Below are positions 1 to 64,000 of a stretch of 64,000 nucleotides of DNA, piece after piece. Within the stretch, counting starts at the first letter, position 1. Every line of letters begins with the position of its first letter. The notes under the pieces were generated by a model, which was not told where the DNA came from, did not search any database, and saw nothing but the letters and a program-made list of their open reading frames with translations. The stretch is from assembly GCA_963749155.1 (NCBI GenBank), contig CAVVLO010000005.1, positions 256,001-320,000 on the forward strand, read 5' to 3'. The position numbers and the translations under genes are program-made. Source of the stretch: an uncultured Armatimonadia bacterium (lineage in GTDB: Bacteria > Armatimonadota > Zipacnadia > CAVVLO01).

Positions 1-2
1 GC

Positions 3-1166
3 GAAGATGGCTTGATGCACCCCAATATGGGGCTCACCTGGCCCAATCCCGACTGGGGTATCCGCGTGATGGGCGTTGCCGAATATGCTCAAAGCCTTGC
101 CGACGGAACGCCTCCCCGGGCCACTACCCCGCTGGAAGTGGCCGACGAACTGGCTACTCGCGCTCAGACGACCCTGACAGCTCTTGAGCAGTGTGATTTG
201 CTGCTGGAAGGCCGCGAGGAAACTGAAGCCACCGAGGCTCGCAAAATATGCGCTCTGCTGCATATGAATTGTTATCTCGGTAACCACTTCGCCGCCAAAC
301 TGCGCGCTGCCGTGGCGTGGGAGTGCTGGCGGCTGGGCATAAATCCTGAAGAAAACAAACGGCTGTGCCTCTCCGAACTGGACACGTCTCTTGCGGCCTG
401 GCGCAAGTTGGCCGACCTGGGTTGGGAACTCCATCCTGGCGAGTTTACTTTCTGGCGGTCAGAGGTAAATCTGCAACCGCCCTGGGACCATATGGACCTC
501 TGGACAGGCTATCAATTTGTGAAGGGTAACTTTCGCACCCAGTTGCCGTATTTTGAGCGAGAACGCGCCCTTATCGCCGAGAGGCTCGAAGGAAATCCGA
601 AACGCGCTACGCTGCCTCTCTGGATGGAGCTTGCCGAAGGAGTAGAAGTGATTCAGCCGCTGCTTTCGTGGGATTTCGAGGAGGGCTTCCCTGACGCGCT
701 GCCCGAGGCCCAGGCCAGGCGCAACCTGACCACTGACCCTGACGAGGTACTTGGGGGCAAGCAGTCGGCGAAGTTCGATGCGCGCGGTTTCGATCACGAG
801 TGGGTGATGCTCGCGATGATGGCCCCCGAGGCGGCCAAACTCGAACGCGGCAAGACCTACAGGCTTGATTTTGATTATCTTGTACTCGATACTGGCGGTC
901 GGGAGCAGACCAACCTTGGCGTCGCCGCGCATACGGACACAGGTGGCTGGGAGCGCGACCTGGGTACCAACCGGTTCATCCGGGCGCGGCAAGGCCAGTC
1001 GGGCCACTGGTTTATCCAGTTCACACCTGAGGAGTTCGACGATTACCGGATATTCTGGTCGTCCCAGTATCCGGCCGAGGTGGTGCTGGACAATATCAAG
1101 CTGGCTGAAGTGAAAGCGCTTGAAGGCCAGAGCCCTGAGCGCGGAGAAGGCGGCGCGCCCTGGTAG
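3..1166 (+). CDS. 5'-truncated hypothetical protein, probably glycoside-hydrolase-like with a C-terminal carbohydrate-binding beta-sandwich
   Basis: Frame open from the window edge; C-terminal WDFEEG...GKTYRLDFDY...LDNIKL pattern typical of CBM-like domains. Confidence 0.5.
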   Translation, partial: EDGLMHPNMGLTWPNPDWGIRVMGVAEYAQSLADGTPPRATTPLEVADELATRAQTTLTALEQCDLLLEGREETEATEARKICALLHMNCYLGNHFAAKLRAAVAWECWRLGINPEENKRLCLSELDTSLAAWRKLADLGWELHPGEFTFWRSEVNLQPPWDHMDLWTGYQFVKGNFRTQLPYFERERALIAERLEGNPKRATLPLWMELAEGVEVIQPLLSWDFEEGFPDALPEAQARRNLTTDPDEVLGGKQSAKFDARGFDHEWVMLAMMAPEAAKLERGKTYRLDFDYLVLDTGGREQTNLGVAAHTDTGGWERDLGTNRFIRARQGQSGHWFIQFTPEEFDDYRIFWSSQYPAEVVLDNIKLAEVKALEGQSPERGEGGAPW

Positions 1167-2003
1167 CTAATCGGCCCCGCGCAGTTTGTAGGAAGCCCAG
1201 GCCAGGACGAAGAAAACGAACTGGCATAGCACGATAGTTGCCCCTGAGGGCAGTTCCAGCGCATACGAAAGATACAGCCCTGCGCAAGTCGCGAAAAAAG
1301 CGAATATCGCAGACAAGACGACTACAGTATTGAAGCGCTTGCCAAGCAAAGCCGCTGTAGCGCCAGGTATGACGAGGAAGGCGCTGACCAGCACCGCGCC
1401 TACCAGCTTCATCGCCACCACGATAGTCACCGCCAGCATCGCAAGCAGCAGGTGACGGACCAGGCGGACGGGTATACCCGTCATTTCGGCCATCTCGGCG
1501 TCGAAAGAGATAGCCACAAGCTCCTTCCAAAGCAGTCCCACACCAAACATTATGACTAGAAAAAGTCCCAGGATAAGGTACAAGTCCTGCTGTGAGACCG
1601 CCAGGATGCTACCAAACAGATAGCTGAAAGCTTGCGCGGTGTAATTTTCTCTCAGGGCCAGCAGCACCAGGCCAAGCGCCATCGAGACCGCAAAGAAGAC
1701 GCCTATCGCCGTGTCGCTCGAGAGTTTCGAATCGCGGGTAGATTCGGTTATGAGCGCGGCGATGGCCAGAGCGAAGAGGGCTGTAATGAGATTTACCAGC
1801 GCGTTGGGACTGTCGGCTCCGGTAATAAGCAGGCCAAGCGCGATGCCGCCAAAAGCCGCGTGGGAGATACCCTGTCCAATGAAAGCCAGTTTTTGATATA
1901 CGACAAAGACTGACAAGACCGAACACAGCCCGCTTATCAACAGGCCAGCCAAAAAAGCTCTCTGCAGAAACTCAAGGTCGGCCAGGTCAGTGAAAAAAGC
2001 CAT
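1167..2003 (-). CDS. znuB: Zn/Mn ABC transporter permease
   Basis: Hydrophobic 278 aa; GISHAAFGGIA and YLFGSILAV motifs; in an operon with ATPase and binding protein. Confidence 0.92.
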   Translation of the reverse strand: MAFFTDLADLEFLQRAFLAGLLISGLCSVLSVFVVYQKLAFIGQGISHAAFGGIALGLLITGADSPNALVNLITALFALAIAALITESTRDSKLSSDTAIGVFFAVSMALGLVLLALRENYTAQAFSYLFGSILAVSQQDLYLILGLFLVIMFGVGLLWKELVAISFDAEMAEMTGIPVRLVRHLLLAMLAVTIVVAMKLVGAVLVSAFLVIPGATAALLGKRFNTVVVLSAIFAFFATCAGLYLSYALELPSGATIVLCQFVFFVLAWASYKLRGAD

Positions 2004-2840
2004 CTAGAGGTCCTCGTCTTCGTGCGAGTGGAACCTGCGCTGATGCTCTTCATGCCTGTGGAAATAATAACCAAGCTCGCAGCCATAGAACTCCTTAAGG
2101 GTCTCTTCTGACAGGAGTTCTGGATGACCATGCCAGTGCATATGACGCGACAGGCAGACGAGGTAATCCACATATTCGGTCAGCAGGCCAATGTCATGGG
2201 AGACGACAATCAAGGTCAGGTTCATCTGCTCGCGAAAATCGCGCAGCAGTTGATACAGTTCGTCCTGGACGACGGAATCAAGGCCGGCGGTGGGCTCGTC
2301 CAACAGCAGCAATTTTGGTTGATTTATCAGGCTGCGGGCGATAAGCGCGCGTTGTTGTTGCCCGCCCGAAAGCTGCCCTATTGGGCGATCCTGGAGGTCA
2401 GCCAGGTCTACCGCCGCGAGCAGGTCGAGGGCGCGTTCTGCGACCTCGGGTGAGGGACCGCGTCCAAGGCCCAGTTTCCCGAAGCTGCCCATCAGGACGA
2501 CATCCTTCACTGTAGCGGGGAAGTCCCAATTGGCCTGCGCGCGCTGGGGCAGGTAGCCTACCCAGGTTTTACGGGCGCCAAGTCGGTCAGGGGGTAAACC
2601 AAACACGCTTATCTCGCCTGCCGAAGGTTTGAGTACGCCCATCAGCAACTTGAGGAGAGTGCTTTTACCGCCCCCATTTGGCCCGACGACGCCAACCAGT
2701 TCGCCTTCTCTTACTTCGAAATCCAGGTTCTGCAGCACCTGCAGTGAGCCCCAGGCAAAAGAAAGCCCTTTGGCACTAACGATGACCTGACCATCGCGCG
2801 TCTTCTCCTCAGTTGCCTGTTCGCCTGGATTAGTAGCCAC
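2004..2840 (-). CDS. znuC: Zn/Mn ABC transporter ATP-binding protein
   Basis: Walker A GPNGGGKST, LSGGQQQR, LLLDEP; His-rich C-terminus; probable GTG start at 2840 overlapping the znuA stop. Confidence 0.92.
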   Translation of the reverse strand: MATNPGEQATEEKTRDGQVIVSAKGLSFAWGSLQVLQNLDFEVREGELVGVVGPNGGGKSTLLKLLMGVLKPSAGEISVFGLPPDRLGARKTWVGYLPQRAQANWDFPATVKDVVLMGSFGKLGLGRGPSPEVAERALDLLAAVDLADLQDRPIGQLSGGQQQRALIARSLINQPKLLLLDEPTAGLDSVVQDELYQLLRDFREQMNLTLIVVSHDIGLLTEYVDYLVCLSRHMHWHGHPELLSEETLKEFYGCELGYYFHRHEEHQRRFHSHEDEDL

Positions 2841-3750
2841 TGCCCAGCGCCTCCGCCAACGCGCGCCCATTGGCAAGCTGAAGCTCGATATAGCTAGTCC
2901 GCTCGCCGCCAGCACCGCCGAGGGGATCGAGCTTAACCACTTTCGCGCCGGTTTCTTTGGCAATAACCTGGGCTGCCTGATCGGAAAGCTGGGGCTCTGC
3001 GATGACAACGCGTACCTGGGCAGCTTTAGCCTGCTGGACGAGCTCTGCCAGGTGGCTGGCTGCAGGCTCTACTCCTGCATGCTCCTCGATTAGCCCAGCT
3101 TCTTTAAGGCCCAGTTGTTCGTAGAAATAGGAAAACGCGTTGTGGAAAGATATTACCGGAGCCCCTTTGTAAGGCTCGAGCAAAGCTGTCAGTTGCGTCT
3201 TCATAGCCTGAAGCTGCTTCAAATACGTCTCGCGATGCTCTTTGTATTGGCCCCCCTGCAGGGGATCTTCATTTTCCAGCCCATAGGAGAGGCGCAGTAC
3301 CAGTTCGCTTGCGAAATCCGGCCCAAGCCAGACATGCGGGTTGGCCAGGAACTCTGACTTGCGCAGTGGATGATCGGCGGCCAGCGCATCGCCCAGCTTG
3401 ATTATCCGAACATCAGATTTGGACAGAGCCTCTACAAGCTTGCCAGCCCATTCTTCAAGGCCCAGTCCGATCATTACGAAAACATCAGCTTTGGATAAAT
3501 CAGTAACTTGCTGAGGGGTCGGCTCAAAAGTGTGGGGGCTTGCGCCAGGAGGCAGCAGGCAGGTTACTTCAGCTTCGGGACCGGCAAGCTCGCGCACCCA
3601 GTCGGCAAGTGGCGGGATGCTGACCACTACTCTCAGGGGAGGATCTTCAGGCTCAAGCGGTGGCACACTGGCCTGTTGGCCAACCTGGCAGCCAGCGAGC
3701 AAGCCAGTTAGCAGGCCTAGAACAAGCAGGATCAGAGCTGGACTTTTCAT
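2830..3750 (-). CDS. znuA: Zn/Mn ABC transporter substrate-binding lipoprotein
   Basis: Lipobox LAGC; SPHTFEPTP, NPHVWL and FHNAFSYF metal-binding motifs. Confidence 0.92.
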   Translation of the reverse strand: MKSPALILLVLGLLTGLLAGCQVGQQASVPPLEPEDPPLRVVVSIPPLADWVRELAGPEAEVTCLLPPGASPHTFEPTPQQVTDLSKADVFVMIGLGLEEWAGKLVEALSKSDVRIIKLGDALAADHPLRKSEFLANPHVWLGPDFASELVLRLSYGLENEDPLQGGQYKEHRETYLKQLQAMKTQLTALLEPYKGAPVISFHNAFSYFYEQLGLKEAGLIEEHAGVEPAASHLAELVQQAKAAQVRVVIAEPQLSDQAAQVIAKETGAKVVKLDPLGGAGGERTSYIELQLANGRALAEALGSGY

Positions 3751-3870
3751 TTTGCTCCCTCCCAGTTATCGAATATACCACGACTTGGGCCTTAAGGTGG
3801 TTTACAGCTGCGTCAAGACTGCTATACTGCCCGGTGGTTCGTACAAATCCAAACGTCAGGGGGCGTAAAG

Positions 3871-4744
3871 ATGTATCCCGGTATTCGTGACGATATTCTT
3901 CTCGCGGCAGGTTATCCCACCCTTCTCGAAGGCCTCAAAGCAGTGGATCTCTTCAACGTTGAGATCGCAATGGACCGTGAATACAAGGTCACCAATCCGC
4001 TGGGCGGGCACCTGTGCCTTGCCGATGCGGCTGAGAAGGCCGAGTATAAGCGGATCCTTGCTGCCGAGGGAATCAAGATTGATGGTATCCTGCTCGCTAC
4101 CAACTTCAACCACGACGAGAAGCAGGCCGAGCGCGACTGGGTAGTAGGGGTGACCGAACTTGCCAAAGAGCTTGGCTGCGAGGCCATCCGGATCGACGCG
4201 ATGATGAGTGGCGAGCGCGACCTGCCCCTGGCTGAGCGCGTCGAGAAATTCGCCGAGGCAATGCGCGAGGTTATTGCCCGTACCGAAGGCAGCGGCATCG
4301 AATACGGTATCGAGAACCACGGTTTTCAGGGCAACGATCCCAACTTCCTCGAGCAGCTCTTCGATGCGGTAGGTTCGGACCGCCTTGGCGTCACAATGGA
4401 TACCGGCAACTTCTATTGGGCCGGTCATCCCATCGAGGACGTTTATGGCATCCTCGAGCGCATGGCGCCGCGCACCAAACACACCCACGTGAAGAACATC
4501 AACTATCCCGCCGAGTATCGCAACATCAAAGCGCGAACTGGGCTGGGAATATGGCAAGTATGTCAGCCCCATCTACGAGGGCGACATCGACCATGAGCGC
4601 GTCGCTGCCTTGCTCAAGGCCGCTGGCTACAAGCGGGGTTTCAACTGCGAAGATGAGTCACTCGGCAAGTTCGAGATGGACGAACGCAAGGAAATCCTGA
4701 AGAAAGACGTCGACTACCTCAAGTCTCTCTGTGACGAGAGCTAG
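3871..4744 (+). CDS. Sugar phosphate isomerase/epimerase (xylose-isomerase-like TIM barrel), frameshifted near 4529
   Basis: GIENHG, DTGNF and HTHVK motifs; the shifted frame continues RELGWEYG...EGDIDH...EDES to TAG at 4744. Confidence 0.85.
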
Positions 4745-4761
4745 CCAGTAATACAAAAAGT

Positions 4762-4796
4762 AAGGGGCGGGGGACTTGTGCCCTCGCCCCTTTTTT
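4762..4796. terminator. Intrinsic terminator between convergent genes, possibly bidirectional
   Basis: aaggggcggggg-acttgtg-ccctcgcccctttttt hairpin with T run. Confidence 0.75.
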
Positions 4797-4800
4797 CTGG

Positions 4801-5637
4801 CTAAGGGGCAGGGGCCAAAGCGGCCAGCTTGGCCTGCAAGGCATAAGGCATCATAGGGTTGGTCAGGATACCTGTCAGATACTCGGCCAGATGGTCTTTC
4901 TTGTCCAATTCGGCAAGCGCCATATCCACCATCGACTTCGGCCACAACCAGTACGCAAACTGCGTGTATAACTCCCATCTGCGCTGCTCGAGCTGCACGT
5001 CTGACATCGTGCTGACTTCATTTAGCCAGAACCGGATCTCGCTGACAGGGAAAACTTCGTGACCGGCTGAAGAGTTCTCCGACAGACTGCCGATTATATC
5101 TTCGCGAAGAGTCTCCCAATAAGTAGGATTTTCTTTCCTAATCTTACGCGAAGTTTCTATAACGCCTTGTGCCCAGTCAAATAAAGTATTTTTAATCTCA
5201 AGTTGCTTGCAGCGCTCTGGACCAAGCAGGTTTTTCACTGCCTGGACAGTGGTCTCGAGTGCCTGCTTGTAGGTTGTCTCCAGTTGGCTCTTTATCGCCT
5301 CGGCTTGCCCGGCTGCCTGGTCATAGGCCTCTTGAGTCTGGGCCTTCGCAAGCTGCTGCCTGATTTTTTCAAGCTGCGATCGCATCGCCTTATCTTGAAG
5401 CGCCGTAGCGAAGCGGAACTGCTGCCAAAGCTGCGCGAACTGAGGCCATTCTTCCGCAGTCAGTTTGAGAGCGACGAAGTCCTTCAGCAAATCGGCGTCC
5501 TGCTGGAACTCGGCCAGGTTGTACCAGTCCGGTATGGCTTCTGGCCCAGGTTGCTGAGCGTTCCCAGCCCCGCCGATTATCATCACCAGCATCAGCACGA
5601 AGAAGAGTAAAGCTTTGACTAAGGGTTTATTTCTCAT
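4801..5637 (-). CDS. Hypothetical secreted helical protein
   Basis: Signal peptide; RBS AGGGGG; Gln/Glu-rich coiled-coil-like region. Confidence 0.7.
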   Translation of the reverse strand: MRNKPLVKALLFFVLMLVMIIGGAGNAQQPGPEAIPDWYNLAEFQQDADLLKDFVALKLTAEEWPQFAQLWQQFRFATALQDKAMRSQLEKIRQQLAKAQTQEAYDQAAGQAEAIKSQLETTYKQALETTVQAVKNLLGPERCKQLEIKNTLFDWAQGVIETSRKIRKENPTYWETLREDIIGSLSENSSAGHEVFPVSEIRFWLNEVSTMSDVQLEQRRWELYTQFAYWLWPKSMVDMALAELDKKDHLAEYLTGILTNPMMPYALQAKLAALAPAP

Positions 5638-5772
5638 TGATATCCCCCCTGACTTGATGGCCTTATGCTGTATACGCTCCAGGCAACGGTTCCGGTTTCG
5701 CTATTTGACGGATTGAGTCAGCAGGAGAATAATGCGCCTGTCCGTTTTGAGCTGGTTGTGAGGGATGCCTCG

Positions 5773-6705
5773 ATGCACCAACTGAGACCCGCTACACCCG
5801 CCGCGGCAGGCAAGTGGTATGCCGCACTGCCACCAATTGATTTGGAAACAACCGAGCTTGTAGTCGAGGCCCCAGGCGAAGGCCCTGGCAATTGGGCTGG
5901 CGCCCCTGGTATCACCTTCGACCCTCTGGGGGGCCGCTGGCTCCTAACCTGGCGCGAGCGAAGCTCCGAAAAGCGCGGCCACACTTTTCATCTTGCCGAA
6001 AGCGAAGATGGCCTGTATTTCACCGAAATCTGGGCCTGCACCGCCGCCGACTTTGAATCCGCCAGTATCGAGAAAGGCTCTCTCCTCTACTGCCCCGACG
6101 GCCTTTATCGGCTTTATCTCAGTTATGAGTGCCCAACTGGGGGCTGGCAGATAGACGTGCTGGAGGCCGAAAGGCCCGAATTGCTCGATCCCTATAGCAG
6201 ACATGAGGTACTCACCCCCAAGAGCCTTGGTACCGGCCACGTAAAAGATCCTTTCGTGCTCAATATTGGCGGCCAGTATTGCCTGTATGCGGATTTTGGC
6301 GAAGGCTACGAAGCGACTGGATTTGCCTCCAGCCCGAATGGTCGGGACTTTCACTGGCATGGCCAGGTGCTGGCACTTGGCGAGGGATGGGACAGCCTGA
6401 GTGCTCGGGCGACCTGCGTTTGCAGGATGCAGGGGCTTTGGCTCATGTTCTATGATGGCGCGCGCACAAGGGAAGAAGTGCGCGAGGAGAAAGCAGGCCT
6501 TGCGATAAGCTGGGATATGCTCAACTGGCATAAACTCAGCACCCAGAGCCACTTCTACGCTTCGCCTTTCGCTACCGGCTCGTTGCGCTATCTCGAGTGT
6601 GTGCCCTTTGAGAGAGACTCTTACTGGCTGTATTTCGAGGCCGCCAGAGCAGATGGCGCTCACGAGCTGCGCCGCGCGACCTTCAGCGCCAATTTCGAGG
6701 GCTGA
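5773..6705 (+). CDS. Five-bladed beta-propeller glycoside hydrolase (GH43/32/130-like)
   Basis: WAGAP, SIEK, HVKDP, MFYDG and LRYL blade motifs; ATG at 5773 follows GAGGG. Confidence 0.65.
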   Translation: MHQLRPATPAAAGKWYAALPPIDLETTELVVEAPGEGPGNWAGAPGITFDPLGGRWLLTWRERSSEKRGHTFHLAESEDGLYFTEIWACTAADFESASIEKGSLLYCPDGLYRLYLSYECPTGGWQIDVLEAERPELLDPYSRHEVLTPKSLGTGHVKDPFVLNIGGQYCLYADFGEGYEATGFASSPNGRDFHWHGQVLALGEGWDSLSARATCVCRMQGLWLMFYDGARTREEVREEKAGLAISWDMLNWHKLSTQSHFYASPFATGSLRYLECVPFERDSYWLYFEAARADGAHELRRATFSANFEG

Positions 6706-6723
6706 GGCCCCAAGGAGTCACCA

Positions 6724-7419
6724 ATGGCCTGGCTACGTCTTTCATATGATGTCGTGACCAATATGCCCGTCTGGCCGGGCACACCCAACCTCGAGTTCGA
6801 GGCCGACAGCGAGATTGCCGAAGGCTCGAGTTCGGTCTGCTTCGTCTACAGATTCTGTATGTCCAACCACGCGGGCACCCATGTAGATGGCCCCAAACAC
6901 TTCAACGGAGCGGGCAAGAGCGTCTCGGCTTTCGAAGCGGGCCATTATGTGTTCGATTCGCCGGTGCTGATCTCGCTTGAGAAAGAGCCTGATGCCCTCA
7001 TCACCGAAAGCGACCTGCTCGGTTTCAAAGAGGAATTGGAAGACGCCGACCTGCTGCTCGTGCGCACCGGATTTGGCGAAAAATATCGCCTGGCTGATCC
7101 AGAGTTCTATGTCACCCATAATCCAGGCCTGTCGGCTGGCGCGGCGCATCTGTTGATGAATCGCTATCCCAGGCTGCGAGCAATCGCCGTGGATATGGTC
7201 TCAGTCAGCGGCTACCAGCACAAGCGCGAAGGCACCCTCACCCACCAGTTGCTCTGCGGGATGGACCGGCAGGATGAGCGCGCCATAATGCTGATCGAGG
7301 ACGTTGATCTCTCAGCTCCCGAGCTGCAGGGGGGCGCGCTCGAGCAAGTCATACTCGCCCCGCTCTTCCTGCCCGAACTGGACAGCTCTCCCTGCACCCT
7401 GTTTGCCAAAGTCGTCTAG
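6724..7419 (+). CDS. Cyclase / kynurenine formamidase family metallohydrolase
   Basis: HAGTHVDGPKHF matches the HxGTHxDxPxH signature. Confidence 0.88.
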   Translation: MAWLRLSYDVVTNMPVWPGTPNLEFEADSEIAEGSSSVCFVYRFCMSNHAGTHVDGPKHFNGAGKSVSAFEAGHYVFDSPVLISLEKEPDALITESDLLGFKEELEDADLLLVRTGFGEKYRLADPEFYVTHNPGLSAGAAHLLMNRYPRLRAIAVDMVSVSGYQHKREGTLTHQLLCGMDRQDERAIMLIEDVDLSAPELQGGALEQVILAPLFLPELDSSPCTLFAKVV

Positions 7420-7499
7420 CCAGGGCAGGGGAGAGACGCGGCTGCCGAACCGGGTGGCCGGTCGTTCAACTGTAGCCAGTAGCATTGGAGGTTTCCCAA

Positions 7500-8594
7500 A
7501 TGGCCTTGCCAGAGCGCGATATCGCCCAGCGAGTTCAACGTCATAACTTCTTCCCCGAGGTGGAACTTGCAGGAGAGCGGTATTATCCACTTGTAGTGGA
7601 TCTTCACCTCCATAGCAACGTCTCGGATGGGCAGCTTTCGCCTGAGGAACGCGTCTGGGAGGCCGCTGAAGCAGGCCTGGATGCCGTCGCGCTGACCGAC
7701 CACAGTCGCATCTCGGGCAACGAACCCGCCACTCGCCTGGCCGAGCAGCTTGGTCTTATTCTGATTCCTGGTACAGAGATCCAGTTCAGCCCTTATGAGG
7801 CGCTCGGGCATGTCGTGGTACTCGGTCTCACCGAGCCGATGGACACCTCCGAAGACCACGCCGCGCTCTTCGCCGAGATCGAGCGTCAGGGCGCCATCGC
7901 TTTTTGGGCGCATCCGGGTCAGACCCTGAAACCACTGGCAGCGAAGGCTCTGGAAGAGGGCAAGTTCTGCGGTATTGAAGTCATCAATGAGGGGATCGAC
8001 AAGGATAGTGAGGGGGTGCCCTGGGGAGCCATCTCGCGCGGGGGCATCTGGTTCTATCCCAAAAGCCTGAATTGGGCCGCCCATTACGGAGTTGGCCTGT
8101 TCGCAGTCACTGATATGCATGACCCCTTCAACGATCACACCTGGCCCCGGTGCAAGAACGTGCTGCTTGTGAAAGAACGCTCTGTCGCTGGCGCCCTCGA
8201 AGCTGTAAAAGCCGGCAGGTGTATCGCCTGGTTCAAAGACCAGTTCTGGGCAGCGATGAAGCCCGAGGTTATGGGCAGTGTGCTGGGCCAGTGGATAAAA
8301 GTCCATCCACTGGTCAAGGACCGGGACTGGCAGTATCTGCGCGTCCAGAATCTGACCAGTGCCTGGCAGCGCGTCTGCATCGTGGGTGGCGCGCCAAGGC
8401 GCGGTTCGGGCGATATGGAACTGCCTCCCTATGAGACTCGCTATGTCGCCCTTCAGCCCAGTGAGCCAGGGGCTACGCTGGCTGTCCAACTGACCTGGGC
8501 AAACGGCTTTGCGCCAGTGCCCGAGGCCTGGACCGATGCGTTCGACACCGAAGAGACCGCGCGGCCTCTCTTCACAATCAACGTCTCCTGCTAG
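7500..8594 (+). CDS. PHP-domain metallohydrolase
   Basis: DLHLHSNVSDG, ALTDH, AHP and DMH motifs; GGAGG RBS. Confidence 0.85.
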   Translation: MALPERDIAQRVQRHNFFPEVELAGERYYPLVVDLHLHSNVSDGQLSPEERVWEAAEAGLDAVALTDHSRISGNEPATRLAEQLGLILIPGTEIQFSPYEALGHVVVLGLTEPMDTSEDHAALFAEIERQGAIAFWAHPGQTLKPLAAKALEEGKFCGIEVINEGIDKDSEGVPWGAISRGGIWFYPKSLNWAAHYGVGLFAVTDMHDPFNDHTWPRCKNVLLVKERSVAGALEAVKAGRCIAWFKDQFWAAMKPEVMGSVLGQWIKVHPLVKDRDWQYLRVQNLTSAWQRVCIVGGAPRRGSGDMELPPYETRYVALQPSEPGATLAVQLTWANGFAPVPEAWTDAFDTEETARPLFTINVSC

Positions 8595-8659
8595 ATATCC
8601 CGCGAAGGCCCGAAAAGGGCTTTCGCTTGCCCAGAAACTTTAATAATGTGAAAAACTAC

Positions 8660-8688
8660 TTGCATAAAGTGAAAGGATATGGTATGCT
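8660..8688 (+). promoter_or_regulatory. Sigma70-type promoter overlapped by a direct repeat
   Basis: TTGCAT-17-TATGCT; TAAwGTGAAA at 8644 and 8665. Confidence 0.55.
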
Positions 8689-8716
8689 CTGGTTAGTCTG
8701 AATAGAGTTGAGGGTT

Positions 8717-9035
8717 ATGAAACGCGAAGACTTGCAGAAAAGCCCGCTTGCTTACCTTGACGCGCAGGAGCTGGAGTTCATCACCAGGTTCGTCCTGGCC
8801 TCCGGCTCGCTGAAAGAGGTCGCCAAGCAGTATGGAGTCAGTTACCCAACGCTCAGAGGCCGGCTGGACAAGCTGATTGAGAAATTGCAGCAGGCCAGGA
8901 CCGAGCGAGCCCCGGATGAGGTGCTCGATCTGATGGCCGACCTTATAGAAGCTGGCGAGATAACGATTTCCGGAGCCAAGACGGCTTCGAGAAGCCTACA
9001 GGAAGAAGTCCGAGGAGGAGAAGCGCGATGACTGA
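8717..9035 (+). CDS. DUF2089-family HTH protein, probable frameshift near 8980
   Basis: FVLASGSLKEVAKQYGVSYPTLRGRLDKLI signature; the alternative frame ends RLREAYRKKSEEEKRDD*. Confidence 0.8.
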
Positions 9036-9384
9036 GTGGTATGGGATGCAGACTGGTATCTGGATTGGCGCAGGTGGGGGAGCTTTTATTGGCATACTGG
9101 GAGGCCTGATAGGCACCCTGACCAGCCTCTGGGCTCCCAAGGGGCTGCACAAGGCTTTCCTGCTGGGGACTTACAAACTGCTCAGGCTGGTCGGTGCTGT
9201 GGCGCTGGTTGCTGGGGTCGTCGCGCTCGTGCAAAAGCAGCCCTATCACGTTTACTACCCGCTGCTGCTGCTCGGACTGATTCTGCTGGTAGTGATGAGC
9301 GGTGTGCTGCCAGGCGTGAAGCGCCAGTATGAAGCCGCCGAACAGCGCAAGCTGCAGGCCGAGGATTTCCGAAGCGAATCATGA
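9028..9384 (+). CDS. Small membrane protein with 3 predicted TM helices
   Basis: Three hydrophobic segments, QPYHVYYPLLL motif; overlaps the DUF2089 gene end. Confidence 0.75.
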   Translation: MTEWYGMQTGIWIGAGGGAFIGILGGLIGTLTSLWAPKGLHKAFLLGTYKLLRLVGAVALVAGVVALVQKQPYHVYYPLLLLGLILLVVMSGVLPGVKRQYEAAEQRKLQAEDFRSES

Positions 9385-9390
9385 GTGGAG

Positions 9391-9421
9391 AAGGGGCCCG
9401 GCCAATCAACCGGGCCCCTTT
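9391..9421. terminator. Intrinsic terminator hairpin between convergent genes
   Basis: aaggggcccgg-ccaatcaa-ccgggccccttt. Confidence 0.7.
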
Positions 9422-9425
9422 CGCT

Positions 9426-12085
9426 CTAGTAGGTCACTCTGAAGACTGCCACGCTGTCGATAATAAGCTGCGCCTCGGGCGCCGTCAGCAGCAGTCGGTA
9501 TTCCACTTGTTCCCGGTCTGCGTCATTGGAGAAAGGCACCGCGATATAGCTCCAGCCCTCCTGGAGAAGGTCTGCCCCTCGTAGTTGCTGCTTGCCTAGT
9601 ACCTCTCCATGCTCGAAAACGTCTACCTCACCCAGGCTACCCTCTGGCAAGACTGCGTTCGGCTTCAGCCGGAAGAGGGCCAGATAGTCGCCGGCCGGGC
9701 ACAGGCAGATAAGGACCATAGAGGGTGTAGTTGCCCCACTCCTCTTCTAGCTGGCCAGAGACCCACACCCGGTCTTGCCAGGCGTCCTCTGCCTCGCCCA
9801 GGCTCCCCGACCGGTGCGCAGAATCGAGAGCCGCGCTGTAAAGGCTGACCAACTGGGCGCTCTTTGGCTGCTCTGGCAGGGCGAGTGATGGGATAACGTG
9901 TACGGCCAGTTTCCGGCCCAGCTCGCCTCCTGGCCAGCTCACTTTCAAGTTCAACTCGCCCTCTTTGGCGGGGAAGGCAAGCTTCGCAGTGCCTTGTGCG
10001 CGGGGTGAGAGAGTCATATTCACCTTAACCAGCGGCGCTTCTTCCACCATCAGGTTGTAAGTCTGCTCGCTCTGGCTGGCATTGGACAGTCTCGCTTCGA
10101 TGCTCAAAGGCAGACCTTCTAACGCGATCGCCTGGCGGGGATATTCGACGACTGGATTGGTGTCGTAATATTCTCTTGGCCAACGCGAAAAGCTGGTCAG
10201 GACGCACGAGCTGGAACTGCTCCGGATCAAGCTGCTGCTGAATCCAGAGGGCATCGTCTGGACTGCGGAACGGCCCAAGGGGCAGATGGATTGGCACGAA
10301 CAGAGGGCGTTCGGGCGAGACAGCCGCCAGATGCCTCAGTTGCTCCAACAACTGTTCCTTGGTACTTGGTCCTCTGGGCAGGCGCGTTTTCAGCCAGATG
10401 AGATCCGGTAGTGGATAGTCATCCCCTACGATGCCCGCATACCCCTCCTGCATCCCCACCAGGCGGTCGCCTACTGCGGCCTCCCAGGTCAGCGCGAAAT
10501 CGCGGGTCGCCGGCCCCCAGCAGAGTACCGCCGCATATTGATAACCTGTAGTATCCAGAGTCTCGCCCACGAAGTTGAGGTAGCGTTCGAGGTCGTCCTG
10601 GGCCATCAGGTTGGGATAATTGTAGCCCGCGCCAAAGCCGCCGATGAGCGCATCCTGGTCGGTAGCCTGCTCCACATAATAGGTGAATATATCGGGTGCC
10701 AGCTTGTGCACCAGAGGTTGCACTTCCCAGCCAAAGGGCACCTGGCCGCGCGCCGGGTCAGGCCAACGGCCTTCCTGGAAAGAATACAGGCACCAGGTCG
10801 CATCGCCGTCAGACAAGATGAAGGAGACGTAGACTTTTCCCTTCTCGAGAGGAGGAGGCGGTACCACTTTTGGCTTCGGCAAGGCCTCTGGCTTCATCCA
10901 TTGATGCCAGGAAAAATTGGGCGCGCCGCTGCAGATGACGAAATTTCCGGTGGTGCTTGCTTGCTGGACGTGCAAGGCTTCGGAGTCGCGTTCGGTCTGC
11001 CAGCCAAGTACCCAGCCAGGCTTATCCATAGAATCAAGCAACCGGTTTCGCACGGCGTATTCTTCTGGGTAGTTGTCCGGGTCCGCCGAAAGGTTGAAGA
11101 AGAGGCCTTTATGCGCCACTACATAATCGCGTGTGAAGTTTTCTGGATAGGGTATATACGGGACTATCGTCCACTGACCGTTCTCCATCACTAAGTGGGC
11201 CTGCGCCAGCACCTGCCAGTTGCCCTCGGCATCCAGTGCTTCTACCTTGTAGCCATTTTTTACGCGCACTCTCAGGCTGTAAGACTGGCCGGGCGTTGCG
11301 GGCAGGCGATAAGTAAAATATTGGTCCTGGTCGGCGATACGGTCGCCTTCAGGATCGAACCAGGACCTGTATTCATCAATCAGATAATCGCCCTCGTCCG
11401 GAGCGCCCGCGGTCACCTGCACAAGAGGTCTGTTGGCCTCGTCCAGCAGCGTCATCAACTCGAACTTGGCGCCCATACCATCTTCAGTCCGCGTGTCCGA
11501 GAACCTGATTGTAAGGCCGTCCTCGCGGATATATCCACTGACATCAAACCGCAGCTCTATTGGCGTGGTCAGGCACGCCACGACCGATTTGTTCCAGTCG
11601 GTCAGGTTGGCCAGCGTCCAGTCATAAATCCGGGGGAAGTCCCAACCGGCGAACTGCTCGGTGATATCCGCAACCTTCTGGTAGCCGTAGGCTGCAACGC
11701 GCGCCTCGAGCGGCTTGGGGACGGGAATCAAGTCTTGCTGGGCCGCATAGTTGGCGGCGAGGTTGCCTTCCTCCGGCCAGACTGGATCCCACAGCACATA
11801 GCCCTTCACATAAGGCCTGGCCAGGTCCAGCAGCTCCCATCGGTCGGCGAGCAGCTCTGGATTCGCGCCGAAGCGCGTCCTGTCCCAGTCCAGCCACGGC
11901 TCGCAGTACTGATGCCAGTTGAGGAAGACGTTTGGCCCCTCGCGGTTCATCATACCTTGCAGGCAGGAAAACAACACACCTTCTTCCCACTCGACTCCCT
12001 GCATCGGCACTTCAACAGGCAGGGTGGCAGTCCAGGCAGAAAGGCCTAGCAGCAATCCCAGTAAAACAATCAAGCCAATTTTCAT
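9426..12085 (-). CDS. Secreted GxGYxYP-domain putative glycoside hydrolase, frameshifts near 10175 and 9698
   Basis: Signal peptide; CLQGMMNR, FILSDGD and GAGYNYP motifs; three track ORFs (10025-12085, 9637-10278, 9426-9719) join into one protein. Confidence 0.75.
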
Positions 12086-12209
12086 AACGCCATCTCCTCA
12101 GTCGCTGGCCAAGGTTTCGAGATATAAAAGGTGTCCCCCTGCCAGCAGGAAAGCCTTATGTCGCGCCGAACAGAAAACGACTCCCCCTGGGCATAAGGAG
12201 GCGCTTTAT

Positions 12210-14190
12210 ATCGCTGCAACGAGCGAACACCAGCTAGCAAAGCCTGTATCGCGCAGCCCGCTTACCTTGAGAGCCTTCCTGATTGGCCTCTTTGGAAGTG
12301 GCGTGCTGGCGTTCGCCACCCCATATAACGACTTCAAGATAGGCGCCACCTACCTCAGCGGGAACTATTTTCCAGTTGCGCACTTCTTCTATCTGCTCTT
12401 CTTTATCCTTGTCGTCAACGTCATCCTGGGAAAAGTGGCCCCGCGCAAGCGGCTGTCTGCCGCCGAACTGGCCTTCATCTGGGCGATGTTAACTGCCAGC
12501 AGTGCCATAGGCAGCTCGGGCCTGATGCGCTATCTGATCCCGCAACTGCCCGCGATGACGTACTACGCGACCCCTGAAAACGGCTGGGCCGAGTCGCTGG
12601 TGACCAATATCCCCTCCTGGATGCAGATCACTCATGAGCGTGCCGTTTGGGGTTTCCTGGAAGGACTTAAAGGCTGGGAAAAGGTACCCTGGGGGCAATG
12701 GGCTGTCCCCTTGCTAACCTGGGGCCTCTTCACTGCTCTGCTATGGGGCTCGTTCTTCTTCTTTTCCATACTCATCCGGGCCGAATGGGTAGACCGAGAG
12801 CGTTTTACCTTTCCGCTCGTTCAGTTGCCCCTGGAGGTAATGGAGGAGCCCGAGCCAGGCCATCTGCTGCCGCGCTTCTTCCACAGCAAGCCGATGTGGT
12901 GGACCGTCGGCCTGCTTACGGTCTACCACACGCTGATAGGCCTAAACCGCCTCTACCCGCAAATACCGGCGCCTCCCCATACCTATCGCTGGATTTACGG
13001 TTTACCTGGCATCTGGTCTGCCTTTCAAGATTGGGCTCTCACGATCTTCCCACTGGTGATAGGGGTCAGCTATCTGATCAATAATGAGGTGCTCTTTAGC
13101 CTCTGGTTTATGTTCGTGCTCTACCGACTCGTCCGGTTTGGGATGCTTTTCTATGGTATGACCATCGCCGGCGTGGCGGTCGGTTATTGCGACTCGGCCC
13201 TCTCGAGCTACACCTCGGCCGGCGCCTCACTCGTCATCACACTTTGGGCTTTCTGGGTGGGGCGAGACCACTTCGCTAGCGTCTTCCGCGGCATCTTCCA
13301 TCGCCAGCCACAGCTCAAGGAACCCGAGAGCGTCTCCTACCGATGGGCGACTCTAGGCTACCTGATCACCCTGCTCGGGATGATAGTCTGGCTTATGGTC
13401 GCAGGGGTCAACCTGTGGATGGCCTTGGCGACGGTTGTTGTTGCTCAGGTCGCTTACATTGCGCTCGCCTGGATTGCCTCTCAGGCCGGGGTGCTCTTCC
13501 TGCAGGGACCTTTTACGGGCAGCGAGATACTGACCAACCTGCTTGGCAGCAAGGTTTGGGATCCGCGTTCTATCGTAGTGCCCTCAATTGTTGAAAATGT
13601 CTACGGGGTCGACCTGCGCGAATATATGCTGCCGCAGCTTGTTGGCGCGCAGAAGCTCGCCGACAGCCTTAGAGCCAATCGCAAGGCCTTGCTTTGGGCA
13701 ATGGTCGCAGCTGTCATCGCCGGCACAATCGGCTCCGGCTGGATGGCGGTCGCTATGCCCTATCACAGTGGAGGCGGCACCGCCCTATTCAACGCATGGA
13801 CTTATGTCGAAGCTCCGCAACGCCCTCTACGTTATGCAGCAAGTGCCATTACAATGCCCACCAACGGGAATTGGGCCGTCGGTGCGGGGGTCATCGGGGG
13901 CGCTATCGGTTGCTGGCTGTTGCTTTTCCTGCGCTCTCGCCTGCCCTGGATGAGCCTCCACCCGGGCAGGCTGGATTGCTGCAGGTAGTTATCCTGGCAA
14001 GGTGTTTGGCTTCTCCTTCTTCATCGCCTGGGTGCTGAAGACGCTCATCCTGCGCTATGGGGGTCCAACGCTCTATCGGCGCGCGAGGCCCGTCTTTATG
14101 GGGCTTATCCTCGGTGACACCATCAATGGAGCCATCTGGATAATCGTTGGCTTCATCACCAAACACGGCTATCCCCTATTGCCTCTGTGA
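12210..14190 (+). CDS. DUF6785/DUF6784-like polytopic membrane protein (putative transporter), frameshift near 13965
   Basis: WVDRERFTFPLVQLP and C-terminal LILRYGG..LYRRARPVFMGLILG motifs; many TM helices; AAGGAGG 8 nt before an in-frame ATC. Confidence 0.75.
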
Positions 14191-14211
14191 GGCTCTTTGG
14201 AGGGCTTCTTT

Positions 14212-16371
14212 ATGAAGATAATCCTGTTGTTGCTAGTGCTAATCGCGGCGCAATCGTTAGCTGCCAGGCTGGAGGGGCCCTCCCAGTCGACTGGTAGCCT
14301 GCTTGCTGGCCTGACGCTGCGTACTGAGACGGGTGACTGGGTGCTGGAAAGCCTCAAGGTGACCTTCAGAGGGCACGAGGAAGAGCTGTTGATGGGCGAA
14401 GGAAGGATTATCACCCCTCTTGAAGGCGGTTTCGAGGCGGCCGAGAGCTTTATTATTGATGGTGAGAACCGCTACCAGGTTTGGGCTACCGCGCTTCTCG
14501 AGGCCAACTGCCTGCGCCTGGAAGTCACTGGCGATGAGGTCATCGGATGGGAAGCCGGATGGCGCGCCGAGGGCACGCCCATCACACGCCTCTTCCTCAG
14601 CAAGGGCTTCGTAATGGATAAACCCACCCTCCCCTATGAGCTGCGTTATCCCGTGATGGGTCACGCCACCTATATGCGCGGTCACGGGCTGGAGACCGAA
14701 AAAGGCGCCCTCTACTGCCTCGTAGATGGCGTCGCTACGCGCTTCTGGTGCGATGGTCCGAAGGGTCAGTTCGCCCTCGCCGCTAGCTGTGGCACCGAAG
14801 TGATGCGCTTTTACTGGGGGGCAAAGCCCTTCGCGCGTCTTTTGATAGGACTCCGTGACGAGGTCGCCCTGAAGCTGCCTGACTATATGCCCAACCCCGT
14901 GTTGAAGGGCCGCCAATACGCTTTCAGCGGGGCTACGTCCGGTCAGATGGCAAAAGAGATGGCCAAACCTTTCTTCCAGCGCGGCATCACCGATCTGGCT
15001 TTCGTCCAGTTCGGCTGGATGGGCAACGAAGCGCCCAACTACTGGCCTCCGCGCAAAGGCGATGAGCCTGAGCAGATGAGGGCCTTCAACGACATCTGTT
15101 TTGCAGCCGGCGCCCTCTACTGCCCTTATGACAACCAGACAGAGTTCGGCACCGATGCGCCAGGCTATGACCCCAAAGCAGTGATGTATGATGCGAAGGG
15201 CGACCCTATCATCGCCTGGACGGACAAGGCGGCGGGCAAAGAATGGCACGCGGTCTTCCCCTGGGTGGGGGAGGAGGCTTCTCGCCAGGTGCATGAGCTA
15301 CTGAACCAATATGTTGATCCTCAAGGTCTCTTCATTGATGTCGTGGCGACGCGCTTCTTCGACCGAGTCTGGGACTGGGAAGGCAAGGAGTACAACGGCA
15401 GGGAGTTATTTGACGGTTATGCCCATTATCTGGATACCGCCAAAGACATCGAAGGCAACGGCAACGGCCTTCCGGATAGAGCAGATCCCCCTATCGTCTC
15501 GGAAGACGCCTGGGAGTGGCAACTGCCGCATGTAGATACCTCGCAGGCCTACTTTTTCCCATACTTCTTCCATGGCAATCCGGCCCCGCATGACTGGTTT
15601 CCGCACCTGTCGTTGCTTTACCACCGCCAATATGCGGACTTCGGGATGGGCTGGTATGCGATGTACGCGGGCGATGACAGCCTGCAGTTCCATAACACCG
15701 AGGACTGGACCAACGAAGAGGTGCTCTTCGACGACTATATCTCGGCCCAAATATTGATGGGCGAGGCTGGCTTCCTCTGGCCCGATGTATTCAGCCCCGT
15801 CAGGCAGCGCGTGGCCTATATCGGGCGTCTCTACTACAGGATGCACGCCTTCAACGAGCAGGTCTTCGGGAAGGCCTTCACCGGCTTCGAGTACGAGGGT
15901 GACTCCCTCTTCCGTACAAAGGCCACCTATGACGATGGCACACGCGTTTGGGTGAACCGCGGCGAAGGGCTTTGGAACGTGGAAGGACGCCTTATTGCCC
16001 CAGTGGGGCTTCTGGTTTGAGGGAAACGATGCAAAGGGCGGCCATTGGCTTCCGGAAGGCAGGCAGAAGCCCGTGGACTGGGCGCAGGTAGAGGGCGAGG
16101 TCTACGCTGACGGGCGTGGAGAGGCCTTCGACTTCGGCGACCTGACCACCAAGGGGCCCGTTGCCCTCTGGCAGAAGAACCCGCGAGAGCTATGTGTCGT
16201 AGCCCTCGGCAACGTAGGCGACTCTCTCTTTCGACCTGGAAGCCCTTGGCTTCGGCTCCGGATGGGCAACCGGAGGAGGGGGCTTTCTTCCGGCGCGAGG
16301 GCAACCGCTGGGTGCTCACTGCCCCGATGGACGCGGGCAGCGAGCCAGCCATCTTCCGCACCCAAAATTAG
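14212..16371 (+). CDS. Secreted putative glycoside hydrolase (TIM-barrel, unclassified), several frameshifts after about 15990
   Basis: Signal peptide; YCPYDN, GLFIDV and IVSED motifs; the repaired frame ends ...FRTQN* at 16371. Confidence 0.55.
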
Positions 16372-18935
16372 TCGGCTAGTTCCACTACACAGGCCACATC
16401 AAAGGCAGGCAGATCTATCAGCAGGCCTTCCTGACTGTTGCTGGTGGAGGCCGGCTGGCCCTCTCCGCAGTCGGGATGGACGGTCACCTGGCCCTCTTTT
16501 GCCCCTCTCCTTAGCAGCTTGCCGCCCTCGAAAGGCTTCTCGGCCCGGTTCACGAGGTATAGCAACTGCCTTCCGGGCGCCTGCCAGAGGAAGCAAGAGA
16601 GCTGCGCGCTGCCGGGCAGTATCTCAAAAGGCGCCTCAAAGCCCTTTGCTGAAAGTGCCTGGTCGAGGGCCGCAAGGCCTTTGCGTCTGGACTCTTCTCC
16701 CTCTCGAGAAGGCGCAGGCCAGAGGAACAGAGGCGGCGTATTTCCCCAGTGCCTGTCTCGGACGGGCTGGCCGGTATAGGCCTTGCCGTAGTCCTGGAGC
16801 TCTAGCCTCTTGCAGCTGTCTTTAGCCTCTTCCGGAAGGGGCCTTGCCGCCTCATCCTGAAGGGCAAAACGCCCTCCGGTGATTACGGTGCCCCCTTCCT
16901 CTGAATAGGCAGTGAGGGCTTCCAGTGCCTTTTGCGGCAGTCTTGCGCAGTCCGGCACCAGCACCCAGTCATAGCCTCTGAGTGATTCTGGTTTCAGCGT
17001 TAGTTCAGTCAGTGTGACGACATCTACCGGCTCATGGCGTAGCTCCAGCAGCTTGTACCAGCCCATAAAGCTGCGGAAGTCATTGCCTGGGCCCTCTTCC
17101 TCATCCGGCAAGAGGGGCGTGAGAGGCTCGATAAGGGCGACCTTGGCGACCGGCTTGGCTCCCTCAAGCAGCTTGATGCCCGCAACACTGGTAGTCCCGA
17201 GGCGCGTTAGCTCCTCCAGGCTGAAGGTCGGATAGTAGCTGTAGTCTGCGACCGCGCCCAGGTGCCAGCCGCACCAGTTAAGGCCTACCGTACCGTGCTG
17301 GATGGCGCTATGAGTGAGCTGAGCAAGAGGCCGCTCCCCCAGGTACACGCCCGAGGTGAAGTCTATCAGGTCTACCGCCCAGAGGGGCTTGCCATACTTG
17401 CGCGCGACATCCATGCAGACGGTCGCCCTGTAGGGATCGCCATCGGCCGAGCATACCTGCATACCGATGGCATCGAAGGCCTCGCCCTTCATCGCTACGA
17501 GGTCAGGGCTGATGGTGCTACTTTGCGTGTAGTCCCACTCGGCGGGGAAGCCAAAGCTCATCGTGAGGTAGGTGACCAGCTTGCGGTCGGGGATGCGCTC
17601 CTTCACCAGCGCGCCCAAATCCGCGATATAGTCGGCCCCAGCCTCGTACCAGTAGGCGGTAAAGTCGGCCACAGCGGCGTTGTGGTTGGCCCAGGGCCTG
17701 TTGGCGGGCTGTCCGAGGGCCGTAATGCGAAAGACACCCGCACCCTCCGGCCCACCATCCGGCGCCCATCCGGTCTCGAGGCCAGGCGAAACGCTCCAAT
17801 TCTGCACCGACCAGCCAGCGGGAGCTTCCTGGCCCTCCGGCCGGGGCAGCAGGTTGTCCTCCTGTCCCTCTTCCACGAGCAGCGGGGAGGAGAAGTACGC
17901 CGTCCCCTTGCCCACCAGCTTCAGCAACACCCAGGCCCGCCCTGTACCAGCCGGGGCGGTCCCAGTGACCGTGAGCCGCGTCCACTCGCTAGTGCCACGC
18001 ACCTTCTCGCTGTTGGTGCTCGCGAAGGGCGCCCCGCCAGTAGGCCGTACCCAGTTGTACTCCAGATAGGCTCCATCTCCTGTCACGCCTTCGGTTCTGG
18101 TCCAGCAGGTCAGGGTGTAGGTGTGGCCCTCCTTGATTTCCGAATAGGTCGTTGGCCCGGGCTGGGCGGTGGGGTCGGAGGCTGCCCCGGTGCTCCAGGA
18201 CGCCTCAGCTGCCCCGCCATCTAGCGCCATCAGTTGGCCCAGGTGCAGACCCTTGTCCTGTCCAACCAGCCCGAGTTTGGGCGCCTCGACCTCTTCAAAA
18301 CTGGTAAAGTCCGCCTCCCACGCCGTGTTCAACGCATCCAAAGTGTTGTATTTCGTCTGCAGCCACCGCTGGAAAGCCGCGATCTCCAGCGGGTGGTAGC
18401 GAGTGATGAGTGGGTACCACCATTCTGCCCCGGGGTGGATATACTTAACCACGCCGTCCGGGTCGTGCTCGGCAAGCCAGGCCGCCAGCGCGTCCACGAT
18501 GCGCTCCTGCTCTGCGCGGAACAGGGGCGAATGAAGGGTCGGCTCTCCGCTTGCCTGCCCGTTTGGACCCAGGGCCTGTTCTCCAGCTTTGCCCAGCTCG
18601 GTGCGCAGCCAGTCGGGACAGAACAACGGATTGAGCTCCGAGATGATCGCAAGCTGCAGCCCATGCTCCTTTGCATAAGCAATTTGGGCTTCCAGTGGGC
18701 TGAAATCGAGCGGTTCGCGCTGGAACCACGCCATCCGCCAGCCGCCCGAGATGGAGTCCATCCCCGTCACGCCCGTCGCCGGCATCAACTCCATTCCGTC
18801 AACTTCGGAGGGGTAAGAGTTGAAATATCCAACGAAAGGCTCTTCTGCCAGGGCTAGCGCCCCTGTCAGCATCAACAATAAAGCGGCCGCAGCAAGTATC
18901 ATCTTTGGTAACCTCATACGGTACATTTTGCGCAC
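16368..18935 (-). CDS. Secreted GH42-like beta-galactosidase-type protein with inserted CBM-like and trimerization domains
   Basis: PDWL, FQRWLQTKYNTLDALNTAW (GH42 motif), YTLTCWTRTEGV CBM-like segment, YDWVLVPD; start codon uncertain. Confidence 0.7.
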   Translation of the reverse strand: MRKMYRMRLPKMILAAAALLLMLTGALALAEEPFVGYFNSYPSEVDGMELMPATGVTGMDSISGGWRMAWFQREPLDFSPLEAQIAYAKEHGLQLAIISELNPLFCPDWLRTELGKAGEQALGPNGQASGEPTLHSPLFRAEQERIVDALAAWLAEHDPDGVVKYIHPGAEWWYPLITRYHPLEIAAFQRWLQTKYNTLDALNTAWEADFTSFEEVEAPKLGLVGQDKGLHLGQLMALDGGAAEASWSTGAASDPTAQPGPTTYSEIKEGHTYTLTCWTRTEGVTGDGAYLEYNWVRPTGGAPFASTNSEKVRGTSEWTRLTVTGTAPAGTGRAWVLLKLVGKGTAYFSSPLLVEEGQEDNLLPRPEGQEAPAGWSVQNWSVSPGLETGWAPDGGPEGAGVFRITALGQPANRPWANHNAAVADFTAYWYEAGADYIADLGALVKERIPDRKLVTYLTMSFGFPAEWDYTQSSTISPDLVAMKGEAFDAIGMQVCSADGDPYRATVCMDVARKYGKPLWAVDLIDFTSGVYLGERPLAQLTHSAIQHGTVGLNWCGWHLGAVADYSYYPTFSLEELTRLGTTSVAGIKLLEGAKPVAKVALIEPLTPLLPDEEEGPGNDFRSFMGWYKLLELRHEPVDVVTLTELTLKPESLRGYDWVLVPDCARLPQKALEALTAYSEEGGTVITGGRFALQDEAARPLPEEAKDSCKRLELQDYGKAYTGQPVRDRHWGNTPPLFLWPAPSREGEESRRKGLAALDQALSAKGFEAPFEILPGSAQLSCFLWQAPGRQLLYLVNRAEKPFEGGKLLRRGAKEGQVTVHPDCGEGQPASTSNSQEGLLIDLPAFDVACVVELAD

Positions 18936-19273
18936 TCTCGCTTGTGGGAGATTCAGTGACTTCTATAAGACACCCAGTATTGCAGTTCGTCTGACGCCCA
19001 GTTATCGGGTTGCTCGAAAAAGCCGGTACCGAGCCGGAAAGATGACCACCCAGCCCAGACAGGTATATAATCTGCCAGGCCCAGGTCGGCTTTCAGTCTG
19101 ATAGTTCCAGCCCCGCTCACCAGGCTAGCTTCGGCCCTAAAGTGACAAAGCCTGCCTGCCAATAACTTGGCTGGGAGGATTGGAACTGTCCTGAAGGTCT
19201 CTCTGCTTGTTATAATAGACTTGAGAATTTCAAAACAGTAAGCCGGGATACCCCTTTTCGGCTGGAGGCACTT

Positions 19274-21216
19274 GTGAGGAATTACAACAGCGTCACGACC
19301 TTATTGCTCGTGTTGCTGACAGTGGCTATAGCTGTCGCTCTTTGGAGCGTCAACAAGCCTCAACCCCAACAGCTCACTTATTCGGCCTTTATGGAGAAGG
19401 TCGAAAACAACGAGTTGCGCGAGGCTGAGGTCGGTCGAGAGCGCGCCGTTGGCAAGACCACCGATGGCAGGCAGGTAGTTGCAACCATCCCGCCCGACGT
19501 AGACCTGGCAGAGCGGCTCAGAAAAGCCAACAGCCAGATGATTGTCAAATCAAGTCGAGAATCTACCGCCGAAAAGTGGTTCACCAGTCTGCTGCCCTTG
19601 CTGATAGTTGTCGGCTTGCTCGGATTTTTCTGGTTGATGATGATGCGCCAGATGCAGAGCGGCACCGGTCAGGCGATGAGCTTTGGCAAGAGCCGCGCTC
19701 GCCTGGCGGGCGACCATCTGCCCAAGCTCAAATTCAGTGATGTGGCCGGGCTTGAAGAGGCCAAGGAAGACCTGCAAGAGGTTGTCGAGTTCCTGCGCGA
19801 TCAATCCAGATATGTAAAACTTGGCGCGAAGATCCCCAAGGGAGTGCTGCTCGTAGGCCCGCCTGGCTGCGGCAAGACGCTCCTGGCAAAGGCCGTCGCC
19901 GGCGAAGCGGGAGTGCCTTTCTTCTACATTTCCGGCAGCGATTTTGTTGAGATGTTCGTCGGCGTGGGCGCCTCACGCGTCCGCGACCTGTTCGACCAGG
20001 CCAAGCAGTCGGGCTCCTGCATCGTCTTTATTGACGAGATTGACGCTGTTGGGCGTCAAGGGGCGCCGGGCTTGGGGGTGGGCACGATGAGAGAGAGCAG
20101 ACCCTTAACGCCTTGCTCGTCGAGATGGACGGCTTCGATCCCCAGGCAGGCATCATCGTGCTGGCCGCGACCAACCGCCCCGACGTACTTGACCCTGCTT
20201 TGCTGCGCCCTGGCCGGTTCGACAGGCGCGTAGTAGTCGATTCTCCTGACCTGAAAGGGCGGCAAGAGATCATCGAGCTTTATCTCAAAGGCAAGCCAAT
20301 CGGCCCCGATGTAGAGGCAATGGTGCTTGCCAGGCGCACCGTTGGCTTCACTGGAGCCGACCTTGAGAATATGGTCAATGAGGCGGCGCTGCTTACTGCA
20401 AGGCGCCGGCGCACTCAGCTTACGATGTCCGAATTCGAAGAAGCAATAGACCGAGTTATCGCCGGGCCAGAACGCCGCAGCCGCGTGATGACCGTCAATG
20501 AGCGGCGCATCGTGGCTTATCACGAGGCAGGGCATGCGCTGGTGGGAAAACTCCTTCCTGAGGCAACTCCTGTCCACAAAGTCACAATTCTGCCACGAGG
20601 CATGGCAATGGGTTATACGGTCCAGCTTCCTGAAGAAGACCGGTATCTGGTTTCGCGCACCGAGCTTATGGCTCAGCTTGCGGCCATGCTTGGGGGGCGT
20701 GTCTCCGAGAATATGGTCTTCCAGGAAATCACCACAGGCGCCCAGAACGATCTGGAACGCGTCTCTGACGTCGCAAGGCGTATGGTCACCGAGTTCGGGA
20801 TGAGCGAGAAGATCGGTCCCGTGGCCGTTGGACGCAAGCATGGGCCTGTTTTCCTGGGACGTGACCTGGTCGAAGAGCGCAACTACAGCGAAGATCTGGC
20901 CCAGCTCGTGGATGAAGAGGTAAAACAAATCATTACGCATGCCTATTCGACGGCTGAGAATCTGCTGGCAGAGCATCGTCCTGCCCTGGACCACATCGCT
21001 GAGACCTTGCTTGAGCGAGAGACTATCCAGGGAGAAGAGCTGGATCGGTTGATTGCCGAGGCGATGGGCACAGAGATCGTGAACGAACAACTTCAGCCTG
21101 CTGCTGAATCCGAAGGCGAAGACTCCGAGGAAGACGCCACGTCAGAGCCAGAAAAAAAATCTGGCCGGCAACTCCCTGGCCAGCAACCTGGTCTGGAAGG
21201 CGGCCTTGCGGGGTGA
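19274..21216 (+). CDS. ftsH: ATP-dependent zinc metalloprotease FtsH, frameshift near 20060
   Basis: Two TM helices, [40 protein letters not shown]; restoring one base gives [20 protein letters not shown]. Confidence 0.95.
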
Positions 21217-21239
21217 GAGGCTCGCTAATCGAGTACTCG

Positions 21240-21268
21240 AAGCGCGAGCGACTAGCTCGCGCTTTTCG
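21240..21268 (+). terminator. Terminator-like hairpin after ftsH
   Basis: aagcgcgagc-gacta-gctcgcgctttt. Confidence 0.55.
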
Positions 21269-21286
21269 TTTCAATAGGAGCGCGCG

Positions 21287-22183
21287 GTGAGCAGGCAACT
21301 TTTTTGGTGTCCAGTCAATTTCGCCGAGGGACGCAATCTGCCCGCGCTTCACCGGGTTGAAGAAGCCCTTCTTGCGGGCTCTGCTCGCCTGGCTGACTGG
21401 TCCTACGATGTAGACCACTGCCGCAGTGTATTCTCTCTCATCGGGACTGGCCCCGAGTTACTCGAAGCCTTGCTTGTCGCAGGACGGTTGCTGACCGAGC
21501 TTGCTGACTTCGAAGGTTATCTCGGGGTCCATCCGGCCTTTGGCCTTATTGATGTCGTGCCCTTCGTGCCAGTGCTCGATTCCACCCAGGCCGAGGCAGT
21601 CGCGCTGGCAGAGCAGGCCTGTTCGCTGTTTGCGACAGAACTCGGTATCGCAGGCTTTCTTTACGGCTGGGCGGCGCATAAGCCCGAACGAGAGCAACTT
21701 CCTGACCTCAGAAACGAGCTTGCCAGGCTTGCCAGCCATCACGCAATTCTGGTCAGTCAGGCAGACTGCCCGCTTGCCAGCCCAAACGCCGAATACGGGG
21801 TAGTCTGCGTAGGAGCGCGATCCGCGCTTATAGCATATAATGTGCTGCTCGAAGGCCCACTTGCAGGCGCAAAAAATATCGCTTCTCGCGTCCGCGAGGC
21901 TCAAGGAGGCTTCCAGGGCGTAAGGGCGCTGGGCCTCGAGCTTGAAAGCCGGGGGCTTGTGCAAGTTTCGATGAACGTTTATCGTCCTGAACTGGTTAGC
22001 CTGACCGAGCTCTTTGATACCATCTCCGAAGAGGCTCAGCGCCAGGGACTGAGCGTCATCGGAAGCGAACTGATAGGCCTGGTCGAACAACGTTATCTGC
22101 CCAAAAAGCCGGCAACGCGGCTCAAGCTGTTACACTTTCGTGAGCAACAAATTCTGGAGTACTGGCTGGAAGGATTCGATTAG
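21287..22183 (+). CDS. ftcD: Glutamate formiminotransferase
   Basis: NFAEGR, DVDHCRSV, GVHP.FG.IDVVPF, VGAR..LIAYNV, VQVSMN and SELIGL motifs. Confidence 0.85.
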   Translation: MSRQLFWCPVNFAEGRNLPALHRVEEALLAGSARLADWSYDVDHCRSVFSLIGTGPELLEALLVAGRLLTELADFEGYLGVHPAFGLIDVVPFVPVLDSTQAEAVALAEQACSLFATELGIAGFLYGWAAHKPEREQLPDLRNELARLASHHAILVSQADCPLASPNAEYGVVCVGARSALIAYNVLLEGPLAGAKNIASRVREAQGGFQGVRALGLELESRGLVQVSMNVYRPELVSLTELFDTISEEAQRQGLSVIGSELIGLVEQRYLPKKPATRLKLLHFREQQILEYWLEGFD

Positions 22184-23864
22184 ATGAGCGAACTGCTAAA
22201 GACCGATCTGGAAATAGCAAATAGTGTCACTCTGCGCCCCATTGAAGCCATCGCAGAGGAAGCCGGGTTCCTGCCTGAAGAGCTTGAGCCGTATGGCAAA
22301 TACAAGGCCAAGGTCTCTCTTGCGGCCTGGGATCGACTCGCAAGCCAGCCCGATGGCAAGCTGATCCTTATGACGGCGATGACTCCCACCAAAGCCGGCG
22401 AGGGGAAAACGACCCAGACCATCGGCCTTACCCAGGCGCTATGCCGGGAGGGGAAAAAAGCCATCTGTGCTACGCGCGAGCCTTCTCTGGGGCCGTGTTT
22501 TGGGATGAAGGGCGGCGCCGCCGGCGGGGGCTGGTCCCAAGTCGTGCCGATGGAGGACATCAACCTTCACTTCACAGGCGACCTGCACGCGGTCAGTGCC
22601 GCGCACAATCTGCTGGCTGCGATGGTGGACAACCACCTGCATCAGGGCAACCCACTCGGTCTGGACTCGCGCAGCATCCTCTTTCCGCGAGTTGTGGATA
22701 TGAACGACCGCGCCTTGCGCGACTTGGTCATAGGACTTGGTTCGGCCCAGAACGGCGTGCCGCGCCAGACTGCTTATCAGATAACCACAGCCAGTGAAGT
22801 GATGGCTATCCTCTGCCTGGCGACGGGTTGGGCCGACCTTCGAGAGCGCCTGGGGCGCATAGTGGTTGGCTATTCGACCAAGGGAGAGCCTGTCACCGCG
22901 GCCCAGCTTCAAGCGCACGGGGCGATGGCGGCGCTGCTGCGCGACGCGCTGCAACCCAACCTTGTCCAGACGCTGGAAGGCACACCGGCTTTCGTTCACG
23001 GAGGGCCTTTCGCCAATATCGCGCATGGCTGCAGCTCGCTGATGGCGACCAGGTTCGCTCTGAAGAGCGCCGATTTTGTCGTTACAGAGGCTGGCTTTGG
23101 CGCCGATCTGGGGGCGGAGAAGTTCTTCGACATAAAGTGTCCCGCTGGTGGTCTTCATCCTGCCGGGGCTGTGCTCGTTGCCTCGCTCAGAGCCATCAAG
23201 CATCATGGGAACGCGCTTACAGAGCAAGGCGCGACCTGGCAGCAGGTGCTTAAGACAGGTTTCCAGAATCTTCAGAAACAGTTCGAGAACGTCCGGGTCT
23301 TCGGCGTGCCTGCCGTGGTCGCTGTTAATCAGTTTGCCTCGGACAGCCTTGAGGAAGTCGATTACTTGCTGGAGCTCTGCCGTGATCACGGGATGCCTGC
23401 CGCGCCAAGTGAACTGTGGGCAAAGGGAGGCGCTGGCGGTGAAGCGCTTGTCGAGGCGCTGACCACCGAGCTAGCGGCCAATCCAGCGAATTTCAGGCCC
23501 CTGTATCATCCTGATATGAGCCTGAAGTCCAAGCTTGGTATCATTGCGCATGAGATATATGGCGCCGACAGAGTGGTATATACCGATGCCGCGGACAAGC
23601 GGATAGAGCAACTCGAGGCGCTTGGACTTAACAAGCTGCCAATTTGTATGGCCAAGACCCAGTATTCCTTATCTGACAATCCGGAACTGCTTGGCGCTCC
23701 GCGAGGTTTTGCTATACAAGTGCGCGATGTGAAGCCCTCGGCAGGAGCAGGTTTCGTCGTGGCTTACACAGGCGACGTAATGACAATGCCTGGTCTGCCC
23801 AGGCACCCAGCCGCCGAGAGCATAGACCTCGCCGGTGATGGGACTATTCTTAGGTCTGTTCTGA
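22184..23864 (+). CDS. fhs: Formate--tetrahydrofolate ligase
   Basis: TPTKAGEGKTT, KGGAAGGG, HGGPFANIAHG, TMPGLP; canonical GLF* end lies in a shifted frame (TGA at 23864). Confidence 0.96.
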
Positions 23865-23871
23865 GGAAAGA

Positions 23872-24450
23872 ATGACAAGAAGGCTCAACCCAGGCATTTA
23901 TTCGACGCTCGCTCAGCTTCATCGGCAGGGGCGTAACCTGATGTCGTCCGGTGATTTTAACCAGGCCGAACAGATGGCTGCTGCCATGCTGAAGCTGCAT
24001 GGGGAAGACCTCGAAGGCCTTGGCCTTATGCTGGATTCGCTGCTTGCCCAGGGGCGGGTGCAGGACGCTTTGCCCGCGGCGGAGCGACTCACCATGCTGA
24101 CCCCACAGGATTATTCGGCCCATTACAAGCTTGGCAAGTTGCTTTTCGAACTGGAGGATGTGCCTGGTGCAGCCATCCACTTCGAAGCCGCCCTCGAGCT
24201 GGAACCGCCTGACCATCTCCAGCGCGAACTGGGCCAGGTTATAGAATTGCTTGATCGCCTGCAGGCGAGGCAGATATTGACTTTGGCCTCTGAAGACACC
24301 CTTTTCCGTATGGAATTGCGCGACGATCTCGAAGCCACACTTGATGACCACGGGTTCCATTTGTCCGAGGACGGCTTGCGCCGGCTGGCCCAATTTGATT
24401 TGAGCCAGCTTGGGACAACCCGCGCCAAACGCGGCCTGCTGCCGAACTGA
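23872..24450 (+). CDS. TPR protein with a small C-terminal helical domain
   Basis: TPR motifs such as AHYKLGKLL and FEAALELEP. Confidence 0.75.
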   Translation: MTRRLNPGIYSTLAQLHRQGRNLMSSGDFNQAEQMAAAMLKLHGEDLEGLGLMLDSLLAQGRVQDALPAAERLTMLTPQDYSAHYKLGKLLFELEDVPGAAIHFEAALELEPPDHLQRELGQVIELLDRLQARQILTLASEDTLFRMELRDDLEATLDDHGFHLSEDGLRRLAQFDLSQLGTTRAKRGLLPN

Positions 24451-24461
24451 GGAGGCCCTCC

Positions 24462-25658
24462 GTGTTGATACGTCCGATCGAACCGCAGGACGAACGGACC
24501 CTTCTTACCGAGTTGCGCCTGGTGGGCGTTGATGAGGCCTCCTATCCGATTTTTCTCGCTAAACGCAGTGGGCTTTGTGTCAAGGTGACTGGCGCCCCTC
24601 AACCGGCCGCGGCTATCCTCAAGCAGGAACTACTGGCGCGCGGGGGCGATGCCGCCGTCCATCGCAACGTCCTCACTGGCAAGACCGAGTTCTCCGATGT
24701 GCTGCTGTTCGGGACCAGAGCGCAGTTAGGGGCGCTTTCGGAGAAACTCGAATGGCAGCCTTTTGGTCTGGCCCAGCTTGGCCTCGACCTGGCCGAACTG
24801 CTTGTGCGACTCGAATTCTGGCAGTATGAATGGCGCCACGCGGGCGGCGCGTTGAAGCTTTCTGCCGATTCGCCCAAGGTGATGGCCATCCTCAATATGA
24901 CGCCCGATTCCTTCTCGGGTGATGGCCTGGCCGGCAGTGTGGACGCTGCCCTCGCGCAGGCAGAGGCCGCCCTTGCCGCCGGTGCCAATTTGCTGGATGT
25001 CGGAGGAGAATCCACCCGGCCTGGCTCTCCGCGCGTTGCGCTCGAGGAAGAACTGGCCCGGATTATCCCAACAATTGAGGCCCTTTCTCGTCGCTTCGAA
25101 GCCCCTGTTTCGGTCGACACCTACAAGCCTGAAGTGGCGCGCGCCGCCCTGGAGGCGGGTGCTGTCATAGTCAACTGCGTCAGAGGCCTTGAGGAGCCTG
25201 GGATGCTCGAACTCCTTGCCAAGACTGGCGCTGGCGCCGTCTGTATGCATTCTCTATGGCCGCCAGAGACGATGCAGGAGAGTCCCCTTGGTCCTGAAGT
25301 CAGCGACGTCGTTTTCGAGTATCTCTCCGGCCGGCTGGACGCGGCTTGCGAGGCAGGGCTGGCGCCTGAGCAGCTTGTGTTTGACCCGGGGATTGGCTTC
25401 GGAAAGACACTTGCTGCCAATCTGCTGCTGCTGAAGCGCCTTGGTGAGCTGCGCTCACTGGGCCGCCCACTACTGGTCGGCGCCTCGCGCAAATCTTTCC
25501 TTGGTAAACTGGCCGGTGATATTGACGCGGACAGGTTGCCTGGCACCCTGGCTGCGCACACCGCTGCTATACTGAACGGAGCAAGTGTTATCCGGGTGCA
25601 TGAGGCGGCAGAAGGCCGTTTGGCTGCCGACATCGCCGCCGCCATCGGGAGGGCCTGA
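24462..25658 (+). CDS. folP: Dihydropteroate synthase with N-terminal extension
   Basis: ILNMTPDSFS, DVGGESTRPG, DPGIGFGK, SRKSF and RVHE motifs. Confidence 0.95.
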   Translation: MLIRPIEPQDERTLLTELRLVGVDEASYPIFLAKRSGLCVKVTGAPQPAAAILKQELLARGGDAAVHRNVLTGKTEFSDVLLFGTRAQLGALSEKLEWQPFGLAQLGLDLAELLVRLEFWQYEWRHAGGALKLSADSPKVMAILNMTPDSFSGDGLAGSVDAALAQAEAALAAGANLLDVGGESTRPGSPRVALEEELARIIPTIEALSRRFEAPVSVDTYKPEVARAALEAGAVIVNCVRGLEEPGMLELLAKTGAGAVCMHSLWPPETMQESPLGPEVSDVVFEYLSGRLDAACEAGLAPEQLVFDPGIGFGKTLAANLLLLKRLGELRSLGRPLLVGASRKSFLGKLAGDIDADRLPGTLAAHTAAILNGASVIRVHEAAEGRLAADIAAAIGRA

Positions 25659-25659
25659 A

Positions 25660-26025
25660 GTGAAGCAGGACAAGCTCATCCTTTCAGGACTTGTTTTTTA
25701 TGCCCATTACGGCGTGCACAAAGCTGAGCGGGAACTGGGCCAGCAGGTGCGCGTAGATTTGGAACTCTTCCGGGACCTCTCTGCCGCAGGTAAAACTGAC
25801 GATATCACTCAGACGGTAGACTACACCACCATTCTGGAGGCCATCCAGCAAGTTATCGACGCTGGGTCGTATTACCTGATCGAGGCGATTGCCGAGGCTA
25901 TCGCGGCGATGCTGCTTGCCGAGTATCCAATTGACGCGGTAACCGTGCGCGTGACCAAGTCGAAACTGCCTTTCAGAGGCCAACTCGAGTCCGTTGCCGT
26001 GGAGCTCCACAGGGAGCGGGGATGA
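25660..26025 (+). CDS. folB: Dihydroneopterin aldolase
   Basis: FYAHYGV..AERELGQ, TVDY and LIEAIAE motifs; GTG start. Confidence 0.93.
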   Translation: MKQDKLILSGLVFYAHYGVHKAERELGQQVRVDLELFRDLSAAGKTDDITQTVDYTTILEAIQQVIDAGSYYLIEAIAEAIAAMLLAEYPIDAVTVRVTKSKLPFRGQLESVAVELHRERG

Positions 26026-26528
26026 TCACCCGCGCCTTTATCGGCCTGGGCGCCAATCTCGGCGACCGACTCGCCTCGCTTCAGGGGGCTGTCGAACGCC
26101 TTTCAAGCGAGGGCATCGAGGTCAAAGCCATCTCAAGCCTTTATGAAACCGCCCCTGTCGGAATGAAACCTGAAACTCCAGCCTTCCTCAACGCCGTAGT
26201 AGAAGTAGCCACAGTCCTTACTGCGAGGTTGCTGCTCGAAAGGTTGCTCGAAATCGAGGCCAAGCTGGGACGTCGCCGGCCCGAGCCTGATCGTCCTATC
26301 GATCTTGATATACTGCTTTTTGGAGATGCTACACTAGCCGAGCCTGACCTGGTCGTGCCCCATCCGCGCCTGGGCCAGCGCGCTTTCGCCCTGGTGCCAC
26401 TAGCCGAATTAGCCCCTGGGCTGCAGTTGCCCTGGGGAGAGACGGTCGCCGAAGCCGCTGCCAGAACCTTGGCCGAAGGACAAAAACTGCGCGTCTTCCA
26501 GGGCCAGTATTGGTGGCAAGAGGAGTAG
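26022..26528 (+). CDS. folK: 2-amino-4-hydroxy-6-hydroxymethyldihydropteridine diphosphokinase
   Basis: GLGANLGD, YETAP, RPIDLDIL and PHPR motifs. Confidence 0.95.
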   Translation: MITRAFIGLGANLGDRLASLQGAVERLSSEGIEVKAISSLYETAPVGMKPETPAFLNAVVEVATVLTARLLLERLLEIEAKLGRRRPEPDRPIDLDILLFGDATLAEPDLVVPHPRLGQRAFALVPLAELAPGLQLPWGETVAEAAARTLAEGQKLRVFQGQYWWQEE

Positions 26529-26533
26529 CTTGT

Positions 26534-27764
26534 ATGCGTTATCGTTGGGTCGCCAAAGACCAGCAAGGCGCGTTAAAAGAAGGCGAGGCACTAGGTGAGA
26601 GCGCTAACGAGATCTCTCGCCAGCTCTCTAGCCAGGGCCTTACACCAGTAGAAATCAAGAAAGCCGGCGAGGAGGCAGCAGCTACTACTCGAACCGGCGC
26701 TCCCGATGCCCAACCTCGTCCAGGTCGCCCTTTACCGCGGGGCAGATCACGGGTAAAGCCAATTGACCTGGCCGTTTTCTTTCGCAGCTTGAAGTCCTCG
26801 GTCAGTGCTGGCCTGCCGCTTGCGCGCACTTTCGAGATAGTACTGCGCACCACGCACAACTCGCGTATCCGTTCGCTGGCTTCCGAGTTGCAGTCTACGG
26901 TCCGCGAAGGCCAGTCCTTTGTGGAAGCGATGGCCCGGCGCACTGACGTGGTCCCCTACTTCGCCTTGGGCGTGCTTAAGGCGGGAGAGGCCTCTGGCCA
27001 TCTGGAAGAAGCCCTCGAAAATCTTGCAGAGCATTATGAGTATGAGCACGAACTGATGCAGGAGATCCGCTGGAAGACAGCCTTGCCCAAAGTCGAGCTG
27101 GGTTGCTTCCTGATCCTGATTGGTCCGATGCCCTTCATCTTTGCCTGGGCCTCGCGCCAGGCGACCAAATCCGGCTTCAAGTTCGATATGAATCTGTCGC
27201 TACCAATCCTGATGTTGGTAGGTCTGGCGATTGTCATATTTGGCGGGTTGCTGTTTTATCAGTTTGCCAAAAATATTCGACCGGTGGCGCTGTGTTTCGA
27301 CTGGTTGAAGCTGTATGTCCCTGGCCTGGCGGGGCTGAACCGGCGGCTTGGGATATCTCGTTTTATGAATATGCTTGCCCTCTCGGTGAAGTCTGGCCTC
27401 TCCTACCATGAGGCGGCCGAACTGGCCTTGCCAGTAGTCGGCAATACGGTGCTGCAATTGAGGCTGCAAGCGATAATACCGCGCCTCAGGCAGGGGGCCC
27501 GGCTGACTGAAGTGCTTGAGCCGCTTGGCCTTGTGCCGTTCCAGGCGATGCAGATGCTCTACACCGGCGAGGACACCGGCGACACTGACCAGATGCTCCA
27601 AACCGCTGCCAGAGAACTGCAACAGCAGGCACGCTCCGACCTGAGGGTGCTTGCCATTGTGCTCTCAGTCGCAATGCTGGCTATTGTACTGGTGCTTGCC
27701 GGCGATACTCGTAATCTCCTTCTGGGTGCAGTATTACGGCGCTATGCTAAGCATCACGGACTAA
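26534..27764 (+). CDS. Type II secretion F / PilC family platform protein, frameshift near 27700
   Basis: AGLPL, AGEASGHL and TGEDTG motifs; the repaired C-terminus is AILVISFWVQYYGAMLSITD*. Confidence 0.85.
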
Positions 27765-27777
27765 CGGGCGCGCGGAG

Positions 27778-28929
27778 ATGAGAGCGCGAGTCAACGATTA
27801 TTACCAACTACTCGGCGTGGCCCGCAACGCGACCCCCGAGCAGGTGCGCAAGGCCTATCGCGACAAGGTAAAGCGTTTCCACCCCGATGTCGCTGACGAT
27901 AAAGGCAAGGCCGATGAACGCATCAAGCTCATCTATCAGGCCTGGGAAGTCTTGAGTGATCCCGAGCGTCGCCAGGCCTACAACCAATTGCTGGCGATGG
28001 AAGACAAGCGGCGCGCGGCAGAGGAAGAAGCTCGCCGGCGTCGGACCGAGCTTCGCGAAGGTCAGGAGCTTTTCCGCAAGGCGCGTATTGTGAGGGCGGG
28101 TGGAATGCTTAGCCCCGCCAAGGAACTCGCCCTCAAAGCGGCTCACTTGCTCGAATCCGACTGGGATGCCTGGTGGCTGGTGGGCGAGATAGCCCTCGAG
28201 CAACAGGATTTTGATACCGCAATTGAGGCCTACACGCAGGCCCTCAGGTACAGCAAACATAATCCAGCAGTGCAAAATCGACTCGACCAGGTGCTTGCGA
28301 AAGCCGCCAGAGGGCCAGTCCCCAGTGAAGCTCGCTTCGACCTGGGCAAGCAGGGCGATGCCTGGCATAAGCCCTCTCACACCTGGCGCGATGACCTGGG
28401 ACGCTGGTATACGCCGCGTCTGGCGGCCAAGTTCGAGCGCGCCAGAGCTTATGTGGGCATCCTTGCTGCCGGCTGGCTTCTCGCTTCTATTATACTGCTT
28501 CGCTATTGGCTGCCGGATTCGTCGCTTGAAGAACTGCCTCGCGTCTTGCTCTGGATTGGCGCCATCGACGCCTTTGCCCTCGGTCTGCTCTTCGATGCGA
28601 TTGGAGTAGTAGAATACTTCGATGATGCGATGTTCTATCGAGGGATGGGCAGCTCTGCAGTCCCGCGCGGCGTATTATTGATGCTGGTCAACTTTATCAA
28701 CTTCGCCGTGGCGCTGCCGGTCTACCTGCTGGTGTCCCTGTTTGAGGGAGAGTTCTCTTTCAGCATCCTGCTCTGTTATGCGGCTGCAATGGCCTTATGT
28801 CTGCTGCTGGCTCTGCTCGTGCCCGCCCAGCTCGTGATGCTTGCCCTCTGGCTTTCAGGGCCTGCCACGAATCTGGTATTCTTTGGGTGGGCCTGCGGAA
28901 CTTTTTTTCGTCCCACTTACTGGTCGTAG
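27778..28929 (+). CDS. J-domain protein with TPR and C-terminal membrane domain
   Basis: DYYQLLGV, HPD and VLSDPERRQAY motifs; TPR; about 6 TM helices. Confidence 0.85.
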   Translation: MRARVNDYYQLLGVARNATPEQVRKAYRDKVKRFHPDVADDKGKADERIKLIYQAWEVLSDPERRQAYNQLLAMEDKRRAAEEEARRRRTELREGQELFRKARIVRAGGMLSPAKELALKAAHLLESDWDAWWLVGEIALEQQDFDTAIEAYTQALRYSKHNPAVQNRLDQVLAKAARGPVPSEARFDLGKQGDAWHKPSHTWRDDLGRWYTPRLAAKFERARAYVGILAAGWLLASIILLRYWLPDSSLEELPRVLLWIGAIDAFALGLLFDAIGVVEYFDDAMFYRGMGSSAVPRGVLLMLVNFINFAVALPVYLLVSLFEGEFSFSILLCYAAAMALCLLLALLVPAQLVMLALWLSGPATNLVFFGWACGTFFRPTYWS

Positions 28930-28947
28930 CGCCCAAGAGGTGCCCCT

Positions 28948-29800
28948 ATGAGCGGCAAAGCTTTCTCGATAACCGATTTACGTGCCCGGTATGAAGCCGG
29001 AGAGAAATTCGCGATGGTCACGGCGTATGATTTCCCAAGCGCCAAACTGGCCGAAGCAGCTGGACTTGACCTGCTGCTGGTGGGTGATTCGCTCGGGACG
29101 ACCGTCCTTGGCTACCCGACCACGCTGCCGACCACGATGGACGCGATGATACTCCATACTGCCGCGGTCAGCCGGGCCGTCACTTCGCCAATGGTCATCG
29201 GCGATATGCCCTTCCTGTCCTTCCAGGTGTCGGTGGAAGAGGCCGTCCGCAATGCTGGGCGCTTCGTTGTGGAAGGCGGGGCGCACGCGGTCAAGCTGGA
29301 AGGCGTCCTGCACGCCGAGGCCATCTCGGCCATCCTGGCGGCGGGCATCCCGGTGATGGGCCATCTGGGTTACACGCCTCAGCGGGCCATCCAGTTCGGC
29401 ACGCAGATAGTCCGCGCAAAGCAAGCGGATGAGGCGACCGCCTTGCTTGCCGATGCCAGGAAGCTGCAAGAGCTGGGCTGCTTCGCCCTGGTGCTCGAGT
29501 GCATTCCCGACGACCTGGCTGGACTCGTAACCGAAGAGCTGGATATCCCCACCATCGGGATTGGCGCCGGGCCTCATTGTTCAGGCCAGGTGCTTGTGTG
29601 GCATGACCTGCTGGGGCTTGTGCCAGGCCAGAGCTTCAAACACAACAAGCGCTACGCCGAGTTGGGAGAGGCCATAATCGAGGCCCTTGGGCAATATGTG
29701 GCCGAGGTTCGCTCGGGCGCTCTTCCCAGACGAAACTCACTGTTTCCGGGCCGACCAGGGGCTCCTGGAGGCTTTGAAGCGCCGCCCGGAGCGCGACTAG
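28948..29800 (+). CDS. panB: 3-methyl-2-oxobutanoate hydroxymethyltransferase, frameshift near 29720
   Basis: TAYD, LVGDSLG, GHLGYTPQ, IGIGAG; canonical FPDETHCF end in a shifted frame with TAG at 29800. Confidence 0.93.
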
Positions 29801-29802
29801 CA

Positions 29803-30654
29803 ATGCTACTAGTTCACACCAACGCGGAGCTTCAAAAGCTGGTTGCCGAAGTGCGAGCCAAAGGCCAGTCAGTTGGCCTCGTGCCGACAATGGGCGCTCT
29901 GCATCAGGGGCATGGCTCGCTAATCCGTCAGGCGGCTGCCGAGTGCGACTTCGTGGTGACTTCCATCTTCGTAAATCCAACCCAGTTCGGTCCGAGCGAA
30001 GACCTCGCGGCTTATCCCAGGACACTGGAGGCCGACTGCGCGCTGGCCGAAGCCGCCGGCTGCGCTGTGGTCTTTGCCCCCTCAGTTGAGGAAATCTATC
30101 CGCGAGCGCCCCTCACCCGGGTGCATGTCGAGGCTTTGACCTCTGGGCTTTGCGGGGCTTCACGACCGACTCATTTCGATGGCGTCTGTACCGTCGTGAC
30201 CATACTCTTCAATCTGGTGCGACCCGACAAAGCCTATTTTGGGTTGAAGGATTATCAGCAACTCCAGGTAGTCAAGCGGATGGCCGCCGACCTGCATCAA
30301 GGCGTCGAGGTAGTGCCTTGCCCGCTGATACGGGAGCCCGATGGCCTGGCGATGAGCAGTCGCAACAAGTACCTTTCTCCTGACGAACGCCAGCAGGCGC
30401 TGGTGCTTTACAAGGCACTGCTCACAGCCGAGCAGCTCGTGAAGTCGGGGGAGAAGTCTAGCGAAGTAGTGCTCGAAGCTGCCCGAGGGGTGATTCTTGG
30501 CGCTGCTTCCGCTAAAATAGACTATGTAGCTTTGGTCGATCCCGAGACGCTCGAACCTGTAGAAACCATCGAAGGCCCAGCCAGGATGGTGGAAGCCGTG
30601 TTCCTGGGTGTAACCCGGCTTATTGACAATCTGCTGTTGGTCCCAGAAGGGTGA
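29803..30654 (+). CDS. panC: Pantoate--beta-alanine ligase
   Basis: PTMGALHQGH, FVNPTQF, GLKDYQQ, DGLAMSSRN and RLIDN motifs. Confidence 0.95.
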   Translation: MLLVHTNAELQKLVAEVRAKGQSVGLVPTMGALHQGHGSLIRQAAAECDFVVTSIFVNPTQFGPSEDLAAYPRTLEADCALAEAAGCAVVFAPSVEEIYPRAPLTRVHVEALTSGLCGASRPTHFDGVCTVVTILFNLVRPDKAYFGLKDYQQLQVVKRMAADLHQGVEVVPCPLIREPDGLAMSSRNKYLSPDERQQALVLYKALLTAEQLVKSGEKSSEVVLEAARGVILGAASAKIDYVALVDPETLEPVETIEGPARMVEAVFLGVTRLIDNLLLVPEG

Positions 30655-30659
30655 GGTAA

Positions 30660-31043
30660 ATGTTTTTGAATCTTCTCAAATGCAAGCTGCACGGAGCGCG
30701 CGTTACTGATGCCAACCTCGATTATGAGGGCTCCATCGAGATAGACGAGGAGCTAATCCGGGCTGCTGGACTAAGGCCTTTTGAACAGGTTCATGTCCTC
30801 AATGTCACCAACGGCGAGCGCATCGAGACTTACGTCATCGTCGGCCCTCCAGGCTCGAAGCGTATCTGCCTTAACGGCGCCGCTGCCCGCAAGGCCGAGC
30901 GCGGAGACAAGGTGCTTATCCTCTCGTATGTCTGGCTTGAAGAGAAAGAACTCGCCTCTCATAAGCCGCGCGTCGTCGTGCTGGACGATGCCAATGAGAT
31001 CGTTACTGTCAAAGACCATTCAGCTCTCTGGCCCGAGGAGTAA
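30660..31043 (+). CDS. panD: Aspartate 1-decarboxylase
   Basis: KLH, YEG/S self-cleavage site, ETY and LNGAAAR motifs. Confidence 0.96.
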   Translation: MFLNLLKCKLHGARVTDANLDYEGSIEIDEELIRAAGLRPFEQVHVLNVTNGERIETYVIVGPPGSKRICLNGAAARKAERGDKVLILSYVWLEEKELASHKPRVVVLDDANEIVTVKDHSALWPEE

Positions 31044-31050
31044 ACCCCCG

Positions 31051-31908
31051 ATGAGAGGCCAACTGGCTCTGGACCGCGCCCTTTATGCGCCGCTTGTGAC
31101 CGCCGCGCTGGCTGAGGATGTCGGCTTTGGTGATGTCACGAGTCAGGCCACCGTGCCTCTGGGGCGTCAGGGACTTGCGCGCGCGATTGCCAAGGCAAGC
31201 GGCATCGTCTGCGGGCTGGCGCTTTTTGCTGAAGCCTTTCGGCAGGTAGATGAGTCGCTCGAGGTCACCTTCGATTTGCCCGAGGGGGCAGCCGTCGAGT
31301 CTGGAGACGAAGTGGCAAGTGTCCGGGGCAGCCTGCGCAGCCTGCTGCAGGCTGAACGAGTCGCGCTCAACTTCCTTCAGCATATGTCGGGCGTCGCGAG
31401 CCTGACCGGCCAGTTTGTTCGCGCCATCGAAGGCACAGGGGCCAGTATCCTCGACACCCGTAAGACTTTGCCGGGGCTGAGAGCACTGCAGAAGTATGCC
31501 GTGCTTGTAGGCGGAGGCCAAAACCATCGCTTGCGCCTCGACAGTATGGTGCTCATCAAGGACAACCACATCAAGGCTGCCGGTGGGTTGCGGCAAGCCA
31601 TCGAGCAAGCCAGGGCGACGGTCTCGCCAGCTTTACGTATTGAAGTCGAAACCGAGAACCTTGACCAGGTGCGCGAGGCTCTGGCAGCTCAGGCCGACTG
31701 GATTATGCTCGACAATATGAATCCGGACCTGCTGAGGGAAGCTGTCGCGCTGGTTGCAGGACGCGCCAGGCTCGAGGCCTCGGGCCGAGTCAGCCTGGAT
31801 ACCGTCCGCGCCATCGCCGAGACGGGCGTCGATTTCATCTCAGTCGGCGCGCTGACCCATTCGGCCCGCGCCCTGGATATTTCCCTCGAAGTCACCGAGG
31901 TTGACTGA
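31051..31908 (+). CDS. nadC: Nicotinate-nucleotide diphosphorylase (carboxylating)
   Basis: AERVALN, DTRKT.PG, LIKDNH, IMLDN and GALTHS motifs. Confidence 0.96.
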   Translation: MRGQLALDRALYAPLVTAALAEDVGFGDVTSQATVPLGRQGLARAIAKASGIVCGLALFAEAFRQVDESLEVTFDLPEGAAVESGDEVASVRGSLRSLLQAERVALNFLQHMSGVASLTGQFVRAIEGTGASILDTRKTLPGLRALQKYAVLVGGGQNHRLRLDSMVLIKDNHIKAAGGLRQAIEQARATVSPALRIEVETENLDQVREALAAQADWIMLDNMNPDLLREAVALVAGRARLEASGRVSLDTVRAIAETGVDFISVGALTHSARALDISLEVTEVD

Positions 31909-32851
31909 GCCTTTGGGCAAGCCCCCTCGGCGCGAGGTGCTTTCGAGTCTGCGCGGTAAAGCCGCCAGCTCCAGGTCTCTAGCCGAGCTGGCCGGTCAAA
32001 CAGGGGTCGCAGAATCTGAACTCCAGGCTTGCCTCGCCCAGCTCGAGGAAGCCGGTTATCGGCTTGCGGACTGGCAGTATGAGACTCCTGAAGAGGGGTG
32101 GTTGTTGCCTTCTGAGTGGCAGTCCGAAGAATTGCTGGTGCTGCACTGTCCAGAGACGGCTTCCACCAATAGCGATGCGCTTGCCCTGATGGAGCAACTG
32201 CCCGACCGCGCGCTGCTGGTTACCGAATACCAGAGGGCAGGCAGGGGCAGAAGAGAGCGCGAGTGGCTCTCGCCGCCCTCCCAGGACGTGCTTTGCACTC
32301 TCTTTCTGGAAGGCCCTTTGCCCTCGCCTGGCCTGGTGGTCCTGGGCATCGCAGGGCTGCTGGCGCAGGAAATAGGTGCCGTTTTCGACTTGCCCTTACG
32401 GGTCAGATGGCCGAACGACCTCTTCTTGTCAAGTGCCAAGGTGGCTGGCATACTGGCAGAAGCGCGTCATCAGGCTGGCCGAGATGCGCTGGTGGTTGGG
32501 GTCGGTTTCAACGTGCTTGGCAAGGCCCTGGACAGGGGGCTGCCCGAGGCGACAACGCTCTCGGAAAGAGCGCCCGAAGCCACGCGCATCGAAGTCGCCA
32601 GGTGTATTGCAAGAGCTTTTACATCAGCCACTAGTCTCGCTCGGGCAGGCCAACTCGAGGCTTTGCTCCAGGCAGCTCGAGCGGTGGATTTACTGCGTCA
32701 TCGCAGTGTGACAATTACCACGGCCGAGGGCGATTTTCGAGGACTGGCGACTGGGTTTGCTTCGAACGGTGAATTACTGGTGCGCGGCCACGATGGCCAG
32801 GAACGCGCTTTTTCAAGTGGAGAAGTCCATATCAGCAAGTTATCCGGATGA
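31901..32851 (+). CDS. birA: Biotin--protein ligase with degenerate N-terminal HTH
   Basis: STN, QRAGRGR..R.W, RWPND and KVAGIL motifs. Confidence 0.9.
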   Translation: MTEPLGKPPRREVLSSLRGKAASSRSLAELAGQTGVAESELQACLAQLEEAGYRLADWQYETPEEGWLLPSEWQSEELLVLHCPETASTNSDALALMEQLPDRALLVTEYQRAGRGRREREWLSPPSQDVLCTLFLEGPLPSPGLVVLGIAGLLAQEIGAVFDLPLRVRWPNDLFLSSAKVAGILAEARHQAGRDALVVGVGFNVLGKALDRGLPEATTLSERAPEATRIEVARCIARAFTSATSLARAGQLEALLQAARAVDLLRHRSVTITTAEGDFRGLATGFASNGELLVRGHDGQERAFSSGEVHISKLSG

Positions 32852-32905
32852 GCCTTGGTCGACAAGACCAGCCTTCCGGCTTAGCTACACTCTGGAGGTA
32901 CCACA

Positions 32906-34144
32906 ATGTCAGATGCACCCGCTCCTCTGCTCATACTGATAGGCGATGGTCTTGGAGACAGGCCAATTGCGGCTTTCGGCGGTAGGACGCCCCTCGAAGC
33001 GACTCCCACCCCGACCCTGGACTGGCTGGCCACAAACGGCGAATGCGGTCTGATGGACCCGATTGGACCTGGCATCCGCGCTGGGAGCGACACCGCGCAC
33101 CTGGCCATCCTGGGTTATGACCCTTACGAAGTCTACACAGGCCGCGGCCCCTTCGAAGCGGCGGGCATAGGTATGGAAGTTAAGCCCGGCGATGTCGCCT
33201 TCCGCTGCAACTTCACCACCATCGACGACGACTTCATCGCGGTGGACCGGCGCGCTGGCCGTATCGAAGAGGGCACTGACCAACTCGTGGCCGAGGTCAA
33301 CGAGATGGTAATCGAAGACGTCACCTGCTTTGTGAAAGAGTCGGTCGCTCACAGGGCTGCTCTGGTGCTGCGCGGGCCGGGCCTGTCGGCTGAAGTGACC
33401 GATGTAGATCCTCATCACGAGGGCGCCAAGCTGCTTGAGGCCGAAGCCAAAGTGCCCGCGGCAGAGAAGACCGCTCGCATACTCAACGAGTTCGTCAGGC
33501 GCTCTTATGCGGCGCTCAAGAATCACCCTGTCAACCAGGCCCGCATCGCCGCCGGCCTCAAGCCTGCCAACTCAATCGTGCCGCGAGGCGCGGGGGAAGC
33601 CCCCAATATTGGCAGCATAGAAGCGCGCTACGGCTGCAAGTCCGCCTGTATTGTCGAGACCGGCCTCATCAAGGGCATCGGCAATTATCTCGGGATGGAT
33701 ATCCTTGACGTGCCAGGCGGCACAGGAGGATTGGACACGGACATCCAGTCTTTCGCTGCTGTAATCAGCGAGGCGCTGCCCAGGTATGGCCTTATACTCT
33801 GCAACCTCAAGGCCCCCGATATCGCCGGGCACGACAGTGGCGCAGAGACCAAACAGCAAGCTATCCGCCTGCTCGATCAGCTTGTAGCTGGCCTCCTCGA
33901 GGCAGTTAAGACTACCGGCGCCTATATGGTGGTCACGGGCGACCATTCAACTCCAATTGGGGTTGGCGACCACAGTGGAGATCCGCTGCCGGTTGTTTTC
34001 TATGGCCCGGATGTGCGCGCCGATAGCGTCACCGAGTTCGGCGAGCGTTCTTGCGCCGCTGGCGTCGTTTGCCGCATCAAAGGCAAAGACCTGATGCCTA
34101 TCCTGACCCAGTTCAATAATACCCAGGTGAAATTCGGCGCCTAA
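32906..34144 (+). CDS. apgM: 2,3-bisphosphoglycerate-independent phosphoglycerate mutase (ApgM type)
   Basis: GDGLGD, GSDTAHL, GRGPFEA, DRRAGRI, DIAGH and TGDHSTP motifs. Confidence 0.92.
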   Translation: MSDAPAPLLILIGDGLGDRPIAAFGGRTPLEATPTPTLDWLATNGECGLMDPIGPGIRAGSDTAHLAILGYDPYEVYTGRGPFEAAGIGMEVKPGDVAFRCNFTTIDDDFIAVDRRAGRIEEGTDQLVAEVNEMVIEDVTCFVKESVAHRAALVLRGPGLSAEVTDVDPHHEGAKLLEAEAKVPAAEKTARILNEFVRRSYAALKNHPVNQARIAAGLKPANSIVPRGAGEAPNIGSIEARYGCKSACIVETGLIKGIGNYLGMDILDVPGGTGGLDTDIQSFAAVISEALPRYGLILCNLKAPDIAGHDSGAETKQQAIRLLDQLVAGLLEAVKTTGAYMVVTGDHSTPIGVGDHSGDPLPVVFYGPDVRADSVTEFGERSCAAGVVCRIKGKDLMPILTQFNNTQVKFGA

Positions 34145-34178
34145 GAGCGCTGCCCCTCAGGGGGAAAGGAGGCTCACG

Positions 34179-34748
34179 ATGAAGGTAATAGCCATCCTCG
34201 GCAGCCCGCGCTCAAGCGGAAACAGCGCTACGCTGGCCGAGAAGATTCTCGATTCTGCCAAGGAAGCCGGAGCCGACACCAAAAGCTTCAAAATCGGCAA
34301 GAGCGAATTCAAAGGCTGCGTTGCCTGTATGGCCTGTAAGAAGAAGGCCGACAAATGCGTGATTAACGATGACCTTACCAAAGCGATTGACGCAGTCGAG
34401 AAAGCCGATGCGTTGATAATCGCCAGTCCAGTCTACTTCGGCGAGCTGAACGCCCAGACGAAGGCTTTCATCGACCGGATGTACGGGTATCTCAAGGCCG
34501 ATTTCACCACCAATCCCGAGCCCTCGCGCCTGAAGCCCGGCAAGAAACTCGTCTTCGTGCTGGCCCAGGGTGACCCGAATGCGGCGCTTTATGCCGAGGT
34601 ATATGACAAATACGCTGGCTTCCTCTCCTGGTTTGGTTTCGAGTGCCAGCTCTTGCGCGCAGTAGGTGTAATGGACAAGGACGATGCCAGCAAGCGCAAG
34701 GACCTGATGAAACAGGCCGAGGCTATCGGCAAAGCTTTGGCTGGCTAG
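34179..34748 (+). CDS. Flavodoxin-like iron-sulfur flavoprotein (Isf family)
   Basis: GSPR..GNS, CxxCxxC...C cluster, ASPVYFG and KAFIDR motifs. Confidence 0.9.
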   Translation: MKVIAILGSPRSSGNSATLAEKILDSAKEAGADTKSFKIGKSEFKGCVACMACKKKADKCVINDDLTKAIDAVEKADALIIASPVYFGELNAQTKAFIDRMYGYLKADFTTNPEPSRLKPGKKLVFVLAQGDPNAALYAEVYDKYAGFLSWFGFECQLLRAVGVMDKDDASKRKDLMKQAEAIGKALAG

Positions 34749-34755
34749 TGTAATC

Positions 34756-34790
34756 AAGGGCCAGTCCGGCGGGCTGGCCCTTCTCTTTCT
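34756..34790 (+). terminator. Intrinsic terminator
   Basis: aagggccagtc-cggc-gggctggcccttctcttt. Confidence 0.6.
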
Positions 34791-34848
34791 CCTCCCGGGT
34801 GCTTCACGCGCGCTTCTGCGGTATATTGAGAGTGACAATAAATCAAAT

Positions 34849-35581
34849 GTGTCGCTATCTCAGGCATCCGGTGATCAAATGCGCTACGAATCCGTGGCTC
34901 AGATCCTCTCCGAGTTGAAGCGCACCTATTTGGGCGCGCCGCTCGCTATCCTTACGCTTTGTGAACATATTGACCTCAGCTATCAACCTACCTATGCGCA
35001 TGTGCGCGCCCTTGAAGAAGAGGGCGTAATCGAGACCCTGCGTCAGGGGCGCAAGGTTGTGTGTCGCCTGGCTCCCGCGCCCGAGACGGCCAACTGGCTT
35101 GCTTCGGTGGGGTATACCGAAGCGCGAAAACGCCTGAAAGCGAGTCGCTCCTGGCGCGAACTGCGTGATTGGGCTACCCAGGCGCTGGCCTCGGAGCCTT
35201 CAGCGCGCGCCGTCTTCCTGCTGCCTGGCAAGGATAACCTGCGCTTGGTGCTCGTGAGTGATGCCGAGGCTACCGCTCCGCCGCCTGCCAAACTGGCTTT
35301 GGAACGACTTTCTGCCTAGCGAGTTTACTGCTTCGCTAGCGGACCAGTCCAAAGCCGTTTCACTGCTAATAGAGGCGCTTCCCCTTGCTGGGGGGGAATG
35401 GCTGTATATGAGGTTGCTTGCCAGCCAGGAAAAGTCCAGATGGGAAGCCAGGCCCCGAGCTGTCCAGGAAACCGCACCGGAAGCTGTCTCCAGCCCCAGG
35501 CCGGCGCCCGAGGCGACAGCCGAACGCGCAATACGTCCCGCGCGCAAACTCTTCGACCTGCCAGGCGATCTGGTCGACTAG
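34849..35581 (+). CDS. Hypothetical protein with N-terminal winged HTH, frameshift near 35310
   Basis: LSYQPTYAHVRALEEEGVI...GRK wHTH pattern; joins ORF 35258-35581 by removing one T. Confidence 0.6.
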
Positions 35582-35613
35582 CGGCTTCGGGCTTTCTGCG
35601 AAGCCGTGTATAA

Positions 35614-36522
35614 TTGGCAAATATGAACGCGGCAGTCTGGTTTATCCCGAGTAGTGAGCCTGAGCCCGGCGCGCTTCAGCGGTTGGGTAGCTTGGCTTGC
35701 GCCCTGGGCCTGAAGCTTCGCATCAGCGAATCCTGGACCAAAGCAGGCGCTCATAAAGCCCTTCATGTCGCTCGCCGGCGAGCGCAAAGTGTCGCCGCGC
35801 TTGTGTTGCCGCTGGACCTGATTTGGGCTTTGGACCTGGAGGTTGGGGATCGACTTCGCGAGTTGCGCGCTCAGGCGACTGATTTGCAGGTGCTCGTTTA
35901 CGCAGCTGAAGGGCAGGTCGAACCTCCTTTTATGCCGGCCCTGTTTGATGAAGTACTTATAACTCGGATGGTTTATCCTGCAGTAAAGCTGAAGCCAGGG
36001 CGCTGGCGAATTGGAGTGCCACCTGGTCTTAGTCCCGAACTGGCTTGTCTTGGCCTCCTGGCATTGCCCAGGATATCCGGACTACCCCATCTGATCGGCG
36101 AAAGAGGGATATATTCCGGCCTGGCCCGGAAGCTCGCTCACTTGCTTTTGGCGCTTGGGTGGCGAGCAACCAGTACAACTAAAGCGCGTGGACGAGAAAC
36201 CCGGTATGTCCTTTCGCCTGTGCCAGTAGAGCCTGAGAAAGGTTTCTGGTTGCCAGTCGTTGAAGAAAGTTACAGCTTTGATTCTCTGCTTGCGCTGGTG
36301 GCAGGGCTCGCCCGGGGGAATCCTACCGCTGAAGAACTGGCTGCCGTTGCCCAGTTGATGGTAGAACAAAGAGCTCTGGCAGGTTTGCCTTTTCAGGAGA
36401 AGGAGCCTGTTCGGTTGCCCTCTGGACTTGAAGTTCGGTTCCAGTGGCGGGCGGGAGCTGAGCCCTTATGGACTTTGCAGGGAGCTGGGGAGGGGAGCGC
36501 CAATGGGCGTGCTGACGCGTGA
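35614..36522 (+). CDS. Hypothetical protein
   Basis: 302-aa ORF filling the gap in a co-oriented gene run; no recognised motif. Confidence 0.5.
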   Translation: MANMNAAVWFIPSSEPEPGALQRLGSLACALGLKLRISESWTKAGAHKALHVARRRAQSVAALVLPLDLIWALDLEVGDRLRELRAQATDLQVLVYAAEGQVEPPFMPALFDEVLITRMVYPAVKLKPGRWRIGVPPGLSPELACLGLLALPRISGLPHLIGERGIYSGLARKLAHLLLALGWRATSTTKARGRETRYVLSPVPVEPEKGFWLPVVEESYSFDSLLALVAGLARGNPTAEELAAVAQLMVEQRALAGLPFQEKEPVRLPSGLEVRFQWRAGAEPLWTLQGAGEGSANGRADA

Positions 36523-36922
36523 ACTCAAGCTGCAATCCACTGGCAACGTCGATATGGTTGACCTTACCAACGAAGTGCGTCAATTGGTGCAGGAAAGTGG
36601 CCTCAAGGAAGGCCTCGTAACAATTTTCGTGCCCGGTTCGACGGCTTCTGTCCTCACAATGGAATTCGAGCCTGGCCTGAAACGCGACCTGAAAGAATTC
36701 CTGGAAAAATGGCTTCCGTCTGACCATCAGTATTACCATAACGAAACCTGGCACGATGATAATGGTCATAGCCATATGAGGTCTATGCTCTTTGGCCCTT
36801 CGGTCAGCATCCCCTTCAGTGGGCGTGAACTTTTACTTGGCACATGGCAGCAAATTGTTGTAGTTGATTTCGACGTCCGCCAGCGCAGTCGGCGAGTCCT
36901 TATTCAGGTGCTTGGTGAGTGA
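36503..36922 (+). CDS. yjbQ: YjbQ / UPF0047 family protein
   Basis: GSTA, EPGL..D, NGHSH and LGTWQ motifs. Confidence 0.9.
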   Translation: MGVLTRELKLQSTGNVDMVDLTNEVRQLVQESGLKEGLVTIFVPGSTASVLTMEFEPGLKRDLKEFLEKWLPSDHQYYHNETWHDDNGHSHMRSMLFGPSVSIPFSGRELLLGTWQQIVVVDFDVRQRSRRVLIQVLGE

Positions 36923-38238
36923 TAAAAGCCATTGTTTTTCTGACCCTTGCGGTCCTTCTTGTCGTTGGAAATATTTCTGCCTGGGCTGATCTGGGCAAGC
37001 ATGAGCCACTCCGGGGTTGTTATCTGGGCGCCTACGTTGATCTCGAAACCGAGGTCAGGGGCGATGTAGCGACGTTTCAGAAAGTCCTTGGCAAGGATCA
37101 CGCCACTTTTCTGCGTTATGTGGGGTATGGCAGGCCCTTCCCGCGCGACTGGGTTGCTACCCTCAAGACACTGGGTGTCACACCTTGCATCGCCTGGGAG
37201 CCTAACGAAGGCCTCGACAAGGTGCAACGCGATGACTACCTCAAGAACTTCGCCATAGAGGCAGGCTCGGCTGGGGTGCCAATTTTCCTGCGTTTTGCGT
37301 CCGAGATGAACGGCCCCTGGACCAACTACAGCGGCGATGCGGCTCTCTACAAGGAAAAGTTTCGGATAGTCAGCGAGGCAATGAAGCGTTTCGCGCCTAA
37401 TGTGGCCCTCGTCTGGACTGTATCGGCGACCCCCTATGATGTCCACCCGCTCTACTACCCAGGAGATGAGTGGGTAGACTGGGTTGGCATCGACATCTAC
37501 TCTGTGCCCCGCTCGATGGGGATTGCCAAAGAGGCAGCTGGCGCCGAAGACCCCCGGTACTGGCTGGACAAGTTTTACAAGCACTGGGCCTCGCGCAAGC
37601 CCGTCGCCATCAGCGAGTTTGCTGCCGCTTATGCCTCGAGTAAATCCGAGCTGCAGAGCGAGGAATTCGCCTGCGATGCTATTGCGCGCCTGTATGGTTC
37701 GCTGCCTGCGAGGTATCCACGGGTGAAGGCTGTCTTCTACTTCTCGATGAACACTATCGCCCATAATCGCAACACCAAGAACTACTCGCTTGTCGAAAGT
37801 CCGCGCGTCCGGGCGGCCTATTCGGCGCTTATTTCGAGTGATTATTTTCTCTCCCACGTAGGAGACGAAGCCCCGCGCAATTATCGACCGGTAAAAGAAC
37901 TGCCTATGGAATCCAATAACTACCCACCCGCCAATGGGTCCGGCTCTCAGGGAGACATCTGGATACACGGCATACGCGATGGCAGTGTCGTGGTGGGGAA
38001 GGTCAAGCTCAATGCCGTGGTCGCCGATGGCAGGATTCCGAGATATGTGATTTTCTATCTGGATGGCGCGGCCATACTCGTGACCAACCGCAAGCCCTAC
38101 GATTGCAGCCTGAAGGGAGATTCGCTGGCGGAGGGGCCTCATACCTTGCGCTTTGATGCGGTGCTCGAGGGAGGCAGTGTGCTGCGCTCCCCCGACTACA
38201 CTATATACTGCTTTCCTTCGGCAAACGGCGCCAGTTGA
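36919..38238 (+). CDS. Secreted GH26 glycoside hydrolase with C-terminal Ig-like domain
   Basis: AWEP, RFASEMNGPW, YYPGDEWVDWVG.D.Y and KP..ISEF motifs. Confidence 0.88.
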   Translation: MIKAIVFLTLAVLLVVGNISAWADLGKHEPLRGCYLGAYVDLETEVRGDVATFQKVLGKDHATFLRYVGYGRPFPRDWVATLKTLGVTPCIAWEPNEGLDKVQRDDYLKNFAIEAGSAGVPIFLRFASEMNGPWTNYSGDAALYKEKFRIVSEAMKRFAPNVALVWTVSATPYDVHPLYYPGDEWVDWVGIDIYSVPRSMGIAKEAAGAEDPRYWLDKFYKHWASRKPVAISEFAAAYASSKSELQSEEFACDAIARLYGSLPARYPRVKAVFYFSMNTIAHNRNTKNYSLVESPRVRAAYSALISSDYFLSHVGDEAPRNYRPVKELPMESNNYPPANGSGSQGDIWIHGIRDGSVVVGKVKLNAVVADGRIPRYVIFYLDGAAILVTNRKPYDCSLKGDSLAEGPHTLRFDAVLEGGSVLRSPDYTIYCFPSANGAS

Positions 38239-39142
38239 TCCATAATCCTGCTGCCGCGACAAGCAGGCCCAAAGCAAGCAACCAAAGCAGCGCCCGAAGC
38301 AGTTTTGCCGAGGGCGGCACAACCTCGAAACGCGCGACTGCTTGCCCAGCAAGTTGATCTTTCTCATCATACAAGGTAAGACGCAACTCATAGTCGCCAG
38401 GCACAGCGAGCCATCTGCGCTTCAGTTCGAGCCTGGCTCCAGGCTCAAGGGCTAGTGCCGTAGCAGCCTCTCCCAGCGTAAAAACGCCGTGTTTGCCATA
38501 ATTGAGAGCGAGCCGCGCGCTCCAGCCGCTCGAGGTGCCTGTCCCCGAGTTGATAATCCCGCCGATGAAAGTAACCACCTGGCCGCTAGTTAGCTTTGCG
38601 CCGGTAGCCCCGCCTCCATCCACTGTCAAATCACCTGCTTGAGCGGTAAGCAGTGCTTTCGGCTCTGGCGCCTCAGGTCGCAGTTCGATGTAATCCACAT
38701 AAGTTACATCCAGTGGGACATTGGACATCAGGGTATCTTCATCTGCCACAAGACGCAGGCTGGCATCGTATTTACCCGCCGCAAGGCTGGCCTCGCCAGC
38801 TTTCACGGTGCGCCACTTGCGCGCGTTCGTGAGCGGGGGGGTAACCTTCAGACTTAGCCCTGCAAGGTCCAGTTGAAGCAACGCAGCGCGACTGGACAGG
38901 CGTACATAAATGCCATAAGTGCCAGTCTCGGGCAGCTCGAAGCTCATTGCAACGATTGCATTTTCGGCTGTGGTCGCGATGCAGTATTTGGCTTCGGCTC
39001 CTGGTTCATCATCTATGAGCTTCCAGCCCTCTTTATACGAACCGACCAGAGGCTGGCTTTGCTCCAGGGGAAGCTGCACCTGGCCCCAGGCAACCGAAAC
39101 AAGCAGCACGAGCAGTCCCAGTGCAAGCAGGCTAGCTCTCAT
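38201..39142 (-). CDS. Secreted, C-terminally anchored surface protein with CBM-like and CARDB-like domains
   Basis: Signal peptide; GTYGIYVR...YVDYIEL; INSGT; C-terminal TM followed by basic tail. Confidence 0.6.
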   Translation of the reverse strand: MRASLLALGLLVLLVSVAWGQVQLPLEQSQPLVGSYKEGWKLIDDEPGAEAKYCIATTAENAIVAMSFELPETGTYGIYVRLSSRAALLQLDLAGLSLKVTPPLTNARKWRTVKAGEASLAAGKYDASLRLVADEDTLMSNVPLDVTYVDYIELRPEAPEPKALLTAQAGDLTVDGGGATGAKLTSGQVVTFIGGIINSGTGTSSGWSARLALNYGKHGVFTLGEAATALALEPGARLELKRRWLAVPGDYELRLTLYDEKDQLAGQAVARFEVVPPSAKLLRALLWLLALGLLVAAAGLWINWRRLPKESSI

Positions 39143-39773
39143 TCCGGCTCCTCCCAAGCAGCAGGCGGTAAACCCCAAGCCCGATTAGCGCTGCGGCTGC
39201 AAGCGCCAGCATCAGGAAGGCGAGCCAGGAAAAATCAAAATGGGGCGAAGCGATGCTCACAACTCTCATCGCGCCGTTGTTGGACAAATCCTGGTCAGGC
39301 ACCTCAGGCGGGGATTCGACCCAGATGCCGACATTCTGCGGCTTGTCCGTCATCGAAATCCAGGTACTCACCAGGGTGCTTTCGCCGGGCGGGAGAAACT
39401 CAATCACATAGTCGCCGGTCAGCTTGCTCTTTACTGTCTCGGCGACGAAATTGACTTTGATATTGCTTACCGCCCCTGGCCCTCGGTTGAGCAATATCGA
39501 GGTGACATAATACTGGCCGCCCGCCCTGGGCATCGGGATTTGCACAATCTGCCCATCTGCCTGCTGTTGATAGAAGCGCGGCGCGCCCAGCAAAGTCAGG
39601 TCGGCTGGCATAGTGTAAATCGTGACCTCGGCGGATTGTTCCTGCGCCCAGCCAGGGGTTAGCAGGAATACGCCACATATCAATAATCCAAACATCCAGG
39701 ACAGGCTTCTCATTGCCCGTGATATTAGCACAAGACAACGTTCTGGGGAATGTGATTCGACCGGATTCGCCAT
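39132..39773 (-). CDS. CARDB-like surface protein with C-terminal TM anchor
   Basis: ADL, LNRG and DQDLSNN motifs; C-terminal TM followed by basic tail; start codon uncertain. Confidence 0.65.
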   Translation of the reverse strand: MANPVESHSPERCLVLISRAMRSLSWMFGLLICGVFLLTPGWAQEQSAEVTIYTMPADLTLLGAPRFYQQQADGQIVQIPMPRAGGQYYVTSILLNRGPGAVSNIKVNFVAETVKSKLTGDYVIEFLPPGESTLVSTWISMTDKPQNVGIWVESPPEVPDQDLSNNGAMRVVSIASPHFDFSWLAFLMLALAAAALIGLGVYRLLLGRSRNES

Positions 39774-39818
39774 TCCTTCCTCTTTACGCTGTTATAATCT
39801 GGCAGGTGAGAATCGTAT

Positions 39819-40604
39819 ATGAATAAGCCGGGCCTGGACCGACTATGGTGTGAAGAGAGCCTGAGCGCCCCTCCTGTTGGGCCAGCCAGCCAGGGTTCAG
39901 GCGCCTGGGGGCTGCTTGAGCGCGCCGATGCCTGGTATCGCAAGCTGGAATGGGCAGAGGCGCTGCGCGACTATTCGCGCGCTGTCCAGGAGGATCAACG
40001 GTTGCTGCCTGGCTGGGTTGGCCAGAGCCTTGCCAACTTCCACCTGGCTGACCACTCGCGCGCAGAACTGCTGGCCGCTCAGGGGCTTGCCAACTATCCC
40101 AAAAGCAAGCAGCTACTTTCTGTGCGAGGCGCTGCTCTGGGCAGGCTTGGCCAGCGTGACCAGGCTCTTGCCTGCTCTGATCTGTCGCTCTCGCTTGAGG
40201 GCGACTTCTGGCTGGAATGGGCGCTGCGCGGCGACTTGCTGCTTAGCCTGGGGGGCTCTAACACGCCTGCTCGCCATTGCTTTTCGCGCGCGCTTGAACT
40301 GTCCGACGACTGGCTTGTCTCACTTGCCTGCGCCTTTGCCTGGCAAGAACATGGCTTCGCGCAGGAGGCGCTCACATATTTCGAGCTGCCACTGGTTCAT
40401 AATCCCGAGACGCCCGAGTTGCTTTTCCGTTATGTCACTTGTCTCGAACAGGCAGGCCAGTCAAGCTCTGCCTACGAAGCGGTCACCAAGCTGCTCGCTC
40501 TTGCCCCGCGAGACAAACGTTGTCTTGCCCTTGCCGAAAGATTGAAACCCAAAGGCCTGCTGGCGCAACTTGGCAGGCTTTTCAGGCATGATGAGGGAGG
40601 CTAG
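39819..40604 (+). CDS. TPR repeat protein
   Basis: Multiple TPR motifs; stop codon abuts the pilT start (TAGATG). Confidence 0.8.
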   Translation: MNKPGLDRLWCEESLSAPPVGPASQGSGAWGLLERADAWYRKLEWAEALRDYSRAVQEDQRLLPGWVGQSLANFHLADHSRAELLAAQGLANYPKSKQLLSVRGAALGRLGQRDQALACSDLSLSLEGDFWLEWALRGDLLLSLGGSNTPARHCFSRALELSDDWLVSLACAFAWQEHGFAQEALTYFELPLVHNPETPELLFRYVTCLEQAGQSSSAYEAVTKLLALAPRDKRCLALAERLKPKGLLAQLGRLFRHDEGG

Positions 40605-41694
40605 ATGATCCAGATTGATCAACTGCTTGCCGAGGCCGTGAAGCGCGGCGCTTCCGACTTGCACTTGCTGACGAACAGTCCGCCGGTGCTGCGTATTGAC
40701 GGCCAGATTACCCCGATGGACGAGTCAGAACTCTTGCAGCCCGAGTTGCGCGAGGCGCTTTACTCTTTGATGACGCCGTATCAGATTACGCGTTTCGAAG
40801 AGGAGCTGGAACTCTGTTTCGCTTACACGGTGCTACAATGTGGGCTATTTCAGAGTGAGCGTCTACTACCAGCAGGGCAAGGTCGAGGGCGCCATTCGTA
40901 TCGGCTTCAACCAGATCCGCTCCTTGCCCGAGCTTGGCCTGCCGCCAGTGGTCGAAGAACTGGCCCGCCTGCCTCATGGCCTGGTGCTGGTTACTGGCGC
41001 GACTGGCATGGGCAAGACCAGCACGATGAACACCCTTATAGACCAGATAAACCGCGAACGCCGGGCCAAGATAATCACTATCGAAGACCCAATTGAGTAT
41101 CTCCACGACAACAAGCGCAGCCTGGTGGTGCAGCAAGAGGTCTATTCTGACACCAAATCCTTCGGTCGGGCGCTTGTTCATGCCCTCAGACAAGATCCGG
41201 ATGTGATTTGCGTGGGGGAGATGCGCGACCTGGAGACCATCCAGACCGCCCTGACTGCCGCCGAGACTGGCCATCTGGTGCTGGCAACCCTTCACACCGC
41301 GACCGCTACAGGCACCATCGGACGCATAGTGGATGTCTTTCCCGCCGACCAGCAGCGCCAGATAAGGGTAATGCTGGCCTCTACTCTCCAGGCAGTGCTT
41401 GCCCAGGTGCTGCTGCCGCGCCTCGATCGCCCAGGCCGCGTGCTGGCATATGAGTTGCTGCTCGCCAATACGGGGGTACGCAACCTGATAAGGGAAGACA
41501 AGAACGAGTCTATGGTGTATTCGGTGATGCAGACGCAACTGGACCAGGGTATGGAGACGCTGGACCGGGTACTCAAGCGGCTCTTCGATGCGGGTATCAT
41601 CGGATATGACAGCGCCTTGTCTTTTGCGCGAGACCCCAAATATGTCTGTCCGAATGTGCCCGACGGCCCAACTTTCTCGAAATCCGGTAGCTGA
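40605..41694 (+). CDS. pilT: PilT/PilU family type IV pilus ATPase, frameshift near 40835
   Basis: ASDLHL, GATGMGKTS, TIEDPIEY, ALRQDPD, GEMRD and ETGHLV..TLH motifs. Confidence 0.92.
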
Positions 41695-41713
41695 GTTTCT
41701 TTAAGCCAGGCAT

Positions 41714-41750
41714 AAGAAAACCCCACCTCATTGAGGTGGGGTTCTTTTTT
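41714..41750. terminator. Bidirectional intrinsic terminator
   Basis: aagaaaaccccacctc-att-gaggtggggttctttttt. Confidence 0.85.
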
Positions 41751-41768
41751 ATATCCAAATTTCGGTGC

Positions 41769-41999
41769 TTAGCTGAAGTTGGGAACGTATCGGCGCCATG
41801 CCATTACGATGAGCGCGATGGCGCAAAGCGTAACAAATCCGATCGTCGCGAGGCTAAGCATATCATCGGAAAGAATGACTCCGAAGTACTCGAGTACATT
41901 GGCCAGCATGGGGCGCAAGGCATCGTACATAATGTGCATACCTGCGAAGTAGACGAACAGGATTATCAGGAACAAACCTGCGATGTCGGCGAAGCCCAT
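41769..41999 (-). CDS. Small 2-TM membrane protein, paralogue 1
   Basis: 76 aa; RBS GGGGTG; similar to the product of 42234-42464. Confidence 0.75.
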   Translation of the reverse strand: MGFADIAGLFLIILFVYFAGMHIMYDALRPMLANVLEYFGVILSDDMLSLATIGFVTLCAIALIVMAWRRYVPNFS

Positions 42000-42061
42000 C
42001 TTAACGTCACCCCAAGTCCGGATTTATTAACTATACCCAAGTATTGCTGCCCGTTGCCAAT

Positions 42062-42090
42062 ACTTTACCAAGGGTTGGCCAAGCTGTCAA
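42062..42090 (-). promoter_or_regulatory. Sigma70-type promoter
   Basis: TTGACA-17-TAAAGT on the minus strand. Confidence 0.55.
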
Positions 42091-42176
42091 CTACCGAGAA
42101 GGACTGTTTCCTTACTTTTTCTGAATATTTCGGGGGTGATTCAGGTTGTTAACCAAGCGTAATCTCTCCTTGCAGC

Positions 42177-42208
42177 AAAAAGCCCTGCCTCTGGAGAAGG
42201 CAGGGCTT
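42177..42208 (-). terminator. Intrinsic terminator
   Basis: Plus-strand aaaaagccctgcct-ctggaga-aggcagggctt; U run on the minus strand. Confidence 0.75.
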
Positions 42209-42233
42209 ACAGGGGCGAAACCTGGAGAGTCGC

Positions 42234-42464
42234 TCAGGTAAAAGTGGGCACGAAGCGTTTGTAAATCCAGACGAAGGCAGCTATGGCAATGACTGTGACT
42301 ACCCCAATACTCATCACGCTGAGCTGATCAGGGGTGGCCGTGTAACCGAAATATTCAAGTAGCTGCCCAAGCCTGGGACGCAAAGCATCGAAAACCGTAT
42401 GCAAAGCTGCGAAATAAACAAAGAATCCCAGTAGCAACATCCCTGCAAAATCGCCAAGAGACAT
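42234..42464 (-). CDS. Small 2-TM membrane protein, paralogue 2
   Basis: 76 aa from ATG 42464; GGAGGTG RBS; shares D.AG, FVYFA..H...DALRP.L...LEYFG and R.VP.F. Confidence 0.75.
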   Translation of the reverse strand: MSLGDFAGMLLLGFFVYFAALHTVFDALRPRLGQLLEYFGYTATPDQLSVMSIGVVTVIAIAAFVWIYKRFVPTFT

Positions 42465-42736
42465 AGCCGCCACCTCCCCCCGCCATCTACGGGAAATAAA
42501 GGTTTACTCCAATAACAAGCCTATGATACCTCCAGAAACTCGTCAACAAACCTTTTCGCTTTTCGGACAGTTTTTTAACATCGCTTTTCGGCAAGGCTAG
42601 AAAGGGCGTAGGCATTGGCCCGGTGGCCTCCAGAGGGCTCCCCAAGGAGCTGGCCAATCAACGGTATGGTAAACCAGCTTAACCTGAAGATAACCGGCAG
42701 AGGGTAAATAGTGGGGGTGAAAACGTTACGCTTTGG

Positions 42737-42774
42737 AAAATAGGCCGGCCGGCGAAGGTAGACCTCCGCCGGCC
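42737..42774 (-). terminator. Terminator-like hairpin after glmS
   Basis: ggccggcgaagg-taga-cctccgccggcc with a nearby A run. Confidence 0.55.
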
Positions 42775-42782
42775 CTTAGCTT

Positions 42783-44613
42783 CTATTCAACAGTGACGCT
42801 CTTGGCCAGGTTGCGTGGCCTGTCCACATTGCGGCCCATCGCATCGGCTGCATGGCAGGCCAGTAGCTGCAACCAGGTGGCGATGCCAAACAGGCCAGCA
42901 GCCTGCTGTTTGCAGTCAACAGCCAGTACAGCGGCAAAACGCTGCCTTGCCGCCGCAATTGCTTCCGCTCCGACCGCCACTACCAGCACATCGGCGCCTC
43001 GGGCTGCTATCTCTTCGCAGTTGGTCAAGGTCTTGTGGTAGAAAGCATTTTGCTGCAGCAGGGCCACAACTGGACACTTGGAGCCGACCAGCGCAAGTGG
43101 ACCGTGTTTGAGTTCGCCCGCAGGCAGGCCTTCGGAGGGCAGATAGGTGATCTCTTTGAGCTTCAAAGCTCCCTCGCGCGCCAGCGCATACCCCTCACCC
43201 CGCCCAATGTAAAGCACCGACTCGGCCTGGGCAAGGTGTTCGATGGCAAGCTGCCTGGCCTCATCGCTCCTGGCCAGGACTTGCGCGATTACTTCGGGAG
43301 CTTCCTCTAGCCCTTGCTCGAGACGAGCGGCCAGTTGCCCCTCGCCCCGGTCGGCTGCCACCCTGCGCGCAAGCCACAGCAGCACCGCAAGCTGGGCTGT
43401 GAAAGCTTTGGTCGAAGCCACCGAAAGCTCCGGCCCAGCCGGCGTGATGATGCCCTGAGGCGCCTCACGCGTCAGGGTCGAATGACGGGCATTGCAGATG
43501 GCCAAAGCTGGACTTCCCGGCCTCGGTAAGCTTCCGCACCAGCGCCAGAGTGTCAGCCGTCTCACCTGACTGGCTGATGGCAAGGACAGGAGCGCCGCGA
43601 TAACTCCGGGGGAAGACTGTCAACAACTCGGAAGCCGACCGCGAAAGCCACTGCTGCTCGATTTCAGGCTCCAGAAGGTATTTGGGCACCAGGCCTGCGT
43701 GATAAGCTGTCCCGCAAGCGGCGATAATTACCCGGGGCGCTTCAGCCAGAGCGGCAACCAGCGGTTCTGGGTCTCCGTAGAAAGCCGCTCCCGAGGCGAG
43801 GGCTTCAAGTGTACGAGCCACTGCCTCGGGCTGCTGAAGTATCTCTGTCAGCAGGCGCGAGCTTTCCTCGCAAGGCTCCTCAAAGTCCGCGAATTCTCCT
43901 ATTGGTTCGAGCTCCATAGGTTGCCAGGCGTCCTCTTGCAGGACGCAGGCAGTCTCAGGAGTTATCCTTACTACTTCTCCATCGACTACAGGCCGCCAGG
44001 TTTGGGTGCGCCTGGGCACTCCTACCCGGTCAGAGCAAAGCAGATGACCTTCCGGCAGGCGAAAGACTAGAAGCGGCGATACCTTGCGGGCCCCGTATAT
44101 GACTCCAGGTTCGTTCTTCAGCATCAGGCACAGGGCTGCCGATCCGGTGAATTCGCCAAGCAATTGTCCGAGCGCTGGTCCTGGCTCTGTTCCTTCGGCC
44201 AGCAGCTCTTCAAGCCTGTGAGCTAGCAACTCGGTGTCAGTCTGGGATTCCAGGCTGTGGCCGCGCGCAAGCAGCTCTCGACGTAGCTCCTCGGCGTTCT
44301 CGACGACCCCGTTATGCACCAGGGCAAGGTTGCCTTCACAGTCGAGATGGGGATGGGCGTTCTCTTCGCTGACTTCGCCATGAGTTGCCCAGCGCGTGTG
44401 CGCAATACCAGTCTGGCCTTCGACAGGAGAGAGCGCAAGCTTCGCGCGCAGCGCTGCGATAGGCCCAACGGCCTTGCGCACGTGAAGCTCCTGAGAAGAG
44501 GTAAGCAGTGCCACGCCTGCCGAGTCGTAGCCTCGATATTCGAGCAACTCGAGCACATCAAGTAGCACGGGGTGGGCGGGCGATTTGCCCGCGAAACCAG
44601 CAAGTCCGCACAT
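42783..44613 (-). CDS. glmS: Glutamine--fructose-6-phosphate aminotransferase, frameshift near 43517
   Basis: MCG start, LEYRGYDSAG, HTRWATHG, SQSGETADT, ELKHGP and PRNLAKSVTVE*. Confidence 0.95.
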
Positions 44614-44637
44614 GGGGAGACTCCCTGTGCAGTGAGC

Positions 44638-44785
44638 ACCAGTCGGCTTGAGTTCTGTTCCCGAGGTTACCCTCGGGTTTTGTCCCAAACCTTTCGACCC
44701 TGGTCAGCCGGGAGGCACCCGCCGAAGCTTTCGATTAACCTCCCCCTCGTCAACCTTCACCTAAGTGAAGGTCCAGGCGCTAGGT
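44638..44785 (-). ncRNA. glmS riboswitch-ribozyme (GlcN6P-activated)
   Basis: Minus strand reads AGCGCCUGGAC-P1-GUUGACGAGGGGGAGGUUAAUCGAAAGCUUCGGCGGGUGCCUCCC, then P3/P4 with a GUAA-capped stem; lies immediately 5' of glmS; predicted cleavage between 44781 and 44780. Confidence 0.93.
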
Positions 44786-44876
44786 AGTGCTATTCAGTTG
44801 GCTCACCGAGCCGTCGCTTTCTGGAGGACGGCGCCCAATATGACATCGCGGGTATTCTATCACATCCGAGGGCTAG

Positions 44877-45086
44877 GCGGGGGCTCCAGACCCCGTCACC
44901 CACTCGCGCGAAGACGCGAAAGGGTATCGCGGGGGCTCTGCCCCCACGCCCCCGCTGGGGAGAGCCTCCCCAGACCCGCAGAAGGCAGCCCTCCAGCCCC
45001 CCCATAAAGGGGAGTCTTGAGGGCTGTATTCGAGGGGACGGATGACTGTGCCCCAGCCGGAGTATAGAGACACAATTCCGTTATCT
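44877..45086 (+). repeat. Modular palindromic repeat, copy R1
   Basis: Shares GGGTATCGCGGGGGCTCTGCCCCC, CCTCCCCAGACCCGC and GACTGTGCC.CAGCCGGA modules with R2-R4. Confidence 0.85.
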
Positions 45087-45173
45087 CTCGATGCGGTTCA
45101 ATCCGATGCGAGCCTGCCGCAGGGAAAGGCTGCCCTGCCACGAACTCTCGTCCAGTCCTACTGGAGGTGCCTT

Positions 45174-47807
45174 ATGCGTATGTTGATTACCTTTATTGTT
45201 CTGCTCTCACTGACGGCCCTGGTCGCTGCCACCCCAACCGAACAAACTCCTTACGGGCGCTCGATAATCCGTTTCGAGGGCCGACCGGGGCCGCAGCAAG
45301 TTAAGGATCCCGTCCAGCGCCAAGCGATGGAACAGGCCCTGGCCGATGCCGGAGTGGATGCCCGCTGGATTGCTGTTGTTGACCCCAGTGGCAATCCTTA
45401 TCTGGAGAATCCCTGGTTGCCCTGTGTCGAGGCCAATCCTGCCGAAAATGAAGCAATCCTCAAAGAGTGGGTCGCCGAGATGCACGCTCGGGGCACTCCG
45501 GTGATGACCTGGTTCGGGATGGCCATCTGCGAGTCAGCCTGGCAGGTCCACCCCGAGTGGCGCCAGGTCTCACAGCTGCCCTGGGGGCCCGAGCCTCATC
45601 TGGGGAAGCTCTGTTGCCCAATGACTGGCTTCGGAGACGCGCTTACCAATTATCTTATAGATGCAATCGGCCGTCTCGACCTCGATGGTGTCTGGTTTGA
45701 CGGGTCGGTCTGGACGCCAATCTGGACGCGCCCTGTGCCGCTGACCTGTTTTTGTGATACCTGCCAGCAAGTCTATATGGAAGAAAAAGGGCGTCCCCTG
45801 CCTGTGATACTCGAGTGGAGCAATCCCGAGTTCCGCGACTGGGTTGAGTGGCGTACCCGCAAGTTCGGCGAGTATATTGAACAGGTCGCCGGGCGCATCC
45901 GGGCCGCGCATCCTGACTGCGCTGTAGTAATAAATCACTATCACAGGCCGGGCATCCCCTGGGAGAGCGCTGTCCCGATAGACAAATACCAGGCCGACAT
46001 CATCACAGGCTCTGAAGCCTTTGAGCCCCCGATGGCCGACCTGGTCAGCCGCCTGACCCGCGCCTATGGCCGCCCTCAGTCCGAGGTCTGGCATGCCCTG
46101 GATGTGCGAGAAAGCCCTGAAGCAACCGCCAACGTGATGCTGCCTCATGCGCTAACCTGCTATGCGGCTGGCACCTATCCTTCCTTCGGAGGCAATCCCG
46201 CCGACCCGCGCGCAGCCGAAGCCTTCAGTCTGATGAGCCCCATCCTGAAAGCCATCCAACCCTTCGTGGGAGGCCCAAGCCTGCCGTATGCCGCACTGCA
46301 TGTCTCTCAGCAGTCGGAGACTTTCTTCTTCACCCGCGGCGGGCCTCTTTCAGAGCCGCCCAACTACTATTGGCGCGCCCTTGAGAACTGGGACTGGAGC
46401 TTCCTTGGCGCTGGGCTGACGCCCGACTATATCTTCGACGCGGATTTTACCCAGGAAAAACTCTCTCGCTACCAGGTGCTGCTGATGCCCCTGTCGCCGG
46501 CCCTTTCGGCTGCCGAGGCGCGCGTCGCCCTGGATTTCGCAAGGCAGGGAGGTACCCTCGTGCTGGGCCTGGGCGCCGGCCAGGCTGACCCCAAAGGTGA
46601 ACCAGCCAGGGTCAATCTGCTGACCGAAAAACTTGGGTTCCGGTACCTGTCCAAACTTGATCCCAACGCTCTGGGGCCTGTCGCGGTGCAGCTCCAGGGC
46701 CTCGAAGGCGAAGTCCTCAACCTTAACGGGGTGCTCTGTCCCCTCGCACTCGAGGCGCCCGAGTGGTCGCCGCTCTATTCGAATCCTGTTCAGGGCCCCG
46801 TGCTGGCCTCGCGTCCCTACGGCGATGGCCAGGTGCTGCTCTGCGCTCTGGAGCCTGCCAGCAACGCTCAGGTCCGGCCCTCCTCTGGCGGCGACACGCA
46901 GCTCTTAGTCACCGAGGAGCAAGCCGCTACAGGCAAGTTCAGCCTAAAATTTGTGGATGGCCTCGAAGCCCCTCAGCCTTTCTATCCCGACCTCGAGCTG
47001 AATCTGCCTTCCTTCGGCCTGCCCAGTTACTCGGGAGGGCTCCTGGAAGTCGACCTGCGCCTTGAAGAGGGCGCCGACCTCGCTCTCGAGTTGCGTTCGA
47101 CCCTCGATCCCAAAGGCGGTCCCAGTGTCCGCCTTCATCCCGACGGTCGCGTCGGCCTGTTCGCAGGCGATGTGCTCGAGGCGCCTGGCGGTCAGTGGTT
47201 CCACCTCAAGCTGGAGTATCGCTTTGCGCCTGCCGGTGAGGAAACTCCCTTCACCCTCACGCTGACCGATGCCCAGGGCAAAATTCAGACCGGCACAGGC
47301 AAATTGCAGGCAGACGGCTATCTGCGCACTGACTGGCTCGTGATTTATGGCCCAGGCGAAGCGTCAGGGACGTGGTACCTGGACAACCTGACCCTCGCCA
47401 GCCTCCCCTCCTCGGGCGAGTCGCAGCGTCTGCTGGCGATGGATTTCGAGGAAGGCGTGCAGAGTCTAACCACCAGCAGCGCGCTGCCCCGGCTGGTGGC
47501 CTCGCTGGTAGATTCGCTCGAAGCCCAGCCTGTCCGGCTGGAGGCTGATACCAGTGTGCATATGGGCTGCTTCGAGCCCGACTCCGAGCGAGTCCTGGTG
47601 CATCTCTATAACTTTGGAGCACCAGTCTCCGACTGGCAACAACCGACCGGCCCTGATGCGACCCTCGACTGCGGCTTTCCCGTGAAGGCTGCCAGGCTTG
47701 CCTTGTCTGGTAATACACTTTCGGTGAAGCGCGCCGGTGACCGCTGGCTCGTTGAAGTGCCGCCCATCGGCCTTTACCAGGTCGTCGAACTGACCCGCGC
47801 GCAATAA
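45174..47807 (+). CDS. Secreted putative glycoside hydrolase (GH42/GHL6-like barrel, trimerization domain, inserted lectin-like domain), paralogue A
   Basis: Signal peptide; HPEW, LDGVWFDG, CFCDTC and YQVLLMP motifs; GGAGG RBS before ATG 45174. Confidence 0.7.
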   Translation: MRMLITFIVLLSLTALVAATPTEQTPYGRSIIRFEGRPGPQQVKDPVQRQAMEQALADAGVDARWIAVVDPSGNPYLENPWLPCVEANPAENEAILKEWVAEMHARGTPVMTWFGMAICESAWQVHPEWRQVSQLPWGPEPHLGKLCCPMTGFGDALTNYLIDAIGRLDLDGVWFDGSVWTPIWTRPVPLTCFCDTCQQVYMEEKGRPLPVILEWSNPEFRDWVEWRTRKFGEYIEQVAGRIRAAHPDCAVVINHYHRPGIPWESAVPIDKYQADIITGSEAFEPPMADLVSRLTRAYGRPQSEVWHALDVRESPEATANVMLPHALTCYAAGTYPSFGGNPADPRAAEAFSLMSPILKAIQPFVGGPSLPYAALHVSQQSETFFFTRGGPLSEPPNYYWRALENWDWSFLGAGLTPDYIFDADFTQEKLSRYQVLLMPLSPALSAAEARVALDFARQGGTLVLGLGAGQADPKGEPARVNLLTEKLGFRYLSKLDPNALGPVAVQLQGLEGEVLNLNGVLCPLALEAPEWSPLYSNPVQGPVLASRPYGDGQVLLCALEPASNAQVRPSSGGDTQLLVTEEQAATGKFSLKFVDGLEAPQPFYPDLELNLPSFGLPSYSGGLLEVDLRLEEGADLALELRSTLDPKGGPSVRLHPDGRVGLFAGDVLEAPGGQWFHLKLEYRFAPAGEETPFTLTLTDAQGKIQTGTGKLQADGYLRTDWLVIYGPGEASGTWYLDNLTLASLPSSGESQRLLAMDFEEGVQSLTTSSALPRLVASLVDSLEAQPVRLEADTSVHMGCFEPDSERVLVHLYNFGAPVSDWQQPTGPDATLDCGFPVKAARLALSGNTLSVKRAGDRWLVEVPPIGLYQVVELTRAQ

Positions 47808-47819
47808 GGAGTAAAAGAA

Positions 47820-50453
47820 ATGGAAATGAAGCTCTTCTGTATTGCCTTTATGTTGGTGGCCTCGCTGGCCGCCGCTGTCCCCATCGAGCAGACGCCCTAT
47901 GGCAAGGCTGTCTTCCGCATCGAGGCCCGGCCGGGTCCGCAGCAGATGAAAGACCCCGTCGAAAGGCAGCGGATCGAAGGCGCTCTGGCCGAAGCCGGCG
48001 TGGACGGCCGGTGGATCTCTATTGTAGATCCTGTCGGTTGTCCCTATCTTGACAACGATTATCTCCCTCCAGTAGCAGGTCAGGACCTGGCCGAGAACGA
48101 GGCTATAATGAAGGCCTGGGTCGCCGAGATGCACGCCAAAGGCCAGGCCGTGATGAGCTGGTATGCCCTCTCCATAGGCCAGTCCGCCAACCTCGCGCAT
48201 CCCGACTGGCGCCAGGTCTCGGTCGTGCCCTGGTATCGCGAGGCCGAAGCCTCTTTCTTCTGCTGCCATATGACTGGTTACGGCGAGGCGATGATCAACT
48301 ACTGCATCGATGCAATCAAGCGACTCGACCTCGATGGCATCTGGTTCGATGGCGCAGCCTGGACGCCAATCTGGAATCGCCCGCTGCCGATCACCTGCTA
48401 CTGTGAGACCTGTCAGGCGGCCTTCAAGGCCGACACTGGCCTTGACTTACCGACTGTCTACAGCTTCGAAGACACCACCTTCCGCACCTGGGTTGAGTGG
48501 CGCTATCAGAAATTTGGCGAATTTATCGGGACAGCTGCCCGGCGCATCCGGGAGGCTTGCCCTGAAGCCGCCGTCGTCATCAACCACTACCACCGGCCAG
48601 GTATCCCCTGGCACAGCGCCATCCCGGTTGACCATTATGACGCTGACATCATTACAGGCTCGGAGGCCTTTTCACCTGTCACTCTCGACCTTACCCAACG
48701 CCTGAATCGCGCCTATGGTCGTAGTCAGTCCGAAGTTTGGCGCGCTTTCGATATCGCCGCCACGCCCGAGCTTACCGCCGAGAACCTGATCCCGCACGCC
48801 CTTAACTCTTATGTGGCTGGGGGACGCCCGTCTTTCGGCGGAGACAGCAGCAATCCGATGATGGCCCAGACCGCCGCGCTGATGAGCCCTGTGTTGAAGG
48901 CTATCACGCCCTACATCGGCGCTCCTTCGCTGCCGCATGTCGCCCTGCACCTCTCCCAGCAGTCGGAGACCTTCGTCTTCGCCCGTGGGGGCGACATCCA
49001 GAATCCCTCTGACTTCTTCTGGAGCGCTCTTGGCAACTGGACCTGGGCCTTGCTGGAGGCCCATCTACCCCCCGATATTATTTTCGATGCCGATTTTACC
49101 CAGGCAAAACTTGCGAAGTATGACGTACTGCTGATGCCCCTCTCGCCGGCCCTTTCCGGCCAGCAAGCCCGCACCGCGCTCGATTTTGCGCGGCGAGGCG
49201 GAGTGCTGGTGCTGGGTATCGGCGCTGGCCAAAAGACTCCCCAGGGCGAGCCTGCAACTGCCAGGGTGCTGGAACACGCCCTTGGCTTTTCCTTCAACCG
49301 GCAACTCGACGCCGCGAACCTCCACATCGAAGCCACTCGCCTCGAACCGGTGGGGGAGGGCCAACCCTTTGCCGTCAATGGGGTCACCACGCCAGCGGAC
49401 TTCACGGCCTCCGAGTGGGAGCCCCTCTTCCTCACTGAAGAAGGTCGCCCGGGCATGGCCCAGCGGCCCTATGGTGAGGGGCAAGTGATTGTGGTTACTG
49501 CCGATCCCTCGCGAATGTTCGGCAGTTCTCCTGCATCCGGCGGTGACACCCAGCTCTTTGTCAGCGACGAGCAGGCTGCCAGTGGCAGCTACAGCCTCAA
49601 ATTCGTGGATGGCCCTATCGCCCCACAGACCTTCTATCCCGATCTTGAAAACAACCTGCCTGCTTTCAGCGCGCCCGAATCTGCAGGCGGCCTGCTGGAG
49701 TGTGATCTGCGGCTGGAAGAAGGCGCCAGAGTCACCTTCGAGGTGCGCTCGCACGAACAGCCTATCCTCGGCCCTTCGGTCGACCTGACCTCCGATGGGC
49801 TTGCGCATCTCTCGAACGGCGGTACAGTGCCCGTTCCCCTTAACGAATGGTTTCACTTCGCGCTTGCTTATGACTTTGCGGGCGCAGGCACGACCTCTAC
49901 TTTCAAAGTGATTATCACCCGCGAGGATGGCAGCGTCGCTGAAGCCACCGGCGCCTCACTGCAGCCCGATTACAACAAGACTGACTGGTTTGTCATCTTC
50001 GGCTCAGGTACCGCCCCGGGGAGCTGGTATTTGGATAACCTGAGTCTGGCGCGACGTTTGCCTGATGGCGCCTCGGAGCGCGTCCTTCTTCTCGACTTTG
50101 AAGAGGGTGAAAACAGCCTGCTCGAAACGGGCGTCCTCGTGACCGAACTCGCCGATGTCCTCAAGCGACTCGCACCGCCGCCCATCGCGCTGGAAGCGCC
50201 ACCCAGCGTCCACGCAGGTTGTTTCCAGCCCGATGAAAGCCGGGTCCTGGTGCATCTCTATAGCCTCGATAATGCCCTCGCCGACTGGCTGAAACCGACC
50301 GGTCACTCAGTGCGGCTCTCTTGCGCCTTCCAGCCCACGTCCGCGCGCCTGCCCCTCACCGGCGCGCAGCTCCAGGTGAAACGCTCCGGCGACCGCTGGC
50401 TAGTGGAGGTCCCGCCCATCGGCCTTTACCAGGTGGTAGAGCTGATACGATAA
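47820..50453 (+). CDS. Secreted putative glycoside hydrolase, paralogue B
   Basis: Colinear with 45174-47807 over its full length; LDGIWFDG and CYCETC motifs. Confidence 0.7.
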   Translation: MEMKLFCIAFMLVASLAAAVPIEQTPYGKAVFRIEARPGPQQMKDPVERQRIEGALAEAGVDGRWISIVDPVGCPYLDNDYLPPVAGQDLAENEAIMKAWVAEMHAKGQAVMSWYALSIGQSANLAHPDWRQVSVVPWYREAEASFFCCHMTGYGEAMINYCIDAIKRLDLDGIWFDGAAWTPIWNRPLPITCYCETCQAAFKADTGLDLPTVYSFEDTTFRTWVEWRYQKFGEFIGTAARRIREACPEAAVVINHYHRPGIPWHSAIPVDHYDADIITGSEAFSPVTLDLTQRLNRAYGRSQSEVWRAFDIAATPELTAENLIPHALNSYVAGGRPSFGGDSSNPMMAQTAALMSPVLKAITPYIGAPSLPHVALHLSQQSETFVFARGGDIQNPSDFFWSALGNWTWALLEAHLPPDIIFDADFTQAKLAKYDVLLMPLSPALSGQQARTALDFARRGGVLVLGIGAGQKTPQGEPATARVLEHALGFSFNRQLDAANLHIEATRLEPVGEGQPFAVNGVTTPADFTASEWEPLFLTEEGRPGMAQRPYGEGQVIVVTADPSRMFGSSPASGGDTQLFVSDEQAASGSYSLKFVDGPIAPQTFYPDLENNLPAFSAPESAGGLLECDLRLEEGARVTFEVRSHEQPILGPSVDLTSDGLAHLSNGGTVPVPLNEWFHFALAYDFAGAGTTSTFKVIITREDGSVAEATGASLQPDYNKTDWFVIFGSGTAPGSWYLDNLSLARRLPDGASERVLLLDFEEGENSLLETGVLVTELADVLKRLAPPPIALEAPPSVHAGCFQPDESRVLVHLYSLDNALADWLKPTGHSVRLSCAFQPTSARLPLTGAQLQVKRSGDRWLVEVPPIGLYQVVELIR

Positions 50454-50458
50454 AGTCA

Positions 50459-50772
50459 CGGGGGCTCCAGCCCCCGCCACCCACTCGCGCGAAGTCGCAA
50501 AAGGGTATCGCGGGGGCTCTGCCCCCGCCACCCACTCGCGCGAAGTCGCAAAAGGGTATCGCGGGGGCTCTGCCCCCGCCCCCACTCGCGCGAAGTCGCA
50601 GGATCGCGGGGCCCCCGCCCCCCTCGCTGCGCAGGGACGCGGGGGCCTCCCCAGACCCGCAGAAGAGCAGCCCTCCCCCGCCCCCCCCGCAGAGGGGAGG
50701 CGAGAGGGCTGTATTCGATGGGACGGAAGACTGTGCCTCAGCCGGAACATCAAGACACAACTTCGTGACCTT
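50459..50772 (+). repeat. Modular palindromic repeat, copy R2, containing a 51-bp tandem unit (about 2.6 copies)
   Basis: Unit GCCCCCGCCACCCACTCGCGCGAAGTCGCAAAAGGGTATCGCGGGGGCTCT at 50470 and 50521, partial at 50572; remainder matches R1. Confidence 0.88.
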
Positions 50773-50831
50773 ACCGGGCCTGTTCGTTGAAGGGTGGGTG
50801 GAACTTCTGGGGCTTCTGAACGTCTATGGAT

Positions 50832-50860
50832 TTGAGGAAGCTGTAATATTACTGTATTAT
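50832..50860 (+). promoter_or_regulatory. Sigma70-type promoter with a palindrome in the spacer
   Basis: TTGAGG-17-TATTAT; GTAATATTAC palindrome at 50843-50852. Confidence 0.45.
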
Positions 50861-50993
50861 GATAAAGCAAGCTAGTAAAGAGTACGACTGCACCGACCTG
50901 TAACTAGGGGCCAGCGCGGCCGCCGGGACGCCTCGCCCTTCCACACGTTGATCACCCATACCAAACCATTACCCCGGTAGGGAGGCACCGCTT

Positions 50994-52115
50994 ATGGAAA
51001 CCAGCAAACCAGTCTTTGCTGTGCTTGGCGCGGGTCATGGTGGCACCGCGATGGCGGCCGATCTCGCTCTCAGAGGTTTCGAAGTAAGGCTTTGGAACCG
51101 CTCTCTCGAGCGCCTGCAAGCCATCCAGCAGCGTGGAGGAGTCGACCTTGTAGTAGCTGCGAATTGCCCGCTCTCGGGCGGTGCGGCCCGCATCGACGTT
51201 GCTACTACCGATATCGAACAGGCTGTCTCGGGCGCCGACATAATAATGGTAGTCGTGCCAGCGCTTGGGCATGAGCTTGTTGCTCGTGCCTGTGCTCCCC
51301 ATCTAACTGACAGCCAGATGGTTGTCCTGAATCCGGGCAGAACCGGCGGCGCGCTCGAGTTTCGCCGCGTGCTTCTGGAAGAGGGCTGCAAAGCTAATCT
51401 CATCCTCGGCGAGGCCGAGACTTTTCTCTTCGCAAGCCGGGTCGTCAGCCCCGCTCAGAGCCGCATCTTTGCGGTCAAGAGTACCGTCGCTGTAGCCGCA
51501 CTGCCGGCTTATCGCACTGGCGAGCTGCTGAAGCGCCTGCGGTTGGCTTATCCGCAGTTCGTCGCCGCAGACAACGTGCTGCAGACCAGCCTATCCAATG
51601 TTGCCGTGATGTTCCACCCCGCCGTGATGATTGTAAACGCCGCGCGCATCGAGGACCAACACGGCAACTTCGATTACTACCATTCGGGCATCACGCCATC
51701 TGTCGCCCGTTATCTCGAGGCTGTTGACGCCGAGCGTCTTGCCGTTGCCCAGTCAGTGGGCGTCCGGGTCATCCCCGTCCGCAAGTGGCTGTATATGGCT
51801 TACGATGCCCCAGGCCGCGACCTGTTCGAAGCCATCCAGGCCAATACCGGCTACGCGGGTATCAAGGCCCCGCCCACCCTCGCATACCGGTATCTGATGG
51901 AAGACGCCCCCATGTGCCTGGTACCAATGATCTCAATTGGCGAGCAATATGGTTGCGACATGACGTTGATGCGCAGCATAACCCAGGTTGCGGGGGCCCT
52001 GCTTGATGTAGATTTCTTCGCGACAGGCCGCACTGTGGAACGCCTTGGCATCGATGGTATGGACGTACGCAGGTTGCGGCGAGTGGTGCTGGAGGGAGAG
52101 GATAATGGAGACTAA
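50994..52115 (+). CDS. NAD/NADP octopine/nopaline (opine) dehydrogenase family protein
   Basis: GAGHGG Rossmann motif, LNPGRTGGA, N..FHP, FDYYHSGITP and RYLMED.P..LVP motifs. Confidence 0.88.
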   Translation: METSKPVFAVLGAGHGGTAMAADLALRGFEVRLWNRSLERLQAIQQRGGVDLVVAANCPLSGGAARIDVATTDIEQAVSGADIIMVVVPALGHELVARACAPHLTDSQMVVLNPGRTGGALEFRRVLLEEGCKANLILGEAETFLFASRVVSPAQSRIFAVKSTVAVAALPAYRTGELLKRLRLAYPQFVAADNVLQTSLSNVAVMFHPAVMIVNAARIEDQHGNFDYYHSGITPSVARYLEAVDAERLAVAQSVGVRVIPVRKWLYMAYDAPGRDLFEAIQANTGYAGIKAPPTLAYRYLMEDAPMCLVPMISIGEQYGCDMTLMRSITQVAGALLDVDFFATGRTVERLGIDGMDVRRLRRVVLEGEDNGD

Positions 52116-53740
52116 GCGGATACTAGGAGCAAGCCTTGGCAACTGCGTGCATGTCGCTGGCGTGCTCAGTTTTCTCGAAACCGCCCGTCGCAACGGGTGG
52201 GACGCCGAATTCGCGGGTGCGGCACTGCCACCGGCCGATTTCGTGGCCAAAGCGGTAGAGTTGAAGCCCGACGTCCTCGCGGTCAGTTATCGTCTTTCAC
52301 CTGAGCCCTTGCGCGCGCTGCTTGCCGACCTGAAGCAACAACTCGATCGAGCAGGCCTCCCTGGAAGGCGTCTGGTCTTTGGCGGCACCCCCCAGGTCTC
52401 GGGTGTTGCGCGCGAGTCTGGTCTTTTTGAAGCTGTGTTTGATGGCACAGAGGGGCGCCTGGCTCCTGCCGCCTGGCTGCGCGGCGAGGCCATCGGTGGC
52501 GATGCTCAGCACCTGGGCGATACTTTACTCGAGCGCATCGAGACCAAGCGCCCCTTCCCGATACTGCGTCACCATTTCGGGCAACCAACCTTGCAGGCGA
52601 CGATTGACGGGGCCACCGAGATTGCCGAATCCGGCGTGTTGGATGTCTTCTCAATCGGTCCTGACCAGAATGCCCAGCAGCATTTTTTCCACCCGGACGA
52701 TATGGACCTGTCCCTTGATGGTGCTGGTGGTGTGCCACTACGCACGCCAGAGGATCTTAAGGCTCTTTTTGAGGCTACCAGGTGCGGTAACTACCCCCTG
52801 CTGCGCTGTTATGCGGGCACGCGCGACCTCATCAGGTGGGCAGAGGTCCATGTCGCGACCATCCATAATGCCTGGGGCGCGGTGCCCCTGTGCTGGTACA
52901 ATGTACTCGACGCCCGTAGCGAGCGTCCTCTGGAGGAGGCTATTACCGAGAACCAGCAGGCCATCGCCTGGTACGGCGCGCGCGGTATCCCCCTCGAGTG
53001 CAACGAGTCCCACCACTGGAGTTTACGCTCTGCTCACGACACCATCGCCGTTGTGATGGCTTTTCTGGCCGCTTACAACGCGCGCCAGCTAGGCGTCAGG
53101 CAGTATGTCGCCCAGTATATGTTCAACACCCCCGCTGGTACGAGCTTCAAGATGGACCTGGCGAAGATGCTGGCGAAAATCGAACTCATCGAGAGCCTCC
53201 ATTCCAGCAGTTTTACGACCATCCGGGAGACACGCGCAGGTTTGATGTTCTTCCTGCCCGGCCTCGACCAGGCCAAGGGCCAGCTTGCTGCCTCGACGGT
53301 CTTGCAGCTCCAGGTGAAGCCCTCGATTATGCATGTCGTTGGTTTCTCGGAAGCTGATCACGCTGTGCTGCCGCATGAGCTTGTCGAGAGCTGCCGCCTT
53401 GTACAAGGCGTACTCGAGGACTGCCTCGAAGGCGTGCCTGATATGACCCTCGATCCCGAGGTCCAGGCCCGCAAAGCCGAGCTTCTCTCCGAAGCCGCTC
53501 TGCTGCTTGCTGCGCTAAAGAGTCGCTCTTGTGGTTGCGGCGACTCGTGGACCTGTCCCCGCTGCATCACCAGCGCCATCAAGACCGGCCTTCTCGACGC
53601 GCCGCACTTGTGCGGTAATCCAGCCGCATCCGGTAAACTTGTCACCGCTGTCCTCGATGGCGCCGTCCGCGCTATCGACGAACATACCGGCCGAACCGCT
53701 GACCGAAGCTCAGCGATTGGCGACTTTGGGCGTATTGTAG
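52105..53740 (+). CDS. Cobalamin-binding-domain protein fused to a glutamate-mutase-E-like barrel, frameshift near 53690
   Basis: N-terminal CVHVAG (DxHxxG-like)...SYRL...GG B12 domain; the repaired end is GEPLTEAQRLATLGVL* at 53740. Confidence 0.75.
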
Positions 53741-53744
53741 GACG

Positions 53745-54113
53745 GGAAAGGGTATCGCGGGGGCTCTGCCCCCACGCCCCCGCTGGGGAGAGCCTCCCCA
53801 GACCCGCGAAATCAGCCGTGAAGCTCCCCGCTGCGGGGGAGCCCCACGACTGGGCCCGTTGGGCCAGGAACACTAGCCGCAGCCGGAGTATAGAGCCACA
53901 GCTTCGTGACCTTGTCGTGCCGGCAGGAGTTGAATCAGGAGTATTGCAGGATTTTTGCTCTTAACTCCGGCTCGAGATGGTATTTCCGGGGCCCTTGGGC
54001 CCCCAAAGAGAGAGCGAGGGCCTGAAATTCGGTCCTCGCTTTCTCTTTGAGTTCGGGGGTCTGGGGACACTGTCCCCAGCGGGGTGCAGGGGCGGAGTCC
54101 CTGCGGTCTTTCC
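53745..54113 (+). repeat. Modular palindromic repeat, copy R3 (direct repeat of R4 over about 330 bp)
   Basis: 53778-54110 matches 55782-56112 with roughly a dozen differences counted by eye. Confidence 0.92.
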
Positions 54114-54181
54114 TCTCCTCGCAAGGAATCAAGCAGCGAGGAGCGAACTGTAGAGGCATCCGATTGGGGGAGGCCTATCCG

Positions 54182-55753
54182 ATGTGGTACGAAGTTGATA
54201 TGACGCAGCGACTGGAGCTTGCGACGCAGTATGTCGCGGGGATGCTGGACGCAGATAAAGAGAGCGAGCCCTTCTTCCATATTACGAGGCGCGATGATGG
54301 GACTTGCTTTGCGGGCCACGCTCACGAGATAGGCATCCCGCACGTGACCGGACGCGCGCTGGACACGCTATTCATCACGGAAGAGACACTGGGACGACCT
54401 GCCCCCGAGCCTGCGACCACTGTCTATGCAGACTATCTCTTCGGTTGCCTCGACAACGAGGACAGCTTGCCCTCCTTCTATAATCTACCTCCAGCGGAGT
54501 TCAAGCGCGGAGTGGAGTTCCACAACGTGCGCGAGGCACTGGAAGGGCTTTACTGGCTGATAAAGCTGCGCGACAGCGATGAAGCCCGCAAGTATGCGCA
54601 TGGTATGCTCGCTACGCTCGACAAGCTGAGCCTGCCTGGCGGACGGTATGCCTGGGAGCGTATCGCAGAACTGGGCCGGCAGGGTGTCTGGGTTGGCATC
54701 GGCGAAGTGCAGACAGTGAGTTCTGGCCGGGTGGTAGGCCCGCTGATGAAATACTACCGGCTGACTGGCGAGAGCCTCGCACTGAGGCTGGCAGGCGGCT
54801 ATGCGAAATACGTGATGGACGTCTCTTTCGATGAGCACGGCCTGCTGACCGACCTGGCGGGCAACCACGTTCACTCGATAACCAGTTCGCTCTCGGGCAT
54901 CCTCGATTATGCGCTCACAGTTGGCGATGAGGCGATGGTCGAGGCCGTCCGGCGCGCTGCCGAAGTCGGACTGCGCGAATACTGGACGACCTACGGTTGG
55001 GTGAAGGAGCAAGCCTGGCTCGAGACCGACCAGGGCGAAGTGAATCAGATAGGCGATATGGTGCAGCTCTGGCTGGCGCTGGCTGCCCATCGCGACCCCA
55101 CTTACTACGAGCGCGCCGAGATCTGGCTGCGCGGGGCGCTATTGCCCAGTCAGGTGCTCGATTCGAGCTTCTGCGTGGAGAACGAGAGCCCCGCCGGCGA
55201 TCACGAATACAACCTGCTGGCGCGGATGATCGGTGGGTTCGGCTTCCCCACGCCCAATGCCCATCTGCAGAAGCCCTCCTCGCCCATAAATACTGTGGAT
55301 ATCACCCAGGGGGCGGTGCAGGGCTTGTGCGAAGCCATCAACCATACCATCACCGAGGACAGCCTGGGTGTGCGAGTCAATCTGCTCTTCTCCTGGGAGA
55401 ACGCCCTGGCGAAGGTCGAGAGCGCGTTGCCGCTGGAAGGGAAGCTCTCCATCACTGTGAAGCAACCACGCAACCTGCTGGTGCGCATACCCACCCATAT
55501 CGAATCAGGAAGCCTCTCAATAACCAAATCAGGTCAGCCGGTGAGCTTCGAACAGGTTGGGATTTATGCCCTCGTCGAAAACCACGAGCCGAACACGACC
55601 TTTGAGGTCACCTTCCAGCCCACCGTGCGCCAGGAACGAGAATTTGCTTATCACTTCATCTACTATGTGAGCTGGTTCGGCGAACAGGTTACCGGCATCG
55701 AGCCCGTAAAAGGCCTCTATCCTTTGTATGGCGACTGGCCAGGGCCTCGGTAG
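54182..55753 (+). CDS. GH127/GH146-like (alpha/alpha)6 protein
   Basis: HVTGRALD, HVHS and RVNLLFS...LP.EG...VRIP layout; GGGAGG RBS. Confidence 0.55.
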   Translation: MWYEVDMTQRLELATQYVAGMLDADKESEPFFHITRRDDGTCFAGHAHEIGIPHVTGRALDTLFITEETLGRPAPEPATTVYADYLFGCLDNEDSLPSFYNLPPAEFKRGVEFHNVREALEGLYWLIKLRDSDEARKYAHGMLATLDKLSLPGGRYAWERIAELGRQGVWVGIGEVQTVSSGRVVGPLMKYYRLTGESLALRLAGGYAKYVMDVSFDEHGLLTDLAGNHVHSITSSLSGILDYALTVGDEAMVEAVRRAAEVGLREYWTTYGWVKEQAWLETDQGEVNQIGDMVQLWLALAAHRDPTYYERAEIWLRGALLPSQVLDSSFCVENESPAGDHEYNLLARMIGGFGFPTPNAHLQKPSSPINTVDITQGAVQGLCEAINHTITEDSLGVRVNLLFSWENALAKVESALPLEGKLSITVKQPRNLLVRIPTHIESGSLSITKSGQPVSFEQVGIYALVENHEPNTTFEVTFQPTVRQEREFAYHFIYYVSWFGEQVTGIEPVKGLYPLYGDWPGPR

Positions 55754-55754
55754 C

Positions 55755-56114
55755 GGAAAAGCGCGGGGTTCCACCCCTGCACCCCGCTGGGGAGAGCCTC
55801 CCCAGACCCGCGAAATCAGCCGTGAAGCTCCCCGCTGGGGGGAGCCCCACGACTGGGCCCGTTGGGCCAGGAAGACTGTGCCGCAGCCGGAGTATAGAGG
55901 TACAGCCTCGTGACCTTGTCGTGCCGGCAGGAGTTGGATAGGAGTATTGCAGGATTTTTGCTCTTAACTCCGGCTCGAGATGGTATTTCCGGGGCCCTTG
56001 GGCCCCCAAAGAGAGAGCGAGGGCCTGAAATTCGGTCCTCGCTTTCTCTTTGAGTCCGGGGGTCTGGGGACACTGTCCCCAGCGGGGTGCAGGGGCGGAG
56101 CCCTGCGGTCTTCC
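55755..56114. mobile_element. MITE/REPIN-like non-autonomous element, copy R4, with about 55-bp imperfect terminal inverted repeats
   Basis: Left end GGAAAAGCGCGGGGTTCCACCCCTGCACCCCGCTGGGGAGAGCCTCCCCAGACCC versus reverse complement of the right end GGAAGACCGCAGGGCTCCGCCCCTGCACCCCGCTGGGGACAGTGTCCCCAGACCC. Confidence 0.6.
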
Positions 56115-58312
56115 TACTCCGCTCCCGTCAGCACCGCCAGGTCCAGGAACTGGCCGCCGGTGTCCTGCCAGCAGTGGGCGGCGAGAGTATTAGGTCCCTC
56201 TACAAGTGCGTCTTTCAAGGTTTCAGTGATATCGAAGGCCTGATAGCGGTCATTCCAGCGGTCAGCCTGCCAGATGAGCTGGCCATTGACATAGACTTCG
56301 GTATCGTTGTCATAGTGGATACCGAGCAAGGCGAGGTCGAAGTCACTGCCGTCCCAGTTGAAGTTGCGCCTGACCCAGAGGTCTTTGGTGGTCCAGGGGG
56401 TGTTGATGCGCTTCTCCCAACCCTCTTTGGCGCCGAAAGGAGCCTGGCCGGTTTGCCAGGTAGAATCGTCATAATCGGCTACTTGCCAGTTGCTGTTTGG
56501 GGTTTCCAAAGTGTAAAGCCACTCGGCGCCGCTCTCGTTGGCGCTGGGCGAGAGGACCTTCCAGGTGACTTTAGGCGCGTTGACCTCGGTGGGCGGGGTC
56601 TGCTCGAAGGCGGCTGGTTTGCTGAGCAGGGCGTGGACACGAGGCACATCGAACTTGGGCTGCCGGTCATAGGTATACATCCCATTACGTTCCTGCTCCA
56701 CGTCGGTAAGCTGAGTGTAACAGAAACCAAACATCAGCGCATTGTCGAGCAGGGCATCGGTCAAGCCTTCAAGGCGGGTATAAAACTCTTCCAGGCTCTT
56801 GGGCGCGTTGCCATAACCCCAACCGGCGGCGCCGGTGTCCCAGCCAATGCCGCCCCATTCGCTGACGAAGAAGGGCAGCAGGCCACTGGCTGCGCCATAG
56901 GGGGCGGGCGCAAGCATCCCAACTTCATAGTCCTCAAGCCAGCGCTTGCGGAAGCTCTCCGGATTTTGGTCATAGTCGTGCTGGTCCATAACTTCCGGAT
57001 CAGCCAGGCCGTGAGTCCAGCCGCTGGTGTCGAGGACAGGCCGGCTGGGATCGAGCTTGCGCGTCAAGTCTACGACGGCGTTCTGCAGCCTGATGGCGCT
57101 TGAGGGCGTCTCATTGAAAGGGCACCAGCCGACAAGTGCTGGATGGTTGCGGTCGCGCTGGACGAGTTCTGCCCACTCGCTCATCACGGGCTGGTCGATG
57201 GCGGGATTTTCATAATTAAGGCCCCAGTTGGGGAATTCGCCCCATACCATATATCCAAGTTTATCGGCCCAGTAGAGGAAACGCGGCTCGAAGACCTTCT
57301 GGTGCAGTCTGGCTCCATTGAAGCCAACTGCCATCGAGCGCTCGATATCGGCCTTCAGTTCGGCATCACTCGAGGCGGTCCAGATCCCATCGGGGTAGAA
57401 GCCCTGGTCCAGCACCAGCCGCTGGAAGACGGGCTCATCGTTCAGCAGGATGGCCGCGCCTTTGATGCTGATTTTACGCAGCCCGAAGTAGCTTGCTACC
57501 CTGTCTACAACTCTGTCGCCCTCCATCACGGCAAGCTCAAGGTCGTAGAGGAAGGGATCACTCGGCGACCAGAGGTGCTTCTCGGACAAGTCTACGACCA
57601 GATGGTTGTTGCGCCAGTCCAGCGCGATGGCTTCCCGCCCTGCCAGCTTGCCATCAGCCTTGGCAACCGCCAGCAACGTAAGGCCCGAACAGGGCCCTTC
57701 GACTTGCGCGTTCACGAGCAATCTGGAGTTGTCCACATCGGAGATTATCTGAAACCCTTTTATATAGGTGTCCCCAACGCCTTCGAGCCAGACGCTTTGC
57801 CAGAGGCCCGTCGTGCGCGTATACAGGCAACCGAAGCTCTCCAGCTCTGGGCATTGCTTGCCAAGCGCCTGCAGGCCGCTGCGGGTGTCGTCAAAGGCGT
57901 GGATTACGACCGTGTTTTGACCTTCCGCCAGGGCAGAGGTGACATCAAAAGCGAAAGCTGCGCTGCCACCGATATGCTCTCCGACCCGCCGCCCGTTCAC
58001 CCAGACTTCAGTCTTCCAGTCTGAGGCGCCGATATGCAGCAAGGTCCGCGGCGCAGTCCAGTCTGCGGGGCGCTCGAAGGTACGCCTGTACCAGACGTGG
58101 TTTACAAAGCCTTTGCGCCCAAGCCCTGATAGCTCGCTCTCGCGGCAGAAGGGCACGGTTATCTCGTCGGGATACACCGCGTCCGAAAGCCTCAGCCGAG
58201 GTTCATACTCATCACTTTCGGCGAACTGCCACTGGCCATTCAGGCACAGCCAGTCGACGCGCTCGAAATCGGGCCTTGGATGCTCGCTTCTGGGAAGGGC
58301 TGACTGGTTCAT
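56114..58312 (-). CDS. GH2 glycoside hydrolase (beta-galactosidase/glucuronidase-like) with C-terminal beta-sandwich
   Basis: HPRPDF.R..W..LNG.W, LDQGFYPDG, RNHP...W.PFNE, SEWGG and YTQLTDVEQE motifs. Confidence 0.9.
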   Translation of the reverse strand: MNQSALPRSEHPRPDFERVDWLCLNGQWQFAESDEYEPRLRLSDAVYPDEITVPFCRESELSGLGRKGFVNHVWYRRTFERPADWTAPRTLLHIGASDWKTEVWVNGRRVGEHIGGSAAFAFDVTSALAEGQNTVVIHAFDDTRSGLQALGKQCPELESFGCLYTRTTGLWQSVWLEGVGDTYIKGFQIISDVDNSRLLVNAQVEGPCSGLTLLAVAKADGKLAGREAIALDWRNNHLVVDLSEKHLWSPSDPFLYDLELAVMEGDRVVDRVASYFGLRKISIKGAAILLNDEPVFQRLVLDQGFYPDGIWTASSDAELKADIERSMAVGFNGARLHQKVFEPRFLYWADKLGYMVWGEFPNWGLNYENPAIDQPVMSEWAELVQRDRNHPALVGWCPFNETPSSAIRLQNAVVDLTRKLDPSRPVLDTSGWTHGLADPEVMDQHDYDQNPESFRKRWLEDYEVGMLAPAPYGAASGLLPFFVSEWGGIGWDTGAAGWGYGNAPKSLEEFYTRLEGLTDALLDNALMFGFCYTQLTDVEQERNGMYTYDRQPKFDVPRVHALLSKPAAFEQTPPTEVNAPKVTWKVLSPSANESGAEWLYTLETPNSNWQVADYDDSTWQTGQAPFGAKEGWEKRINTPWTTKDLWVRRNFNWDGSDFDLALLGIHYDNDTEVYVNGQLIWQADRWNDRYQAFDITETLKDALVEGPNTLAAHCWQDTGGQFLDLAVLTGAE

Positions 58313-58407
58313 CTTTTGCACCTCGAAGTCAGAATCATCGCTCGCGCCTCCTCCTGCCTGAATAAGCAAGAGGGTGCAGCAGCTAATTATTACGAGTAAA
58401 AACGACT

Positions 58408-58899
58408 TCAAACTTTGAATCCTTTGAACAGGATGTTGGCGATAATACCTGCAATCGGCGGGAAAAAGAAAGTGCAGGTCAGCCTGATTAGCCACAGCCG
58501 CCAGCCCAGGATGCCTATCTCTACTGGCGCCCTGGCAAAGGCCCAAAGCGACCACGACGTCAGGAAAGCCACAAAGGCTCCGATGCTGGCGCCCGAGTTC
58601 ACCAGCCCGAGCGCAATAGGCAGATTTACGTAAGGCCCGCCAGGAGCGAAGGCTCCCGCTCCGGTTGCTATCAACAGCCCCTTCAGACCAGAGCCCTCGC
58701 CGACCCATTGGGCTACCTGCTCTTTTGGAACCAGGACTTGCATCATCCCGGCTACTACAAAAGCGAAAACAAGCAGCGGCAGGATTGACAGCAGCAAGTT
58801 CAGGCCAGTCTCAAACCCTTGCTGATGCAGGCCTTTTCTGTAAGCAAGCGTGGTCAGAACTAGGGCAAGCGTTGCCAGGACGATAGTTGGAACGAGCAT
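58408..58899 (-). CDS. Small permease (DUF318/ArsP-like)
   Basis: Hydrophobic; PGGPY..LP and FLTSW motifs; GGGAGG RBS. Confidence 0.75.
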   Translation of the reverse strand: MLVPTIVLATLALVLTTLAYRKGLHQQGFETGLNLLLSILPLLVFAFVVAGMMQVLVPKEQVAQWVGEGSGLKGLLIATGAGAFAPGGPYVNLPIALGLVNSGASIGAFVAFLTSWSLWAFARAPVEIGILGWRLWLIRLTCTFFFPPIAGIIANILFKGFKV

Positions 58900-59053
58900 C
58901 TGACGATTCCTCCCTGATTGCTGGGCCATCTGTACCCTCCTGCCTGGATCATCTTTCTATATGCTAGAAGGGTATCAGGTCAGGCAACCTGGGGGGAAGG
59001 CTCGGTTTACTTTGCCGGCTCCTTTCGTGGCCTGTCTTTCAGCGCTTGTGCGG

Positions 59054-59083
59054 TTGACAGCGCCTTGAACTATTCGCTATAGT
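59054..59083 (+). promoter_or_regulatory. Sigma70 promoter for prs
   Basis: TTGACA-18-TATAGT. Confidence 0.7.
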
Positions 59084-59190
59084 CATGCCGTCCTACCATG
59101 TGCTAGAATCCGTTGCTCTCAGGCAGGCTGGTTGCGTTGCGTAGGCGCAACCAGTTTTGGTGCGAGAGGGAGTTTCGGGAGCGAACCCTT

Positions 59191-60156
59191 ATGGCAACCA
59201 GGCTGATGAAGATATTCGCAGGCAACGCCAACCCCGAGCTGGGGCGGCTTGTGGCTGAGTATCTCCATACGCAGCTCGGACAAATCCGGATAGGCGCTTT
59301 CAGCGATGGAGAGACCCGCCTCCAGGTACAGGAAAGTGTGCGAGGCTGTGACGTGTTCTTCATCCAGCCGACCTCGACGCCTGCCAACGAGCATCTGATG
59401 CAACTGCTCATCGCTCTGGACGCGCTCAAGCGCGCCTCCGCGGCGAGGGTTACCGCGGTGCTGCCTTATTTTGGATATGCCAGGCAGGATCAGAAAGACA
59501 ATCCGCGTTCTCCTATTAGCGCCAAGCTTGTCGCCAACCTGATTCAGTCTGCAGGGGCTGACCGGGTCGTCTCTTTTGATATGCATGTCGGGCAAATCCA
59601 GGGCTTTTTCGACATCCCGGTCGATCATCTGCCAGCCGGCCCGGTGCTGGCCAGGCACCTGCGCGCTTCGGGGCTGCACGGCGATGAGATAGTCGTTGTC
59701 TCGCCTGATGTGGGCGGCGTAGCCAGGGCCAAGAAATTCGCTGACCGACTGGACGCGAATCTTGTTATAATTGCCAAGCGTCGGCCTGAACCCAATCAGG
59801 TCCATATTATGGATGTTATCGGCGACGTCGAGGGGAAAGTCTGCGTTATGGTAGACGACCTTATCGACACCGCGGGCACTATCTGCGAGGGCGCTGGCGA
59901 GCTGATGAAGCGAGGCGCCAGGTCCGTCTGGGCCTGTGCTACGCATGCCGTGCTGTCGGGTCCGGCTATCGAGCGTATCCAGGAATCCACTCTGGAGAAA
60001 CTCGTGGTTACGAATACAATACCGATTCCTGAAGAAAAGTGCTGTCCCAAGATTGAGGTGCTGAGTATCGCTCAGAGCCTCGGTGATGCAATAGAGAGAA
60101 TCCATGAGGACCTGTCCGTTTCGGCCCTCTACGAACGGTACTGGTCCTTCGACTAG
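59191..60156 (+). CDS. prs: Ribose-phosphate pyrophosphokinase
   Basis: FSDGE, PYFGYARQD, QIQGFF, VSPDVGG and DDLIDTAGT motifs. Confidence 0.97.
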   Translation: MATRLMKIFAGNANPELGRLVAEYLHTQLGQIRIGAFSDGETRLQVQESVRGCDVFFIQPTSTPANEHLMQLLIALDALKRASAARVTAVLPYFGYARQDQKDNPRSPISAKLVANLIQSAGADRVVSFDMHVGQIQGFFDIPVDHLPAGPVLARHLRASGLHGDEIVVVSPDVGGVARAKKFADRLDANLVIIAKRRPEPNQVHIMDVIGDVEGKVCVMVDDLIDTAGTICEGAGELMKRGARSVWACATHAVLSGPAIERIQESTLEKLVVTNTIPIPEEKCCPKIEVLSIAQSLGDAIERIHEDLSVSALYERYWSFD

Positions 60157-60175
60157 ACTGGCAGGAGAGATAAAC

Positions 60176-60853
60176 ATGGCAGACCGTATGAACCTCGAAC
60201 TCAAGCGCAGGGACGCCAGCGGTAAAGAAGCCGCAGGCCGCGCTCGCAAGGCAGGCTATGTACCCGGAGTCGTTTACGGCCCCAGTATTGGGAGTGTCGC
60301 AATCCAGGTCGATATGACCACAGTGAAGGAGATCCTCCTTCATCATGGCCGGAACGAGCTTATGCGCGATGTCTTCTCGGTGACAATCGAAGGCGAGAAG
60401 AAGCCGCGGCTTGCTCTGATGAAAGAACTCGAAAGCGAGCCTCTCACCCGGGAGCTGCTCAATATCGACTTCCAGATAGTAGAAGCCGGTCAGACAGTCC
60501 AGGTTGATGTACCAGTTCATATCGAAGGCGTATGCAAAGCAATCGCTCTTGAAGGCGCGGTTGTGGATCAGATCCTTTACAGCCTGCCGATCAGCGCTCC
60601 ACTCGACAAGATCCCGGAAGCAGTCCTTGTCGATGTGACCGAACTGACCATTGGCACGACGATTACGGTGGCCGACTTGCAACTCGAAGAAGGCGTCGAG
60701 GCGACAATCGCAAAGGACGCTCCCCTCCTTTCCGTCGCTGCTCCCAGACTCGAGATCATTGAGCCGGAAGCCGAGGAAGTCGAAGGCGAAGGCGAGGGCG
60801 TCGAAGGTGCCAAGGGCGCCGAGGGCGAAGAAGCCTCCGAGGAAGCCGAGTAG
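60176..60853 (+). CDS. rplY: 50S ribosomal protein L25 (Ctc type)
   Basis: R..GYVPGVVYG and IDF motifs, acidic tail; prs-rplY-pth synteny. Confidence 0.93.
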   Translation: MADRMNLELKRRDASGKEAAGRARKAGYVPGVVYGPSIGSVAIQVDMTTVKEILLHHGRNELMRDVFSVTIEGEKKPRLALMKELESEPLTRELLNIDFQIVEAGQTVQVDVPVHIEGVCKAIALEGAVVDQILYSLPISAPLDKIPEAVLVDVTELTIGTTITVADLQLEEGVEATIAKDAPLLSVAAPRLEIIEPEAEEVEGEGEGVEGAKGAEGEEASEEAE

Positions 60854-60864
60854 CTCTCGGCCTG

Positions 60865-61503
60865 GTGCGCTGGATGTTCTGGAGAAAGCCTGGTAACGCC
60901 GCCTCGCCAGAGGCGCTAATAGTGGGACTGGGCAATCCTGAACCCCAGTATCCCGGCACTCGCCATAATGTTGGCTTTTTCGTTGTCAACCTGCTGGCAG
61001 AGCGCTGGGGCATCAAAGTGAAAAAACTTGCCTATTTGTCCCTGTATGGGGCGGGGAAGGCTGAAGGTAAACAGGTCGGGTTGCTCAAACCGCAGACCTA
61101 TATGAACGACAGTGGCAAGGCCGTAGTCAGCGCGCTTAAAGGGCTTGGACTTGAGCCCAGCCAGGGGCTCCTTATCTATGATGATCTTGACCTGCCACTG
61201 GGCACGCTCAGGCTCAGGCCTGGCGGCTCCTCAGGGGGCCACAGAGGGCTCGAGTCGGTTATAAAGCAACTCGGCAGCCGTGAAGTGCCTCGTCTCCGGC
61301 TAGGCATCGGCGCGCCACCGGAAGGCTCTGACGCAGTTAAATGGGTGTTGGGCAGGTTTTCAAAGCAGGAAATCGAACTGCTGGAACCAACCTTGGCTCA
61401 AGCCACTGAAGCGGTCATATCGGTGCTGAGAGAGGGCTTTGAGACCGCAATGAACAGGTTCAACAGCCGCGGTATGGGAAGTGCGGTTGACAGTCAGGCT
61501 TGA
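60865..61503 (+). CDS. pth: Peptidyl-tRNA hydrolase
   Basis: VGLGNP, TRHNVG, KPQTYMNDSG, DDLDLP and GGHRG motifs. Confidence 0.96.
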   Translation: MRWMFWRKPGNAASPEALIVGLGNPEPQYPGTRHNVGFFVVNLLAERWGIKVKKLAYLSLYGAGKAEGKQVGLLKPQTYMNDSGKAVVSALKGLGLEPSQGLLIYDDLDLPLGTLRLRPGGSSGGHRGLESVIKQLGSREVPRLRLGIGAPPEGSDAVKWVLGRFSKQEIELLEPTLAQATEAVISVLREGFETAMNRFNSRGMGSAVDSQA

Positions 61504-61516
61504 GTCACTGTATAGT
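61487..61516 (+). promoter_or_regulatory. Sigma70 promoter for rpsE, overlapping the end of pth
   Basis: TTGACA-18-TATAGT. Confidence 0.7.
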
Positions 61517-61560
61517 TCGCACTGTTTCGTGGTTTGTTATGCGCTAGGAGGAACCCTTGG

Positions 61561-62067
61561 GTGAGTAATTATCGCGAAGAAGAGCAGGCTCCAGAGTTTG
61601 AGGAGCGCGTAGTCCGTATAGACAGAGTTCAGAAGACCACCAAAGGCGCCCGCATTTTGCGCTGGCGCGTAGTTGCCGCCGTAGGCGATGGCAAAGGCCG
61701 TGTAGGCCTTGGCATCGGCAAGAGTCGCGACACCCGGGACGCCATCCGTAAAGCGCTTGATCGCGCCAAGCAGAATATGGTCACTATCCCCCTGCGCGGC
61801 ACCACCATCCCGCATAGCCTGGTCGGCCGACAGGGGGCTGCTCGCGTTATGCTCAAGCCCGCTTCTCCAGGTACTGGAGTTATTGCGGGAGGTTCTGTGC
61901 GCGCCGTTGTCGAACTTGCAGGAGTAAAAGATATCCTGTCGAAATCGTTGGGCAGTGATAACTCTGTCAACATCGCCAAGGCCACCTTCAATGGCCTGCG
62001 TCAGTTGAAGAGCGCCCAGCAACTTGCAGAAAAACGCGGCAAGACCTTGCAGGAGATTCTGGGTTAG
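61561..62067 (+). CDS. rpsE: 30S ribosomal protein S5
   Basis: RVQKTTKG.R, VGDGKGRVG, PASPGTGVIAGG and KSLGS.N motifs; AGGAGG RBS. Confidence 0.95.
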   Translation: MSNYREEEQAPEFEERVVRIDRVQKTTKGARILRWRVVAAVGDGKGRVGLGIGKSRDTRDAIRKALDRAKQNMVTIPLRGTTIPHSLVGRQGAARVMLKPASPGTGVIAGGSVRAVVELAGVKDILSKSLGSDNSVNIAKATFNGLRQLKSAQQLAEKRGKTLQEILG

Positions 62068-62199
62068 TAAAGAACAGGTGCTTGTGTGGTGGCCATGTGG
62101 TGGTATACTGGGGTAGGCTCGAAGATCATGGGCTTTACGGCTTAGGCCGAGAGCGAATAGAAGCAGGTTGCACCTTTCGAAACAAGGAGGTGACACCCA

Positions 62200-62415
62200 G
62201 TGAAAGGCCAAATTAGCCCAGCAGTCGCCGTAGTGGTGATTATTATCGTGTTGGTGCTGCTGTATGTGGCTTGGCAGCTTATCTACGGCAAAAAGACCGA
62301 GACCGCGCCGCCAATCGCACCCGCAGGTAACATGACTCTCCCGGCCACGCCGGACGGTTCGTCGGCTACACCGCCTGCGGCTCCAGTTGCTCCGCCCGCC
62401 CCACCAGGAGGGTAA
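62200..62415 (+). CDS. Small protein with an N-terminal TM helix and Pro/Ala-rich tail
   Basis: AAGGAGGTG RBS and GTG start; followed by a hairpin. Confidence 0.75.
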   Translation: MKGQISPAVAVVVIIIVLVLLYVAWQLIYGKKTETAPPIAPAGNMTLPATPDGSSATPPAAPVAPPAPPGG

Positions 62416-62442
62416 GGAGACACTGGGAGTCAAGCACGCACA

Positions 62443-62470
62443 GAAACAAGGGTCTGAGGGCCCTTGTTTC
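62443..62470 (+). terminator. Terminator-like hairpin
   Basis: gaaacaaggg-tctgaggg-cccttgtttc. Confidence 0.55.
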
Positions 62471-62578
62471 CTGAATGATTATATTGATAAGGTGTTACAA
62501 CAATCGCCACGCAACAGCCTTTGGGCCGCGTGGCGATTGTTGTTTCAAGCCTTTTACCCCCTTGGAGGTGCCTTGGTA

Positions 62579-62951
62579 ATGGATGACTTCGATCAAAGTG
62601 AGCAGTCTGAAGACGCCAATCCGCTGCCTGAAGCGACGGTCCAGGATTATTTGATGCAGTTTGTTGCTATGCTGGCCTCCCAGACCTGGGTCCGGCTGGG
62701 CCTGATGGTAAGTCCCTCAACAGGCAAACAGGAAACCGATTTGGAGCAAGCGCGCCTTGCAATCAACGTAATCGAATACCTGATTGATCAGCTCGAGCCT
62801 GGCTCTGCCCGTCGATGCAAAACGCGAACTCAATACTCTGGAATCCAACCTCAAGCTGAACTATGTAGAACGCAAGACCGCGGAAGAACGCGCTCAGGCT
62901 GAGGCTTCTGCCGCCTCTGACGATTCTGAGGACTCTCCCGCCGATGCCTGA
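62579..62951 (+). CDS. DUF1844-domain protein, frameshift near 62803
   Basis: LGL..P.TG....DLEQARLAI; the repaired end has NLKLNYV and stops at TGA 62951. Confidence 0.75.
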
Positions 62952-63945
62952 GACTGGCTGCAGAGTCGAAGTAACTCGCTGTGGCAGGCTGGAGTCACTT
63001 CATCACTGCGCTGCTGTGGTGTGCGCGCCCTCGGGTGAAGTGGTTGCTGCCTATGGAGACTGGCAGAGGTCTGCCTATCTGCGTTCCTGCGGGAAGTTCC
63101 TCCAGGCGGCCATACTGCCGATAACAGGCTCGGACCTCGCCTTGGCTCTCGACCTTTCAGAAATCGCTATCGCCTGCGGAAGTCACGGCGCGCGTCCTGA
63201 CCAACTAGCTGCCATACGCAGCCTGCTCGCCAAAGCTGGGCTGGATGAATCTTTCTTCCAATGCAAGCCGCATCCCCCTCTCGAAGAATCAGTCACCCTT
63301 GCGCTTGCCAGAGCCGGTCTTGAGCCCACCGCCATATGCAACAACTGCTCAGGCAAGCATGCTTCGATGCTGGCTGTCTCGAGGCTCCGGGGCTGGCCAC
63401 TTGAGACTTATATGAGGCCCGATCACCCAGTCCAGCAACTGGCCTTGCGCTGTGTTGCGGAGTTCTGCGGGCTGGCTCCCGAGGCCATCCCGCTGGGGAT
63501 TGATGGCTGTGGAGTGCCGGTATTTTGGGTATCATTAAGTCAGACTGCAACCGGATTTGCCCGGTTTGCCAGTGGGGAAGGTTTATCTGAGGAGCTTGCC
63601 AGTGCCGCCTCGCGCCTAAGGCAGGCTATATCGGCCTATCCTGAGTTGACGACGACGCTAACTTTCCCGGCGCTCAAGTTGATGCAGGCGACGGGCTGTC
63701 GGGTTCTCAGTAAGGGTGGTGCAGAGGGCCTGATTGCAGCCGGAGATACGAAGACAGGCCTGGGTTTCGCCGTGAAAGCGCTTGATGGAAGCCATCGGGC
63801 AAGTGGCCCAATGCTGCTTGAGCTCATAAAACGCCATCTCGACCTGCCGGAGGAGACCTTGATGGAACTCGCTCCCTTCCGGGAAGTCATATTGCAAGAA
63901 GGCCCTGAGGGGCCTGTCGCGGAGGCGAAACCTTATCTCGATTAA
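62944..63945 (+). CDS. L-asparaginase II (Rhizobium AnsA type)
   Basis: RSCGK, CGSH, NNCSGKH, DGCG and KGGAEG motifs. Confidence 0.9.
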   Translation: MPETGCRVEVTRCGRLESLHHCAAVVCAPSGEVVAAYGDWQRSAYLRSCGKFLQAAILPITGSDLALALDLSEIAIACGSHGARPDQLAAIRSLLAKAGLDESFFQCKPHPPLEESVTLALARAGLEPTAICNNCSGKHASMLAVSRLRGWPLETYMRPDHPVQQLALRCVAEFCGLAPEAIPLGIDGCGVPVFWVSLSQTATGFARFASGEGLSEELASAASRLRQAISAYPELTTTLTFPALKLMQATGCRVLSKGGAEGLIAAGDTKTGLGFAVKALDGSHRASGPMLLELIKRHLDLPEETLMELAPFREVILQEGPEGPVAEAKPYLD

Positions 63946-64000
63946 GAGGCCAGGTATACTGGTTCTGCTTGGGCTGTTGCTTCTGTCAGCGTCGGCACTT

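Follow-up and report, generated by a model that had tools for sequence, protein, structure and literature searches.

An opine dehydrogenase gene paired with a gene for a glutamate-mutase-like B12 protein: a candidate unit for the biosynthesis of small modified amino acids

Do two overlapping genes that encode an opine dehydrogenase and a B12-binding protein resembling glutamate mutase work together, and if so, what might they make or break down? The question is raised by a locus in the window, the 64,000-nucleotide stretch of DNA from an uncultured Armatimonadia bacterium that was analysed here, in which an earlier note had recognised an opine dehydrogenase coupled to a single-chain glutamate-mutase-like B12 enzyme. 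Only a handful of adenosylcobalamin (AdoCbl) mutase reactions are known, the family of the second gene is large and spread over many phyla, and an opine dehydrogenase is a partner that no known B12 enzyme has.

Gene structure and flanking sequences

The features of the locus, in window positions, are as follows:

50461..50612, no strand: upstream repeat "R2", three tandem copies of a 51-nt unit with more G+C-rich repeats behind them to ~50709 (repeat families D3 and D6)
50832..50860, + strand: weak match to a sigma-70 promoter (TTGAGG and TATTAT, 17 nt apart), lying 134 nt upstream of gene 1
50994..52115, + strand: gene 1, opine dehydrogenase family, CENDH-like (ORF, 373 aa)
52091..52095, + strand: GGAGG resembling a Shine-Dalgarno sequence, in the last part of gene 1 and 9 nt ahead of the ATG of gene 2 (sequence read)
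52105..53740, + strand: gene 2, B12-binding domain fused to a GlmE-like barrel (544 aa after removal of the extra base at 53693)
52105..52488, + strand: B12-binding Rossmann domain of gene 2, residues 1 to ~128 (PF02310 E 1.9e-8; GlmS 1i9c_A TMt 0.74)
52510..53685, + strand: GlmE-like TIM barrel of gene 2 with a C-terminal helical and beta-hairpin part, residues ~136-527 (VIA-align, hhalign)
53693, + strand: surplus G; the frame is shifted from here, 17 codons ahead of the true stop (metagenome contigs without the base; P0001 tail in the next frame)
53757..54100, no strand: downstream repeat "R3", the left copy of a direct repeat 344 nt long (repeat families D1, D2, D4 and D5, inverted pairs I1-I4)

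The open reading frames bear out the description of two overlapping genes: gene 2 begins at the ATG at 52105, the start common to its homologues (METKRILGASLGNCVHVAG), and overlaps by 11 nt the end of gene 1, whose TAA is at 52113-52115. Translational coupling of the two genes is suggested because the GGAGG lies inside the end of gene 1. The earlier note had gene 2 end at 53740, which is true of its relatives' frame (544 aa) but not of the window as written, where the gene 2 frame misses 53740 and continues to 53964 (619 aa) into the downstream repeat. The homologous tail (...PLTEAQRLATLGVL) sits in the next frame and ends at the TAG at 53738-53740, and P0001, a 544-aa protein that is 95% identical to gene 2, has the same tail end. 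Contigs of two public metagenome runs from different studies (X1 and X3) have one base fewer at 53693, and the X1 contig is identical to the window over 53400-53775 apart from that base. These contigs, together with the tail in the next frame, therefore indicate a 1-nt insertion in the window, for which an assembly error or a strain variant is the likeliest cause, and we flag position 53693 of the window copy as a probable 1-nt assembly error. Were the frameshift real, gene 2 would be decaying and the module inactive in this genome. The extra G does swap the last 17 residues of gene 2 for 92 repeat-derived ones, and the genome lacks a recognisable adenosyltransferase (below); we nevertheless regard decay as improbable, since the X1 contig differs solely by this base over the compared interval, the X3 contig also lacks it, the rest of the gene 2 frame is intact and as close to P0001 as stated above, and gene 1 is intact as well.

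Repeats lie on both sides of the pair, the 51-nt tandem unit upstream and the 344-nt repeat downstream, as had been said of R2 and R3. The right copy of the 344-nt repeat is at 55761-56103, and the two copies bracket an ORF at 54047-55753; a reading of this repeat as a MITE was rejected because these are the only two full copies in the 4.17-Mb genome. The claim that the pair has its own promoter is only partly upheld: there is one sigma-70-like match upstream (9 of 12 positions), but shuffles of the same region contain 0.8 on average, and the match is weak. A search of positions 50300-56300 for riboswitches and RNA families gave only sub-threshold chance matches.

The two encoded proteins

Opine dehydrogenases act reversibly: they either condense a 2-oxo acid with an amino group, forming an N-(1-carboxyalkyl) amino acid, or split a compound of this type. 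The gene 1 protein matches PF02317 in a profile search (E 2.8e-41, 141.5 bits against a cut-off of 30), carries both the Octopine_DH helical domain and the N-terminal GxGxxG NAD(P) fold, and aligns end to end (residues 6-364, E 1.3e-79) with N-(1-D-carboxylethyl)-L-norvaline dehydrogenase (CENDH, PDB 1bg6). All of 37 partner dehydrogenases share its G12, G14 and G17 of the GxGxxG fold and its H208, R299 and D304, and in the alignment to 1bg6 the last three fall on CENDH H202, R292 and D297, which we take to be the catalytic residues. Gene 1 keeps the CENDH-type fold and the His/Arg/Asp positions when compared with Arthrobacter CENDH (1BG6) and octopine dehydrogenase (3C7A), and is predicted from its sequence to be an NAD(P)H-dependent opine dehydrogenase. 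It differs from these enzymes in its partner: our literature searches found no characterised opine dehydrogenase that works with a B12 enzyme, and within these searches the earlier statement that no pathway of this kind has been characterised holds.

In gene 2, a B12 Rossmann domain with a ligand His is joined to a mutase-type substrate barrel. The DxHxxG...SxL...GG fingerprint of the N-terminal domain is incomplete, with His16, Ser61 and the GG kept and with Cys14 in place of the Asp and Arg63 in place of the Leu family-wide. The Cys had been read correctly from the window (CVHVAG, residues 14-19, 52144-52161) and is conserved across the family; across 49 sequences, conservation reaches at least 90% at C14, H16, G19, S61 and G94 and is complete at R63. 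We know of no characterised B12 enzyme that combines this Cys with this Arg. Among the invariant and at least 90% conserved columns of the same 49 sequences there is no Lys in residues 1-128. Searched against PDB sequences as a profile, the family alignment retrieved the B12 domain only and not GlmE, and for the N-terminal domain the corrinoid methyltransferase proteins (4jgi, 7xcn) came first.

Is the C-terminal part then a mutase barrel or some other fold, the alternatives between which the earlier note had proposed to decide by structure comparison? When the AF2 model of gene 2 (pLDDT 92.7) was searched with Foldseek, glutamate mutase E (GlmE) was the first match (E 1.7e-16) and the N-terminal domain matched GlmS. 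VIA-align superimposes model residues 136-525 on residues 43-432 of 1cb7_B with a Z of 35.1 and an rmsd of 2.8 Å over 367 residues, and the next matches are all AdoCbl isomerases (LAM at Z ~31.5, OAM at ~29.5 and MCM at ~24); from Z 35 down to 20 such isomerases are matched exclusively, before any other fold. GlmE is thus the best match, and the motifs listed in the note are all present in the translation. The LAM and OAM aminomutases, which rank second by structure (Z 29-32), use AdoCbl, have amino acids as substrates and require PLP attached to a Rossmann-domain Lys; the gene 2 family differs from them in having no conserved Lys in residues 1-128.

How far does the likeness to glutamate mutase extend? 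With the enzyme of Clostridium cochlearium (1CB7, 1I9C, 6H9E) gene 2 has in common the ligand His, the Ser and the GG of the B12 domain and, although its barrel is only ~16% identical to GlmE, several barrel motifs: GTxD occurs in both, and G68, NGxP and the Glu of KTPxEA have as counterparts G159 (49/49), GGxP and E416 (48/49), respectively. These correspondences, and those given below, come from hhalign of the family against nine GlmE sequences, whose probability is 72-78% (10.9% if two wrong ORFs, L089 and L092, which were left out, are included). GlmE holds the adenosyl group through the backbone of its G68 and N123, according to the available text of a published account (PMC10947579), and N123-G124-x-P126 aligns with G208-G209-x-P211 of gene 2. 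Gene 2 is thus only indirectly marked as a putative AdoCbl enzyme with radical chemistry. The substrate site is another matter. In GlmE an arginine claw (R66, R100 and R149) and E171 bind glutamate, as stated in the same text (PMC10947579); the claw positions are occupied in gene 2 by H157 (48/49), Q191 (47/49) and Y236 (49/49), and E171 falls in a gap or on G258, with no acidic counterpart. Since the claw is not kept, the earlier "glutamate-mutase-like" is right as to fold and "glutamate mutase" would be wrong; gene 2 resembles an AdoCbl mutase and is predicted not to be a glutamate mutase.

Glutamate mutase differs from gene 2 further in being two chains rather than one, in having the Asp of DxHxxG where gene 2 has Cys, and in being encoded with GlmL and methylaspartase rather than with an opine dehydrogenase. 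PF06368 (Met_asp_mut_E) does not match the window protein even at E<=1; it matches 12 of 49 family members at that threshold, two of them just above the curated cut-off. Distant relatives of gene 2 are fused to MutL (PF13941), a protein encoded within glutamate mutase operons. The MutL homologue of the window genome was considered as a partner and dropped; it has no mutase beside it, its neighbours being a glycosyltransferase gene and an RnfC_N-like gene. No canonical GlmE was found in the window genome, and genome G001 has one (E 2.5e-231) alongside the gene pair.

Distribution, gene neighbours and prior description

The gene 2 family comprises 6668 proteins at E<=0.001 (among 8000 candidates) in 620 representative clusters. 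Its carriers belong to many bacterial phyla and to the Asgard archaea and are mostly anaerobes, including Thermoanaerobacter and Clostridia; cultured ones include Thermoanaerobacterium saccharolyticum (L075) and Caldanaerobacter subterraneus (L046), which we take to be one species with Thermoanaerobacter tengcongensis. NCBIfam has no family for gene 2, and the ESM Atlas gives it generic names only.

A dehydrogenase gene adjoins gene 2 on the same strand in 73 of 80 genome loci, directly upstream in 64 (about -4 to 96 nt) and downstream in 9, and in the remaining 7 a contig end cuts one flank; the pairing is thus conserved across genomes, a point on which the earlier note had wished its proposal to be checked. 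A complex prediction for the two proteins, both entered as alignments, scored 0.00, which has no bearing either way.

Beyond the dehydrogenase, the neighbours among the 80 loci are AsnB-like genes (15), ATP-grasp genes (14), MscS-type channels (5), methyltransferases (3) and GNAT genes (2). The AsnB-like proteins are often without the glutaminase cysteine and the ATP-grasp proteins are D-Ala-D-Ala-ligase-like; one relative of gene 2 (P0137) is itself fused to an ATP-grasp domain. M20 peptidases (6/80), IclR regulators and a DcuC-type carrier occur in some Clostridia loci. The pair has no conserved association with a lyase, a CoA-transferase or any other gene for later fermentation steps. The window pair is isolated amid glycoside hydrolases, with no AsnB or ATP-grasp gene adjoining it, and an unlinked Cys-less AsnB homologue is present elsewhere in the genome.

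Neither a PF01923 (PduO/EutT-type) nor a PF02572 (CobA-type) adenosyltransferase was found in the window genome, which is 100% complete by markers. It is one of 4 genomes without an adenosyltransferase among 121 sampled in the phylum; another carrier, G225, also has none, and of the 24 carriers in the phylum sample 22 have the enzyme, as do 5 of 5 Clostridia carriers. Co-occurrence with an adenosyltransferase was dropped as a test of AdoCbl use because it does not discriminate: 117 of the 121 phylum genomes have one.

Such a family, with the same pairing, had been predicted in a publication of 2009. In the available text of Zhang, Rodionov, Gelfand and Gladyshev (2009, BMC Genomics 10:78; PMC2667541), a novel family of B12-dependent proteins of 11 bacteria in four phyla is reported to be "always adjacent" to octopine/nopaline dehydrogenase (pfam02317), with Ddl and AsnB nearby in several organisms; in that text no function is assigned to it and the barrel is not assigned to glutamate mutase E. 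The distant N-terminal B12 domain and the dehydrogenase neighbour are as in the window pair, and supplement file 1 of that paper marks Thermoanaerobacter tengcongensis "+" (PMC2667541). By description and organism table, the gene 2 family is very likely the same family, which as described then was narrower than the thousands of sequences, Asgard archaea among them, that it holds now. In the 17 years since that prediction it has never been characterised, to the extent that literature searches show.

Proposed role and alternative readings

We put at roughly 60% the probability that the gene pair is a widespread coupled unit in which an opine dehydrogenase and an AdoCbl mutase serve the biosynthesis of a small modified amino acid; its most likely role is to rearrange an opine-type amino acid, in a B12-dependent reaction not yet described, during small-molecule biosynthesis. 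The gene 1 dehydrogenase would join an amino group to a 2-oxo acid, or cleave the product; gene 2, with its GlmS-like His-on B12 domain fused to a GlmE-like TIM barrel, would bind adenosylcobalamin and carry out a radical 1,2-rearrangement of an amino-acid-type substrate other than free glutamate, most plausibly the opine from gene 1 or an amino acid that gene 1 then condenses; and in many genomes an AsnB-like or D-Ala-D-Ala-ligase-like ATP-grasp enzyme would complete the set. These amide-forming partners and the unlinked Cys-less AsnB of the window genome are the reason for favouring biosynthesis, and they point to a small modified amino acid as the product, possibly an osmoprotective solute. 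Several observations weigh against this reading: the Asp and Leu of the B12 motif are replaced family-wide, the window protein has no PF06368 match and the PDB profile search retrieves only the B12 domain, the residue mapping comes from an hhalign of moderate probability, the complete window genome has no adenosyltransferase, its gene 2 as given carries the frameshift, the pair there has neither AsnB nor ATP-grasp beside it, and adjacency to MscS is rare while the M20, DcuC and IclR genes of some Clostridia fit catabolism.

Could the unit degrade rather than build? The dehydrogenase might oxidatively cleave an imported opine or unusual amino acid and the B12 enzyme rearrange its skeleton for fermentation, as happens in glutamate, lysine and ornithine fermentations. 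The characterised relatives of gene 2 by fold all have pathway roles in amino-acid or acyl-CoA breakdown, the carriers are mostly anaerobes, opine dehydrogenases are reversible, and the Clostridia loci just mentioned would suit such a role; but the commonest extra neighbours are ATP-consuming and amide-forming, which is unusual in catabolism, no downstream fermentation gene is conserved, and the window pair stands among glycoside hydrolases, so that we consider a catabolic module doubtful. A simpler idea, that gene 2 is an ordinary fused glutamate mutase which converts glutamate to (2S,3S)-3-methylaspartate for use by the dehydrogenase, agrees with GlmE and GlmS as best structural matches and with the collinear motifs, and S and E chains fused by engineering are reportedly active. 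We think it very improbable, given the family-wide change of all three claw positions, the loss of an acidic counterpart to E171, the failure of the window protein to match PF06368, the coexistence of canonical GlmE with the pair in G001, and loci at which neither methylaspartase nor a separate GlmL neighbour was seen. Nor need gene 2 be a radical AdoCbl enzyme: it might use methylcobalamin, act as a sensor or scaffold, or no longer use the cofactor as mutases do. The Cys and Arg substitutions, the methyltransferase proteins at the head of the PDB profile search and the two carriers without adenosyltransferase argue for this, and the exclusive match of the barrel to AdoCbl isomerases, the relatives fused to MutL and the conserved adenosyl-pocket positions argue against it (the adenosyltransferases of 22 of 24 carriers count little, being nearly universal in the phylum); such a role appears quite improbable.

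If the pair is a biosynthetic unit, as we prefer, the opine itself may tentatively be proposed as the mutase substrate, although we would not call this likely. An amino acid and a 2-oxoglutarate-like oxo acid would give an N-(dicarboxyalkyl) amino acid, one arm of which resembles an N-substituted glutamate, and gene 2 would shift the carbon skeleton of this secondary amine in the manner of glutamate mutase; the additional N-substituent would account for the absence of the claw and of Glu171, which binds the amine, and the branched opine-type products, amidated by Cys-less AsnB or ATP-grasp enzymes, would be solutes of anaerobic bacteria and Asgard archaea. If true, this would add a new class to the AdoCbl reactions, in which an opine is rearranged by radical chemistry. 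The fold, conserved cofactor site, remodelled substrate site and recurrent amide-forming partners make the function of the family directly testable. There is a partial analogy in the asnO-ngg pathway, in which AsnO and an acetyltransferase/ligase make the osmolyte N-acetylglutaminylglutamine amide (NAGGN), as described in the available text of PMC8070244: AsnB-like and acetyltransferase/ligase types recur beside the pair, but that pathway has neither a B12 enzyme nor an opine dehydrogenase, and the likeness is by analogy only. One ~630-aa paralogue (36% identical) lies next to both an Octopine_DH gene and an AsnB gene (L101).

A translationally coupled gene pair between repeats

The two genes form a translationally coupled pair that encodes an opine dehydrogenase (gene 1) and a fused cobalamin protein resembling GlmS and GlmE, the S and E chains of glutamate (methylaspartate) mutase (gene 2). 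The features of the locus are as follows:

50461-50612, upstream repeat, a 51-nt unit three times in tandem
50832-50860, single sigma-70-like promoter match
50994-52115, + strand, gene 1 ORF, 373 aa
52105, + strand, ATG start of gene 2, a start position common to all relatives (METKRILGASLGNCVHVAG)
53757-54100, left copy of a 344-nt downstream direct repeat
55761-56103, right copy of this repeat, past the next ORF

The gene 2 start has GGAGG 9 nt ahead of it and overlaps the gene 1 stop codon by 11 nt, so the overlap claimed in the earlier note is confirmed, and the 51-nt and left 344-nt repeats do bound the pair on its two sides as that note had said. It had also given the pair a promoter of its own; one sigma-70-like match is indeed present, but shuffled sequence contains a mean of 0.8 such matches and the observed one is thus weak evidence. 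The three 51-nt units and more G+C-rich repeats together occupy 50461-50709, with a glycoside-hydrolase-like gene upstream of them and the promoter-like site downstream. The two 344-nt copies are 97% alike, are the only full copies genome-wide, have inverted repeats inside them and bracket an ORF (54047-55753, 568 aa) with no match in Pfam or NCBIfam. In a contig of the public metagenome run X3 the left copy contains a variant junction.

As written in the window, the gene 2 frame continues to 53964 (619 aa) and enters the downstream repeat. A length of about 544 aa is usual among its relatives, and P0001, the nearest of them at 95% identity, ends in ...PLTEAQRLATLGVL; this tail is encoded in the next frame of the window with a TAG stop at 53738-53740. 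Between 53400 and 53775 a contig of public metagenome run X1 differs from the window solely by the absence of one base at 53693, and this base is likewise absent from a contig of run X3, which belongs to another study and is the independent witness because X1 may be the sample behind the window's assembly. These two contigs indicate a 1-nt insertion in the window, 17 codons ahead of the true stop, that most likely arose in assembly or reflects strain variation. The gene 2 stop previously placed at 53740 is therefore not found in the window as written, but it is obtained once base 53693 is removed.

Conservation of the pairing

When one genome per species was scanned, 151 relatives of gene 2 were confirmed; the best 80 loci, used from here on, come from Armatimonadota, Bacteroidota, Planctomycetota, many Clostridia, Actinomycetota, Cloacimonadota, Poribacteria and Asgard archaea. 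Of these best 80, 73 contain a gene 1 homologue, and the other seven are uninformative, as their available DNA stops 3-256 nt from gene 2 on one side; the expected conservation of the pair across genomes is thus observed. The homologue lies directly upstream on the same strand in 64 loci (estimated gaps -4 to 96 nt) and downstream on the same strand in nine, seven of them within 68-181 nt and two with an AsnB or ATP-grasp gene intervening.

No other neighbour is equally widespread among the 80 loci. The recurrent extra ones are lineage-specific: AsnB-like genes (15 loci), D-Ala-D-Ala-ligase-like ATP-grasp genes (14), M20 peptidases (6), MscS-type channels (5), methyltransferases (3) and GNAT genes (2). 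The start is readable in 13 of the AsnB-like neighbours, and eight of these are missing the N-terminal nucleophile Cys. In the window no AsnB-like or ATP-grasp third gene adjoins the pair.

An opine dehydrogenase and a mutase-like cobalamin protein

The assignment of gene 1 as an opine dehydrogenase is upheld by its match to Pfam Octopine_DH (E 2.8e-41) and by its end-to-end alignment with the solved structure of N-(1-D-carboxylethyl)-L-norvaline dehydrogenase (CENDH; 1bg6, E 1.3e-79). Gene 1 H208, R299 and D304 occupy the positions of CENDH H202, R292 and D297, which we take to be the catalytic residues, and these three and the NAD(P)-fold glycines are invariant in all 37 partner proteins of other genomes (37/37). 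By sequence, gene 1 is a genuine opine dehydrogenase family member.

Pfam finds a B12-binding domain at the N terminus of the gene 2 protein and nothing else, and NCBIfam gives no match. The protein nevertheless belongs to a large family, with 6668 proteins at E<=0.001 among 8000 candidates examined (620 cluster representatives at the same threshold in an exhaustive search); the best 120 members are all 531-577 aa long, and members go by generic database names such as "cobalamin B12-binding domain-containing protein". Across 49 aligned members, C14, H16 and G19 (CVHVAG), S61 and G94 are at least 90% conserved, so the Cys noted earlier in place of the Asp of DxHxxG is shared by the family rather than being a local mutation. 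Arg63 is invariant and replaces the Leu of SxL in GlmS. At E<=1, 12 of the 49 members match PF06368 (methylaspartate mutase E), and two relatives narrowly pass its cut-off (27.5 vs 26.6 bits); the window's protein does not match it.

The 49-sequence alignment yielded an AlphaFold2 model of the gene 2 protein with high confidence (pLDDT 92.7, pTM 0.84). Foldseek against the PDB places glutamate mutase E on top (6h9e_B, E 1.7e-16; 1cb7_B, 3.2e-16), followed by ornithine and lysine aminomutases and methylmalonyl-CoA mutases, and matches the N-terminal domain to GlmS (1i9c_A, TMt 0.74). VIA-align superimposes 367 residues on GlmE (model 136-525 on chain 43-432) with Z 35.1 and rmsd 2.8 A; Z values are about 31.5 for lysine aminomutase, 29.5 for ornithine aminomutase and 24 for methylmalonyl-CoA mutase, with unrelated barrels far below. 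The earlier recognition of a glutamate-mutase-E-like C-terminal part is thus borne out.

Which active-site residues does this barrel share with GlmE? A profile of nine canonical GlmE sequences from Clostridia genomes aligned to the gene 2 family profile with a probability of 72-78% over 394-410 columns, key positions being stable in three runs (a GlmE set that included two wrong ORFs gave 10.9%). In this alignment GlmE G151-T152-x-D154 corresponds to G238-T239-x-D241, and the Glu of the KTPxEA stretch, presumably a ribose ligand, to E416 (48/49 members). GlmE G68 and N123-G124-x-P126 correspond to G159 (49/49) and G208-G209-x-P211; the adenosyl group in GlmE is described as bound by the backbone at G68 and N123 (PMC10947579). 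The same source has an arginine claw, R66, R100 and R149, holding glutamate and E171 binding the substrate amine; in the gene 2 family the claw is instead H157, Q191 and Y236, each nearly invariant, and E171 has no acidic counterpart. Since the adenosyl positions are kept and the glutamate-holding residues are not, the cofactor side appears mutase-like and the substrate side remodelled. In the Clostridiaceae genome G001 (loci L015 and L081) the pair coexists with a canonical GlmE (E 2.5e-231), consistent with a different role for gene 2; no canonical GlmE was found in the window's own genome.

Some members carry additional features. The distant relatives P0155, P0158, P0164, P0137 and P0139 include fusions to MutL (PF13941); P0137 is fused to an ATP-grasp domain, and P0139 has a weak Peptidase_M15 match below cut-off. 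The window protein shares a CxC...CxxC motif (SCGCGDSWTCPRC; window 53530-53571, gene 2 residues ~476-489) with P0001, P0003 and P0005; the motif is missing from P0026, P0061, P0113 and P0047 and may be a lineage-specific metal site.

Cofactor supply and possible role

The window's genome (4.17 Mb, 7 contigs, 100% complete by markers) encodes other corrinoid proteins, namely a corrinoid protein with RACo activase and a B12-radical SAM enzyme, and has a strong MutL homologue with no mutase adjoining (loci L098, L099). Neither a PduO/EutT-type nor a CobA-type adenosyltransferase was found in it. In a phylum sample of 121 genomes, 24 have a full-length gene 2 orthologue and 22 of these have an adenosyltransferase; this co-occurrence is non-discriminating, because 117 of all 121 have one. 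The window genome is among the four that do not, a real point against use of adenosylcobalamin (AdoCbl) in this organism unless the coenzyme is imported.

The gene 2 protein would bind AdoCbl His-on and carry out a radical 1,2-shift whose substrate is of amino-acid type but is not free glutamate, the opine dehydrogenase would make that substrate or consume the product of the shift, and amide-forming enzymes might then complete a small metabolite. An osmoprotective solute is a reasonable guess for the product, and no more, by analogy with NAGGN synthesis, described as using the AsnB-like AsnO and an acetyltransferase/ligase (PMC8070244), and from the occasional MscS neighbours, whose 5 of 80 loci lend the idea modest support only. 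The main rival to such a biosynthetic role is a catabolic one.

No characterised pathway came up in full-text literature searches that combined opine dehydrogenase with B12, adenosylcobalamin, mutase or methylaspartate, as the earlier note had held. The finding is real and that note's interpretation stands as far as it is testable; the pair remains uncharacterised and is probably a new kind of B12 enzyme system. Locus L046 comes from Caldanaerobacter subterraneus, which we take to be the same species as Thermoanaerobacter tengcongensis under another name. The observation is not new, as it was already predicted in 2009 (Zhang, Rodionov, Gelfand and Gladyshev, BMC Genomics 10:78, PMC2667541): that paper describes a family whose N-terminal part is a distant B12-binding domain, and its organism table (supplement file 1) names T. 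tengcongensis as a carrier; by description and organism table this is very likely the family to which gene 2 belongs.

The window's genome has a single AsnB-like match, unlinked to the pair, at G000:C3:619205-620656 (L097 7206-8663); it is Cys-less, starts MGAIAG, sits among glycoside hydrolase genes and shares 53% identity with the AsnB-like gene after the pair in a Planctomycetota genome. Gene 2 also has a paralogous family of ~630 aa, 36% identical over the barrel. At locus L101 (G260:C4, 3215-9505) AsnB, Octopine_DH and a ~630-aa paralogue, in which Pfam detects no B12 domain, stand in a row, followed by a cyclase gene and a PEP-mutase/isocitrate-lyase family gene.
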